Part shown: one piece after another, positions 1-64,000 of the stretch | Position numbering within the stretch: position 1 is the first letter of the stretch | Layout of the letters: the number at the start of each line of letters is the position of its first letter | From: Mantamonas sphyraenae STR306 | Taxonomy: Eukaryota > Protista > CRuMs | Direction: 5' to 3' | Length of the DNA: 64,000 bases | NCBI GenBank assembly: GCA_026936335.1 | Contig: JAPMXV010000044.1 | Coordinates: forward strand, 434,001-498,000 | Translations under genes and position numbers: made by a program | The notes under the pieces: model-generated | Database searches by the model: none | The model's input: only the letters and a program-made list of their open reading frames with translations | What the model was told of the DNA's origin: nothing

Positions 1-57
1 CGCAGACGCAGACGCAGAGCCGGACGCAGAGCCGGACGCAGAGCCGGACGCAGACGC
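1..57. repeat. Short tandem repeat (GCAGAGCCGGAC x3 plus GCAGAC units) encoding a low-complexity Ala/Ser/Gly insert in the USP
   Basis: Directly visible in the first line of sequence. Confidence 0.8.
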
Positions 58-1863
58 GGCAGCTGCGTCGCCCTCACCAGCCGCTGCAGACGCAGCTGCC
101 TTCTTCTTGGCTGCCTTGGCTGCGGCGCGTTCGCGTCGCGCGATGCCTTCGCGTGTGTACGGCTCCATGTTCAGCACTTCGTCCACGGGGAACTCGCAGT
201 AGTCGTCCACTTTGACGCGCATGAACGTGTCAAAGTCAAACGTGAAGCGCTTGAGATGCAGAATCAGGATGTTCGGAAGCGTGCCCACACACGAACGCTT
301 CAGCACGTCGATCTTCTTGTCGCATTCCTCCCAGTAGTACGCGTTGTCGCCCTCAAGCATGTCACCTTCGATAAACAGGTCCAGTGCCTCGTGGATGTTC
401 TTCTTGTCCTTCACCTCCAGGCCGATGTTCAGGAACTTCTCGTCGCGCTCCTTCTTCAGGTTGTACTCCGGGTTCATGGAAATCAGCTGGTTGGTCATCT
501 GGCCGCCAAACAGGTCGTCCAGCAGGTGAGCGTGCGGCGTGTCCTTAAGATTGGTCTCGATCTGGTCAAACAGCGTGCGCAGGAACTCGTCCACGTCCTG
601 CTGCACCACGGGGTTCAGCGGCACGCCGTCCCAGTCCTTGAACGTCTGCTGGTACTCACGCGGCGTGGTGAACGCCTTGTCGCTCTCCAACAGCTGGCCA
701 AACAGCTTCTGCATCTGGAAGGCCACCGAGTCTTGCGGCAGACCCGACACGTCGGCGTCCAGCAGGCCCGTGCGCATTTCGGGCGTCATGAACATCTGCT
801 GCGTCAGCGAGTTCATGTAACAGGTTGCACCCATGTTGCGCAAGCCCACAAAGTCCGTCATGCTCTTTTCGTAGCCGTGCGGCTGGTAGTCCCAAGGCCA
901 GCTCAGGTCCTTCACCTGCTCCTCGTTCAGCTTTGCATTGAAGCGGAACGACTTGCTGTAATGGTTCTGGATCAGAGAACGCGTCAACTGCTTGCTGGCT
1001 TGCTGGTTCTTGGCCACAATCACGCTGAGCAGGGCAAACGCGGCGCGGCGTGCGCGCGGCGTCTTGCACTTGGGCGGCGCAAGGTCGCCGTGGTTCTCGA
1101 GTGTCGGGATGGCAAACAGGGCGTCCGAGTAGACGTGGTCCACCAACTCGTCGCTGGCAGACGCGGCCACGGCCGAGTCGCTGGACGCAAGCGTCATGGC
1201 CAGCGTCAGGTAGCCAATCAGCACGCGGTCTTCCTTTGTGTTCTTGCGAGCCTCGCGCACGGGCGCCGCAATGATCTTCTCCGACAACTGGTTGAACACC
1301 TTGATGGCTCCCTCCGAGTCGTTGCCTCCCTCGTGGTGTACCATGAGCAGGCGGCCGAGCAGAGAAAAGTACTCGTCGCACACGTCGGCGTACTCGTTGA
1401 TGTCGTCCAGGCGGCTGAGCAGCAGCGGGTAGATCGAGTCCAGCAGCTTTCGGTCCTTGACCAGCGAGCACAGGCTGTACAGGCCGTCCGCGCCACGTCG
1501 GCGGATGTGACGGTCCTCGTTCTCCAGCAGGATGCGCTGCACTGTGCTTTCCAGATCCTCAAAGTTGGCCACGGCGTCGACCAGCTGCGGTTGGAACACC
1601 AGCGACGGTGCAGCCAGTCCCAGCACGTCGCGCAGGATGCTGTCCTGCGTGATGTTTGTCTCGTGGTCCTCCTTCACAAACTCGCTCTGCACGCGCTCGA
1701 TCACCAGACCGTTCTCGGCCACGACGCGCATCAATGCAAGCAGGGTGTGCACCAGCTTGGTAAAGTCCACGCATTCCAGGATCGACTCGCGCGACGTCAC
1801 GCTCAGCTGGCGCACAAGGAAGCGCGCTGCTCCCTCCTTGGCAGACTCCTTGGCGGCCTTGTC

Positions 1864-1894
<31 letters not shown>

Positions 1895-4800
1895 GACGAC
1901 GACGACGCGTTGTCTTCTGCAGCCAGTGCAGCGGCAGCCACGGCCATGGTGTCGCCCATCATGAGCAAGTTGGCCAGTTCCGTGTCGCTCATGACCGAGG
2001 ACGACGCAGGCTTGGTTGCGTTTGCCTTGCGGTCCTCTTCCTCCTCCTCGTACGTCTTTTGCGCCTCGTTGGCCAGCTTCTCGATGTTCAGCGCCATTTC
2101 TTGGTCCTCGCTCAGCTCGCCAATCATGAACAGCTTCACCAGCTTGAGCGACAGGCCGAGCGCAGTGCGCCACAGCGGGTGGGTCTCTTCCGTGTTTTGG
2201 TGCACGGTCTTTTCCACAGAGGCCTGGAAGATGTTGTAGAGGTGCTGGAAGCCGCCCGTGGCCAGGAAGCGCGTTCGCCACTCCAGGCAGTCGGAAGCCT
2301 CCAGGTGGGCGGACGAGTGCATCTCCTCGTCGTCCACCTGCTTGTCGCTGGGCAGAGACAGCTTGTCGCAGATCTTGAGGTTGTACACGAGCTTGTACAC
2401 CGACGATTGCTCAAGCAGGTCGTCCCAGTTGACCTTGGCCTCGCCTTGGTTCAGGGCGCGCAGCTTGTCAAACAGCTGTTCGTTGAGCGGAAGCAGCGAG
2501 AGCAGGTCCCACACGGCGTTGCCCACAGTGGCGTTGCCCATGTCCAGCAGCTCAAACAGCATGTCGAAATAGTACTGGTTGTTGGCCAGGATGTACGACG
2601 GCAGCACCTCGGTCTCCTCGGGCACGTCCTCTTCGGCGCCTGCGCCTGCGCCTGCGTCTGCGTCGGCTCCTGCGTTTTCGCTGACGTCGATGGTCGAGTC
2701 GTCGCCTGCGCCTGCGGCGTTTTCCTCGTCGCCGTCGGCAGTGGCCGCGTTGCTGTCTGCATCGCTGTCCACGTCGTCCTGGTTTGCAGGCACGAGGGCC
2801 ATGCTGTCGTCCGGCGGCGTGTAGTCGCTGCGCTTGTAGATGTTGAGCACGCCGTAGTCGATAAACTTCATCTGCTCCAGCGTTTTCTTTTCCACGGCGC
2901 CTCGCATCTCACGGCCTGCGTCGACCATGACGACCTCGGAGTACTCCCAGCCGTACAGCTCGGCGATCTTGCGCTTGAGCACCTTGATTGTGTCCATAGT
3001 GTTTGCCTGGATGGTCAGGCGCGGGCTCGGGGCGGAGCTGCAAGTCAGCACGAGCGGCAGAGTGCGTCCCGTGGGCAGGCCCAAGGAGCAAGCCTCGATG
3101 AACTGCTTCATGATGGACAGCGAGCAGGTGCAGCGGTTGATGTGCTTCTGCTTGGTGGCGTCGTCCATCGCCGCGGCCTCGTCGCCCTGCTTCTTCAGTT
3201 CGGTGAAGGCCGACTCGAGGTAGCCCATGCAGGTGACCACGTAGGCCTCCCATTCCTTGGCGTTGCTCAATCCCTCGGCCAGCTTCATGTTGAGGCGGTT
3301 GAGGAAGGAGCGCGCCTTCTTGCTGACTTCGGGGTTCTGTGCGTCGAGAGCAATAATCCACAGGGAATCCTTGCCGATGACGGCCTCGAGGTTCTGCACG
3401 AGGAAGTCCGAGTAGGGTCGAGCCTCCATGGTGCCGCTCTTGAAGTTGAGGTACAGGAAGTAGTTCTCGTAGCATTCGTAGGCGAGCTCGTCCATGGTGG
3501 CTGCGTCCATGCCGGCGAGCTTGTTGTGGAACACGTACTCTGCAATCTCGGGCGTAAAGGCAGCAAAGTCCTTGGACTTGCTGTCATCGGCGCCGCGCAG
3601 CGAGGCGAGCCAGTTGAAGCCGGCGAGGCGGACGTCGTCGCTGGGGGCAGCGTCGACCATGGCCTCCCAGAAGCGGTCGACCTGCTCCTGGGTCAGAGTG
3701 AGCGCCGAGTTGACCAGCACGTAGGTGAGGAAGGAGAGGACGCGGTCGAGCATGGCCGGGTTGGGCTCCGTCTGCGAAAAGTAGATGAGCTCGTCAAGGA
3801 GCAGGTCGCGCAGCTGGTGGCCCTCCTCAAGGTCGCCGATGACGGATGCCACCGTTTCCACATTGGTGTGGTACATGTTGACCGGGTAGGCACCAATGAT
3901 CTTTTGCATGAGGATGAGGGAGTTGGGCTCGCGCATGTTGTCCATGCAGAGCTTCATGTACTCCTTGCGCTCGCCGAGGCATGTGTGCTGGCGGATGATC
4001 TCCGAATGGTGGTCGATGGCCTGTTCGCAGATGTCCTTGGGCACGTCGGGGCTCATGATCATCTGGTAGAGGAATTCGAGGGCCTTCTTCTCCATGTTGC
4101 CGTACATGTCGCGCTTGCTGATGTCCTTGATGAGCTTGAGGGTCTCCGAGTCGAACTTTTCGGCCTCCACCTTTTGGATCTTTTCCATGATAAAGTCGAG
4201 CTGGGCCTCGGTGAAGTAGAGGGCAAGCTCGGCAAACTGGGCGTAGATGAGGTGGCGCACGCTGTCGTGCTTGTGGACCGAGGCATCCCACATGAGGTCG
4301 AGGTGGTCGTTGGTGAGACGCTCGCGCTTGGCCATGAAGCGGAGCAGGTCTGTGCAGCGCTTGAGGACCTCGATGTGCAGATCGGGGCCGTAGAGTTCTT
4401 CAAAGATCTTGTTTTCCTCGATCCAGTCGAGGAGGGCGTCTGCGGTGAGCCAGTGCTGCTGCTGCTGGCGGTTCTGGAACTGCTGGAACTGTTGGTTGTT
4501 CTGGTTCTTCCACCAGCCGCCACTGAGCTGGATGAGGTCCTTGAGCTCGACGACCGAGAGCATGCGCAGGGTGAGGTAGGACGAGCGGAAGCACTTGAGT
4601 GCCATTTCGAGGCGGAACTTTTCGATGATCTCTGCAGCCTCGCGGTCGCTGAGGAGGAGCTTGAGGAGCAGTTCGCACGAAGTGATGATGCTGTGGATGA
4701 CGCCCTTCTTGGCAGTCTTGATCTCGTCGTCGGACAGAGAGAGCAGACGGTTGATGACGGACTCCTCGATTCGAGGGATGAGGAGGGCGTTGAAGCGGTT

Positions 4801-6136
4801 GGTGAGGAAGTACTTGGGCTTGACAATGAGCTCGAGGATGTGTGCAATGACCTCAAAGTCAAAGGTGTCGCGCTCGATGTACTTGAAGATGGCTTCGAAG
4901 CCACCATGGGTGCCAAAGTAGTGTGTGTTCTCGATGATGAAGCCCGACTCCCACACCTTGCCGTGGAAGCAGGTGTATCGGAAGAGCTCACGCGTGTCCT
5001 CGTCGTCTTGCTCGAGCTCGAGGGGCGGATCGTTGGGGCGGCGCTTGTGATTGAGATAGAAGTTCATGGCGTCGTCCAGGACCTTCTTGCCGCACTCAAA
5101 CACCTCGATAAGCGGGTAGCGCGGGATGACAAAGATGATGAGGTCGAGGTAGGCCTTGAACACGTTGACAAAGGGATCGAGCACGTGCGGACGCACCTCC
5201 TTCTGCTGCAGCAGGCTCATCATTGCCTTTGGGATGACCTTGCGCACAAAGTGATCCACGTACTCGGGCAGCTTCGTCTCCTTTGGGTTTCCGTTGTCGT
5301 CCAGGTCCTCCTGCTGCTCGTCGTAGATCTCGACGATCAGCATGGTGGCGGCTCGCACGCTGGACAGGAAGAACTCGAGCTGCGTGGAGCGTGGTGGCGG
5401 CGTTCAGGGACAAGGAGGGTGTGTTAGGAGACGATGCGGTTTGAAGAGCGGGCTACATGACGCAGGTAGGACGCAGCGAGCGAGAGGTTTGGAGTAAACT
5501 TCACCACGCGCTGAAAAAAACACATGGACGGCAGCCGCAAACAACACGGCGAGAGCTGGAACAGAGTCAACCGCAGGCGCAGGGCCAGGGTGGAGGGAAG
5601 CTGCATCATGTATCGACATACCTTGACCTTGCCTCCAGCGTGGTCGGTCTCGATCTGCTTGAACAGCCTGTGTGGGCGGGGAGAAAAACGAGTCCCAGAG
5701 AGGGATCAGCAACAAACGCGGTTGCACAGAGAAGTGGGTCAGTTTGATACTGGGCTTCACGGCGAGCCAGGCACAAGGTCGCACAAGGCATGCCAACAAG
5801 GTGACGTGTGCAACGCCCTGACGGGCAGGCAGGACAAGGGATCGCGTGCAGCGCACGGCGGGCTGTGGGCGACGGGAGGGTACCAAAAATTTCGGTTTGG
5901 AGGCTGGCAGGGAAGGGCAGGAGAAGGCCAAGGGGGGGGCCAGGGCGGGTAACGTACGCTTCAAACTTGTCCCCATTGGTGTCTGTGACGGGAGTTTCCT
6001 TGGGCAGGCCAAAGAACGACGGCTCGCCGCTCCAGGGCTCGGAGTACACCGGCTCGGCTTCTTCCGGCTGTCCCTCCTGCTCGGTGGCCTGGACCTTGTC
6101 GTTCTCTTGCACAGGCTCCTTCGTTCCTTCGGACAT
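1..6136 (-). CDS. Large ubiquitin-specific protease, USP9X/USP24/USP34 (FAF-like) family; C-terminal part lies beyond the window start
   Basis: Predicted exons 6136-5958, 5667-5622 and 5379-<1, joined by GT-AG introns. Cys box FVGLRNMGATCYMNSLTQQ (~800-855), QQDVDEF (~590-607) and LPNILILHLKRFTFDF (~230-280). A long helical N-terminal region and a ubiquitin-like segment (~2910-3020) precede the catalytic domain. Confidence 0.9.
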
Positions 6137-6508
6137 GCTTCGGTAGTGTGTTTGTCTGTGCGTGTCCCAGGTATGGATGCGAGGGTCAGCGGATGGCTCA
6201 GCTGTGCGCAGGGACACGTGGCAGCCACGCGAAAAGAGAGGGGCCACGCGAACGAATTCACACAAATCGCACTCGGGCGCCTGAGCAAAAAGCGCCGGCC
6301 AAACTGGTGTGCAGCAGTCACGTGCGACAACGACTTCACCATGACGCGGGGTGCAGCACATTTCCGCCCCCTGCCACCCTGTCGGATGGGAAAATGCACA
6401 CGTCAAATGCACACACACACACAAGAAAAGAGGTGAACACACCTGAGGAAGTTTGGGTGGTTTGGCAAGGGCGCCTTTCAGCCGTCTCCATTCCAATGTC
6501 CCCGTCCA

Positions 6509-7515
6509 TCACTTCTTCCCCTTGCGCATGCCCGCTACAATGGCCTTGATGCGAGCCTGTGTCTCTGCAGAGGAGATGGCCTCGTACATAAGGTCTGCGC
6601 TGTCCTCGGCCTGCTTGCTGAACTGCTCCATCATGGGGCGACGGTAGTTCAGCTTGGTGTTGACACGAGCAAAACTGGGAAGCTTGAGCAGACGTTCCAC
6701 GTATGCGGTGGCCTTCTCAATGGCCTCCTCGGGAGAGCTGGCCAACTCATCCACCAGCTCGCATGCCAGAGCCTCTGTTGGGGACAGCATGCGTCCCTCC
6801 TTGATGTACAGCTCAGCCTTGCGCGGCCCAATCACAGAGGCATACGTCTGCGTGATGAACGCAGGCACCGTGACGCCCACAGGCACCTCGTTCAGGCCCA
6901 TGGTGAAAGGCCCGTCCATCATCACGCGGTAGTCGCATGCCATGGACATTACACACCCACCCGCCGGGTTCTCACCTGCAATGGCATTGGCGACAACCAG
7001 CGGCGTGCCGTAGATCTTCTTGAACACTGTAGAAACGCCAGTCGTGCCGTGGGAGGGGATTTGCGTCAACCGTCAGCCGCCAGCTCCACGTCTACTCTCC
7101 CCAAGCTGACCACTCCTCTGTTGTCTACCGTCCCACATGCACACTTACGGCCAAAGAATGCCTCCATAAACACGCGGAAATCCTCCGGTGACGGGTCCAC
7201 CAGCTGCTGGAAAATGTCGATGCCTCCGGAAAAGATGCCGCGCAAGTTCGAGGCCAGCACCATGCCGTGCTGCTTCTCGTTCTGCTCGATGCTCTCAATG
7301 ACCTCCACAACCTCACGGCAAAAGTCGGTCGACATGCCGTTCACCGGGGCGCGGTTCAGCAGCACCAGCGCATGGTTGCCGCGGTCCTCGACAATCACGC
7401 GCGGCTGCTCGTTGCCCACCTGCATGGAGGTGGCCAGACCACGCTGTGCGGTTTGCACACTGGCCATCGAGCGCACCACACTCGTTCTGCTGCTAGTAGA
7501 GACTCGGGAAAACAT
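6509..7515 (-). CDS. ECI1: Enoyl-CoA delta-isomerase (crotonase family), probably mitochondrial, ~294 aa
   Basis: Exons 7515-7149 and 7026-6509. R/S-rich presequence MFSRVSTSSRTS; motifs LNRAPVNGM, IFSGGIDI, GENPAGGCVMSMACDYRVM and MGLNE. Confidence 0.88.
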
Positions 7516-7690
7516 TCGGCTTTCGGTTGGTGGGACGGGAGTGGGGAGGGGTGTCAACTTGTGTGTCCATTGTGATTTGCATGGGTGCTTGTCGCCCCCC
7601 ACCATCTTCTCTTCCTCTTTCTCCATCCTCGTCCTTCCTCCTGCACACCCTCTTTCACCCACAGACACAGCCACCTCCGATTTCAGCTTC

Positions 7691-7733
7691 GCCGCTCAGC
7701 CACTCAGCCGCTCAGCCGCTCAGCCGCTCAGCC
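7691..7733. repeat. 8-bp tandem repeat GCC(G/A)CTCA x5 (x4 in copy 2 at ~12485-12519)
   Basis: Directly visible; lies just downstream of the Myb stop codon. Confidence 0.9.
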
Positions 7734-7752
7734 ACATGCTTCGTCTCCATCC

Positions 7753-10146
7753 TCACATCTCCTCACACTTTTCCTCCACCCGCTGTCGCTTGCCCAGCGC
7801 GCGCAACGCCTCAGCTGCAAACGCATCTTCCTCCTCATCAGGCGTCGACGGCCGACTAGAGTCGCTGCTGCTCGAATGCGTGCTTGCGCCACTCCACCCG
7901 CTCATCGTGCTCGCCTTGCGCTTGCTTCCGCTCTGCATCACATCCTGGATCGACGGCAACAGGTGCTTCATCTCACTGGACTGCTGCATCTGGCCCGCCT
8001 GCTGCTGCACCTGCTGGCCCTGCTGCTGGTACAGCTGCTCCAGCGCCATGCGCTGTGCCTGTGCCTGTGCCTGCTGTTCAGCCAGCTGCTGCTGTTGCTG
8101 CTGTTGATGTGCATCCTCCACTCGCATCTCCCAGCCACGCAGCTCTCCCAGCAGCTGGTGTTGCCATCCTCCAGGCTGCCCCTGCTGCTGTTGTTGAGAC
8201 TCCTGCTGCATCGCTTGCATCTGCTGTGCCAGACGCAGTTTCGCCATCTCCATCTGCATCTGCATTTGCATTTGCATGCGCAGTTGCAGTTGCAGCTTCA
8301 TCTGTAGCTGCTGCATGTGCGTCTCGATCCCGTTTCCTCCACCACTTCCGTATCCTCCCAGCAGCCCTTCCATCCCTCCCAGTCCACCCATCCCAGCCAC
8401 GTTGCTCATCCCTTCCACTTCCATCCTTCGTCCATGCTCTCCCATCGCAGATCCACCCTCGTCGCCATCCTCCACATCCTTTCCACCCCTCACCGACTTG
8501 CTGCCGCCGCTGCGACGTCGTCCACCCTTGCGCATAGACTTGCCCATCGTGTGGTGCGTCAGGGGCAGCACAAAGTTCCCAGCTTCGTCCAGCAGGTCGC
8601 CGTGGCACAGACATCCGCTCAGCATCTCCAACACTCGCGTAAACACCACGTAGTTCTGCTCGTTGCGATGTTCGTAGTGCCAGTTCTCGTCCTCCTCCAC
8701 AAAGTTGCTCTCTGCCACTGCGTCTCGTGCCTCGCGAAAGTCCAATCGTCCTTCGCTACGGTACAGCCGTCCTGCAATCACCTTGAACAGCTTTGCGTTC
8801 CAACGTCGGCGCACAGCACACGGCGGTCGTCCTTGGATCATCGACGAGATCTCCGCCCAGTGGTTTCCATGCTCACGCCACGCCTTGAACAACTGCACGT
8901 CCTCCTCTTCCGTCCACGGGCCGTGCTTGATGCTCGTGTCCAGTGCGTTCATCCAGTGCGTACGCACCTGAGACGTCGTGCGGTTCGGAAACAACGATGC
9001 AATCTGTCCAAAGTTGCCATTGAACTCTTCCACCGCCTCTCGCAGACGCTCGTTCTCCTCCTCCGACCACGGCGTACGCGAAAAGTAACGCCGTTGAGTC
9101 TTCACACCGTTCGCAGACCCCAGTGCAGACGTATATCGCTGCCGCACCTGTGCACACACAGTGTCCCAAACACCACGCCGTCCCACGACCCAGTTCCGAC
9201 ATCCGCCCATGCCCAGTGTACGCCCAATGTGTCCCGTTCGTCGCAAGCCACGTGTCAGCTACCCAAAAATGGCATGGAACCATCCACAACCTTCCCGTTT
9301 CGCACCCCTTTCCTTCCACGTCGACCACGTGCTACATGCATCACCCTCCTCCTTACCTGCTTCTCTGTCCGACCTGGCAGTCGCTTCGAGATCAGTGCCC
9401 ACTGGTCACCCAACTCATCGTATGCCTCGCGCAACACACGATCTTCCTCATCGCTCCACAATTCCTTCTTAATGTCCGGGTTCAGCGTGAACATGAACCG
9501 CTGCCGCACCTGCTCTCCCCGTCCTCCCTGTCAGTCCCTTGGTACCTGTGTACCTCTGCATCCTTTCTCCCACCCCCCCTCCGTCGTCCCATCACTTCCA
9601 AAAGCTCCAGTGCGAGGTTTCCGACACCAACCCCCTTTTTGTTCCCTCCTCTTTTTTCGTGCACTCACCTGCAGATATGTGCGTCCGGGCAGCATCTTGG
9701 CAATCTTGCTCCACGCGTTCCCGTGCTTTCCGTGCTCTTTCAGCAGGATGGCATCCTGCAGTGTGTGTGATGTGTCAGTACACGCGAAGCCGAAGCCTGC
9801 GTCGTCTGCAACTTTTCCTGCAGACACGCCACACTTCCTTTTTTTGGTCCGAAACCACACGCAAACCTCTCCTTGCCCCCACGCGATCTCCACCTGCTTC
9901 ACAATCCCCAAACACCCCCGCAAAACACGCCTCCACACAACATACTTCTTCTGCAGTCCATGCGCCTGACTTGATCTTCGGGTCCAGCGTATAGCGCCAG
10001 TGCTTTCGGATCGTCGACAAGCTTCGGTTCGGAAGAAGCTCCGCTGCTCGTTCAAAGTCAGGCTCGTCATCATGCGACAGGGTCTCTCGCAGGATGCGAT
10101 CCTCTTCGGCTGTCCATACTTGGATCTTTCGTTGCTTGCCGCTCAT
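7753..10146 (-). CDS. Five-repeat Myb transcription factor with Gln-rich C-terminus, copy 1 (~611 aa)
   Basis: Exons 10146-9946, 9755-9669, 9509-9357 and 9147-7753, all phase-0 GT-AG. Repeats begin WTAEED, WTAEED, WSDEED, WSEEEN and WTEEED, with IA..LPGRT-type recognition helices. Confidence 0.9.
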
Positions 10147-10846
10147 GACTTGGTGTTTGCTTTCGACTATATGTCGGGTAATTGCGCAGTTATAAACGCT
10201 CTGGGAGCGATGGCGGGAGCGAGCGGGCGACGCTTGTTCTGAGCGAGATCGATACCTACGGGCATGGAATTGTCCTTATGAATGCTCGTGTGTGTGTAAC
10301 CGTACGAAGATGATTTTTTGTGCGACTTGGATATGTGTCGGTGCTGCACCATATTCTGTGACGAGAGTGGGTTCTCGGCAGCACTCCCGGGGAGTGAGAA
10401 GGCATTCATCCTCTGCTTTTGGTGGCTGGGGTTCGTATGAAGCAGAAGTCTCTGCTTGCGCTGGATGAATGCTGTTGGTGATGAAGCGGTGTCGATGGGC
10501 ACGTTCGTCTCTGGAGCATTTCCACTTTCAACTCTTGCCTTGTGTACTGTCGTTGCATTCCAGGCGCTGCATCTCTGAATGGGTTCCTAGTGTATTGACA
10601 CAGAAGCACAGGCCATAAGTATGGGACAACACTTGGTTTGGGAAGAAAGTGGGGTACTGGCAACGAAACGGCGCCGACCGACTTGCTCGTCCATGAGCCA
10701 GACAACTCAACGTCCGTTTATGTGTCTCCACGCAGAGAGCTTGACTCTACTACGTGGCTCTGGCCAAGGATTTGCGGTCAAAGTTGTTTGGCTTTCGCCC
10801 GCACTCCTGACCACAGTTTCTTCAGCATCAAGATTGGCAAGGAGAC

Positions 10847-12163
10847 ATGAGTACCAGCCCGGAACCAACCGTCAAAGACGGCAACCTGCTGAAGCTGGGC
10901 GGCAAGAAGGGAAAGCGTATGTTCGGGGCGCGTGTCGAAGTGTTGCCTCTTTTGGCCATCCAAACTGACGGCATAGCCTTCACATATATTTCACAGTGTT
11001 CAGAAAGTGGCAGAAGCGATACTGCGTGGTGAAGGACGGCGAATTTTCATACTTTATCGATGTACGTTACCTTGCGTCGTTGGCGTGGGTGGTTCCTGTG
11101 TGTGATGCCGAAGCCGGCCTTGAAGAGGGCAATTCCACACACCGCTTGTGTCAGCCGCAGCACTTCTGGTCAAAGCTTCGTGCTCCATGCGAGCACAATC
11201 GGCCTTCTGCCACACTCCTTTAAACAGTTGCAGCAGAGACCAAGGGTCGCGTGCGCAAGCGTCGGTGTGGTCGCAACGAGGTGTGGCGAGCTACAAAAAG
11301 CTCGCGCACGTCCTTTACTTCCGCGAATCCGATTCCCGAGTGTTTGTGTGCACTGGATAAGGCTCGCCCTCCCGCCTGTACGGGGCGTTGTAGCCACCCT
11401 TGGACGCGTGCATCACCAGTATCATGTGTTGGACTGTGTGTCGGGTGACTTGTGGCTGCGTTATGTCTGTATGCAAAGCAGGGCGAGGCCAGACACGTGC
11501 CAGCCAACCGCGCGATCAAACGCGCTCAGCCGCCGTATCGGAGTGCTCGACATCGGCGTGCTGTGACCTCGCTTCGACCCCACAATGACATTCTGTGTCT
11601 GTGCATGGGATTTCTGCATGGTCGTATGCACGCATGTTCGCCCTGGCGCTTTGTCCTCTCCGCAACGGAACGCGTTGAGCCCTTTTTTTCGCTTCCCGCC
11701 AAGCGCTTGTACTTTCGCTGACAAAACCGCTTTCGCTTCACCACAGGAGGAGAGCTACGAAGCAGAGTCGCCGCAGGGTACCTTCAGCCTGAAGAGTGCT
11801 GTCGTCACGCAAGACCGACAAGCCAAACAGGACTACGCCTTTGAAATCACCTGCCCTGATCGGTACGTTGAATTCGGCTCCATTTTCACCGCCGTTGCAA
11901 CGCACCCGCCATGTTCCCTGCGCGCCTTTGTTTTGCCTGATCCATGCACCATCCGCGTTGCTACTCTACAATGCACCACGTCCTGCATTCTGCTGCCAGT
12001 ATGTACCTCTACCGTTTGCTTCGCATGTCTCCGCTGACACACCCCGCTCCCTCGCAGTGTGTGGACATTCGCAACAGATAACAACCTGCTGCTAGGCCTG
12101 TGGATCGCAGCCATCAAGGAGAACATTCAGTACGCCACGTTTGGCACTGTCGGTGGTGACTGA
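10847..12163 (+). CDS. Stand-alone PH-domain protein (~118 aa)
   Basis: Exons 10847-10916, 10997-11061, 11747-11862 and 12058-12163 splice in frame to KDGNLLKLGGKKGKLFRKWQKRYCVV..FSYF..PQGTFSL..YAFEI..WIAAI, a canonical PH signature. Confidence 0.88.
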
Positions 12164-12342
12164 ACACCAAGATTTATTTCCCCCTCATGTACAGACACAC
12201 CGGATCGGACAGACATTTTTCGAGTCACGATTGTCTAACCGTCCCTTACAACATCATACCTGCTTATCGCTACCGGTGCATACTAGTGAATGCACCTCCA
12301 ATTCCCATTCCAACCATTCGTTTGAGTGTTTTGATTTGCACA

Positions 12343-15048
12343 GGGTGTCAACTTGTGTGTCCATTGTGATTTGCATGGGTGCTTGTCGCCGCCCACCATC
12401 ATCTCTTCCTCTTTCTCCATCCTCGTCCTTCCTCCTGCACACCCTCTTTCACCCACAGACACAGCCACCTCCGATTTCAGCTTCGCCGCTCAGCCACTCA
12501 GCCGCTCAGCCGCTCAGCCACATGCTTCGTCTCCATCCTCACATCTCCTCACACTTTTCCTCCACCCGCTGTCGCTTGCCCAGCGCGCGCAACGCCTCAG
12601 CTGCAAACGCATCCTCCTCCTCATCAGGCGTCGACGGCCGACTAGAGTCGCTGCTGCTCGAATGCGTGCTTGCGCCACTCCACCCGCTCATCGTGCTCGC
12701 CTTGCGCTTGCTTCCGCTCTGCATCACATCCTGGATCGACGGCAACAGGTGCTTCATCTCACTGGATTGCTGCATCTGGCCCGCCTGCTGCTGCACCTGC
12801 TGGCCCTGCTGCTGGTACAGCTGCTCCAGCGCCATGCGCTGTGCCTGTGCCTGTGCCTGCTGTTCAGCCAGCTGCTGCTGTTGCTGCTGTTGATGTGCAT
12901 CCTCCACTCGCATCTCCCAGCCACGCAGCTCTCCCAGCAGCTGGTGTTGCCATCCTCCAGGCTGCCCCTGCTGCTGTTGTTGAGACTCCTGCTGCATCGC
13001 TTGCATCTGCTGTGCCAGACGCAGTTTCGCCATCTCCATCTGCATCTGCATTTGCATTTGCATGCGCAGTTGCAGTTGCAGCTTCATCTGTAGCTGCTGC
13101 ATGTGCGTCTCGATCCCGTTTCCTCCACCACTTCCGTATCCTCCCAGCAGCCCTTCCATCCCTCCCAGTCCACCCATCCCAGCCACGTTGCTCATCCCTT
13201 CCACTTCCATCCTTCGTCCATGCTCTCCCATCGCAGATCCACCCTCGTCGCCATCCTCCACATCCTTTCCACCCCTCACCGACTTGCTGCCGCCGCTGCG
13301 ACGTCGTCCACCCTTGCGCATAGACTTGCCCATCGTGTGGTGCGTCAGGGGCAGCACAAAGTTCCCAGCTTCGTCCAGCAGGTCGCCGTGGCACAGACAT
13401 CCGCTCAGCATCTCCAACACTCGCGTAAACACCACGTAGTTCTGCTCGTTGCGATGTTCGTAGTGCCAGTTCTCGTCCTCCTCCACAAAGTTGCTCTCTG
13501 CCACTGCGTCTCGTGCCTCGCGAAAGTCCAATCGTCCTTCGCTACGGTACAGCCGTCCTGCAATCACCTTGAACAGCTTTGCGTTCCAACGTCGGCGCAC
13601 AGCACACGGCGGTCGTCCTTGGATCATCGACGAGATCTCCGCCCAGTGGTTTCCATGCTCACGCCACGCCTTGAACAACTGCACGTCCTCCTCTTCCGTC
13701 CACGGGCCGTGCTTGATGCTCGTGTCCAGTGCGTTCATCCAGTGCGTACGCACCTGAGACGTCGTGCGGTTCGGAAACAACGATGCAATCTGTCCAAAGT
13801 TGCCATTGAACTCTTCCACCGCCTCTCGCAGACGCTCGTTCTCCTCCTCCGACCACGGCGTACGCGAAAAGTAACGCCGTTGAGTCTTCACACCGTTCGC
13901 AGACCCCAGTGCAGACGTATATCGCTGCCGCACCTGTGCACACACAGTGTCCCAAACACCACGCCGTCCCACGACCCAGTTCCGACATCCGCCCATGCCC
14001 AGTGTACGCCCAATGTGTCCCGTTCGTCGCAAGCCACGTGTCAGCTACCCAAAAATGGCATGGAACCATCCACAACCTTCCCGTTTCGCACCCCTTTCCT
14101 TCCACGTCGACCACGTGCTACATGCATCACCCTCCTCCTTACCTGCTTCTCTGTCCGACCTGGCAGTCGCTTCGAGATCAGTGCCCACTGGTCACCCAAC
14201 TCATCGTATGCCTCGCGCAACACACGATCTTCCTCATCGCTCCACAATTCCTTCTTAATGTCCGGGTTCAGCGTGAACATGAACCGCTGCCGCACCTGCT
14301 CTCCCCGTCCTCCCTGTCAGTCCCTTGGTACCTGTGTACCTCTGCATCCTTTCTCCCACCCCCCCTCCGTCGTCCCATCACTTCCAAAAGCTCCAGTGCG
14401 AGGTTTCCGACACCAACCCCCTTTTTGTTCCCTCCTCTTTTTTCGTGCACTCACCTGCAGATATGTGCGTCCGGGCAGCATCTTGGCAATCTTGCTCCAC
14501 GCGTTCCCGTGCTTTCCGTGCTCTTTCAGCAGGATGGCATCCTGCAGTGTGTGTGATGTGTCAGTACACGCGAAGCCGAAGCCTGCGTCGTCTGCAACTT
14601 TTCCTGCAGACACGCCACACTTCCTTTTTTTGGTCCGAAACCACACGCAAACCTCTCCTTGCCCCCACGCGATCTCCACCTGCTTCACAATCCCCAAACA
14701 CCCCCGCAAAACACGCCTCCACACAACATACTTCTTCTGCAGTCCATGCGCCTGACTTGATCTTCGGGTCCAGCGTATAGCGCCAGTGCTTTCGGATCGT
14801 CGACAAGCTTCGGTTCGGAAGAAGCTCCGCTGCTCGTTCAAAGTCAGGCTCGTCATCATGCGACAGGGTCTCTCGCAGGATGCGATCCTCTTCGGCTGTC
14901 CATACTTGGATCTTTCGTTGCTTGCCGCTCATGACTTGGTGTTTGCTTTCGACTATATGTCGGGTAATTGCGCAGTTATAAACGCTCTGGGAGCGATGGC
15001 GGGAGCGAGCGGGCGACGCTTGTTCTGAGCGAGATCGATGCCTACGGG
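12343..15048. repeat. Copy 2 of the ~2.7 kb direct duplication
   Basis: Matches 7549-10262. Confidence 0.97.
12539..14932 (-). CDS. Five-repeat Myb transcription factor, copy 2 (same predicted protein as copy 1)
   Basis: Exons 14932-14732, 14541-14455, 14295-14143 and 13933-12539. The two coding substitutions I found are synonymous. Confidence 0.9.
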
Positions 15049-15197
15049 GGATGGTGAGCGCACTTCGACAATGGGATGCACGTGCACGTGTCGCAGAAGA
15101 CCGTTGATGGGACCGGTCAAGGCTTGCGCCCACATCCCCAGCCATACTGCATCGCGTTCATCCTCCCGACCGAATTGCCCCCTTTCGACTCGTCCAA

Positions 15198-17579
15198 ATG
15201 AGCGTCAGCAAGCGTAGGTCGTTGCAGCTCACAATGGTGAAGCCGCAAGGGCTCGCTGTGCTTGGTGCGCTGTTGATGGTCGCGTGCTTGGTTGCCCAAG
15301 GGAGTGCTGCGGCTGAGGATGTCCCCGGAAGTGGCCTGGACGAAGAGATTCCAGGTGTTACTGCACCCACGCGTCCTCTGCTGCTGATTCCTGGTGTGGG
15401 TGGCTCAGTTCTAAAGGCACGCAAGCGAGGGAGCAACACGGTGAACGACGCGTCGGATGTCCTCATCTGGGTGCGTATGGTGTCAGCAGACACCACCTTC
15501 CGCGAGTATATGTGGGCACGCTTCAACGACACCAGTGGAGAGGTGCAGTCTCTCAATCCGGATTGGGAGGTGTACGCGCCGGACCACGACCATGGTTTGC
15601 CAAGTGTCGAGCTGCTCACCCCGGACATGTTTGTTGGCTCTGCCTACTACTTCCACCACATCATCGACAAGCTCAAGGCCCTGGGCTACGAGCCTGGCAC
15701 AACCCTCTTTGGCTTCCCGTACGACTGGCGCCAGAGCGTCCGTTCACCCACGGTGCTTCGGGCGTTGCTCAAGCGCATTACAGGCATGTACGAGCTGGCA
15801 AACAAGGCGCGCAAGTCCACGCGCACGCAACCCATCCGTGTCGACGTAATGACCCATTCCATGGGCTGCTTGGTCATGAAAGGTAAGCCGTTTTCGCCAT
15901 GCGCCATTTCCGCGCCGCGCAACCCCAACAGTGCACGCAACTCACACCTGTAACACGCGCGTGCCCATGCAGCTCTGTTTGCGTACTATCCGCGCGAGAC
16001 GGGCAAGATGATCGACAAGTGGATCTGTATGGCCGGCCCATTCCACGGGTCGGGCAAGGCCGTGGTGGCGATGATCGAGGGGTACAATTTCGGCAACCCT
16101 TTTGTGAGCAAGTACTCTGTGCGACAGATGGCCATGGAGGATGCATCTGTGTATGAGCTTCTGCCTTCGCCGTTGTTCAACTGGGCGCAGCCGCCCGTGG
16201 TGACGCTGTTGCGGAACAATGTCTACTCGAGCCAGTCGGTCAAGAGCCCCGGCTTCTCGGACCTGCTTACCAAGATGAATGAGGGCAACCACGTGGAGTA
16301 CCATGGCGAACAGGTGCGCATGGAGTTCAATCCGCGCTTGTTGGCGCATGCACACCAGACCATGGATGTGCTGAGCAACGTCGAGCTGCCAGACTCGGTC
16401 CGCTTCTACAACCTGTACGGCGTGGGACGGCCCACGCCGCTTAACCTCACGTACGATCAACAGTCCATCCAAAACGAGAAGGATTTGACAAAGGAGGAGG
16501 CAAGCGTGGGCACGTACGACATGGTGGACGGTGACGAAACGGTCCCGGTGGAGAGCGCACGAGAGGACGGCATGCACGCTGTGGAGCGTGTGGCGGTGCA
16601 GGATTCGCACAGTGGACTGTTGACAAACGCAGAGACGTGGAGTACGTTGCGTCGATGGCTGGGAATGCAGTGCTCGTGGGGCGGGGAGTGGAAGTCTACC
16701 ACGGGGCACGGGAAGTACCAGCTGTGGCAGCAGGGACGGCACGTTCGCTCACTGGTCGTCCGAGTCCCAGAGGAGGAGTATGGCACCGGGGACAAGGACC
16801 ATGTGACCCTGATGACTTTGCAGCATGTGCTGGACGGATGGATTGATGGCAACACGTTGCAGGGCCGCGTCAACACGACACGTGGTGTGGCGAGGTTCCA
16901 CATGGTCATCGACGACACATGTCGCCATATGACCGGCAGGCTGTACTTTGAATTTGCCACAAGTCCGCCCTTTTGGGAGTTGGACGCTGAGCGGGTGCCC
17001 GGTCACGCCTGCCACCAGAGGGAAATCCAGCGCTGCAAGGTCAAGGGCGGTGTTGGATTCAAGCGGTGTACATATGGTCACTGGTCGGGAGCTTCGTGCG
17101 AGGTCACCTCGTGTAACCCAGGCTACTCCTTCCACAGCAGACACGGCCACTGCGTGCGTTGCCCAGCGGGAACCACAAAGAGGCAGCCCGGGCTTCACAA
17201 ATGCGTGCGTGAGGTGCAAGAGCCGTCGTTGAGTGACGAGCTGTGGTCTTCGCTGGGTTGGGGCAGTTCGGGTGGAGACGAGGAGGGCGACGGCGACGGC
17301 TGTGTGCGTGGTTGGTCTTCCGGCTCCATCTTTGCCGCAGGTATGCTCACGTCGTCGCTGTGTTTTGTATTGTACGCATACTGGCGCAGGGGTGCCCTGA
17401 TGCCGTCGGCTGGCCAGTGGCTCATGTCCCCAGAATTGTCTGGTCGCAGCGGCACTCCGCTGAGCCGTCCTGTTCGTGGAATGTCAACAGACGCGCTCCA
17501 GTCACCCCGACGTAGTGTATCCCAGACCCGCGTGGGTCAAATGCTCGGCAAAGTGGACAAACTGGACAAAGTGGTGTGA
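15198..17579 (+). CDS. LCAT/phospholipase A-family alpha/beta hydrolase with signal peptide, C-terminal Cys-rich region and TM helix
   Basis: Exons 15198 (or 15234)-15882 and 15973-17579. Motifs LLLIPGVGGS, FGFPYDWRQS, nucleophile elbow THSMG, DGDETVP (Asp) and HSGLL (His). Confidence 0.88.
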
Positions 17580-17655
17580 GGGAAGAAGAAACGCGGGAGC
17601 CGCGCTCCCGCAAGCAAAACAAAGCCCGCTTCCCCGTTCTCTGTGTGCTTCTCCG

Positions 17656-20600
17656 ATGGAATTGTCGAAGCTGTACCATCTAAAGCTGCCGCAGCCGCCA
17701 CGGAAGCTGACGCAGGCGTCGCAGGCAGAGCGGATTGCGCAGGGGAAACTGAGCAACAAGACCGAGGAACGGGTGCACATCACAAGTGTGCAGTACATGC
17801 ATCGAGAGCGATTCCTATTGGTGGGCACGTCAGCGGGCAAAGTACAAGCGTGGCGTGTGCGTCACTTCAGCGCACGCGAGCGCAAATCTCTGTGGGAGGT
17901 GTCCAACAATTCGGCCGCCACGGCCATCCACTACTTTGCACACTTTAAACTGCTCGCAGTCGGCTATCTGGATGGCACAATCAAGTGTAGGTGACATGTG
18001 TTGCGTGTGAGAGATCAGTGAGACGGGCCAGGGCCGAGTTGAGAGAACGACCGTTGCGTGTTCGAAGGCGAGCCGGCGCGCATGCCGCGCAGTGGCATGG
18101 TGGATGAAGATGGGCCCGTGGAGGCCACATGGATGCGCACGGTTGGGTAGGAGATGCGGTTGCGTGGTTGCGTGGTTTGTGGACGTGGTGTTGACACACG
18201 GGGGCTGGGTGTGATCAACGGCAGTGTGGACGGCGATCCACGACCAAGAGCGTGAGAAACACTGTGTACAAACATTGTATGGCCACCAGGGAGCGATCAC
18301 AGACCTCTGCTCTGCAGACAACATGCTGTTCAGCGCAAGTACAAACGGGGAGCTGAACGTGTGGGGAGAAGTGGAGGAGCACAGCTTCCTTCGCTTTCCG
18401 CACTTTCGCATTCTGCAGAGGCTAAGACCGTTCGACTCGCGCAAGCGAGAGCAGCGGTGGGTTTCCTGCTGTGCCTTCTTCAACAAGCCCCACTATGGGG
18501 AGATCGGCTCGCTGTACGCCGCAGACACGTTTGGCCACTACGTCAAATTTCAGGCCAAGACACTGGATGACAACATCGCCAAGGTGCAGGTGTACGAGGA
18601 GGTGCTGAACCAAGAGATGCACTACCTCCACCTCGGTTCGTTGGACGAAATGAGCACCAAGGTGAGCGGACTGGGATCGAGCTCGTCGTCGTCGTCGTCA
18701 TCGTCGTCAATAGACCAACCCTCCTGGAAACGCACCCAAGAGCTGATGAAGGAGATGCGCAAGCCGTCGATTCTTCGCCTGGAGTCTGGGGATGAAGAGC
18801 TGCTGATGGCGTCGGTGGATGACGAAGAGGAGGCTGGTCTGTTTGAGCTGGTGATGAACATTGCGACGCCGCAAAATACGGAGGTGCGGCAGATGCAGCA
18901 GCAGGCGATTGCAGCACACAAGCAACGCAAACAACGCACGGGCTTTGTACTAGACCATCGGCGCAGGCTACACCAACAGGGGATCACGGGCCTGCTGGTC
19001 GTTCCATCGGAAAACTTTGTGATCACCATCAGTGCAGGTGGAGAGATGACGGTGTTCAACACCGAGGCCGGGCGGGTGTTTAATCGCTTGGACAACCCGG
19101 AGTACTGCGCATATACAGCGGTGGACTTCAATGGGCGGACAAAGGAGGTTGTGCTGGGGGACGCACATGGCTTTGTGACCGTGTACAATGTGTTCAACTC
19201 GCAGACGCTGTTCCACGGCAAGGTTGGGTTGGGACCACTGGTACACGTAAGCATTCTGCCAGCGCGTGATGAGATTCTGTGTGTGGGGAAGCACTCCATG
19301 TCTTTCCTGGAGACGCAAAGGTACAGTGCCAACATCTGCTACCATGGACACAAGGAGGCGGTATCGCACCTTCTGATGGTGGTCGTGGAAGAAGACGAGA
19401 TGGACAACCGGATGATCAGTGCGAGTCCGGACAGGCACATGCACGTGTGGGATCCGTACGACATGAGCAAAGTGCACACGTTGCGCGAACCGGAATCGGA
19501 GGTGACGAGCATGATCTACGTGACTACCGCGCTGGGCTACTCGTACATAGTGACGGGCCACGAAAATAGCATGGTGCGTTTGTGGAACCCGAACGGAGAA
19601 CGGACGGTGGATCTGGAGGTGCACACCAACACGGTGACGGCGCTGGTGACGGGAACGATCGGAGGACGAACGTACCTGTTTACGGGAGGGTTTGACGGCG
19701 TCATCGCAGTGTGGGACATCACAAGCATCCACACGCGCGAACACCTGCTGGTGGTGTCATTTCCAGCTCACGACAAGGAGATCCAGTGCATGTGCTTCGA
19801 CGAGCGGGACAAGCTGCTCATCAGCGCAGGATCGGATCAAGAACTGCGGCAGTGGCACATGCCAAAACCGAGGCTGGTGAAAGAAGTGCAGGATTGCCAC
19901 GACGACACGATCACGTGCATGCGCATGGACGGCAATTACCTAATCACGGGAAGCGAGGACATGACGCTGCGCGTGTGGAACGTCCCCGAACTCACACTGT
20001 ACAGTTTCCAAGAAGGGATCAAGTGCCATGAGGCAGGCGTGTCGGATATGTATGTGCTGAAGGACCGGGGAGTGGTGTGCTCGTCATCCGCAGACGGGAC
20101 GGTCAAGTTTGTGGACATTGTCAACGAACGGGTCATCGGCGTGCTGGACAGCGTCCACAAGCTACGCTGCCTGACCGTGAAGGAAAATGAGCGCAAGGTG
20201 ATGGCAGGCACGACCGAAGGCGACTTGCTGGAGTTTGAATATCCAGCGGCGATCGAGCAAAAGTTTCCGCTGGCAGCAGGGAAGGAGGTGCCACAACTGT
20301 TGAGCAGGGTGGTAAGTGCAGCACCAACGGGTCGTCAGCATGCGAAAGGGGCCAAAGCGCACTACTTTTTCGCAGCCGAGTTGTTTGTGGAGCAGGACGA
20401 ACGGTTCAAGGACCGCGAGGAAGCCGAGGCAGACGAAAGCGCGGGGCTTGCGTTTCATGATGCCATGGACGATGCAGATGAGATTGGAAACGATGTGAAG
20501 GAGTGGAACAAGGTGGTGGACAGGCTGAAGCGACGCACGTACTCGTTTCAACAGGCAGAGACGGACGACGTCGACGGTGACGAAGGCGATGAGGAGGATG

Positions 20601-21904
20601 AGGAAGATGAGAACGAGAACGGAGAGGAAGAGGATGGGAGCGTGGCCAACGTGGAGTTTGGCGAGGAGCAGGAGGAGCGGAGTATGGATGGGGATGACGT
20701 GTGGAGCGTTGGGTCGGACAGCTCTGCAGACGAAACAACTCCAGACGACAGCATGGAGGGAGCAAGTGCAACGCACATGACATACGACAATCTCGATCTG
20801 GATGGACCGTTGCATGGGGACAGTCGATCATCGACAGGGAAGAGGCGTGCGAGCCGAAGGATGAGCGGCAGAGCGGAGAAGGGCAGTTCGAAGCTGTCGC
20901 GAAGGTCCACGTTGGCGTCGATCACAGATGATGATCGATCGCTGTTGCAATTGATGGAGGTGCTGAACGAAGAGGCAGAAAGCAAGGGTGAACGAGGTCT
21001 GGATAGGGAGGACGTCGAGGCAGTGCTGGGGCGGCTTAAACGTGGACACAGGGGCGAAATGGATCGCAGAAAGAGCATGTACGCTCGGAAGGGGTCTTCC
21101 AGAAGCAGTCTGGCCGTGGTGTCAGAGGCGGGCACGCGACGAAACAGCACGATGAGCATGGGCGGCACGGTGAGGTTGCCTCCGCTGGAGGACAACGACG
21201 GGGTAGACGAGCTAAGAATGACTCGGACGCTGGCGTTGTCAAGCAGAAGCGGTAGCAAGCACATGTCGAAACACCAGAATGGCAAAGGCAAGAGCAAGAG
21301 CAACAAGAAGAAAGCGGGCGTTCTGAAGCGGCCAGCCAAGCCCGCAGCGGCAAGAGCTCGTCCCAAGACTCCAATCCGGTCGTTGTACTCGAACCTGCAA
21401 TCACAGCTGTTCTGGGGAGACGTGGACACAGACTTTCGGGTGCACGACGATGAACTGCAGCCGGAAAACTTGAAGAGCGTGCAGATGTCGATGGAGATGG
21501 CTGGGATGCAGCGGCGTCCCAAGGAGAACGAGTACACACAGCAACTGAGAAAGATGCGAACAGACAAACAGGGATGGGTGCAACGGCGGCAACGTTGGGG
21601 CGCATACAACGGGTTGGATGTTGCGTCGCAGGACGATCTGGAGCAACATGAGCAGATGCTGGAGCGGCAACGACAACACAAAGAACGGCTATTGGTGCAG
21701 CAGCAACGGTTCGAGGTTGGACGACTGGACGGAACGAATTCGTTGGCGCAACTGCGGAATCAATTTGCTCAACGGATGCATTCTCAGGGGTCGCTGCAGT
21801 CGCTGCAGTCGCCACGTGCATCATCGCCACGCACTGCATCACCAAACGTTGCGTCGCCACGACTGTCACGACGAGGAGGACGAGGAAGAGCTCGAGGAAG
21901 ATGA
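17656..21904 (+). CDS. Large WD40-repeat protein with acidic linker and disordered C-terminus
   Basis: Exons 17656-17986 and 18225-21904 (junction DGTIK-LWTA). Many WD repeats, e.g. GHQGAITDL, GHKEAVSHL, LFTGGFDGVIAVWD and LITGSEDMTLRVWN. Confidence 0.85.
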
Positions 21905-23621
21905 AGACTGGGTTGTGGTGGCCTTTCCCTGGAGATCGATGTGATCGTCTGTGTCAATGTCGTCCTGGTCTTGGTCGTCGAGGTAGGCCTGTTCGTCGCG
22001 GAGTTTCTGCATGGCGGCCTGTTCGTCTTCATCTCCCCATTCGCTTGCGTCAAGGTAGCAAACGCACAGAGAGTCGGAGTCCATGATGGCAAGGGCGTTG
22101 CCGTCGGCACTCCAACGCAGGGATTGGGCATGGAAGACCCTTGGAGAGTCTCCTGCGGGCACCTCGACAGAGGCGCATGTGTCGGGGGTCCAAAAGTAGA
22201 TGTTGGGACCAGCTGTGGCAAGGGCAAGGCGAGTGTGTGCAGGATCCCAGGCGACGCATTTGATGGGCTTGAGCTGGATGAGGAGAGAGTGGAGGCGTAG
22301 GCGAGCGACATCCCAGATCCAGAGGGTGCTGGGCATGTTGTCGTTGCGCGTGGCAATGAACTGGTTGTCGTAGCTCCATTCGACCGTACCAACGCCCAGG
22401 CGAGGATTGGGTTTCTCAGGGTCGACCTTGTGTGCGGGTACTGTGACGGGAGTGTCTACAAGCTCGTACTTGAGAGTCTGATCGTCCGTGAGGCCGTAGC
22501 GAGCGTTGCTGGAGGCGCCTCCGACGACGGCCTCCTTGTACACGTAGGTCTTTGCACTCTCGACCTTGGACTCGTGCTGGAACTCGCCAAGGAGCTTCCA
22601 TGAAACATGGTTCTGCAGGCGCAGCTTCTCGTCGTAGCTGCCAAACGCAAGGAACTGGCCGCTGGGTGAGAAGCGCACCTGCTTGATGCCAAGTGCATGT
22701 TCATAGGCCTGAAACTGCTCGAGCAGGCGGCCTTCAGGAGAGTATAGGAGTAGTTTGAACTGTGGGGGCGTGGGTGAGTGTCCGGGAAAGGAGACAAGAT
22801 GGCACGGGGGAAAAGCGAGACGTACATCGAGGATGGAGTCCCAGACAACAATCACTCGGTTGTCGGGAGACCACGCGAGGCCGGCGAGGTCGGCGGTGTC
22901 GACTTGGAAGTGCTGTGCGATGGCGGGATGCGCTGTGTGAGGGAGACGGATTTTGGGCGGGATTGGGTTTTGGCGCGAAAGTTGGGCCTTGCCTTGATCA
23001 TCTCCCATGAGTCGCAGGCAAAGATGCTGACGTAGTCCTTGCAGTCACGGCGCTCCGCAAGAGCCATATACTTGCCGTTGGAGGTGAAGTCGATGCCCTT
23101 TGAGGAGAACTTTGGGAATTTGATGAAGGCGGCGTTCTTTTTGACGAGGGACCAGATGGTGATGCGGAGCTGGACGGGAGAGTGAAGAGACATGGACAGA
23201 TGGGAGTACGCGTATTGGGAGGTAGTGAGTGGTTGGACGCGGGAGGTTCGCGCGAGTGGGAATGCGTGGGGCAGGTGCGTACCTGAAAGTCGGCCGTGCT
23301 AAGGATGTGGCGACCATCGGGGCTCCAACGGGCAAAGCTGAGGCCAGCAGGGCCTTCGTCAATCTTGCAAGTCCAGTCGGGCTGGGAGAGGGACCAGACC
23401 TGGATGATGGCGCGTCTGTACATTGCGCAGAGGATGAATTTGGAATCGGCGCTCCACTCGATGCGCTGGATCGTGTCTGAGCATGTGTACAGCTGGACAA
23501 TCTCCATGGATTGACAGTCACGCACAATGAGGCGATACTGGACGGCTGTGGCGACGTAGAGGCCGTCGGGAGAGAACTCCACTAGCCCGGCACTCTGTTG
23601 GAAGAGATCGGAAAAGTCCAT
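21866..23621 (-). CDS. WRAP73: WD-repeat protein WRAP73/WDR8 (centriole/cilium), ~498 aa
   Basis: Exons 23621-23283, 23169-22993, 22912-22826 and 22759-21866. Diagnostic segments [60 protein letters not shown] and [15 protein letters not shown]. Confidence 0.93.
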
Positions 23622-23673
23622 GAGCGAAGTGCGATTTTTTTTTGTTTTCGTTGGTGTCCACTGCGTGGAGTGA

Positions 23674-25039
23674 TCAATCAAAGAGTCCCATGCCGTCGCC
23701 GGAGCTCTCAGAGCTGACAGAGGCAGCGTCCTCCTCTTGCGGGACGTCGTTCATGGAGGCAGCGAGAGCAGCCTCAAGGTCGGCCTGGAATTGAGCCTCC
23801 TCGGGATCGATGTTTGCGTTTGCGTTGTCGTTGTCGTTGTCGTCTTCTTGCACACTGACGCTGGCCTCGGAGAAACCACCTCCGGGGAGCTCGCTGCTGT
23901 TTGCAAGAAACTCCTCCTGGTCAGCCTGGTTCTTGGCCTCCTTGAGCTTGGCCTCGGCCTCCTCCATTTCGGTGACGCTTGTGGAGCCGTTGAGGTTGAG
24001 GACGGAGGGCTGAAGCATGGTGAGGGAGGGCACTTGATCGAGGGTGCGGATCTCAAAGAGCTTGTTCCAGCGGGTGTTGCCGTTGGTGAAAGTGACCTGG
24101 AACTCGTGAAAGCCTTGGTTGTTGACACGCTGGCCTGTGATGCGACCCTTGGTGTAGTAGACATTGCCTGCGCCCTCGAGGCCGATGACATTGGTGTTGT
24201 TGCGGAGGGCAGAGGCGCGCGGGAGGGAGCCCGCAGGGACAAGGGAGGTGCTCTTTGCAGAGTATTCCCCCTTGATACCAGAGTCAGTGACGGCGGTGAT
24301 GGTGTTTCCGTCGATGGAGAGGACGACACCGAGGACGTAGGACTCATCTACGTTGATCCAGACGCGGCGGCCGGCCTTGAAACAGCCCTCGTACGAGCGC
24401 AGCAAATACAGTTGGTGCTGCTTGATGGTGTTTGTTCCGTGGGTCTCTTCGTCATCAAAGGTCACGGTGATGTCCGAGCCGCTTGTGGCCGAGATGGTCC
24501 CGGGGAAGAACTTGCCAAGACGGCGCTCAGATGTTTGGGCGATGACGCGAACGCCCGACGAGAGCTGGCGGAGGGGAACGGCAGAGGGACCGGGAGAGTG
24601 AGCAGGAGGACGGAGGAAGTGCGTCGGGGATGCTGGGGGCGGAGGCGGAAGCGAGGAATGAAAGGAGAGCATGCGGACATGCAAGGGCCGGCGCTGCGGA
24701 GAAAACGTGGAATCGGGAGGGTACTTGGAAATGTGTGGGGAACAAACGCGTTTCACACAGGGAAAAGGAGCCATGGCAGGATGGGGAGCGTGGAGGAGAT
24801 CAAGGGCAGGGCAGGGCAGGCATGAGAGTGTCAAGAAAGGGACGCACATTGAAGAGGAACGGGACCCAAAGCTCAGCGACGACGTCTCCGTTGCGTGGGT
24901 TGACGTCCTTTTTGTCACCGTCGTCGTAGTTGATCTTCATCTTGTCGCCCTCCATGCCGTTGACACGCCCCAGGTAGTAACGGTTGGAGCTCCAGTTGGC
25001 AAAGCAACGTGTGGTACCCTTCTTGGAAGGAGGCGGCAT
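23674..25039 (-). CDS. Protein with about four Tudor/SH3-like repeats, a UIM-like helix and an acidic tail ending GMGLFD
   Basis: Exons 25039-24848 and probably 24564-23674 (acceptor uncertain). Repeats such as CFANW..YYLGRV..INYDDGD and VIAQ..FFPGTI..VTFDD; [17 protein letters not shown] fits the UIM pattern. Confidence 0.65.
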
Positions 25040-25146
25040 GATGGTCTGTGTCTGCGATTGGTTTGGGGTGGTTGCTTGGCGCAGTGGAGGCCAGGCGAAA
25101 TCGCAACCGGGCCCAAACCGGACGAGGCAACATGCAGCATCGATCC

Positions 25147-26727
25147 ATGAGCAAACAGGGACTTGCCGTGACACGGCGAGTTTTGTGCATGGGAGGCGCG
25201 AGCACAGGTGTACAGCGCACGCCGAGCGTAGCCAGGAGTGCGCAGCAGAGGATGCCTCGAGGGTGTTCGTTGCGAATGGCAAGCAGTGGGAACAGTGCAC
25301 ATGACATGTGTGCACCGCACAGGGTGCAAAGCGCAGGGCAGCGTATGCTGGCGGCAGACTCTCCGCTTCAAAGGCCGTTGTGGATACCCCGAGGAAGCAC
25401 GCAGGGTGTGTTGACGAGGACAATGGCCACACACGTTGGAGGAAGTGAGCAGGGCCGGGCAGTTGGAAGAGGGTGGAGAGGATTGGTGAGTGCACAAGGG
25501 AGCACGCGGGAGAGCGAGCCGGTGGGTCTAGCTCAGGTTCTTTTGATTGCAGGTGCTGTGGGAACCACATTTGCCGTGTGGGAAGGACAGCGTGTGCGTG
25601 AGAGCGTGGACACAAGGCCAGCAGAGGGTCACGAGGCAGGTGAGCGAGGGTCGGAAGCGGAAAGGAAATCCTCGGAACGACTCACGGCGGCCTCAAGCAC
25701 GGAGCACGTGGCAATTGGCGTTCCCGTGGCGATGAGTGCAGATGAAGCTGCGCAAGGGGGTACGTCGACGACGACGACCGGTGTGGAGACGACAGTGCCC
25801 GCTCGCTCGCGGCCGTACTTGTCTCCGAATTTCATCGCAGACGCGGCAGCAGAGGTGATGCCTGCGATGGTGCACATTTTGTCGCGGACACGCACGAGTG
25901 CAGGGACAGGAAGCGGATTTGTGTTTGCGACGAAAGGGAATCGCGGGCGGATTCTGACGAACGCTCACGTCGTTCGCAGTGCGCGATACGTGGAGGTGGT
26001 GACGAGTGATGGACGACGTTGCCAGGGCAAAGTGCAGTTTGTAGACCGGGAGAACGATGTGGCTGTGGTGGAGGTGAGCCACCCGGGCGGGTTCATTGCA
26101 GCCAAAATTGGGAATAGCTCCGATGTGCGTCTGGGCGAGTGGGTGGTTGCTGTAGGGTCGCCCATGGCATTTAGCAACACAGTGACGGCAGGAATTGTGT
26201 CTTCGGTCAGTCGTGAACTGCAGCTCGGGGTCCGGGCAGCAGAATTTCTGCAAACGGACGCGGCCATCAACGCGGGCAATTCCGGGGGCTGTGTGGTCAA
26301 CATCGACGGTGAGGTGGTGGGGATGACGACATTGAAGGCGGAGGGGGAAGGGATTGGCTTTGCGATCCCGATCGATCGTGTGATGGACGTGGTTGCGACG
26401 ATGACGCACGTGGGACGCGTGAAGAAGCCATACCTTGGCATGCGCGTGGTGATGCTGAACCAACGGGTCATGGAGCGCATGCGTGAGCAGGAAGAGGCAT
26501 TTCCGCGAGTGAGCTCGGCTCTGGCAATCAACGACGTGGAGGAAGGGTCGCCCGCGGCATTGGCAGGCCTTCGCGTGGGCGATGTCATCGTAGGAGATGC
26601 GTGCACCGTGTGTTTGCGTCGCATGAAGGTGGGCACGACCTGTGTGGTGGATGTCATCCGTCGCCAAGAGGCCGGCGGACTGGTTGCCTTTCGGGTGAAG
26701 TTGACCGCAGTGGAGCGACGAGGATGA
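25147..26727 (+). CDS. HtrA/Omi-family serine protease with PDZ domain; start codon uncertain (25147 or 25423)
   Basis: GSGFV, ILTNAHVV (His), DVAVV (Asp), LQTDAAINAGNSGG (Ser), GIGFAIP; PDZ segments PYLGM and SPAALAGLRVGDVI. The N-terminal presequence and hydrophobic segment resemble HTRA2. Confidence 0.92.
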   Translation: MSKQGLAVTRRVLCMGGASTGVQRTPSVARSAQQRMPRGCSLRMASSGNSAHDMCAPHRVQSAGQRMLAADSPLQRPLWIPRGSTQGVLTRTMATHVGGSEQGRAVGRGWRGLVSAQGSTRESEPVGLAQVLLIAGAVGTTFAVWEGQRVRESVDTRPAEGHEAGERGSEAERKSSERLTAASSTEHVAIGVPVAMSADEAAQGGTSTTTTGVETTVPARSRPYLSPNFIADAAAEVMPAMVHILSRTRTSAGTGSGFVFATKGNRGRILTNAHVVRSARYVEVVTSDGRRCQGKVQFVDRENDVAVVEVSHPGGFIAAKIGNSSDVRLGEWVVAVGSPMAFSNTVTAGIVSSVSRELQLGVRAAEFLQTDAAINAGNSGGCVVNIDGEVVGMTTLKAEGEGIGFAIPIDRVMDVVATMTHVGRVKKPYLGMRVVMLNQRVMERMREQEEAFPRVSSALAINDVEEGSPAALAGLRVGDVIVGDACTVCLRRMKVGTTCVVDVIRRQEAGGLVAFRVKLTAVERRG

Positions 26728-26745
26728 GGAGCAATGCGCTCATGG

Positions 26746-28008
26746 TCATTGTTCATTGCTGTGCAGGAACCAAATGGTGGACAGTTGCCGGACGATGTTC
26801 ATGATCACCTCCACGGGGAGCATGTTGAGGGGCAGTTCGTTGCCTGCATCCTCATCGCGTGCGTTGAGCAAGAGGAGGTGGCGCACGTTGTCACGAAAGG
26901 CACGTGGCCACTGCATGTGATTCTCAGTGGACCATTCCACAGGGTACCAGTGTTGCATGGCCTGTTCGATCACGATGGACCCCATCACGCAGAGGCGTCC
27001 GTTGCTGGCACCGGTTTTGTGCGTGAAAAGATTGCTGGAGATGGTTTGAACTTTGTCATTGGTGTCAGTCAGAGTGAAGGAGCCGCCCTGCAGCGCACCT
27101 GCTTTCTCGTCCTCCAGGGCAATGGTGCCGGAGCCGAACAAAATCATGTTGTTGAAGACCAGCTGCGGCTGGTCATAGCCTTTGTTGACGGCAGCTGAGA
27201 CATCCATTTGCTTCCAGGTCAACGGCTCTTCCATGTCGTGCACGTTGTCGATGTCGAGGGCCCACAGATCGGATTTCGAATCGTTTTGCCAGCCACGGAA
27301 GACGAGGAACCAATCGTGCACTTGTGAATCGAGTTGTGCAATGACACCGTGGTAAGTCATGCCAAGAGCACGGTCGCGTGCGTCGGGTGACCTGTTGTCC
27401 GTGAGACGAGGCAGAAGATCATCGAGCACAAACGCATCCCGGGTGCCCTCCTCGAAGCGCAGGAGCCACAGATCGCTGAGGAATCCGTCTCCAAAGCCGC
27501 CAAAGATGATGGAGCCTCCCTGGAGAGCGGGAGAACATGTGGCGGCGTAGCGCTTCGAGAAGGCGTTGTGGTTGCGAGGAACGATGGTCGCCACCGTAGC
27601 GCTCTGCTTCTCCAGATCGATGCGAAGAGCCTTCATATGGTTTGTTCGACCACCAGTTTCGCCACCGACGATGATGACGATGAGTTCATCGGGGCAGAAG
27701 CGGTCGTTGAAGGCAAACACGTTGCAGTCCGAAGGCAAAACCACTTGGTTTCCCTCTCTTTTCAGCTCCGCTTCGAATCGAAAGGAAGGCGACAATTCCG
27801 TGCCCTTGGCGAGCTCGCGAGGCACATGGACAACGGCGCCCTGGAGTCCGGTGTCCGAGGTCCTCCTGAGGCTGACAACGTGGTCGTTGAAAGGCACGTG
27901 ATACGCTTCCACAAAGTCGCTGCTCAAGCGCCACCAGGACGGATCCTCATCCTCTAACTTCATGGATTGCATCTTGCCAGCAAGCTGTGTGTCTGATGCC
28001 GTGGACAT
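26746..28008 (-). CDS. Kelch-like beta-propeller protein with a C-terminal F-box-like motif
   Basis: IIFGGFGDGFLSDLWLL, LVFRGW..SDLWALD and IIVGG repeats; C-terminal WSTENHMQWPRAFRDNVRHLLL..LPVEVIMNI. Confidence 0.6.
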   Translation of the reverse strand: MSTASDTQLAGKMQSMKLEDEDPSWWRLSSDFVEAYHVPFNDHVVSLRRTSDTGLQGAVVHVPRELAKGTELSPSFRFEAELKREGNQVVLPSDCNVFAFNDRFCPDELIVIIVGGETGGRTNHMKALRIDLEKQSATVATIVPRNHNAFSKRYAATCSPALQGGSIIFGGFGDGFLSDLWLLRFEEGTRDAFVLDDLLPRLTDNRSPDARDRALGMTYHGVIAQLDSQVHDWFLVFRGWQNDSKSDLWALDIDNVHDMEEPLTWKQMDVSAAVNKGYDQPQLVFNNMILFGSGTIALEDEKAGALQGGSFTLTDTNDKVQTISSNLFTHKTGASNGRLCVMGSIVIEQAMQHWYPVEWSTENHMQWPRAFRDNVRHLLLLNARDEDAGNELPLNMLPVEVIMNIVRQLSTIWFLHSNEQ

Positions 28009-28059
28009 GACTGCAAGAGGAAAATAGGATTTGTTTGGAACGAGGTGGGGGTTTTCGGG

Positions 28060-29127
28060 TCACTGGGTGCCGTCCTGCTCTTCCAAGCCATGTGGGACGT
28101 CCCCTACTTCTGAAGGTGAGCGCTGCTGCTGCTGGGGTTGATCCACACCTGCTTCTGGTCGTGCAGGCTGTCGCTGCTGCTGCGCAGGGAGGACAAGCCG
28201 CTGAATGGCTTGCACAGGCTCACCACATCGATCACAGCAGTAGCCTGAATCGGCGAGCGTGCGTGCTCGCAGACAATAATAACAGTAGACACAGGCACAA
28301 GGGCGTGCGCAGAACGGTGTGCGAGCAGGGCCCGTGCAAGCGGAGCACGCGGGAGGGAGTGCCCTGTCGATAGAGGAGGAGGAGGAGGAGGAGGAGGAGG
28401 CAGGGGTAGGCTCGAGCGCATGCTGGGTGGGTTTGTGGAGGCCAAAGACACGTCGCAGCCAGCTGCGGATGCGCTGGGAATCGAGTAAGGGGAGGAGGAA
28501 GCCGACAAAGTCTGTAAAGGAGGCGCGCAGGAGCTGGCGGTTCATAAAGTCAAAGTTGACGCGTGCGTTGCTGGGACGACCAGCGTATACAAGCACAATG
28601 CCGAGAATTCGTTCGTCGAGAGAGCGGTAGCGTCCGGAGCGGAGAAAGGCAAACAAATTGAGCAGGCCGGCAACCCGCACAGCCATTTCTAGCCACGATA
28701 GGAGTTTGCACGCCCGGTACTGCCACGAATGTGGGTCTCTGTGTGCCCAGCCACGCAGGGAGGCCATGTGGGAGACGCGGTCGAGGGTGTAGGGAAGGAG
28801 AACGTCGAAGGCGACCTTGGCCCACTTCTGCACGGGGCTGAGGACGTTGTGGCGTCCCGTGTGGCCACGTGCGAGGGCATAGTCCTGCGCGGCGCGGCTG
28901 TCGGCCAACTTCATGTTTTGTGCGCCGACGCCGTAGGAGGGGAGGTCGTGCAAAGTGGAAGCGGCGGAAAGTGCAGCTGCAAGGGCTGCTCGGACTTCGG
29001 GGCCCCACTGATCCATCCAGCCGCCTTCGACAAGGCGGAACGCATCGAAAAACTCTTTACTGAGATGGGCACCAACCTCTGTGTCCAGTCGAAAGGCGTC
29101 CAGCTGGCGAACCTTGGGCACGGACAT
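28060..29127 (-). CDS. PEX2: Peroxin 2 (RING peroxin)
   Basis: N-terminal KVRQLDAFRLD; FLRSGRYRSLDERILG; NFDFMNRQLL; C-terminal RING containing VYCYYC. Confidence 0.9.
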   Translation of the reverse strand: MSVPKVRQLDAFRLDTEVGAHLSKEFFDAFRLVEGGWMDQWGPEVRAALAAALSAASTLHDLPSYGVGAQNMKLADSRAAQDYALARGHTGRHNVLSPVQKWAKVAFDVLLPYTLDRVSHMASLRGWAHRDPHSWQYRACKLLSWLEMAVRVAGLLNLFAFLRSGRYRSLDERILGIVLVYAGRPSNARVNFDFMNRQLLRASFTDFVGFLLPLLDSQRIRSWLRRVFGLHKPTQHALEPTPASSSSSSSSSIDRALPPACSACTGPARTPFCARPCACVYCYYCLRARTLADSGYCCDRCGEPVQAIQRLVLPAQQQRQPARPEAGVDQPQQQQRSPSEVGDVPHGLEEQDGTQ

Positions 29128-29169
29128 GGGTGACGTCGTTGTCTGCGCGCGGGCATTGCCATGCTGGAC

Positions 29170-31316
29170 CTACAAGGTCTGCTGGACGACCATGTGCAAG
29201 GATTGCGTGTGGATGGCTTCTTCGCTGGCGCGGTCGAGCATGGCTTGGGTATGGACGACGGTGGGAAGCCAGAGCGCCATGATGCCGACGAGGAGCATGA
29301 GAGCTAAGGACGGGAGGATGAGGATGAGGGCGAGGAGGAGCATCGTGTCTCCGTTGACACTACCAGAGGCAAAGGCGGGGTTGTCGAGCATAAGGGAAGG
29401 CGTGGAGAGGAGGATGACGCCTGCAAGGAAGGGCACCCACATGGCAGCGGAGACGCCGAGCAGATAGCCCGTGAGACGAGTGGCCATGAAGCGACCGATG
29501 CCAATGCGAGTGACAAAGGAGGTTGCGAGCGGGAGGAGGCGGTTGAAGCGCCAGCAGCTGCAGAAGGATTGGATGATGAGTGCAGGGAGGACGAGGTTGA
29601 CGAGGGATAGGAGGGGAAAGTACAGGGTGGGCAGAAGGGCGATGCCGTACGTGAGGAGCGGATAAAAGGCCAACGGCTGGCTGGCGACCTCGGGCAGGAG
29701 GAAGGCGAGGAGGATGGCGGCGACGCCAAGGAGGTGAAAGAGAAGAACGCACCAAGGTTCGACAGAAAACAGGCACATGGTGCAGGCGCTGATGTCCTGC
29801 TGCCTGCCAGCATTGTTCTTGCTGTTGGAAGCGCCGTTTTGGTAGCCGACAAGAGCAGGGCTGAGGACAGTGCGTTGGTTGAGGCGTGCCAGGCGGCTGC
29901 TGTGTGTTTTGATGGCGACCTCGTGCAGATCCACCGGGTTGGGAGGCAGCTTGTCGTTGGCACGTGCGCTTTTGTTGGACAGCGTCGAAGAAGAGGAGGA
30001 CTTGGATGCACGGACGGGAGTGACGCGGGCAGAGGGGCGGCGTGGGGCGGGTGGTGCGGGCGGTGCGTTGCTGCTGTTGCCTGCGTTTGCATGGGTGTTG
30101 CTGCTGCCGCTGCCGTTCTGCTTGTTCTGTTGCTTCCTGAGCTGGGCCAGTACGGGCAGACGACGGGAGTGGAAGCCCGGCTGCATGCGGTCGACGTAGG
30201 AGAGGGCGTCTGTGAGGCGGAGCGCGAGAACATGAGCAAACGTCTCGCCCCAGCCCAAAGGACCCAGACGAGAAACCACCTCGTCGTGGTTCTTGGGGGT
30301 GGGCATGGGCACATCTCGGAAATAGGGTGTGCCGTAGGCCTGTTCCCACAGCTGGGCGGTCCTTGCGGCGAGAGATTTGACCTGGAGTCCAAAGCGGGCG
30401 ACATCAAAGTCGAGGATGAAGCCGACCGTCTGTGGTGGTGGGAGTGGAGATCATGCGTGGAAGTGGAGTGTGTGAGCAGGGTTTGGACGGGGACGGGTGG
30501 CAAATGCACCGCTGAAGAGTGGGGGACAATGCACCTGGGCAATGCACAACGTACGCGAGTTGTTTCGTCGCCGTAGAGCCAGGGAAACAGCATGTGGACA
30601 ATCCAGACGAGTTCGATGTCGAGAGTGGGAAGGAGCACGGTGGATTCGGAGGTGTGATTGTCAGCCTCTGCGCGATAGAGGTCGAGGAGGGCCTCGTAAC
30701 GTGTAACGGCACCAAGCAGGGCACGTGGGTTGCTCGTGTCGAGACGGGCGTGCTTGAGCTTGGTGACGAGGAGGAGGATATGTTTGCAGGCACGAAGGAT
30801 CTTCTTCCCCATTGGGTCGAGCATGGTGGCGTTGTAGCGGTCCCAGGAGGCGGTTGTGGAGAGGCCGTAGGCGAGATCGTCTGCGTCTTCGTCATCGGCC
30901 AGCTGGTCGGCGTAGAGCTGAGTGGCCCGTTTGGTGGCTTCTGCCCGCTTTGTGTCGTCCCACTCCAGGACACAGTCGTGGTTGACACCCTTGAGAACCT
31001 TGATCGGGGCGCCAAGTTCAACGAGGAACTCGCGGTACAGGACTGGCTGGCACATGTGTGCGAGCCAGAGGAGGGAGGCATCGGGAGGCAGGGGCAACGA
31101 AACCTCCCAGAACGGGGCGCCCGTGCGCAGAGCCTCGTTGAGGGCGTAGTTAAACTTGATGGGGAGCATCTTGCGGTAGCGCAGCAGGGCGCGGACGAGG
31201 TTTGGCTCGTGGTCGTAAAAGGCAATGTCACACTGGTCCAAGAAATGCACCAGGGCAGGTGCAGCGGCAACCAGAGTCTCGGAGGCCACTCCTTCACGTG
31301 ACTGGGCTGAGGACAT
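29170..31316 (-). CDS. GRDP/DUF1399-like protein with C-terminal multi-TM region
   Basis: Exons 31316-30555 and 30429-29170. Two motif copies, PPDASLLWLAHMCQPVLY and LPTLDIELVWIVHMLFP, followed by TAQLWEQAYGTPY; several hydrophobic helices in the last ~170 aa. Confidence 0.65.
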
Positions 31317-31444
31317 GCGGGCGAGGGTGCGTTGGGGCCGGTGGGGCGGCGTCCGCACAGCCAACAACAGGAAGACATGGTGAGGAACGCACACAGTGGC
31401 GTGGGCAGACACGCATCGAGGTGGGCCGAGGAAGCTGACACAGA

Positions 31445-32443
31445 ATGGGACAGAGCTCGCAAGGGTTTTCCAACAGGACGCTGCAAGGCAACTGGTGGGA
31501 GGATCGGCAGTCGGCAGACCAGCTGGACAATGAAGCGGCCATGACGGAGCATGTGTGCGTGCGAGAGAAGGACGAAGACCTGTCCCATGCACCCATCATC
31601 AAGCGCAGGCCGCCGCACAACACAGACGGATTGATTACGCAGACGTCCGAGGTAAGCAGCAAAGGATTGGAGGGGGGGGGTGAAGAACGGGCGGTGGCGG
31701 CGCAACGGTCAGCAAGGAGTCTGGTTTCGCGCAAGGCGTCCAGTGCAGGACAGGGCTGGCTGGAAGGAATGGCACACAGCCATGACATACCGTTTTGCGT
31801 TGCTGGGAGAGGGTGGGAGTGGAAAGAGGAATGATCTACGAGCTGTGTGTGTGCGTGTGTTGCGGCGAACTGACCCCCGTCTGGCTTCTGGCTTCCGCAC
31901 GCCACACAGACGTTCTTTGAGACGACAAGCGGCAGCTCGTACAACGAGAGTGCGCTGAAGCCGTCGTTGAGTGCACAGCCTGGCAAGCTCGGGGAGTACA
32001 GGCCAATGATCACTCACGACACGCTGCACCAGGCGTTTGTGTCGCGCGAGGTGAAGAACAAGGACAAGAAGGAGTTTGGCGGGACGGAAATCAAGATCCA
32101 GGGGCGGATTGAGGATGAACACAAGCGATACTTTGAGACGACGGCCGGCTCGACGTATGGCACAGGCAGCAGCACCACGTTTGAGAACATCCAGAAAAAG
32201 TGGCGCAAGCAACCAAAGCAAGACCTGACGACCAGCGTGGTCACGGATCCAGAGTACTACAAACTGGACAAGAGCAACCACAAGCGCACGATGGAGAAGG
32301 ATCTGGAGGCGGAGAACAACAGTGGGACGCTGTTTGACCTGCCCGAAACGGAGCCGGCCGTGGAGAAGAACGGTCTGGGCAAGGTGTCGCTGGTGACACG
32401 CAGGTTCAACGTGGACACCTGTGAAGACAAGTTCTGCGAGTGA
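31445..32443 (+). CDS. Probable ciliary microtubule inner protein (CFAP107/CFAP95/CFAP68-like N-terminal motif)
   Basis: Exons 31445-31651 and 31910-32443. N-terminal FSNRTLQGNWWEDR and repeated (F/Y)FETT.GS.Y motifs. Confidence 0.55.
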
Positions 32444-32517
32444 TGGGAAAGGGCGAAAGACGCCGCGGGGAGGCGAGGGTTGTGTGTGTGGGGAGGGGGG
32501 GGGGAATTCGATTTTCA

Positions 32518-33129
32518 TCATCGGCGCCTCGCTTGCCACTCGTCCTCTTGGCGCTGTCGCTGCTGCTCTTGCTGCTCTTGCTCAATGGCCCATGGCTGAG
32601 TGGGTTCATCGCGCCACTTGTCGTCGCTCTCCCACTGGGCGTCATTCTGAGGGGCGTCATCAAATTCCCACGGGTGGTCGTCGGCGTTTCCGGGCTTCTC
32701 GTTCACCGCCCGCGAATCGTCACGGCCAACCCAGCCGTCGTCACGGCCGCCATCGTCGTCGTATCGCTCCACACGTCTGCGTTTGCTCCACACAGGCTCT
32801 CCTGCAGTCATGGCCCCGAGGGCAGCCAGCACACTGACGCCCAGCACGAGCATGAGGGCACCGTCAAACTTTGTTCCGCCTGTGGAATTTCCGCTCCTTC
32901 CCGGGGTTCGGTTCGCCGCCAACCAGCCGCGGGCAGCCTGGCGCGCGTTGCTTGCATTCCACCTATTTCTCCCTGGGTCATTCCCGGCCGACTGCGACAT
33001 GGCCCGCGTGACCACCGCTCCCGTAGCACGCGTGCTCCCCAGCGGAAGCAGCTGAGCCGACAAGCTATGCGACTGGCTACTTGCCACTGCAAGCACCTGT
33101 TTTCCTGCCCTAGCACTTCGTGTGAACAT
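32518..33129 (-). CDS. Hypothetical single-TM protein, possibly mitochondrial
   Basis: The ORF fills the gap between its neighbours. R/S/A-rich N-terminus (MFTRSARAGK), one hydrophobic helix, acidic Trp-rich tail. Confidence 0.5.
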   Translation of the reverse strand: MFTRSARAGKQVLAVASSQSHSLSAQLLPLGSTRATGAVVTRAMSQSAGNDPGRNRWNASNARQAARGWLAANRTPGRSGNSTGGTKFDGALMLVLGVSVLAALGAMTAGEPVWSKRRRVERYDDDGGRDDGWVGRDDSRAVNEKPGNADDHPWEFDDAPQNDAQWESDDKWRDEPTQPWAIEQEQQEQQRQRQEDEWQARRR

Positions 33130-33222
33130 CAAGAGGAGGTGGGTGTGGGCTGGATTGGTTTGGGAGGAGCGAGTGTTTTCGGAGCTGCCACAAAGCACAG
33201 GGTTTGATGTCTCTCACACCCA

Positions 33223-34791
33223 TCACTGCTTGGCCCAGCGAAGCATCATGCCAGGCATGGTGAACCCTGTGATGTTGTCGTCTGCGTCGGTCTGGAAAAA
33301 CACCCAGGAGTCAAACTGGGCGAGCAGCTCGGTGGCCATGCACTCCTGAACCGTCATGTCGATGGACATGGAAAACATCAGGTCTGCGTGCCATTCAAAC
33401 ACCACAGGCTGGTTCTGCACGACCAGAGTGCCTGTGGGGGACAGAGCAAGCTGCAGCGGGACTCCCAGGTCAATCTCCTTATAGGTGCCCACAAGTGACT
33501 TGAGCAGAGTGGCGTTGGCTCGGGGCTGCGTGTACTTCTGCTGTGCCACCACATAGGCCGACACATCGTCGAGCAGGAGATTGTAGACGGTGTCGAGCAG
33601 GGCAAACTCGTTGACGTTGGACCGAGAGGAGACGAGGTTCACCGACAGCGCCAGTTCGGCCACGTAGGACATAGCGGCGGCGTATCCAGGAACATTGCCA
33701 CCCTTGGAGCGGACGAGGTAGTTGCTGATTCGGCGCAACTCCCAGGGCATGCCAAAGCCGGTCTCGCCGTCAGCGTTGAGAAAGGCAATCTGGTGCATGG
33801 TGCGGATGGTCTCGGGAGCAAGGACCTGGGAAGTGCGCACTCCAGCCACTCCATGGATCAGCAGCTGCGTAAAGGCGTCCAGGTCGTTGATGTTGCTGAA
33901 CATCTGGCCGGCCGGCCTGTTCCAGCCAAAGTCGTACAGACCCACAGGCACGTTGGCTGCAGCGTAGCCCTGGGCCATGTTGGCTTGCACGTCTGCAGAA
34001 AAGTTGTTGCCTGTGCTGTGCAGGCCGAGCTGGTCCAGCAGGTGCGAGCGCATCGCCGACGTAAAGTCTGTCTTGGCCATGGCTGCGGCGGCATTGCCGA
34101 TGATCGAGAAGCCCAGGTTGCTGTAAGACGGATACTCTTGGGGCAGACGTACCAGGTAGGAACTGGCGATGTTCTGCAGGATCTGCGTCTCGGGCAAGTG
34201 GCAAAACGCCGTAAAGTTGCATGGCGTCTCACGTGGCAAGCCAGCAAGCTGTGTGGCTGCGTTGCGCCATGTCACCAGGTTCTCCTCGTCGTTGAACACA
34301 TTCTGTGGCTCACGGAACTGCTGCCAAGAGGCAGAAATGGGATAGTCCAGGCCGCCGATGCTACCCTGCTCGTGCAGACGCATCATCAACGCCGTGGTGA
34401 ACACCTTGCTCACTGAGCCGATGCGAAACTGCGTCGTGTCGCTTGGAGGCGTGCTGTTGCCCGCAGAGATGGTGCCAAAGCCAAACGTGCTGCGCGTGGA
34501 TGCGCCGAACGAAAGCGACATCCGCAGCGCGCCATAGTCGCCTCCGTCCTTGAATGCCTGTCCCACAGCCTGTTGGACCTTGTCCACAAGAGCGTCCCAG
34601 TTGGGAGGTGCGTCCATGTGGATGGCTGCGTGCGGGAGGCCCTGCGGTGGGCAGGTGGCCGCAGCTTGCTTGCTCGCTGCCACAAACGACTCCCAGCGTG
34701 CTCGTTTAAAGTGAACATCTCCACTCGGCAAGGCTTGGGCCACACACAACGTCACGCTGAGGCCAATGAGGAAAAGAAAGGTCGGACGCAT
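33223..34791 (-). CDS. Secreted beta-lactamase/penicillin-binding-fold serine hydrolase (LACTBL1-like)
   Basis: Signal peptide; FRIGSVSK (SxxK), YSNLGF (YxN), PAGQMFSN..DL and KGG motifs; intronless 522-aa ORF. Confidence 0.9.
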   Translation of the reverse strand: MRPTFLFLIGLSVTLCVAQALPSGDVHFKRARWESFVAASKQAAATCPPQGLPHAAIHMDAPPNWDALVDKVQQAVGQAFKDGGDYGALRMSLSFGASTRSTFGFGTISAGNSTPPSDTTQFRIGSVSKVFTTALMMRLHEQGSIGGLDYPISASWQQFREPQNVFNDEENLVTWRNAATQLAGLPRETPCNFTAFCHLPETQILQNIASSYLVRLPQEYPSYSNLGFSIIGNAAAAMAKTDFTSAMRSHLLDQLGLHSTGNNFSADVQANMAQGYAAANVPVGLYDFGWNRPAGQMFSNINDLDAFTQLLIHGVAGVRTSQVLAPETIRTMHQIAFLNADGETGFGMPWELRRISNYLVRSKGGNVPGYAAAMSYVAELALSVNLVSSRSNVNEFALLDTVYNLLLDDVSAYVVAQQKYTQPRANATLLKSLVGTYKEIDLGVPLQLALSPTGTLVVQNQPVVFEWHADLMFSMSIDMTVQECMATELLAQFDSWVFFQTDADDNITGFTMPGMMLRWAKQ

Positions 34792-34812
34792 GTTTTGTTT
34801 TCGTTGGGTTCA

Positions 34813-37060
34813 TCATCGCCATTGCTCTCTCAGCCACTGCTTGACATCGTGTTCCGTGGGGTTGTTCTGGATTTGGAAACGGATCATCTCCTGTAGAATG
34901 ATACCGATTCGCGGTCCACTGGGGATGCCCAGAAGGTCGCTGATCTGGTTGCCCCGGACAAGCGGCGTCATCTCGATCGACTTGAGCACCTTGCCCTGCA
35001 TAAAGATGGCCTGTCGAAAGGCCTCGATGCGCACGTACGAAGACAACAGCATTTCCTTGTTCTCAGGCAGGCTGGCCGAGTGAAGCTGAATCCGCTCGAG
35101 GTCACGCTGGCTCAACGAGGTGTCCGTCACCGCACCAAAGTCCATCACAGACACTTCTGTGTTTTTGTCTTCGTCCACCATGTGCTGTTCCTCCGGCAGC
35201 ACGCTCAGCATCAGGCTCAGCTGCCATCGCTCGTGGCCCATTGCTCGAAGCCACAGCGCCGTCTCCAGCGGCAACGCGTTCAGATAGTCCTGAAACAGAC
35301 CGCGCAGACGCAGAAAGGGTCGCTTCATGGCAATGTTGCTGGGCGTTAGATCCTCATCGCTGTAGCGGCTGCTGCTTCGCTCCTCTTTTTCGCGGGCCAC
35401 CGCGTACTTGGATGCCTCCTGGAGCAAGAAATAGGCGTTTCGTGCGCCGTGGATGATCTTAAACACGGCCGAAGCGTCAGCAGCGCTGAATTTGAGGCTC
35501 TTGCTGATGAGGTTGTGGACGAGGTGGAATGCGAGCGAGCGGCCATTGAGTGACTCCACCATGTCACGCGGAGTGTAATCTGTGGTTGTGTAGGCATCGG
35601 CCACAGAGCAGGCGTGGAAAAGGATGGAAGCTAGGAATGCCAGGTGGCCATCTTCGCTGACGTGCCGCGAAGGCCGTGCTTGGCGGGAGCGCATATCCTG
35701 CACGACCGAGAGGTTGCGAAAGGCGCTGGACCATCCGTAGTTTTGGTTGAAGGGGAAAATGATGTTGAGGAGGGAACCGTTGTGGAGCAGCTCCACCAGG
35801 CGCACGTGGTTGCGCGAGTTGGTAAGCATCTTTTGCAACTCGACCGTCACGCGCTCACGCGACACCTTGCGTCGAAGCGCCTCCTGGACGTCGTCATCCA
35901 GGCATGCCAGGGTTGTCTCTGGATGGATGTTGAACCCGTACGTGGAGGCAAAGCGGATGACACGCAACACACGCAGCGGATCGTCCAGGAACGTCTCTTT
36001 GGGGGGCAGCGGGGTACGGATCAGGTTCTGTTCCAAGTCCGACATGCCCAAGTGTGTGTAATCCTCGACCATTTGTGTGTTGAGGTTATAGAACAGCGAA
36101 TTGATCGTCATGTCTCGGCGATGCGCATCCTGGCCGGGGGTGCCAAACCTCATATCCGGGATCCTCGAGTTGTGTGCGTATGTTTCGGAGCGCAAGTTGA
36201 CCAGATCGATCTCCATGCCAAACAGCGTCGTGCGCGTCGTCTGCAGGTGCTTCGACTGCGACGGATTCACTTTGATGTTGGCAAACCGCAGCTCTTCAAT
36301 GCCCTTTTCCACGCAGTAGTCGCTCAGGTACTTCGAGAATGCTTCTCCAGTCATGTTATCCAGGGCTACGTCGACGTCGTCGCCTTCCTTGCCCATGAGC
36401 TGTACACGGCCTTGTGTAAGTGTGCCGATTGCAGGACTCGGAAGTTTCTCGCCTTCCCCTTTGTCGCACGCACGCAACCCTGACACGTGCGTGCAGCTGT
36501 TCCCCTTGACCACTTACCTTGTTGCGCACCCAGCCGCCGGCAATGCGGAAATTGACGTCCAGCTTGTAGCGCAGCCGCACGTCTTCGAGGAGCCGGAACA
36601 GATTCTTCTCGCGCTTGTTCAGCTTGATCAGCGTGCCTGGAAACACCAGAGGCGGGCGCTGGTCCAAAGTGACTACGTTCTCTTCGCCCAGCGTGGCCAA
36701 GGCGCCAGAGGAGCTGTTTGCACTGCGCACGGGTTGGGACAAAGGAGAGGCCCGGTGCAAACACACCCTGCTGCGGTGCAGCACCCCGGAAGCGGCAGTC
36801 CCAGCTAACCTGTGTGTGTGTAGGCCACGCGCAAGGCCCTTGCTCCCGTTGGATGTGCTGGAGCACACGTGCAAGCTGCCACGCAGACGCAACGCGGCGT
36901 CTTTCCTGAGGTCAGGTTCGTTCCTCCCCGGGCTGCACTGCCGCAGCAGCTGGCCTGCCCGCTGGACCATGGCGTCCCTGCGTGGCACCAGTGCAGAGGT
37001 TGCCACGGGTCGACGCAACACATGAATGGCGGACGCCGCTGCTCGTCGGCGGCCAAACAT
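34813..37060 (-). CDS. CCA1: CCA-adding tRNA nucleotidyltransferase (class II) with presequence-like N-terminus
   Basis: Exons 37060-36518 and 36399-34813. Motifs AGGWVR, DVDVALD, NPSQSKHLQT, DLVNLRSETY..SRIP, RRDMTINSLFYN, DDPLRVLR and SRERV. Confidence 0.92.
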
Positions 37061-37084
37061 ACTACCCACGCTTTCTTGTTTGCC

Positions 37085-37767
37085 ATGGCGCAGTACCAAG
37101 CATCCGTAGGTGACCCTGTGTGCCGTGTTTCCTTTGTCGTCCATCCCACCTGGAGAGTATTGCTGGGTCTGGTTTGCCGTCCATTGGTGATCGCGGGCGC
37201 GTGCGGCGGCTGGTGGTCTTTGCAAACAAGGTGCTTACACGCCTCCCCTTTGCAACACAGAGGTCCTGGTTGCCATTTGAGGTGCTTGTGGTCTTCAACA
37301 AGTGGTACTCCATCCTGTATGCCATTGTGACCATCCTTGTGTACATATACAAAGGTAAGCGAGGACGCGCAGGGCCATGGCGCCAAAAACGGTTGCTTCG
37401 TCGCCGAGCTACGCACGCGGTGCTCACACAGCACTTCCCTCCCGCAGCAAACACCTTCCCCTACCCGCAAAATAGCCTTGGCGCAGAAATCTTTGGCGTC
37501 ATTGTTTTCTTCCTCCTCGAAATGGTGCGCAAGACGGTCGGCTCGCTCGCAAACAAACTCGAGAATGGTGGCGCCTGCCTTGTCTTTCTCGGACTCTCTG
37601 TGCTCGCCTCTGCCGCCCCTATCTATCTCATTGCCGGTCAGGTCTACATCACACGCTTGGACATTGTCATGGGTGCCATCTCCCTCTGCTTCATCGGCGT
37701 CGAGGCGCTCATGTCCCTTTTCATGGCCATCTCCTTCCAGCGCGCAGCCACCCTCCGCAAGGACTGA
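37085..37767 (+). CDS. TMEM216: Ciliary transition-zone membrane protein, TMEM216/TMEM17 family (~144 aa)
   Basis: Exons 37085-37105, 37261-37354 and 37448-37767 give SWLPFEVLVVFNKWY..YIYK..FPYP..LEMVR..GSLANKLE, with four TM helices. Confidence 0.78.
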
Positions 37768-37882
37768 ATAGCGAACAGCAGACATCGCACACATTGCATC
37801 ATCGTGGCCACTGCACGCACAACACCACGCATCCTGCTGCGGGAAGAACAATCACAATCAAAAACATCGTCCATTTCCTTCC

Positions 37883-38788
37883 TCACCGCCCCACGTACCT
37901 GTAGCGAGCCATGCTGGGCCCCACATAGTCGTACTCATCCCTGGAGATGGCATACAGGGGCGCTGTAGAGATGGAGGCCATGATGCTGCCGCCGATCCAA
38001 GTGCTGAACTTGCGTTCGGGAGGAGCGATGACACGTGGCCTAGCTGACGGCACGATGGCTTCCAGTTCCTCCTGGATGCGATCGGACAACCCCCTGTACA
38101 TGCTGGAGCCGCCGGCGAGGATGATGTTGTTGAGAAGATCGAGTCGCACCGCCTCGTCCACGGCCAGAACAGAGTCCAGAATCATATCCGTGACACCCAT
38201 CTCCTCCAAGCCTGCCAGAGAGGGTTCAAACAGGATTTCCACAGCGCGGTAGGCCTCGTTGCCCACAGAAATGCTCTGGCCATCGGGGAGCTCGTACATC
38301 TGCTCCGTGTCCTTGCCTTGATCGTCTTTGTCTTTGTTCGCAGATCCTACGTAGCAGGTCTTGCGCTTGACATCATCAACAATGTCCCTCTCTGCAGTTG
38401 TGGTGAAGCTGTACCCTCGTTCCGTCAAGATCTTCATCAGGTGATCGGTCACCGTGTCGCCACCGACCATGGAGCTCACCACTCCGTGTTCCACCACGCT
38501 CGTTTCGTAGATGGGCACCACAAAGGTCGTGGACGCTCCCACCATGACCACCAACCCAGTCGTGCGTCCGCTTGCCAGCAGAGCCAACACAGCCTGATCC
38601 GCTAGCATCACGCCTTGCACCCCGAACGTTTCAAACAGCATCTGCACATACTTCTCCCGTTGGGATGCCGGCAACATGGGTGCCATCGTCATGACCACGG
38701 TCGTCTCTTCCGGAACCACACGCAACTCATTGAAGAACGTGTGGTGCATCACCTTTTCAGCATCATCCCAGTTGACAGTAATGCTCAT
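37883..38788 (-). CDS. Actin-like protein lacking the first ~73 residues (actin C-terminal fragment, 301 aa)
   Basis: NWDDAEKVMHHTFFNELRV, FETF, QAVLALLASGRTTG, LMKILTERGYSFTTTAE, YELPDGQ, LAGGSSMY and APPERKFSTWIGGSI. The ORF is intact to the C-terminus, and an in-frame stop lies ~29 codons upstream of the ATG. Confidence 0.92.
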   Translation of the reverse strand: MSITVNWDDAEKVMHHTFFNELRVVPEETTVVMTMAPMLPASQREKYVQMLFETFGVQGVMLADQAVLALLASGRTTGLVVMVGASTTFVVPIYETSVVEHGVVSSMVGGDTVTDHLMKILTERGYSFTTTAERDIVDDVKRKTCYVGSANKDKDDQGKDTEQMYELPDGQSISVGNEAYRAVEILFEPSLAGLEEMGVTDMILDSVLAVDEAVRLDLLNNIILAGGSSMYRGLSDRIQEELEAIVPSARPRVIAPPERKFSTWIGGSIMASISTAPLYAISRDEYDYVGPSMARYRYVGR

Positions 38789-39003
38789 GGTAAACGGTAT
38801 GCGGGGCAGTTGATTTGGAGGCGGGTGCGCACCCTCTGGTCCTGCCTCTTGACGGATGAGGAAGGAGGAAGGTCAGGCAGAATTCGCCAACCTGGACATC
38901 CTTCCTCGCCTTCCTCGTTGGCAAACAAAACCGGCAGGTGGCACGGTGCCCGGTCACAACCAATATATTCTTCTGCACTTCACCGAACCACACCCATCCC
39001 ACG

Positions 39004-39756
39004 ATGAAGTTTGCAAGCGAACGCCTGTTCACGGGCGAAGAAGAGACCGAGCAGATCTTTGCCGACGAAGTGGCAGACGGCGTGCTCAACGCAGCACGCG
39101 AGCAACTGCAGGCCTGGCTGGAAGAAGCAGGAGCCTACAACAAAACATTCATCCCGCAGCTCATGAGCCTGTTGCAGACCAGGGAGCGCAAGGGTGATCA
39201 AGCAAGCAACGCCGGCAACCAGGCGATGTTCCAACAGCGCATGTCTGAACGCCTGCGCCAAGAGTCTTCTCGCAGGACGCAGCGCAGCAAGCGCTTGGCT
39301 GCACTGAAAAAGCAACTGGACGCCCAGGTGGGCACTTGGTCTGCCTCGAGGCGTGCCTTTCGCACCGACTCCTCCTTCCCCCAACAATCGACAAACGATC
39401 TGGGCGAGCTGCCCCTCCCTGTGGTCATTGACGTCGGTGGTGCCATGGTCAAGGCTGGTTTCGGCGGTGACGATGCACCCCGCGCTGTGTTTCCGTCGCT
39501 TGTGGGACGCCCCCGCCACCAGGGCGTCATGGTGGGCATGGGCCAGAAGGAAGCCTATGTGGGTGACGAATCACAAAGCAAACGAGGCATTCTCACCCTC
39601 AAACGCCCATTCGAGGCGTACCGCGCTCCCGAGCGTCGCTCTACCACGTCGCTCCACCTTCTCACCCGCGATCTCGACAGCGCCGACTCGGATGATGATC
39701 AAGAAAACTCATCCTTGGTGGTTGTAAACGCATGCAGTGGTAACGAAGGCGTCAGC

Positions 39757-39790
<34 letters not shown>

Positions 39791-41679
39791 GCAACAGCGA
39801 CGATGGTGCTCAGGGACAAGAACAGCAGGCCGAAGACGTGGTGGCTGAGCATCCCGTGTCCAACGCCAACGCCGTGATGGTGCAACTGGCAGAGTACACG
39901 AGCACGACCCAGAGCAGCAGCAGCAGCAGCAGCAGCAAGCACGCAGCAGACAACGTCAGTCACGCCACAGGAGATCCCATCCACTGCACGGGATGCACGG
40001 CAGTCCTCAATGCTCTCTCTGTGCTGCAGCCCATGTCGGAGGAGGACATCGAGGACGAAGATGCACCCAAGGACTACCTGTGGGAATGCGAGTTCTGCGG
40101 CGTCGAGAACGAACTGTGGATGGTGGCCAAGGAGGAGATTCCCACGGGTGCACGCGTGCAATACTTGCTGGAGCCTGCAAAGGCGCAGTCAGACGACTCA
40201 AGGTCGCGCCAAGGCATCGTAGTCTTTGCTGTCGACACATCGGGCTCCATGTCCTCCACCATCCGTGTGCAGACCAACAAGCTGACCAAAAACATGCGCG
40301 ACGCCGTCGAAGCGAACAATGACCGCATGCGGGAGGCCATGGGCATGACCAAGCAGGAGTGGGCCGCCGCAAGGCCTGCTTCCAACGGCAGCGCCTACAT
40401 GAGCAGGCTGGACTGTGTCAAGGCGGCCGTGCGGGCACAAATCCTCGCGCTGTGCGATTCTTCGCCCTCCACTCCGGTGATGCTGCTCACCTTCAACGGC
40501 AAGCTCACCATCTACGGCGATTGCTGCGGCGTCTCGCAGGTCGTCACGGGAGACGTGCTGTACGACAACGAAGAGCTTACTGCACGTGCAGAACTGTTTG
40601 GGTCGTGTCGTTCGGTGTCCGAGGCACGTGACAACCTGCTGGCCACCCTGGACTCGCTGCAGGAGAGCGGCGCAACCGCGCTGGGTCCTGCCATGACGGT
40701 GGCCAATCACTTTGCCCGTGCCACTCCGGGATCCAACATCATTGTGTGCACGGATGGTGTGGCCAATCTGGGCGTGGGTACCATGGGGAACAGTGCGCGT
40801 GTGCCCAAGGGTGTGCAGATGGCCGGTCTCACGGGCAAGTCGTTCTACTCCGATGTGGCTTCCCGCGCCGCCAGCAGGGGCACTCGCATCGACGTCATCA
40901 CCATCCAAGGCGACGACTGCAAGATGGAGATCCTCGGTCTGATGGCAGACACGACCGGCGGCAACGTCGACATTGTCGATCCCCTCAGCCTGGCTTCCAG
41001 CGTAACCCGGATGCTTCAGGACTCCATCATCGGCACAGACGCCAATTGCACGCTTATTGGCAACCACACGTGGCATGTGGACAGCCCTGCCATCGATCAC
41101 ACACGCTCCATGGACAATGGGGAGCGGTCCGCCGTCGCCGGTGTCAAGCACGCCGCACACGTTCACGTAGGCAACGTCAGCAAGTCCTCTCAGGTCACCT
41201 TTGACCTTCATACCACCCGCTACGTCAGCCAGGGCGCACATCCGTTTCAACTCCAGGTCGAGTACACCGATGGCGACGGTGCGCGGTTCCTTTCCGTGCA
41301 CACGCTCGAGCAGGCCGTCACCAGCGATCGCACCAGCAGCGAAAGCCATCTGGATGGATCCCTCACAGCCATCCACGCCATCCGCGTCGCCGCCAGTGCT
41401 GCTCACCAGGGAGACTACGATCAGGCTCGCCACACCCTCATCAGCATGCAACGCCTGCTCCAGCGATCCATGCACTCGGAGGCCGACCAACTCAACTACT
41501 ACTACTTTGTCAAGCAGGCCGAGAAGCTGGACACCTTTATGCGTCTCGCACAGACCATCGAACAAACGCTCCAAGTCAGCGGCAACACCGACGCACGCTC
41601 CGACCTCCGCAACGACGCAAACTCAAAGGCCATGTTCCAGTTTAAGCACCTCACAGAGTCAGGTTTTGTGTGTGTGTAA
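39004..41679 (+). CDS. Actin-N-fragment / Sec23-type Zn finger / vWA protein (cpRAS-family body)
   Basis: Intronless ORF. Actin N-terminal segment at 39418-39615; CTGC..CEFC Zn finger; [30 protein letters not shown] and [14 protein letters not shown]. Confidence 0.88.
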
Positions 41680-41688
41680 ATGCAGGCC

Positions 41689-42504
41689 TCACTTCCCTTG
41701 CCCAACTTCGTCCAGCAACTCCTTGGCCACCTGCGCGATCACACGAAAACGCAGCCCGCCCAGCAACACGCCGCCATACCACCGAGTCACCACCACCAGC
41801 ACGTTTTCACACTCCATCGACACCAGAAGTCGCAGCAGAGTGTCTCCAGCACGGTTCTCCCCGTCGTCCTCCCGGTTCTCGTGCAGCGAGCCGTCTCCTG
41901 TTCGAATGCGGAACGCATACATGTTGTGTGTCGCGTTTGCAATCTTGCTGTTCTCGTAAAGCTTGTTGACCACCGCCTGAACCTCCTCCACGCTCTCCAC
42001 GTGCGCATAGTGCGCCTGAAACTTGCTCTTTTTCACCGTCGACACGTTGCCCGTCACAATCATCGGCGTAGGCACACTCGAGTCCACCTCCTCCTCCACA
42101 TTCGAACCGCGGCTCCCTTGGTCAATGTTTCCCCACTCTTCACTCTGGCCTGCTTCTGGCGTGTCTTCGCTGTCGCCCTGTGGGAGAGAATCCGCATGGT
42201 CGTTCAGCCAATCGACCCAGCTGAACAGCACCACCTGCCCAGGCTCCCACAATTCCGACAAGCTGCGTTCTACTGCTCGTTCCTGCGAGCCTGTACATCC
42301 ACTGTGTCGCACAACGAGCCGCGGTGCAGCTTCGGCCGGGTAGTTTTCCGGCAGCTCAAAGTGCAACTCCCAACCGCTCCTCAACACAATGGCGTGCCAC
42401 CCCGGCAGGTCACTTTCCTGCATCTCCTCTTCGTACATTCCTTGCATCACCATCAGCTCATCCTGCGCCTCGTCACTAAGCGTCGCCTCCCCTGTCGACG
42501 ACAT
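41689..42504 (-). CDS. IMPACT: IMPACT/Yih1 protein (RWD + ancient UPF0029 domain); an upstream start is possible
   Basis: RWD segment LPENYP..AP; KKSKFQAH, KIANATHNMYAFRI, EDDGE.AG and VVVTRWYGGVLLG. Confidence 0.93.
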   Translation of the reverse strand: MSSTGEATLSDEAQDELMVMQGMYEEEMQESDLPGWHAIVLRSGWELHFELPENYPAEAAPRLVVRHSGCTGSQERAVERSLSELWEPGQVVLFSWVDWLNDHADSLPQGDSEDTPEAGQSEEWGNIDQGSRGSNVEEEVDSSVPTPMIVTGNVSTVKKSKFQAHYAHVESVEEVQAVVNKLYENSKIANATHNMYAFRIRTGDGSLHENREDDGENRAGDTLLRLLVSMECENVLVVVTRWYGGVLLGGLRFRVIAQVAKELLDEVGQGK

Positions 42505-42576
42505 CTCCCCACAGGCCCCACTGGTCCCGCCCGCGCACCACATCAGCTGAACCACACCCGCACATTGTCCCTGTCA

Positions 42577-45500
42577 TCATCCCAACGAGCGCAGAAAGTC
42601 GTCCACGTCGTCCAAGTACTCACGCAGAGCACGCAACGTCTCGCGTTGTCCAGGAGCCAACGAGCCCACCATCAGGTCCACAATGACCCGGAACTCGCTG
42701 TTGCTCAGCGCCACCTCTCCAGCCAGGTAGTCGTCGTTCAGTCGCTGCACGGCTTGCTGCACATACGCCACTTCGTTCCCTGCCGCCTCGTCAATCACAC
42801 CTGACATGTCGCCAAAGTATGCTTCGCGCACCTGGCTCCCTTCCAGCAGCCGGCGTTTCTCCTCTCCACCCAGCAAGCTGTCCGTACTGGCTCCCCCGGC
42901 ATCCAGCCGTTGCCGAAGCTCGCTCTCCAGATCAAAGCTCACTTCCGACGAACTCATCGCCAGGTTCCCAGCTCCACCATCCCCTCCGGTTGAACTGCTG
43001 CTGCCTTCGCTTGCCATGCTGTCCACCCCCCAAAGACGCACGTCGATTGAAGTTGGTTCTCCGAGTGGACTTGTTGCTCTGGTTTCGTTACTGCCGCCGC
43101 CACTGCTGCCGCTGCCGCTGCTGCTGCTGCTGCTGCTGCTCGCGGCCTCCGCTGCTCGCATTTGCTCTTTCATGTACACAAACATGTCGTCAGATTGCGG
43201 ATCATGCGGCAACTGGTCCAGCGGCGTGATGCGTGGTCCTTGCCGTTCCTGGTTTGCCAGCAGCGACGAGCCGTCCGCCGTCGTTGCGTCGTCCTCTTCT
43301 TGTTCCTCGAGCACCTCCATTTCGTGTGCAGCGCCCACACCGCTTCCACCGGCAGCTGCGGCCGCCTCGGCCACTTCTTGCTCTGCACGCCTCACCGTCT
43401 CCAGTTCTGCCTCTGTCAACATCAACTTGAACGGCATCTCCTCGAAAAAGTACTGCATGTACAGCGTGACAGCGATGCCAAAAAACAACACAGCCATCGA
43501 CACCACGAGGAATGCCCCAAGATACGCTTGGCCTTCGGGCGTACGTGCCGTGTCCGCAAACAGGCAAAGCAGCGACATGACCACGTACGGAGCCGGATAC
43601 TCCACAAGCACCACCACAGCCACCAGCACTTGTTGGTGAAACTTCAGCAGCACAATGCGCCGCAGGTACTTGAGTGTACGCGACTGCAACAGCACCACCA
43701 ACAGGAACAGCGGTGCAAACACAGCAAAGAACGAGCCGCCGAAATCTCCGTACAGCCTCAGCATAAGCAGAAGCGCCCAGATCAGCACAAGCACGAATCC
43801 GGCTGCAAACTTGCCCGCAAACCAGAGGGCAGTGCGTGTGACTTCCTCCGAGCCCCATGCATTTGCAGCCACCCCGGAACAGAGTAAGCCAATCGACGCG
43901 TAGATGACGATCGGCACAGCCATGTCGCCTGCAGAGTACGCAACAATGCCATCCATACCTTCAGCAAACACGCCCACCACCGCCGCCAGGGAACCGTTCA
44001 GCAGCAGGAGTCCAAAGATAAGCAGGGCGTACGTTGCACCGTCGTCAGAGTCAATTGCTTGCCTGGTGTGCATCACTGGATAGTTGGTCAGCTGTGCCAA
44101 GCGCAACAGAAGCAGCGGGAAAAACCACATCGTGTTGACAATCAGCAGAATTGTCGGCACAAGCACTTCGCTCCACAACACCGTGCGCATCGGCCCGGCC
44201 AGCTTGAGGTACACCAAAGCAAACTGGATCAGCACATTGATGGCCACCACATTGAACATGGAAACCACAGAGATCATTTGCCGGCGCTTGGTCGCAGACA
44301 CAACTGCGTCCGGACGCGTGTTGTTGTTTCCGTTTCGCGTTTCAACCACCGCGGTAGGCCATGCTCGACCATAGGCATCTCTGAAATGCAGCTCGTCACT
44401 CGCTCCTGCTGTTGTTGCGCCCTGCCCTTGCGACGGCTGATTCTGCGCCGACTGGCCCACACGCACAACGGATCGGCCCGCTCGCGCTGCGCGGCCTATG
44501 ACGCGCTGGAACCAGTTGCGTCGGTCACCCTCGTCGTGGGGAGCAATCCTCTCGCTGCGCGAGTACGGGCCCAAAACACCAAAGAAATGATGGTCCATGA
44601 ACAGGGTCAACGCACCCACGTAGTTCAGCTCATCCTTGGATACGGACACAAAGGCTAGGATGACCGCAGCCACGAAAAACATGCACACTGTAAGTACCAT
44701 GTTGGCTGCAGTGTCGTTGTTGACTGCCTGCAGCACAAATGCCCACCCAAACACCTGTAGCAGCAGCAGTCCGGGCCAGATCGACACCAGCGGGCTGTTT
44801 TGTCCCAGACTCGGTGTTATCCACACCTTCCACTGTGTGTCGTGGAGCACAACAAAGACAAACAGAAACGCGAGGAAACACATGAAAGGCAGGCACAGCG
44901 TCGTGGGCGTCATCGTCGACGGATCACTCCAGTACGTAGTTATCAGCACCATCTGCAACGCAAGCAGAAGCAAGATCATGGTCACTTTGGCCACCATCTT
45001 GCCAGTGCGCACCATGCCGTTCATCTGCCCCGGGCTGAAAGGGCTCATCACAATCGTCGGATACAGCTGGGTGGCCATAATCACGTAGTACAGACCCAGG
45101 AGCAGCGGCAGCAGCATGCCTTCGATCGTGATCGCTTCATCTGCATCACGCAGTGAGCACTCGGTGCACCTGGCCAGCGACGTCGGCACCGACGTTTCTC
45201 CACACAGTGTTCCTGTTTCCTCCAACAACACGCCAAAGTCGCCCGCCTCTAATGCACGCACCATCACGTACAAACGGCCCGGTACAGCGCATCTCTTGTA
45301 CTCGAACGGCGGGCGAGCGTCCAACAGGTCAAAGTCGCCTACACTTGGGATGCGACCCCGGCCCACGTACAGCTCGGCGCCTTCGTTGGCTCCCTGCGAG
45401 CGGAACACACTCAACTTGATGCTCTTTGCTGCGCCGGTGTTGTCCCAGTAGAATCGCCGCTGCTCGTCCTTCTGCATGGTGATGTACACCGGCTGTGACG

Positions 45501-47217
45501 AAGGACCCAGCAGCCGGGTCATCGTCCCTTTCACGTCCACAACCTCTACTCGGTTGCCAACGTTGTTCCTCGCGGTGGAGCCGTACCAGTAGCTCGCCTC
45601 CGAGTACTCGTTTGTTTCAAAGACCAGCGCATCATTTGCAAACGCCGGAAGGCGTCCGTTTACGGTCGCGTTGATCAGCGGCTCGCTCAGGTTGCTGGAC
45701 GACGAGCTCACACTCAGGGGCAGAGATCCCAGTACGTCCGCCATCTGCAGCACGGTCGACGCGCCCTGCTCCACAGACACAATGGGCCGGTTCAGCCAGG
45801 CGTCTCCTGTGTCCACCTTGAAAGTCCCACCTCCGTCTTGAGTGAAGGCCACCGTGTGGATGGGGTCACAGCCAGACGTCATCCGCTGCTCCATGTCGAC
45901 GCGCTGTGTCTTTGTTGTGCTTGCTGTGTACATGCCAAACACCCAATCTCCTGCAGGCAGACACTTGGCAAACACGGTCACGTCGTCGTACAGCCGTCCA
46001 TACTTTGCCACGTACTGGTTCGTCCGAGGGCTGTTGTTGTATCCCAGGAACACTTCAAGCGGGCTCACCGATCCCTTCACTTTGATGTACACAAACGATG
46101 CCGTCAGCAACGGCACCCGCTTCGTTGCCATCAGCCGGGGACGTAGGTCGAAATTACTCTGAACCAGTTCGCCATCTTGGCTCACCCCTGGGCTGTTGCC
46201 TGCACACCCATCGCTCGTCTTGGTGATGGTTACTGTCATTTTAGTGCCGTACAGCACCTTTAGGTAGATACCAATGAGCCTGTGCGCGTGTATGCGTGTA
46301 TGCGTGTTGGGTGTGTGACGAGGTGGTCAGTCGCGTTCGATTCGCCTTGACCCCTCTCCCTGCTTCACTCACCATGTTCCCTCCGACAAACAGACGTCGA
46401 CGGTGTTCTCCCGCCCGCCGTTGTTGCCAAAGTTGAACTCGTACGTGTTTGCCGTGGAAGACGAAAACGTGCGCGGAACCGCAGACTGCCTCACCACGAC
46501 CTGCTTGATGTTCATCCCCTGATTCGGATTGTCGGGCTCCAATACTGTTCGCCGCCGTGTGCATGGTTTTCCCGTGTCAGTGTTCCCATCGCACGCTGGT
46601 TGGGTCGAGTTTGCTAAAAGCAAACTCAACCCACCTCTCCCGCTCTGCAAACTCGGCTCCCGCGTCGTCGCCACAGCTGTGGCATGCTCACCGCGTGGCA
46701 CTCGCCGTGGCCCGTCGCCGTTGTGCTACTCACTTTTGATACGGTACCTCCCTCCTGTGGCGTTGTATTGGATCGTCGTCGGGCGGTTGTCGTCCATGTT
46801 GAAGAAGTGCATGGTTGTCGAATTGTGGAAGAACGGGAAGCAGCAGCCGCTTGGGCCTTCCTCGTTCACTTCAAAGTCCCAGTTGTACGGCCCGTTGTTC
46901 CACACATTGGCAGCTCTGTCCTCGCTGCTCAGGCGCACGGGGATTGTAATGCTGGTGGCCAGCACCATGCCGATGCAAACCACCGTGCCGCCAGTGAACA
47001 GGCACCACTCCATTTCGCTAAGCATGTTCTCGTTCGCCGCGGCCCACACCATGGCCAGTGTGAACAAGATGGGGCCCAGGAAGTACGATGGCATGAACAC
47101 CAACCCCCACTCCGTCTGCTGCGGGTCAAGATCCGCCACGCGCGCATACACCAGAAAGCCTTGCAGGATGGCCCAGAAGCCGATCACAATCGTGAAAATG
47201 GCAGGACCTTTGTTCAT
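42577..47217 (-). CDS. Large multipass membrane protein with extracellular beta-sandwich repeats and TMEM185-like helical hairpins
   Basis: Exons 47217-46734, 46613-46373 and 46279-42577 splice in frame. Three N-terminal TMs, a soluble region with repeats ending GTWLIGIY/GDWVFGMY/GRLYVMV, more than 10 further TMs and an acidic tail. Confidence 0.7.
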
Positions 47218-47319
47218 CGCGTGTCAAGGATCTTCGGCTGTTTGTGTCCGATGAGTTTGCAGCTCCCGCGCATACCTCCCCAGCGCAACCCACTGTACAC
47301 TGTGCTGTGCAGTAGACCG

Positions 47320-48697
47320 ATGTCACTACTACGCTTGGACCTGCTCACTGGCTACGAGCAGTCCCTGCTGGTCCTCAAGCAACTCAACGACCTGCTTTCC
47401 ACGTTTGGCGACGCCGTTTCGGTCAAGCGCGACGTCTACTGGGACATGGACATAGGCCACGCCGTCGACATGGTCAACGTCGAGCTCTCTGTCGACTCTT
47501 CCGACGACTTGCGAGTCCCTGTACTCCTCTGGCTCCCACTTTCCTTCCCTGTCGACCCGCCTCGGGTCTTTGTCAGCCGCACACAGGGTAGGTGGGCCAC
47601 GCTCCAACTCCCGCCTCTCGAATCCGGCCCCGCCTTCCCTGCCTCTGCACACATCTCGATGGATCCTTCCGCGTGTTCCCCGCACATCCTTTCCCGGCTA
47701 TCTTCTTCGTTCTCCCTGCGTACACGTGAATCCCATGCACCCGCAACGCGCCCTGTGTGGACTCACCGCAAACGCACTCTCCCACCGCACAGAAACTGTT
47801 TACAACACCCGCGCGCACTTTCTCGACGCAGAGGGCGTGTTGCGTACCTCCTACATAAGCCAATGGAGCTCACACAGCACCCTTCTCGACTGTATCCTAC
47901 ACCTTGCCGAGGTCTTTGCCTCGCTTCCTCCGCTTCTCCCGGATTCACACTCCGCCTCGCACGGCCACCACAGCGCCTCCAACGACGACGCCTCCACAAC
48001 CTCCACCTCTACCACGACTTCCGAATCCTCCTCTCCCTCTGTACATAAGTCATCCAGCTATGGCCACGACAGTCGTGACGAGACCTCGGCACGGCTGGGC
48101 TACGTCGAAGCCCTCGCCAGCAGGCTGCAAACACAATGGGAGGTCAGCGTGGCTTCCATCAATTCTTCCCTCGACCAGGGCCATGTACATAAGCAGAAAC
48201 TGCAGGAGGGCAACAGGCAGGTTACAGCACAGCTCCAACAGCTGCGGAGTACCAAGAGCACTCTTGCAGACGACATCCAACACACAGAAACCCTCCTTGA
48301 TGACATCCATACCCAAACACAGCTTGCCAAGTCCCTTGGGGCCTCTTCCCAAGTCGACGACCTCGTGCGCGGATCCTCTGTCCACGATCGCCAGCTCCTG
48401 CAAGAGCGCGCCAAGGACAACGCAATCGGCGACCTCATGGACGTCGTTGCCGCACACTATGCAGAGGGGAACATGGACACCACCCTCTTTCTCAAGACCA
48501 TCCGCAACCTCGCTCGACGTCAATTCCAAGCACGGGCCCTCGCTCTCAAGGTCTCTCTCGCCATGCGTGACACCGTCGTCGGCATTGCCCTTCCTGCAAA
48601 CAGCACCCACGCACACCCACCACCTTCTCCCTCCTCCTCCTCCTCCTCCTCCTCCTCCTCAACTGCACCTTCCGCAGACCGTTCCACGCACGGCTGA
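47320..48697 (+). CDS. TSG101: TSG101/Vps23-like ESCRT-I subunit (divergent)
   Basis: Exons 47320 (or 47251)-47587 and 47793-48697. UEV segments PVLLWLPLSFPVDPPRVFV and FLDAEG..YISQW; coiled coil; steadiness box AKDNAIGD..FLKTIRNLARRQF. Confidence 0.82.
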
Positions 48698-48871
48698 GTC
48701 ACACGGCGGAAAGTCTTCCTCTCATGAGTACAGCCTCGGTCAAACAGCCTTCTCCACTCTTCAAATCACAGTCCATCACAATCCCTGCCCGCAAACACAG
48801 AACCCACAGCCGGAAAGCTCCGGCTCCAACAACTTTTCTCGTTTCAGCCGTCGCAACCTGCTCCGATCCAA

Positions 48872-51466
48872 ATGAACCCTCGCCGCACCCTTTGCGCGCG
48901 CACTAGGCGAGCCTCTCGTGCCGCTCTCGTGCCGCTCCTCGCCGTGCTGCTCTTTCTCGTAGCCTCTGCGTCGGCATTCACCCCGCACGAACGTGTGTAC
49001 CCCGGACGCACAACCCAGTTTGCGCCCACCGAGGAGTACTTTGTACAACTCGTTGAAACCGTCGGCATGCCAGCCCTCATTCTCGCAGGCTCCTCTTTTA
49101 CTATTGGCTTGGCCTTTGTCATCATTCGCTACTGCTTCAACGCCTGCGGCGGCCGCTATCCCACGGAATCCGGCTACAAACCCCACGAGCAGGCCCTCCC
49201 TCGCATCCTCGTCTTTATTTTTAGTGTCCTCCTCGCCGTCTCCATCTCCAACGCCATCCTCAGCAACCAGTTTTTCAGCGACGGCATTCGTGACTTTCTC
49301 GACGAGATCATCAACGCCCTCAACAAAATCACCGCCAAGATTGCTCACATTGCTGCTAACCTCAAGCGCGCCAACATGGTTGAAAACAAAGGTGTCGACT
49401 TTGTCACCCAACTCAGCTCCGTCAGCGAGTCCATTCGTACCGGTGCTCTCCAGGCCCAGGACCAAGTCAACGGTTATGCCACCCTCCGCCAAGCCCTCCT
49501 CCTCCTCATCTACGACCTCTGCCTCATCAGCGTCGCCATCGGTGTTGCTTCTGCTCTCTTCCGAAGCAATCGCGCTGCTGTGGCCGTCGTCTTTCTTTCT
49601 GTTCTCGTCTCCCTCGTCATTTGGCTCTCCTATGGCATGCATCGCATGCTAGGAGCTGTCATTGACGACGTGTGCGTCGCCATCGACAATTTCCTTGCCT
49701 CAGACACAACCAACAATCCTGGCCTCGACTTTTTCATCTCTTGCGTCGAAGGCCAAGACCTGTTCGGCGACGTTTTCGAAGGTGCGTTCAACGGACTCAT
49801 CGACAACGTCGGCCTCTCAAACCGCTTCGGCTTCAACATTTTCAACAACACCCACATCGTCATTTCCACCCCAAATCGCAACGACACCAACGCAAACGGC
49901 GCCACCTCTGCCTTTGAGAGCGCCCTCTCCAACACCGAGCGCCAGCTGTCCAACTTTGAACAGCGCATTCAAAACTCGGGCCTCAAGAACAACACCCTCG
50001 TCAACGAGGTCACCAAGGTTGTGGACACCGCCCAGTTGTTTATTTCCATTCTCCGCGACGTCCAAGAGCTCCTCGACTGCTCCTTTGTGCGCAATCTTTT
50101 CCTACGCCTCAAGAGCCTTCTGTGCGACACCATGCTCGATGCCATTTGGTCACTCCAGGCCAGTGAGGGCGTCATGTCCGGCGCCGTCGTCGTCGTCGCC
50201 TTTGCTTCCATGCTTCTAAGCAAACGCCTCGGCAACGATTTCAAGCCCTATGAGTGCAGGCATCTCCATTGCAAGCGCAGGTTCCGCTTCCTCATCACGC
50301 GCGATGCCCACGAGAAGCTTCACGAAATCGATCCAGAGTCTGTGTACATGTCTGCCAACCCCCCGTCCTGTTGCGAGTACTATGGCTGCTACACACACAG
50401 TGTCCATCAAGCAGAGCAAGACGGTGAGGCTGTGGCTGATCAGCTCATCTCCTCCATGCCCAAGGAACTGGAAACCAGTGTCCCGCCCAGGATGCGCAAG
50501 TACCTGAAGAACTACCAGCAAGAGGTTCGCGCCACCCGCTCCGACTCGGCCGATTCCGATCTTGAGCTCCATGATCACCTCGGCGATGACTCTTCCTCAT
50601 CACCCTCCTCCCTCACAGACTCTATGCTCAATCGCCAGTACACCGACCAAGACATCATCGAGCACATCCGCCCGTCCGACCTTATGTTCTCCCACACCTG
50701 GAACGACCGCCGCAACCATGGCTTTGCCTACTATGCCTACGTGTTCTGCGCTTGCTGCCGTGGCATCCCTGCCTTTGAGAAGGATCTCGAGACAAACCTG
50801 TGTGGCTTCACCCGCGAGTCTTTCCGCCACGGCGTTCTCGGCATGCTCGAGATCATCTCCGTCATCGAGGTTCTCCAAGGTATCCTCTCGCTCATGGTGC
50901 CCCGTGTCATGAGCTTCCAATCGCCCGTCAGCATGATCACCGCCGGTCTCTTCTGCATCGTCGCTGTTCGCCTCTTTAGCGTTCGCATCATGGTTCTCTC
51001 TGCTCTGTGCCAGGGTGCCGCTGCTGCCTATCTCATCTTCCTACTTCAGGGTGCCGTAGAGGCCTTTGACGCCTGCGCTGGCGCCGGCACCGCCTGCTCT
51101 TTCACCACAGACGTGTATGTCCGCGCCTACATCTTTGCCCTTGTACTCAACCTTGTCATTGTTCTACTCTGCTTTGTGCTCGCCACTTTCACCTCCTTCT
51201 CCCTCCACAGCCTCCACGCAGAGCTAATTCAGCAGCAGGAGCTCGGCGTCGCCACCGACCGCCTCCGTCACGCTGCAGACAACTCCGCAAGGTCTCTCCG
51301 CCAGCGCTACCAGACCCTCCGTGCCAAGAAGAGTCGCCGAGGCCAAAACTCCCTTCAGGTCACCGATGTCAAGAAGATCACCTTTGCCCAGCTGCGCCAG
51401 AAATTTGCCCGCAACAACCGCAACAATCAGCAGCGCAAAAAGTCGTCTGCAACACCTCCTGTGTGA
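48872..51466 (+). CDS. Tweety/prominin-like multipass membrane protein with an internal C2H2 Zn finger and extra C-terminal TMs
   Basis: Signal peptide; TM followed by a Cys cluster (RYCFNAC), helical loops and DDVCVAI; KPYECRHLHCKRRF..HEKLH; about four further TMs. Confidence 0.6.
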   Translation: MNPRRTLCARTRRASRAALVPLLAVLLFLVASASAFTPHERVYPGRTTQFAPTEEYFVQLVETVGMPALILAGSSFTIGLAFVIIRYCFNACGGRYPTESGYKPHEQALPRILVFIFSVLLAVSISNAILSNQFFSDGIRDFLDEIINALNKITAKIAHIAANLKRANMVENKGVDFVTQLSSVSESIRTGALQAQDQVNGYATLRQALLLLIYDLCLISVAIGVASALFRSNRAAVAVVFLSVLVSLVIWLSYGMHRMLGAVIDDVCVAIDNFLASDTTNNPGLDFFISCVEGQDLFGDVFEGAFNGLIDNVGLSNRFGFNIFNNTHIVISTPNRNDTNANGATSAFESALSNTERQLSNFEQRIQNSGLKNNTLVNEVTKVVDTAQLFISILRDVQELLDCSFVRNLFLRLKSLLCDTMLDAIWSLQASEGVMSGAVVVVAFASMLLSKRLGNDFKPYECRHLHCKRRFRFLITRDAHEKLHEIDPESVYMSANPPSCCEYYGCYTHSVHQAEQDGEAVADQLISSMPKELETSVPPRMRKYLKNYQQEVRATRSDSADSDLELHDHLGDDSSSSPSSLTDSMLNRQYTDQDIIEHIRPSDLMFSHTWNDRRNHGFAYYAYVFCACCRGIPAFEKDLETNLCGFTRESFRHGVLGMLEIISVIEVLQGILSLMVPRVMSFQSPVSMITAGLFCIVAVRLFSVRIMVLSALCQGAAAAYLIFLLQGAVEAFDACAGAGTACSFTTDVYVRAYIFALVLNLVIVLLCFVLATFTSFSLHSLHAELIQQQELGVATDRLRHAADNSARSLRQRYQTLRAKKSRRGQNSLQVTDVKKITFAQLRQKFARNNRNNQQRKKSSATPPV

Positions 51467-51524
51467 CCCCAAAATTGTACAGCGTCAATGCAATCTGTCT
51501 GCATTTCCTCCACTCCACACTCCA

Positions 51525-54500
51525 TCATCGTCTCACAGGTCCAACTCGCTCCCCGCGCGCAAGCTTTTGCAACGTGGGTGAACCACCGCTGAGCTCGGAC
51601 CGCTTGCTTGCCACACCCAGCTGCAGCCGCCGTACAACCACCAGATCCCCGTCGCTCTCCACGTCCCTCTCTTCACCCTCTCCATCGTCGCCAAGCTCCT
51701 CTTCGTCCTCCGCGTTCTTACTTCCGCTCTCCACACCTTGCCCCTGCGCTTTCGCTGCAGATCGGGGTGTCAGCGCAGGCAGAGCCTTCTTCGACAGACT
51801 TGATCCGCTCATGGCTTTGTTCAGCAGCAGCACCTCCTTTTCAGCTTGCTTGCGCCGCGTCCGCTCCTCTGCCAGCCGCTTCTCCTTCCGCTCCAGCTCC
51901 TTCTCCATCCGCTGCACCAATCTGTCCAGCTGGTCGTCATTGCCTCGCGACAACAGCTTTTCCACCCGTTTCTGCTCCGACTTGGCACGCATGCTGCTCT
52001 CGCGCAATTGTACCTCCAGCTCGTCCACCCGTTTCTCCAACGCCTCGCTTCGACGCGTCTCCACCTCCAACAAGTGCGCCAGCTTGTCTGCCTCGCTCTT
52101 TGCTTCTCTTGCCTCTCGTTTGCTCGCTTTCAGCTGCTTCTTGAGCACAGACACGTCGTTCTCCATGGCCCGTGCGCCGTTTCCTGTCCCTTCCCCTCCA
52201 GCTCCGCCTTCTGATCCTCTGTTGCCGCTGCTGTGCTCTCCTCCGCCACCATCCAACTCTTCGATGCGCACACGCAGCTCTTCCAGCTCAAATTGCACCC
52301 CTTCCCGCGCCGCCTCGGCCTCTTGTACACGCCGCCTCTCCTCCGCCACCAGCTGTTGCCATTCTGCGTTCTCCGCCCGCAGGGCACTCACTTCTGCTGC
52401 CCCTGAAGCCCCGCTGTCTTCTTCTCGGTTTCCAACCTGGTACGCTGCGCCTCCTCCGCTCATCTTCTTGGCAGACGAAAAGATCGACATCTTGCGCCGG
52501 AACCTGCTCTCAGTTTTGCGTTTCTCCACCACACTCGACGTTGGCTGTGTCCCAGATCCCGTGCCGCTCCCGCTGCTGCTGCTCCCTGCCAGAAATGATC
52601 CGTTGGCCATCGCCTTTTCCGCTTCCAGCTCGTGATGAGCTCGCATTTCCTCGCTCAACCGTCTCTGCATCGACTCCATCTGCTTCTCTGCTGCCCTCAA
52701 TCGTTCCTCATTTTCTCGCAACTGCTTCTGCGCCTCCCTCAGGTTCTGCTCCAGCTCATGTGTCCCCGAACTCCCACCGTTGTATGCACTCCCGCTCGCT
52801 TTCCCTGCCCCACCATCCAACCTCGACCCGACCCCTTCACGCTCCATCTTGTCGATCAATCGCTGCAACCGGCCCATTTCCTTCTGAGTCGATCTTGCAT
52901 CCTTGACCATCCCTGTCAGCTTCGTTTCTGCCTCGGCAAGTTTCCTCTCCGCTTCCTTTCGCTTTGCTCCCTCCTTGTCTGCCATCCGCTCAAACCGCCG
53001 CACCAGCGATTCCTGGTTTCCATCCCCTCGGTTCGCTTGCTGCAGCGCCTTTACCTGTGAACGCAAACGACCCACTTCCAAACGCAGTTCCCCAGCGCTC
53101 GCTTGAACATGACCTACTCCTCCCCCACCGCCTCCGTCCACTCCAACCTCTTCTCCCCGCAGTTCCTTGTTCTCCTCTTCCAATTGCTTCACCACCTCTC
53201 GCAATCCCGCTGCCTCGTTCACAACCTTCTCCAAAGCCTCTTCCACTGCGTCCCGATCTGCCTCGATGTCTGTGCTAAACTGGATTTCCTCTCGCAGCTC
53301 CTTCTGCAACTTGTCCACCTGTGCACTCAGTTCCACCCGTGCTTCCTTCTCCCGCTTCGATTCCTGCCTCTCCTTGTCCAGCAGTTGCTCAAGGCGCGAT
53401 ACACTCCCTGCATGCCGCTTGTTCTCCTTCTCCAGGGCACTCGCCCGCCGCTTGGCACTTCGAAGCTCGCCTCCCACCTCTGTCAATTGCGCACGCAGCT
53501 CTTCCACACGTTCGCTCGCTGCTTCACTGCCTCCTCCCAACGCTACTACCACCCCTCCTCCTGCACCGCCGACACCCGCGCGCCCCGCACTTCCTCCTCG
53601 CGTCTTTCCACTGCTCATCTTTCCCGACCTCTTGTCTCCTTTCTCGCTGCTGCGCCATTTGCTTCCGCTCAGCCCGCTTGCTCCCTTTCCATCGCCCAGC
53701 CCTCCGCTCACTGTCACCACCCCTTTCCCTTGGTCCAACAGCCGCTCCAGTGCACCTTTGTCCTTTTCCACCTGTTTCTTCTCATCTTCCACCCGCTCCA
53801 CTTCCGCTTTCAGCGACTGTACCTCTTTCTCCAATTCAATCACCCGATCGGACTCACCCACCCTCGACGAGCCTACCCCGAGCTTTGACCCCTGAAGACC
53901 ACGCGCGCCTGCGCTTGTGCTGCTTGATCCCACTCCTCTGTTCCTGCCTGCTCGCTGCTGCGTCCCATATGTGCTTCGCCCCTTGTTTCGCTTGCCTGCT
54001 GCACTTTGGCGCCCGCCATCCCCTGCAAGCACACTCACACTCACCTCTCCGTCCAAAACCTGTTCGTACTTGTGGATTTGGGCCTCTAGGTGCTTGTTCG
54101 CCGCCTCGGAAGCCTCCAGCTGCTTGCGAATGTTTGCCACCTCCTTCTCCATCACGTCCACGTCCCCGCCGCTTCCGCTTCCTCCTCGTTTTGTAATCCC
54201 ATACCCGCTCGCCGCACGGCTTCCTACTCCACCCCTCGACGCTCCTCCTCCTCCTACTCCTACTCCTCGCGTGCCCCTCTTTGTGCTCGACAGCGCGGGA
54301 GGGCCTCTCCCCTGCTCCCAGTTCTTCATCGCCCGATCCAGGTCCTTTTCCAGTGTCTTTGCTGCCTCCTCCGCCGCCTTTCGCACACGCTCCTCCTTTT
54401 CCAGCCGCTTCTTTACGTTCTTCAATTCGAATTGCACCCCGTTCAACTTGTTCTCGGCCGCCCGCCGCTTGCTCCCCTCTTCGTTGACAAGCCCTTCCCA

Positions 54501-57500
54501 CCGCGCCAGATCCGCCTGCTTCGTCTCCAGCTCCTCCATCTTCCTTCCCAGCTGCTTCTCTGTGTTCTCTAGTTTGCGTTCCAGTAGTTGCAAACGCGAA
54601 TCGACGCCTGCACTCCCCGAGCTGCTGGTCACCCTGCCAACGCTCGTGTTCGGCCGCACCGTCCCACCACTCGATTTCTGCGCGCTCCGACGCACGGTGT
54701 CACGCCCAGCGCCTTCGTCAACCAACGCCACAGTACGCTCCAGATCACGCTCTCGTTGACGCAGCGCACTCGCTTTCCCGTCCACCTCCCGCTGCAGTTC
54801 TCGCACTTGACGCTCCGCCTCATCCACCTTGGTCTCCAACGTCTTCTTGCTTGCCGTCAGCTCCTGTACCTCTGTTTCTGCCTTGCCAAGGACCCTTTCC
54901 ATGCGCTTCATCGTGCTCTCCGCCACCTTGGCACGCTCTTCTGCCTCGGCCACTCCGCGCCGCTGCCCTGCAAGCTCCCGCTGCAATTGCTTCAGTTCCG
55001 CCTCCAGCTGGTCTTCCCTCACTCCGCCGCCGCTGCTTCCAGGTCCCGCCTCGCTTCCTCCTTCCCCTCCCGCTCCACCCACGCTACTCCCGCCGCTACT
55101 GTTGCTACTGCGCATCGACGACGCGCTTGCTTTCAGCGCCGCCCGCACCCCTTCCACGTACTTTTGGTTGACCTTGGATTTGCCCTCTACCATGCTTACG
55201 ACGTGATCCAACTTGATCGCTAGTCTCCTCTGCTCCTGCTCTGCGTCCTCGCGTCTCTTCACCTCCTCCACCACCCGCCGCTGCAGTTCCACCACTTCTC
55301 GCCGTTGCTCTTCCCCGCGTTGCGTGAGCTCCTCGCTTTTGCTCATCAGTCTCTCACGCTCGTCTTCCAAACGATGCACCTGCGCCGCCATGCTCACTCG
55401 GCTGTGCTTCTCCGACTTCAGTTGCCGCTGCAACGAACGCACATGATGGTTCAGTCCCGCACCATCGCCCACCACTCCCGGGGTCCCGCCTGCTTCTGCT
55501 GCTTCTTCTTCTGACGACGAAGACGATGCTGACGAGCCTGCCGCTTCGCTGCTCATGCGCAGCTTCGCCCCAGCTGCTTTCGCTCTGGCTGCCTCTCGCC
55601 CGCCTCCTCGTACGCTATTTCGTCGCCGTTCCTGCTCTCGTGTCACTTGCCTCTCCAACCGTTTCACCCTCTTCTCCAGCCGAGATCTCTCCCGCTCCGT
55701 GTCCCGCACGTTCCGTTGCAGCTCTGCGTTCGACTCGCTCAGTTGCTTTGCACGCACCTCCTCACGCTTCCCTCTGTCCTCCAGCTTGCTCAACTCCCGC
55801 TCCGTCGCCAACGCTTTCTTTTCCAGCTCTCTCTCCTTCTCTGCCAACTCTTTCACCTTGCGTTGCTCCTTTTCCAACGCCCGCTCTGCACGGTTTACCC
55901 GCTCCACCAGATCTGCGGCGGTTTCCCCTTCTCCTACTGTGCTCGAAGCTGCAATCGCACGACCACTCGCAGTCAGTACGCTGCTTGTTGTCCCTCCTTC
56001 TCCCGATTCTTGCATCTCCCGCACCATCTCCAGCTGCTCTTCCACCATTGCCACGTGCTTGTTTGCCGCTTCCCTCAGTTTCACCTCGTGCTTCATCTGC
56101 CGTTGCATGTCGTCCCGCTCCACACGTAGAGCGTCCATAGCCTCGTTCAATTGATGGAATTCCACCTCCTTTGCATCCAAACGCCCTTCCGCGAGTTCCA
56201 GCCGCTGCTCCAGTTTCCGTGATCTTGCCTGCTCCTTCTTCCACAGCTTCTCCAGTGACTTGATTTCCATGCTCACGACGCGATCCACCGTCACAGACAT
56301 CGCTCGTTCCACACGCTCCTGCGCTTTGGCAGACACAGAGTCCATGTACCGTCCCAGCCTGTCTTCCAGCTTCTGCTTCTCCCGCTCAAGCTTCTGCAGC
56401 GCCCGCCGTTGGTCTTCCACGTGACGCTGGTGAAACGCACTCTCCTCCTTCACTTGATCCAGCTCCACTTGCAGACGAACCCGCTCACGAGTCTCCCGCT
56501 CCAACTGCCCTTCTGCTCGCCCCAGCTGCTTCTTCACCTCGTCCTTTCCACTCTCCACGCCTCTCAACCGCTTGTTCAAGCTATCCCGCTCGCTCTTCAG
56601 CAGTCCCACTTCCATCCGTTGGTGCGCCACCGTCTGGTCCAGCTCTTGGATCGCCTTGATGAACTCCTCCTCCGTCACAACATCACCCTTCATCCTGCTG
56701 ACAGTCCCGCCTTCCTCTCCCTCGTTTTCCAGTCCACCCGTCGCCAAAAGCTGTTCAACTTCCTGACGGTACGCTTCCAGTGATTGCTGTGTCGTTCGAG
56801 CACTCGCTTGGCTCTCCTCCAGCTCTTTGCGCGTTTGCCGAAGTTCCTCACGCACACTTCGGTTGCTTTGCTCCAACTCCGCAACCTGGCCCTCATACGT
56901 TCCACGCACACTTGCCAGTTGCTGCTCGTGCTCATAGATAAGTTCCTCCAGCTCGCTCATGTGCTTCGCTTCCATCTCATCAGGCGTCATCTTGTTGCTC
57001 TTCCACACGCTGTCCCCGCCAAACTCTTGGCTCAGCACCTTGAAGCGTTGCTGCAGATCTTGAATTGTCCCCTGCAGTTCGCTCACTTCTTGCTTCCGTT
57101 TAATCTCCACCGTGTCCAGCTCCCGCTCTTTGCGCAACATCTGCTTCTGCAGGTCGTCCACCTGCTTCTGCAGTTTCTTGCTGCTGCGCCCAGATCCTCG
57201 CGCGGCGTTCTCTGCCTCCTTTTCGCGTTGACGCATCCCTTCCACCTTGCTCTTGAGGCTTTCGTTCTCGTGCTGCAGTCGGATCACAAGCCGTTCGTTC
57301 TTCAGCTTCTCCTGCGTCGCCACCACATTGTTCTGCACCACAGAAAGTGTTCTCAGCTGCTCTTTCGACCTCTCCATTCCGCTCCGGGCCTCCTGCAGCT
57401 CCACGCGCAGCTCAGCCACCTCACGCTCACGTTCGTGCAGGTCCGACACCAGCTGCGCCACCTCTTCGGGGCTCAGCTCGCGCTCTTTGCCCAGTTTAGG

Positions 57501-60500
57501 TGCTGCCGCCTTCTTGGCACGTTCAGCTTGCTTCATCTGCTGTTCCATCTCCCGCGCCTTGGCTTGCTCGGCTCGCTCGCCTGCCTTTTTCAGTTTCACC
57601 TTCAGCTTCCGAACCTCTTGGCTCAGCTCCATGTTCTTTTCCCTCTCCATGCGCGCTTCCGCTTGTGCTTCGTGCACAGCCTCCAGACTCGCTGCATCCA
57701 CGTCCAGTCCCTCCAGTAGTTTCTGATTCTCCGCAGCCTTTGCTCGCAGCTTCACACGCAACTCCTCCACCTCTTTTTGCAGCGCCTCCACCTGTTCGCC
57801 ACCTTCCGACGACGACCCTTCCCTCTTTCCCTCCCCACTTCCACTTCCTCGCTGGCTCCCTGCAGACGCCGCCGCTTTGAGACGCAAAACCATCATCTGC
57901 TTCTTGCTTTCCGCAAGCTCCTGCTTCAGCTTGGCCAATTCCTCTCCATGATCCGCCCCACCCGCAGTCGGTACCGTCTCGCCAGTGCCACTACCATTTT
58001 CGCCTGCACCGACCTCATCATCACCTGAGTCTATGTCTTTACCATCCTCGCTGCGCCGCGCTGCTGCGCCGCGTGCGCGTGCCAGCTCCTCTGCAAGCGT
58101 CCTCAGCTGCAGTTCTTGCTCCACATTCGACGCTCCCAGATCCATCATCTCCTTCTGCATGCTCTGGTTGCTCTGCTCCAACGACTCGGCCTCGAATTTT
58201 ACATCGGCCAGTTCGGTCGCCAGCTCTTCCGCCCGCTCGATTTGCTTCTCCAGTTCCTCGTTGGCCTCTGCCATTTGTTCCTCCATCTCTCGTTTCTCCT
58301 TTTGAGCCAATTCCACCTGCGCCTGCGCCTCCTCCAATTCGCGCGCCACCGCCTCGCGTCCTTCTCGCTCCTTCGCCACCTTGGCCTCCCACGCCTCTGG
58401 GTTCAGCGACCGAATCCGCTTCTCCAGGGCCAGCACCTCCTCCTCGTGTTCTTCCTCCGCTCGCTTGGCTTTGGCAAGCGATGCGTTCAAACGTGCCACC
58501 TGGTCCTCCAATCGCCGTGCGTTGGCTTGCAGCGTGCCCTGGTTCCGCCTCTCCTGCGCCAGCTGTTCGTCCTTCTCGTCCACCCGTTTCTTCAGTTTGC
58601 TCACTTCGCGCTGCACATTCAACTTCAGCGTTTCCACGCGCTTTCGCTCTTCCTGCTCCTCGTTCACCTTTCCTTTCAGCTTGGCGATTTCGTGCCGCAG
58701 CACCTTTTCCAGGTCCATGAACCCCTCGATCGATCCCACCACCACCTTTTCCAAACCGGGCACTGGCTCCATCTTGCGGTACGGTGGGTCCTTGAACCCG
58801 CGGATCTTGCGTGCTTTGTCCAGCGCAAACTCGATGCTGCGCCGCGCGATCTCATCGTGCGACTCCACCACTTTGCGCATTCGTTCATACTCTTCGTGCT
58901 CGCTGTGGTACCTCTCTGCCAGCATGTGATACTTGTCCTCATAGTCCAGGTCCATCGTCTTCAACTTCTCCGTAATTGGCATTTCCTGCTCCAGCGCCTC
59001 TTGCTTCATCCTCTCCGCCTCCTCCATCGTCGCCTGCGTGCTCTCACGCACTTCTGCAATCTTCTTCTGCAACGCAAGCCTGTTTGTGTACTGGATGTTG
59101 TTCTTGCGTTTCGCGTACGCCTGCGCTCGTTTGTCCTTTTCCTTCTGTTTCTTCGCCGCTTTGCGTTCTTTCAGCACGTTCATCGATTTCTCCTGTTCCT
59201 CCCGTGCAAGTTCCTTCAGCTTTTCCTTGCCCTGGCGCTTCAGCTTGCGCTTTTCTGCCCGTTTCTTCTTTTCCTCCGCCTCTTCTAGCCGTTTGCGCTC
59301 CTCGCGCTCCTCCGCATCGCGTTGTCGTCTGCGCGCCATCTCCTCGTCGCGGAACACCCGGTACCACCGCCGCGCCTGCAGTCCTCGAAACGCCGTTTGG
59401 ATTTTCAGTGCGCTGTTGTACTCCAGGTCTCGGTAGCGCATGCCACCTCGCATTCGCAGGGCCATTTCACACTCGTGCGCACCTGGTGCTTCGCTGTCGT
59501 GACACCAGTCCAGCGGTGTTTGTTCGTCCTGGCTTGTGTCGTTGGGGGACAGACCACCCTTTTTCAGCAGCCACAGTGTGTTGTCCAGCTGACCACCCGC
59601 CGCCGCCCAGTGCAGCGCCGACGCGCCGGTGGCGTCCCGCGCGCCGCCGATGTCCGCTTTGTTCGAGCGCAGCACATCCAGGTACGCGGGTGTGCCCATC
59701 TTTGCTGCCAACATGCACGTTGGCGTGCCGTCTGCCGTTTTGCTGTTGGGATCAGCGTCGTTATACAGCAGCTCGCGTATGACATTCACGCGACGATCGA
59801 GCGAGCACGCCAGTTGCAGCGCATTCATGCCATTCTCGTTGTACACCGTCAGATCGGGCTCGTTGGCCAGAAGCACCTTGAGGAGGTCTACGTCGTGCAT
59901 AGCGATTGCCAGGTGTGTGCATGTGTCTCCGTTTCCGTCGCGCACGTTGATGTCCGCCCCGTAGTCTGCGAGCAGCTCCAGCACCTCTTCGTTGCGCTCG
60001 CCCACGGCGCAGTGCACCAAAAAGCGTCCCGCGCAACGCTTGGCTTGCAGTTTGCTGTTCAGTTCTTGCTGAAGAGGATTCCCGTCGGCTGTTTCCAGCC
60101 CTGACAAGAGATGCTCCACAACCGACGCCACGCCCCTGTGTACCGCCATGTGCAGCGGGCTCTGGCCCGTTTCCGGGTGCACCAAGTCCAGGCGCAGCTC
60201 GTGGCGGTCCAGCGCATGCACAATGTCTGCCTTGTCGGCAAGCACAGCTGCGTGCGCAAAGCTCAAGCCCGTCGTCGGGTCCACGTACCCAGGCTCCACC
60301 TCCTCTCCCTGTCGACGCAGAATCTTGTTCACCAAGTCTGTGTCCCCGTCGCCAATGGCTGTGAAAAGATCCTCGTTTGCGTTGCTCTCCTTGACCACAG
60401 GCCCACCCGTTTGCAGTTCGTGCAGACGATCCTCCAACTTTTGTTTCTGCGCCGTCCGCGTGACCAGCTTCCACTGTGCCACGTTCAATTTTGCCTGCAC

Positions 60501-61089
60501 GTTGCTGTTTGCTTCGTCTTCTCCCTCCTCCTCTCTCTCGTCTTCCTCTTCTCCCTCCTCCTCATGCCCGGGTGCGTCTCCAGCAGCGATGCCGGGTGTA
60601 GGCGTTCTTCCTCTTGAAGCATCGCTTTCTGCGACTGCATGTGAAGAGTCATCGCGATTCCCCACACTCCCACTACTGTTGCTATGTGAATCTGCCATTG
60701 GCTCGCCCTTGGCATCTTCTGTATCCGCCATCCGCTCGTCCTCAGTCTCGTCCTGGCCTTTGTCGCTTCCTCCACTGGAGCTGGTTGAATCAGACTCATC
60801 CACCCCTTGTTCGTCATGTGCCAAAGGCAAGCTGTCCGAATCACTGTGTTCCTCGCTTTCACGCCGTTCCTCTGCCACCACGGCCTCTTCTTCTGCTTGT
60901 ACAACCCGCCGGCGTGAGTGGTTGGCGGCGCCAAAACGGTTCTCCCAATCGGGTTCCCTACCCCGGTTGCGACGCACTGAATGAACCACTGCTCCACGGG
61001 GTGAAAGAAACGCTTCCCAATGCACAGACGCACACAAACACACACACACACACACACATACACTCAAGCTTTCACTCACCTGCGGACAT
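51525..61089 (-). CDS. Giant ankyrin-repeat + IQ + coiled-coil protein (>3100 aa); first exon may extend further upstream
   Basis: Main exon 60976-51525, joined to a donor at 61079 (ATG TCC GCA G|GTGAGT). Ankyrin repeats (GQSPLHMAV, GDTCTHLAI, GASALHWAA), IQ motif IQTAFRGLQARR and >2000 aa of E/K/R heptads with Gly/Ser linkers. Confidence 0.85.
61031..61063. repeat. (CA)n microsatellite within an intron
   Basis: Directly visible. Confidence 0.85.
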
Positions 61090-61401
61090 CTCGTGTTTTG
61101 GTCCGGGTCGCGGCGTCGTGTCCAGCGCAACACCCATCGTTCGTTCCAGTGCTTCCTTTCGGCCATCGCACACTAGATGCGCATCTGCTTGATCCTGGTG
61201 CTCGTGGTGTTCTGGGCCGCGTTCACAGCGTTCGGAGTGTGGCGCATCCTGGGCAGCTTGCCCGGCAGCCACAAAGACAGCCTGGTCCACACACCCACCC
61301 CTGAAATGTACAGCAACACGTGACACACCCTCCCTAATCAAAGTGCCCATCATGCACGTCTTGCGCACGATGCCCCACCACAACGACGGCGGCCCGAAGA
61401 G

Positions 61402-62589
61402 ATGCAGATCGACCGCTGCTCCGCGTGTGGCGAGCTTGGCAGTGATCTAGCACAGTGTAGTGGATGCAAGTCCGCTCATTATTGTGACCGACAATGCCAA
61501 CGGGCCCACTGGAAGTTCCACAAGAGCCTGTGCGAGAGGTACAAACGGGACTATGTACAGCGAAAGGCCACACGGCAGCTCGTCCTGCCCATCCTCGGCC
61601 AGGATGTCACCATGGCCCGCTTCCTGGCTGAGCCCAAGCCCCGCGTGCAGTTTGTGCACGCACACCAACGCGTCCACCAACACTGCCCACACCTGGATCG
61701 TTCTCACCCGCACCAGCCCAAATCGCTCCGCCACCTTTGCCTGGACGCCACGCGCCACGCAGACGCCTTGGACACTGTCTGGCTTGCCGATGCTCCCCTT
61801 TTTGTCTACGAAATGCTCATGGACCATCACTTTCCGGCCCTGACGCCTTGGCAACCTCTCGAGCCCTGCATCTTGTCTCGTCCCGCGCCTGACCCTCTGC
61901 TCTTCCGCATGCTATGGAGTTATTTTGAGGTTCTTTTTGAACGCGAGTCGGCTGTGCACAACGCCTTTGGGGCCCTCATCCACGCACAGCGCCTGGAAAC
62001 CCTCAGCTTCCAGCTCGGCGACGTCACCGCAAGTGCCTCCTGGCTGACGCGATGCATCCAGCTGGCACGCACCAGCAACAACCAGCTGGTGGAGCTTCAG
62101 GCCTGGCTTCGCCGTGCAATGCATCTCCTTGACGCAGGCAAGACGGAGGCAGCCTTGCGCGTCCTGGGAATTCTCGGCGGCCTCTGGGAGGCTGCCATTC
62201 AGTACGACGAGACCCTACGGTACGATTGTGCCTACCTATTCTATTTGCAAACCATTGCGCAGGCCCAACTGCAGAATGGTGACCCAACAGCCGCCCTCAT
62301 GCAGCTCGAGGTCCTGCTGAGCAACATCCGCTTCCAACACGACCTCGACGACGACGAGCTCCTGTGCCAGGTGTGTCGCACACAGCCAGACACGTTTGCT
62401 GTGTGTGTGTACGAACAGTTTGTGCGCTGGCTCATCGCATTGGCCAAACGCGGCATGCTCCTCAGCAACAGCTTCAGTCTTGACACGGTGTTTGCCACTG
62501 CTGACACGTCCATCCTGCCCCCCGGTCGCGCTCACGACCTTGCCCACTCGCTCATCAAGAAGTACAAAGTCAAGGCCACGGTGACGTGA
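61402..62589 (+). CDS. MYND zinc-finger protein with helical (TPR-like) C-terminal region
   Basis: CSAC..CSGC..YCDRQCQRAHW..HKSLC. Confidence 0.85.
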   Translation: MQIDRCSACGELGSDLAQCSGCKSAHYCDRQCQRAHWKFHKSLCERYKRDYVQRKATRQLVLPILGQDVTMARFLAEPKPRVQFVHAHQRVHQHCPHLDRSHPHQPKSLRHLCLDATRHADALDTVWLADAPLFVYEMLMDHHFPALTPWQPLEPCILSRPAPDPLLFRMLWSYFEVLFERESAVHNAFGALIHAQRLETLSFQLGDVTASASWLTRCIQLARTSNNQLVELQAWLRRAMHLLDAGKTEAALRVLGILGGLWEAAIQYDETLRYDCAYLFYLQTIAQAQLQNGDPTAALMQLEVLLSNIRFQHDLDDDELLCQVCRTQPDTFAVCVYEQFVRWLIALAKRGMLLSNSFSLDTVFATADTSILPPGRAHDLAHSLIKKYKVKATVT

Positions 62590-62624
62590 ATGCCTCCGTC
62601 CATTTTCTTCAATTTGCTTCTTTC

Positions 62625-64000
62625 TCATGCAATGTCTGTGCGCGACGAACCACGAGGTTCTCGCAGCAAACTCAGCGAGTACAGAGCATTTTCGTCGTAC
62701 TGGGTCATGGATCCCAGCAGTTGAATCACCGTGGCGTTCTCCTTGAACGTATACTCAAGTTGTTGGTGCTTCTGCAAGCGCTGGATGACCTGATACACCA
62801 GACGATGCTTCTGAAAGTTAATCATGCCTCCGATGGCCGAAGGGTTGCCCTCTTCAATGAAAGTCAGGTCGGACATATACAATCCGATGTACGGGAAGCA
62901 GGGCTCGCCCTGGGCCTCGTCCACCGCTGTGCGCAGCGCAGCCCACGAATTGTTGGGCGACAGAAGCGCACGCATCACCTCCATGGTTTCCTTGCATCCG
63001 GTGTTGACCAGGTTGCGCGTGTGCTTCATGCGGTGCACGGCAGCCACTGTCAGGCCAGAATTCACAGCCATCACTCCCTGGTAGTTGCGCAGCGCAAGCA
63101 ATTCCTGTGCCACACCCACCCAGTGCGTGACGAGTGCCGCGCGGTCTTTCACATGCGCCTCTGACACAATCATCGATGCCACGCCGTTGCTAAATTGGTT
63201 GAAACGCTCAACCAGCAACGTCACATTTGGCGAACGGTGCTGTGTCTCCTTTTTGCTCCACGCCAGGTCCAACAGTTCCCGAGGCTTGATCCCCTGGAAC
63301 ACGACAAAGTCCCGCAGAGTGATCTGCCTGGCCAGTTCCTTTGGTGACGTTCCAATGATCAGCATGTTTACCGTCACGCCCTCGGTGCGCAACAGCGACG
63401 ACTCCTTCTGTACTGTCATCAGCAGCTCTTCGTCCTCTTCAGCATCCAAGAACACCCCGTCCTGCATCACATCCACGCCCTCCATGCTTGCATCCACTTC
63501 ATCCGTACTGCTGCTATCGTTCTTGCTACTGCTGCTGCTGCTGCTGCTGCTACCGCTGCCGTCGCCGCCGGTGCTGACGTTTGCGTTGGCGTCGGCGTTG
63601 GCGTTTGTGCCGCTGTCGCTCCGCTCCTCTGTGCTTTCGCTATCGTTGTTGCTCTCGACACCGTCGGCATTGTCGTCCCCATCCTCGTCTGTGCTCCCTC
63701 CCTCTTGCGCACTGAGAGCCAGAAGAGAGCGCGCGGTGGGCATGGCTCCACTTCCGATTCCAGACTCGAGCGAGCGCATCGTAACGCTGCGTCGTTCGGT
63801 TTCCTTCACTTCCAGCTCGGTGTCCCGCAGCAACTTGTGGAAACGCACAGAGTCGCCCCGACGCTTGGCAGTATTGTCCACATGAGCATCGAGGAATTTA
63901 CCCAGCTGCTGGCGCAGGAACGGGTTCTTGCGAAAGTCTGCGTATCCGATGGAAACCCAGGTGTACAGGACGTCCAACACGGTGTCTTGCACGGGCTTCA
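62625..64000 (-). CDS. RasGEF (CDC25 domain with REM remnant); 5' part lies beyond the window end
   Basis: ELARQITL, SPNV..VERFN, LRNYQGVMAVNSGL, PCFPYIGLYMSDLTFIEEGNP and INFQK. Confidence 0.95.
   Translation of the reverse strand, partial: KPVQDTVLDVLYTWVSIGYADFRKNPFLRQQLGKFLDAHVDNTAKRRGDSVRFHKLLRDTELEVKETERRSVTMRSLESGIGSGAMPTARSLLALSAQEGGSTDEDGDDNADGVESNNDSESTEERSDSGTNANADANANVSTGGDGSGSSSSSSSSSKNDSSSTDEVDASMEGVDVMQDGVFLDAEEDEELLMTVQKESSLLRTEGVTVNMLIIGTSPKELARQITLRDFVVFQGIKPRELLDLAWSKKETQHRSPNVTLLVERFNQFSNGVASMIVSEAHVKDRAALVTHWVGVAQELLALRNYQGVMAVNSGLTVAAVHRMKHTRNLVNTGCKETMEVMRALLSPNNSWAALRTAVDEAQGEPCFPYIGLYMSDLTFIEEGNPSAIGGMINFQKHRLVYQVIQRLQKHQQLEYTFKENATVIQLLGSMTQYDENALYSLSLLREPRGSSRTDIA

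What the first reader, a model, noticed from the sequence alone, without database searches (positions are those of the whole stretch)
37883..41679. Split actin: complementary halves of one actin fold in two head-to-head genes
Seen: the minus gene starts MSITVNWDD (about actin residue 74) and runs intact to the actin C-terminus. The plus gene, whose ATG is only 215 bp away, contains [65 protein letters not shown] (about residues 8-72), and actin similarity stops right where the partner begins (actin ..LKYPIE|HGIITNWDD). Both ORFs are uninterrupted. Established: residues 8-32 form core strands of subdomain 1 and 33-69 form subdomain 2, so neither piece should fold as actin alone. Inference: the genes share a bidirectional promoter and their products assemble in trans into an actin fold tethered to a Zn-finger/vWA scaffold. 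That would be a two-chain actin-related module, perhaps a filament cap, nucleator or decoy.
Basis: partly seen in the sequence, partly recalled or inferred. Interest (0 to 1): 0.95.

Follow-up and report, generated by a model that had tools for sequence, protein, structure and literature searches.

The report
Actin fold split across two genes
In a marine protist, an actin-containing protein that is one chain in many other microbes is cut inside its actin part into two neighbouring genes, and both halves stay conserved as if they reassemble, which would be the first natural two-chain actin I know of.

Summary
Confirmed. The genome matches Mantamonas sphyraenae. Gene B (+, 891 aa) holds actin residues 8-72; gene A (-, 301 aa) starts with Met at position 73 and holds the rest. 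ATGs are 215 bp apart. About 50 proteins from amoebozoans, dinoflagellates, a choanoflagellate and metagenomes carry B's N-terminal domain, a whole actin in normal order and B's Sec23-like Zn-finger/vWA core in one chain. The pair is therefore a fission of that family (no paper found); no intact copy remains here. AT-rich eukaryotes encode A-type actins with the same start, upstream in-frame stops and dN/dS 0.09-0.33. The pair keeps 109 of 119 family-conserved sites. The pointed-end face, shared between the chains, is 36/37 identical to host actin; the barbed face is 14/39 and the phosphate loops are degenerate. Best reading: A and B reassemble into an ATPase-poor pseudo-actin that caps or anchors filament barbed ends on the scaffold. 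Other first readers noted this same DNA; no note on other DNA was found.

The parts
37883..38788 (-). Gene A, 301 aa: actin positions 73-375 (second half of subdomain 1, subdomains 3 and 4), own ATG at the His73 position and own stop
   Evidence: AlphaFold pLDDT 84.7 with an actin alignment, TM 0.9 to actin
38390..38425 (-). A residues 122-133 = actin 194-205, subdomain-4 pointed-end face, identical to host actin
38273..38293 (-). A residues 166-172 = actin 241-247, subdomain-4 pointed-end face, 6 of 7 identical to host actin
38789..39003 (.). 215-bp spacer between the two divergent ATGs; presumed promoter region, untested; imperfect 22-nt inverted repeat is not beyond chance
   Evidence: z -1.1
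39004..41679 (+). Gene B, 891 aa: the ancestral fusion protein minus actin 73-375
39004..39357 (+). B 1-118: family-specific N-terminal domain (short strands, then a long helix); confidently modelled and probably packed on the C-terminal core
   Evidence: family HMM E 8.5e-12; alignment; pLDDT about 90, whole-chain pTM 0.77
39418..39615 (+). B 139-204: actin 7-72 (three subdomain-1 strands, phosphate loop 1, subdomain 2 with D-loop)
   Evidence: residues 167-204 have pLDDT below 50 alone
39511..39549 (+). D-loop segment, actin 38-50, identical to host actin
39616..39837 (+). B 205-278: acidic, Ser-rich linker where relatives have actin 73-375 plus a linker; no actin relic detected
39838..41676 (+). 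B 279-891: Sec23/24-like core of the cpRAS-VWA type: four-Cys Zn finger (about 325-371), vWA/trunk domain with DxSxS and TDG motifs, beta-sandwich, helical domain
   Evidence: (Foldseek to Sec23/24, E 3e-22); PMC2430557

Best explanation
The two genes are the fission products of one ancestral gene encoding N-domain + actin + Sec23-like Zn-finger/vWA core (shown by homology). The cut lies in the surface sensor loop at His73; the middle piece gained its own start codon and now lies inverted upstream (shown); an inverted duplication with reciprocal loss is the likely route (inferred). Both products are made, and A binds the actin 8-72 piece of B to rebuild one actin fold (inferred from conservation). 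The rebuilt domain has a perfect pointed-end face, a decayed barbed face and degenerate phosphate loops (shown in sequence). It should therefore dock on a filament barbed end, stop growth there and tether that end to the Sec23-like scaffold, with little or no ATPase cycle (inferred). Confidence is about 0.72 for reassembly and about 0.4 for the capping or anchoring role.
For: Intact one-chain relatives, with B aligning on both sides of the missing actin part. B's vWA lies among actin-fused proteins (weak support) and A among fused-family actins, not conventional ones. No intact copy in the genome. 109 of 119 family-conserved actin sites are kept, within the 0-26 range of changes of intact members. 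Pointed face 36/37 against barbed face 14/39, Fisher p 4e-9; other divergent host actin-like proteins keep only 1-7 of the 18 subdomain-2 sites. A-type genes elsewhere start at the same residue with in-frame stops upstream and show dN/dS 0.09-0.33, usually lowest in the subdomain-1 half. Protease-nicked actin fragments stay associated while the cation is bound (PMC7311988).
Against: No reads, no co-folding and no binding data. No B-type protein was found in any other organism, so partners of the AT-rich A-type actins are unknown. AlphaFold folds A confidently alone, but it had an actin alignment, so this says little about stability. Face residue sets come from my knowledge of F-actin, not from coordinates, and were chosen after I had seen the conservation table, so the p value is descriptive. 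The subdomain-4 face is also fairly well kept in a generic divergent actin (16/19). Nicked actin was folded before the cut; folding from two separate chains is harder.
Confidence: 0.72

Rival explanations
1. Real fission, but the halves work apart: B shows a free D-loop and strand piece as a mimic or binding motif for actin or actin-binding proteins, and A is stabilised by another partner or works as a truncated fold.
For: A-type genes occur in other organisms where no B-type partner was found. B's subdomain 2 is more conserved than in the average intact relative.
Against: B also keeps the three core strands and A keeps the strand and helices that pack on them. The break is exact, and the two genes remain adjacent.
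Confidence: 0.15
2. The pieces are rejoined at RNA level (trans-splicing) or A has an upstream exon, so an ordinary single chain is made.
For: A branch-point, pyrimidine-tract and AG-like signal lies upstream of A's ATG, and the frame is open for 28 codons upstream.
Against: It needs two joins across opposite strands. A has its own ATG at a position shared with other organisms and its own stop. No GT donor lies at the Glu72 codon boundary. No spare actin N-terminal exon turned up in the genome. Relatives have in-frame stops upstream of the same ATG.
Confidence: 0.06
3. A recent rearrangement broke the gene and one or both pieces are decaying.
For: A is a long branch with a worn barbed face and nucleotide loops.
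Against: Both frames are open, GC3 is 0.73-0.74 like neighbours, and the changes avoid family-conserved sites. A's divergence is too large for an unselected frame to stay open.
Confidence: 0.04
4. Assembly artefact.
For: Reads could not be examined.
Against: PacBio-based assembly with mostly telomere-bounded contigs (PMC10492846). A mis-join would not create a start codon at a position shared with other organisms, a clean stop and an in-frame join inside B.
Confidence: 0.03

Closest known systems
Unnamed N-domain-(WW)-actin-ZnF-vWA fusion family (e.g. Balamuthia KAL6071768.1, Mastigamoeba m51a1_g10717, Mastigella, Stephanoeca, Polykrikos, Scrippsiella; Arcella without the N-domain)
   Same: Same N-domain, actin and Sec23-like core; same bias toward a conserved pointed face (41 of 50 members) and degenerate phosphate loops.
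   Different: One chain with all of actin in normal order; here actin 73-375 is a separate gene. No paper describing the family was found.
cpRAS-VWA proteins (Elias and Novotny 2008, PMC2430557)
   Same: Four-Cys Zn finger plus vWA/Sec23-trunk C-terminal half carrying a rearranged nucleotide-binding domain at the N-terminus; scattered across protists.
   Different: No Ras domain; the actin is split between genes, not circularly permuted.
Sec23/Sec24 COPII subunits
   Same: Zn finger, trunk, beta-sandwich and helical domains in a similar fold.
   Different: About 15% identity, no C-terminal gelsolin-like domain detected, and an actin module attached.
Actin-related proteins and actin fusions (Arp2/3, dynactin Arp11, filactin, POTE-actin; own knowledge)
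   Same: An actin fold that keeps only one filament-contact face and acts at a filament end.
   Different: All are single chains. Arp2/3 and Arp11 use the barbed face; this one keeps the pointed face.
Protease-nicked actin (grimelysin/ECP32 cut at Gly42-Val43; PMC7311988)
   Same: Two actin fragments hold together in the native fold.
   Different: Made by cutting a folded protein at another site; not genetically encoded.

Membership tests
Conventional actin | Single chain of about 375 aa with the whole fold | tested here: not met
   Two ORFs, 8-72 and 73-375
Conventional actin | Intact phosphate loops, His73, Asp154, His161 | tested here: not met
   S14G, G15A, H73M, D154M, D157A, G158S, H161F, E214R; D11, K18, Q137, K213, K336 kept
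Conventional actin | Both filament-contact faces conserved | tested here: not met
   Pointed 36/37, barbed 14/39, lateral 6/16
Actin fold superfamily (PF00022) | Profile and fold match | tested here: met
   Both pieces pass the Pfam cut-off; A model TM 0.9 to actin
N-domain-actin-ZnF-vWA fusion family | Family N-terminal domain | tested here: met
   HMM E 8.5e-12 on B 1-72
N-domain-actin-ZnF-vWA fusion family | vWA core from the actin-linked group | tested here: met
   B falls with all actin-linked rows; support 60 for the group, 90 for the inner fork
N-domain-actin-ZnF-vWA fusion family | Complete actin domain in the same chain | tested here: not met
   Actin 73-375 absent from B
cpRAS-VWA | Circularly permuted Ras domain | tested here: not met
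   No Ras match in Pfam or PDB
cpRAS-VWA | Four-Cys Zn finger plus vWA C-terminal half | tested here: met
Circularly permuted actin | Order 73-375 then 8-72 in one chain, here or in relatives | tested here: not met
   All actin-vWA relatives have normal order
Barbed-end capping factor | Binds filament barbed ends and blocks elongation | not testable with these tools
   Inferred from face conservation only
Split (two-chain) protein | Both chains expressed and physically associated | not testable with these tools

The most novel reading that the evidence does not exclude
A naturally two-chain actin fold, cut at His73, that is old or has arisen more than once at the same site in distant eukaryotes, and that forms a barbed-end cap on a Sec23-like scaffold only when both chains are present.
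Probability: 0.3. Interest if true: 0.93.

Novelty: new variant of a known kind. Interest (0 to 1): 0.8.

Why it matters
Actin is regarded as an obligate single chain that folds through the CCT chaperonin (own knowledge). A natural two-gene version shows where the fold tolerates a break, makes chaperonin-free or two-step folding testable, and suggests a split-actin reagent that caps only when both parts meet. The work also exposes a widespread actin-Sec23-like fusion family for which I found no paper, a possible link between filament ends and a coat-like scaffold in early eukaryotes.

Tried and rejected
Co-folding was not possible (single natural chains only) and no coordinates were available. 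Circular permutation was my first idea and is rejected. No viral source for the AT-rich A-type genes. No relic of a duplicated gene near A or B; the few actin-like codons upstream of A's ATG are too weak to count. The spacer hairpin is not significant. One origin for all A-type genes is neither shown nor rejected. ESM Atlas added nothing. The Toxoplasma ring match is plain Sec23/24.

Full report
Source. The genome has 25,061,354 bases in 78 contigs, matching the 25.06 Mb, 78-contig, 59% GC assembly of Mantamonas sphyraenae (CRuMs) in PMC10492846. It has five conventional actin loci and several Arp-like loci besides this pair.

Observation. Gene A (37883-38788, minus, 301 aa) and gene B (39004-41679, plus, 891 aa) are open frames whose ATGs are 215 nt apart. 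A matches actin 75-371 and B residues 139-204 match actin 7-72. In alignment B ends at Glu72 and A's Met occupies His73. Codon composition is like that of neighbouring genes.

Parent family. Searches with B and with its best relative returned about 50 proteins of 1050-1470 aa with the order N-domain, optional WW, complete actin, linker, Zn finger, vWA, beta-sandwich, helical domain. Named members come from Amoebozoa (Balamuthia, Mastigamoeba, Mastigella; Arcella lacks the N-domain), dinoflagellates and the choanoflagellate Stephanoeca. B aligns to the best relative over 1-204 and 253-888, so it is that protein minus actin 73-375. B's vWA groups with the actin-linked proteins (weak support) and A groups among their actin domains rather than with conventional actins. 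The genome holds no intact copy; its two other vWA relatives showed no actin match. The C-terminal half is the type described in cpRAS-VWA proteins (PMC2430557) and folds like Sec23/24. No relative has a permuted actin. Paper searches found no description of the family or of a split actin, but the library lacks most subscription journals.

The same cut elsewhere. Four clusters of 303-304 aa proteins (about 20 sequences) begin at the same residue with Met-Ser and continue into the 79-91 helix. They lie on short intronless AT-rich contigs (about 34% GC) that start 43-144 nt before the ATG, nearly all with an in-frame stop upstream and no AG at the start. They look like mRNAs; that the JGI samples are forest-soil metatranscriptomes is from memory. 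Pairwise dN/dS is 0.09-0.33 and usually lowest in the subdomain-1 half, which would be orphaned without a partner. They share rare residues with A, including Met73, Ser74, Ala82, Met154 and Phe161, though some divergent fused proteins share as many by count. A tree with the start columns joins them to A (SH-aLRT 90); without those columns A moves to a long branch and the AT-rich group sits by the Arcella fusion, and one clade is not rejected (p-AU 0.33). So there was either one old fission or two at the same site. No B-type partner was found for them, and their contigs are too short to test the head-to-head layout.

Are both halves under selection, and for what? Of 119 actin positions conserved in at least 90% of 50 intact relatives, the pair keeps 109, mostly with mild changes; intact members change 0-26. 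A keeps the strand and helices that pack against strands 8-32, and B keeps those strands. AlphaFold models B's N-domain and core with high confidence (pTM 0.77), gives strands 8-32 moderate confidence and leaves subdomain 2 disordered. A is modelled as the matching part of actin, which reflects its alignment more than its stability. Using residue sets from my knowledge of F-actin, the pointed-end face is 18/18 on B and 18/19 on A identical to host actin, against 14/39 for the barbed face, 6/16 lateral and 12/31 nucleotide site. The same bias holds in 41 of 50 intact relatives. Other divergent actin-like proteins of this genome keep 1-7 of the 18 subdomain-2 sites, though one keeps 16/19 of the subdomain-4 sites. 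His73 is present in only 48% of intact relatives and Gln137 in 10%, so the sensor loop was already relaxed, which makes it a plausible place to break.

Mechanism. Shown: fission at 72/73, retention of both pieces, one intact face divided between the chains. Inferred: A and B associate; the rebuilt subunit uses its pointed-end face to bind a filament barbed end; its worn barbed face stops further addition; the filament end is thereby held on the Sec23-like core. A precedent for a two-piece native fold is protease-nicked actin (PMC7311988). Rivals are separate functions (0.15), RNA-level rejoining (0.06), decay (0.04) and misassembly (0.03).

Limits. A shared promoter is untested: short spacers are common in this window and the spacer's hairpin is within chance.

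Verdict. The feature is real and well supported as a conserved fission through the actin fold; reassembly is likely but unproven. Novelty: new variant of a known kind, near the edge of that class. Interest 0.8.

Noticed in passing
P0001-P0004, P0012-P0020, P0346-P0409, P0419: The intact actin-Sec23-like vWA fusion family itself seems undescribed and is spread over Amoebozoa, dinoflagellates and a choanoflagellate; a Cymbomonas member has WH2 motifs instead of the vWA core.
   Followed up: partly
L063:105-1220 (P0200): Full-length actin whose first 95 residues look like another divergent actin and whose remainder is A-type; either an assembly chimera or a re-fused or unsplit form.
   Followed up: partly
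L049-L053, L095-L100, about 70-120 nt upstream of the ATG: A conserved element in the leaders of the AT-rich A-type contigs; may be the end of an upstream same-strand ORF or part of an opposite-strand gene.
   Followed up: partly
L049, L058, L094, L099, downstream of the A-type gene: A convergent gene about 190 nt downstream, identified in L058 as a GDE1-like glycerophosphodiester phosphodiesterase; could help place these organisms.
   Followed up: partly
L058:1-60: A piece of actin 116-134 followed by a GT donor-like site at the 5' end of an A-type contig; probably chimeric or unspliced.
   Followed up: no
window 7753-9210 and 12539-13996: Two copies, 4786 nt apart, of a 485-aa minus-strand ORF; a recent tandem duplication or an assembly duplicate.
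   Followed up: partly
G000:C43:243061-244812 and G000:C40:98438-100513: Two further Zn-finger/vWA relatives of the cpRAS-VWA type without a detected actin part.
   Followed up: partly
G000:C37:173694-174803: A divergent single-exon actin, 58% identical to the host's main actin, with a changed D-loop.
   Followed up: no
window 41679-41689 and 34791-34813: Very short spacers: 9 nt between the stops of B and its convergent neighbour, 21 nt between two co-oriented genes.
   Followed up: no

Follow-up and report, generated by a model that had tools for sequence, protein, structure and literature searches.

The window, by which we mean the whole stretch of 64,000 nucleotides from Mantamonas sphyraenae STR306, is about 59% GC, eukaryotic and very compact, with gene-to-gene spacers that are generally 10-50 bp, and belongs to a genome of 25 Mb in 78 contigs. 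Within it, two genes lie head to head (Table 1). The forward-strand gene (39004-41679) encodes a protein of 891 residues from an ATG at 39004, and the reverse-strand gene begins approximately 215 bp upstream of it. Each of these genes encodes part of an actin, and the forward gene continues into a zinc finger, a vWA domain and a C-terminal region of Sec23/24 type. Throughout the analysis the two actin pieces were treated as separate chains or alignment rows, and were never concatenated.

Table 1. Features of the divergent gene pair, with positions in the window.
Feature	Positions	Strand	Description	Basis
Actin-C gene	37883..38788	-	301 aa; actin 73-377 (remainder of subdomain 1, subdomains 3 and 4)	Pfam; alignment to fused and conventional actins
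Head-to-head spacer	38789..39003	.	215 bp from ATG to ATG; presumed bidirectional promoter	
Family N-terminus	39004..39417	+	MKFASERLF motif, then acidic helix and coiled region	Homologous to the N-termini of P0004, P0007 and P0008
Actin-N piece	39418..39615	+	Actin ~8-72: first beta-hairpin with phosphate loop 1, and all of subdomain 2 including the D-loop	Pfam
Linker	39616..39945	+	Ser/Asp-rich, low-complexity; its C-terminal end is the pre-zinc-finger motif (12 residues, consensus DTNV..LG.L)	
Zinc finger, 4-Cys, Sec23/24-type, and subsequent strand region	39946..40215	+	GDPIHCTGC ... WECEFCG	A1 alignment; Pfam; model
vWA / Sec23-trunk domain	40216..41007	+	MIDAS intact: DTSGS ... T ... D	A1 columns; Pfam; A1 profile against Sec24A
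Beta-sandwich and helical C-terminal domain	41008..41679	+	Motif of 10 residues, near-identical in actin-carrying homologues (A1)	Pfam; A1; model; fold match

The Pfam Actin profile (PF00022) matched residues 139-204 of the forward ORF, corresponding to profile positions 6-66 (E = 2.9e-13), while the reverse ORF matched positions 69-406 of the 410 in the same profile (E = 3.8e-83). The actin part of the forward gene closes at ...LTLKRPFE (E72), and the ATG of the reverse gene falls at actin position 73, where its first residues, MSITVNWDD, align with HGIVTNWDD of actin; its stop codon lies two residues past the actin C-terminus. By both profile and alignment the two pieces are exactly complementary, without overlap and without gap. 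The actin fold is divided at 72/73 over two ORFs on opposite strands, and neither chain contains a complete actin. No second copy of actin-C was found elsewhere in the genome, and nor was a second N-terminal extension or an intact actin-scaffold gene; two scaffold paralogues without cargo are encoded on C40 and C43 of the same genome.

Beyond the actin piece, the forward protein is recognised by Pfam through matches that are weak and sub-threshold, yet mutually consistent: zf-Sec23_Sec24 at residues 325-371 (E = 0.016), Sec23_trunk at residues 472-668 (E = 3.3e-5; 24 bits against a cut-off of 27 bits), VWA_2, and Sec23_BS at residues 720-772. A word-based search with residues 300-891 returned 11 relatives at 26-33% identity. 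The CxxC...CxxC cysteines of the finger and the MIDAS residues (DxSxS, T, D) are all present in the window protein, in columns that are invariant in the alignment A1 (D97, S99, S101, T244 and D270 for the MIDAS). Against solved structures the A1 profile matched Sec24A (E = 5e-19) and Sec23A (E = 2e-14) over a region spanning trunk to helical domain, and the top Foldseek matches to an AlphaFold model of the window scaffold (pLDDT 78, pTM 0.76) were all Sec23/24 (approximately 640 columns, E = 9e-21, TM ~0.56). The window protein therefore resembles the Sec23 and Sec24 subunits of the COPII inner coat in fold and in domain order (zinc finger, trunk/vWA, beta-barrel, helical). It differs from them in that Sec23_trunk scores 186-215 bits in the three true Sec23/24 genes of this genome as against 24-27 bits here, in that Pfam finds no Sec23_helical or gelsolin match in the forward protein, and in the long branch, supported at 99, that lies between the two groups in the scaffold tree.

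Closer relatives are found among the circularly permuted Ras (cpRAS) proteins. The window scaffold matched the Atlas cluster 'circularly permutated Ras protein 1' with a score of 0.97, and a scaffold-profile search returned cpRAS proteins at E below 1e-130. In the described architecture of cpRAS proteins, an N-terminal region precedes the cpRAS domain, and a linker then leads to a putative 4-Cys finger and on to a VWA/Sec23 trunk; relatives without cpRAS are also described (Elias and Novotny 2008, PMC2430557). The window protein has the layout of the cpRAS-VWA proteins, in which a short N-terminal region is followed by a cargo slot, a linker and a 4-Cys zinc finger, and the C-terminal half is of the VWA/Sec23-trunk type. 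It differs in having no GTPase domain and in carrying as cargo an actin that is split between two genes rather than permuted. A first-pass annotation of this DNA had assigned the zinc finger and vWA body to the cpRAS type, and had noted that the Ras motifs were missing and that the N-terminal cargo was a piece of actin. The profile search, the tree and the published architecture all agree with the assignment, and the Pfam scan of the forward protein, which found no Ras, Arf or Roc domain in addition to the actin match, bears out the description of the cargo. The window scaffold is a member of the cpRAS/VWA family with a Sec23/24-like fold, yet distinct from the Sec23/24 proteins of its own genome.

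The range of cargo carried by this family was surveyed by an exhaustive search with the A1 profile, which identified 1141 proteins at E below 1e-30; the best 150 of these 1141 were examined, and 80 N-terminal regions out of the best 150 were scanned with Pfam. Cargo among these 80 was Ras in 14, actin in 3 and SAM in 1. Canonical Ras is present in P0001, where it precedes the zinc finger and vWA, and in P0118 and P0120. The Ras order is explicitly permuted in P0075 and P0159, and appears to be permuted also in P0076, P0123, P0117 and P0137. P0002, P0003 and P0009 have no cargo domain by Pfam. In P0004, P0007 and P0008 (1200-1322 aa), a whole actin (profile 2-410) is combined with the N-terminal extension and the scaffold in a single ORF, and P0005 contains actin, a Deltex C-terminal domain and scaffold. 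P0055, P0133, P0160 and P0144 begin within the C-terminal part of actin and pass directly to linker and zinc finger; in the case of P0160, which lies on an intron-bearing contig, upstream actin exons are present on the same strand and in canonical order. Most family members examined, in all cargo classes, have an MxF[AG]S motif at or near the N-terminus, and the window protein itself opens with MKFASERLF. This distribution of the motif implies that the cargo is an insertion between MxF[AG]S and the pre-finger motif, and it is there that the actin piece of the window protein sits, in the usual place of the permuted GTPase, as the first-pass annotation had it. These data support a single cargo slot in which canonical Ras, permuted Ras, actin or nothing occupies the same site on the scaffold.

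The relationships among these proteins were examined in a scaffold tree of 58 rows (IQ-TREE quick search, LG+C20; long branches are present) comprising the window protein, 8 actin-bearing, 6 cpRAS and 3 canonical-Ras proteins, 4 Ras fragments, 30 randomly sampled cargo-less proteins and the 2 same-genome paralogues, with the genome's Sec23/24-like genes as outgroup. The window scaffold falls within a clade of 9 rows, supported at 99 by SH-aLRT, which consists of exactly the 8 actin-bearing rows and the window. This actin clade is weakly placed as sister to one cpRAS clade (itself supported at 98), the sister relation having an SH-aLRT of 85. A further cpRAS clade (100) is close by, and the canonical-Ras proteins group apart (100). 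Of these results, the conclusions are built on the clade at 99. The vWA region had been suggested as a means of telling cpRAS from Sec23/24 ancestry, and it groups with the cpRAS family, the Sec23/24 proteins of this genome lying across the long branch. The broader suggestion, that such a scaffold may repeatedly recruit NTPase folds, is supported, canonical Ras, permuted Ras and actin being carried by separate clades; a permuted actin among them is not supported.

The actin-carrying clade (P0004, P0005, P0007, P0008, P0055, P0133, P0144 and P0160) shares with the window protein the N-terminal extension, the actin-N sequence, the scaffold and the C-terminal QAEKLDxFMR motif, and phosphate loop 2 is degenerate in several of its members as well. 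In BLASTP alignments, residues 1-204 of the window protein correspond to residues 1-266 of P0004 and 18-263 of P0008. The difference lies in the actin itself. Members of the clade encode one complete actin in a single ORF or in a series of exons on a single strand, whereas the forward gene of the window lacks a complete canonical actin domain and residues 73-377 are encoded by a separate, inverted gene. The split state thus appears to be confined to this genome, with the relatives keeping the whole actin on the scaffold. The literature searched held no account of an actin-carrying clade or of an actin-VWA fusion, and this branch of the cpRAS/VWA family appears to be undescribed there.

Given that the relatives are canonical, that the window protein nests among them and that its supposed linker contains the N-terminal motif of the family, the arrangement in the window is most simply read as the derived one. 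We consider it likely that the locus arose by a lineage-specific fission of one ancestral actin-scaffold gene, the products of which are made together and the halves of which reassemble non-covalently. This proposal builds on the complementarity of the pieces, the family placement, the canonical order in the relatives and the intact reading frames, all of which are direct observations. The ancestral protein would have consisted of the N-terminal motif, a complete canonical actin, the linker, the zinc finger, the vWA domain with its MIDAS, the beta-sandwich and the helical tail. Codons 73-377 of the actin would have been excised in frame from the scaffold gene, and the excised part would now lie inverted about 215 bp upstream of the scaffold start, where it forms a gene in its own right, with an ATG of its own. 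Divergent transcription of the pair from one short spacer would allow joint production, after which the 65-residue actin-N on the scaffold could dock non-covalently with free actin-C into one actin-like domain. Such a rebuilt domain might tether or regulate the Sec23/24-like MIDAS adaptor. As neither half is expected to fold well alone, the favoured reading is that both are expressed from the spacer between them and come together in trans.

A single inversion cannot yield this layout, which requires two inversions with one breakpoint in common, or else a duplication of the 5' part in inverted orientation and subsequent complementary losses. A comparison of the spacer with actin-N DNA gave no sign of a breakpoint duplication: the score was 13, shuffled sequences averaged 14.5, and 413 out of 500 shuffles equalled or exceeded the real score. 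The possibility that actin codons survive ahead of the actin-C ATG was considered and rejected, the in-frame peptide there ending in RIPFT as compared with KRPFE in the forward gene. A shared intron position was likewise rejected as the site of the break at 72/73: in the conventional actin copies on C71 a phase 1 intron interrupts codon 63, and in the relative L028 the intron lies close to codon 85.

Both halves look to be under selection. In its parts beside 39515-39552, actin-N is approximately 80% identical to the genome's own actin in amino acids, with 52% identity at third codon positions, a combination which indicates purifying selection on the protein and not gene conversion. Actin-C has no stop over its 301 codons; in neutral substitution simulations, in which indels were not counted, 3-7% of sequences were free of stops at 25-35% amino acid divergence. 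When actin-C was modelled as a complex with residues 131-210 of the forward protein, ipSAE was 0.92 in three runs, as against 0.01 for the best control; at least 92% of contacts were common between runs, partner pLDDT was at least 77, and the interface comprised 165-174 contacts. Of 78 solved complexes, 51 attained the mark used for this score, as did 2 of 108 mismatched pairs. Since solved actin structures are so numerous, the score is evidence that the two halves remain compatible with a single actin fold, rather than evidence of binding in the cell; it may come from the model's memory of that fold. A reading of the locus as a natural two-gene actin, in which the fold has been cut at the boundary of subdomains 2 and 1 into a 65-residue piece on a MIDAS scaffold and a 301-residue piece expressed from a shared bidirectional promoter, with reassembly in trans, is put forward as tentative.

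The phosphate loops carry the substitutions S14G, G15A, D154M, D157A, G158S and H161F, while Q137, G302 and K336 are retained, and similar losses are found in other members of the actin clade. The degeneracy of these loops makes a structural or binding role for a reassembled module more likely than one as an ATPase. The intact MIDAS and Sec23/24-like fold of the scaffold suggest metal-dependent binding of a partner.

The actin tree excludes actin-C from the clade of conventional actins of this genome at 90/95 but does not positively place it with the actins of the fused proteins, and its descent from a fused actin is consequently argued from complementarity and adjacency. The branch leading to actin-C is 1.36 in length, compared with 0.1-0.42 for the actins of intact fusions, corresponding to a rate 3-14 times faster, which could also reflect relaxed constraint. 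The long branch, together with the degeneration of both phosphate loops, is what might be seen if the actin domain were simply broken, leaving a scaffold with a vestigial stub or a re-used D-loop peptide and an actin-C that is either dying or newly employed, with no reassembly taking place. The two cargo-less paralogues and the many cargo-less relatives, which indicate that the scaffold works without cargo, are also consistent with such decay. However, the high protein identity of actin-N in the face of third positions near saturation would be puzzling in a stub unable to fold on its own, actin-C has kept its frame open despite its divergence, and the predicted interface is large. Decay without reassembly is in our judgement unlikely.

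It is very unlikely that the two genes are an artefact in which a mis-joined or mis-oriented segment of a draft assembly mimics a divergent pair. Had a segment simply been inverted in error, actin-C would lie after actin-N and not ahead of the start of the forward gene. The forward gene remains in frame over the deletion point, and the reverse gene has its ATG exactly at position 73 and its stop codon two codons past the end of actin. The 426 31-mers sampled over 37700-41700 were sought in Logan contigs, an independent re-assembly, and were recovered at 1.00 in X1, 1.00 in X2 and 0.99 in X3, although these runs all belong to a single study and could be the very data from which the assembly was built.

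The first-pass annotation had interpreted the locus as what may be left of a circularly permuted actin, the two pieces having once been joined in one chain of the order actin(74-375)-linker-actin(8-72)-zinc finger-vWA, in parallel to cpRAS. Flipping the reverse gene would indeed give that order, but this is a matter of geometry and carries no evidence of ancestry. The cpRAS proteins are, weakly, the nearest non-actin neighbours in the tree, and a phosphate-loop segment adjoins the scaffold both in cpRAS and in the window protein, as the parallel would have it. Tabulation of the domains attached to homologues, which the annotation had called for, did find homologues that carry actin. None of the eight, however, is a single polypeptide with actin-C placed before actin-N: all are canonical, or have the C-terminal end of a canonical actin joined directly to the linker and zinc finger. 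In addition, the segment that would have served as the linker between the permuted halves opens with the motif found at or near the N-terminus of most members examined, and the window protein lies inside the canonical-actin clade with an SH-aLRT of 99. We regard a permuted ancestor as highly improbable. The full-length ancestral protein might instead be restored by trans-splicing or programmed DNA unscrambling, and spliceosomal introns bounded by GTATGT...CAG do occur in this genome, while a pyrimidine-rich tract followed by AG lies approximately 55 nt upstream of the actin-C ATG, but with no GT at the E72 boundary of the forward gene, no AG immediately before position 73, a stop at the end of actin-C that would require a second splice, a forward ORF that is continuous on its own and no pointer-like repeats above those of shuffled sequence, rejoining is likewise highly improbable.

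With lineage-specific fission as the preferred account, the most fitting description of the locus is that of a naturally split protein from an actin-carrying, apparently undescribed branch of the cpRAS/VWA family, in which expression and association of the two halves are predicted. The heterodimeric sodium channel of aphids and Split-Doa10 are reportedly naturally split eukaryotic proteins that result from nuclear gene fission, and they resemble the present case in that what was once a single polypeptide is today divided between two genes, the products of which are expected to come together again. The cut in those proteins lies between domains or repeats, in contrast to the window, where it lies inside one compact fold, at the boundary of actin subdomains 1 and 2, and where the genes are head to head. 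We know of no earlier natural split of the actin fold, and the literature searched for a natural split actin held nothing relevant. If the fission account is correct, the locus would be a living example of the fission stage in the fission-and-fusion route to circular permutation, in a family whose neighbouring clades carry permuted Ras. A split actin would also be a rare test of the tolerance to fission of a highly constrained, chaperone-dependent fold, and of how permutations begin. More generally, viewing the cpRAS/VWA family as a Sec23/24-like scaffold with one cargo slot offers a framework for function, for example as nucleotide-switch or cytoskeleton-tethered adaptors. The partner of Sec23 is the small GTPase Sar1, and by analogy this pairing is echoed in the Ras cargo of the cpRAS/VWA family.

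Among the Ras cargoes that precede the linker and zinc finger in other members of the scaffold family, those that are circularly permuted are cut at two different points. In the database protein P0075, canonical Ras residues 20-156 are followed by residues 1-19, while in P0159 residues 50-164 are followed by residues 1-43, such that the cut point relative to canonical Ras differs between the two proteins. Because P0075 and P0159 fall in two separate and well supported clades of the 58-row scaffold tree (support 100 and 98), Ras may have become permuted on this scaffold on more than one occasion, or the permutation may have been remodelled. Unusual, extended architectures were also seen among the scaffold proteins, including the 1967 aa P0120, which combines Ras and the scaffold with ankyrin repeats and a protein kinase, and P0005, in which actin and a Deltex C-terminal domain accompany the scaffold.

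The M. sphyraenae genome itself also encodes two scaffold paralogues without cargo, L012 and L013, and these pair with each other in the same tree (support 92), apart from the actin clade that holds the window gene. Likenesses to the scaffold extend to archaea: clusters from the Atlas with Sec23_trunk/VWA architecture from the Asgard archaea (Thorarchaeota and Promethearchaeota) scored 0.97 against it, and PDB 8s05, the structure of the archaeal ArnAB 'Sec23/24 core motif', also matches it by fold. Five conventional actin genes (L002-L006) are present in the genome, three on contig C37 that are free of introns and two on contig C71 whose codon 63 is interrupted, in phase 1, by an intron of approximately 600 bp (GTATGT...CACAG).

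The split-actin locus is flanked by a gene for a membrane protein of the TMEM17 family, a family of the ciliary transition zone, and by an IMPACT-like gene whose stop lies approximately 10 bp from that of the scaffold gene. For the CCA-adding / poly(A) polymerase-family gene, an intron or a long extension may be present at the 5' end, since the match of ORF 34813-36513 to its Pfam profile starts at profile position 11, and a Pfam scan of the overlapping upstream ORF 36356-37225 gave no match. Elsewhere in the window, a pair of overlapping long ORFs is present twice at a spacing of 4786 bp, which suggests that a segment of roughly 4.8 kb was duplicated in tandem.

Coordinates of the repeated ORF pair, of genes near the split-actin locus and of the cargo-less scaffold paralogues
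Feature	Location	Strand	Details
ORF pair, copy 1	window 7049-9969	- and +	497 aa (-), 550 aa (+)
ORF pair, copy 2	window 12539-14755	- and +	497 aa (-), 550 aa (+)
CCA-adding / poly(A) polymerase-family gene	window 34813-37225	-	
TMEM17-family membrane protein	window 37120-37767	+	Transmemb_17, E 8e-18
IMPACT-like protein	window 41689-42555	-	RWD + UPF0029
Scaffold paralogue L012	G000 C40:98444-100414		824 aa ORF; zinc finger + vWA/trunk, cargo-less
Scaffold paralogue L013	G000 C43:243073-244758		639 aa ORF; zinc finger + vWA/trunk, cargo-less
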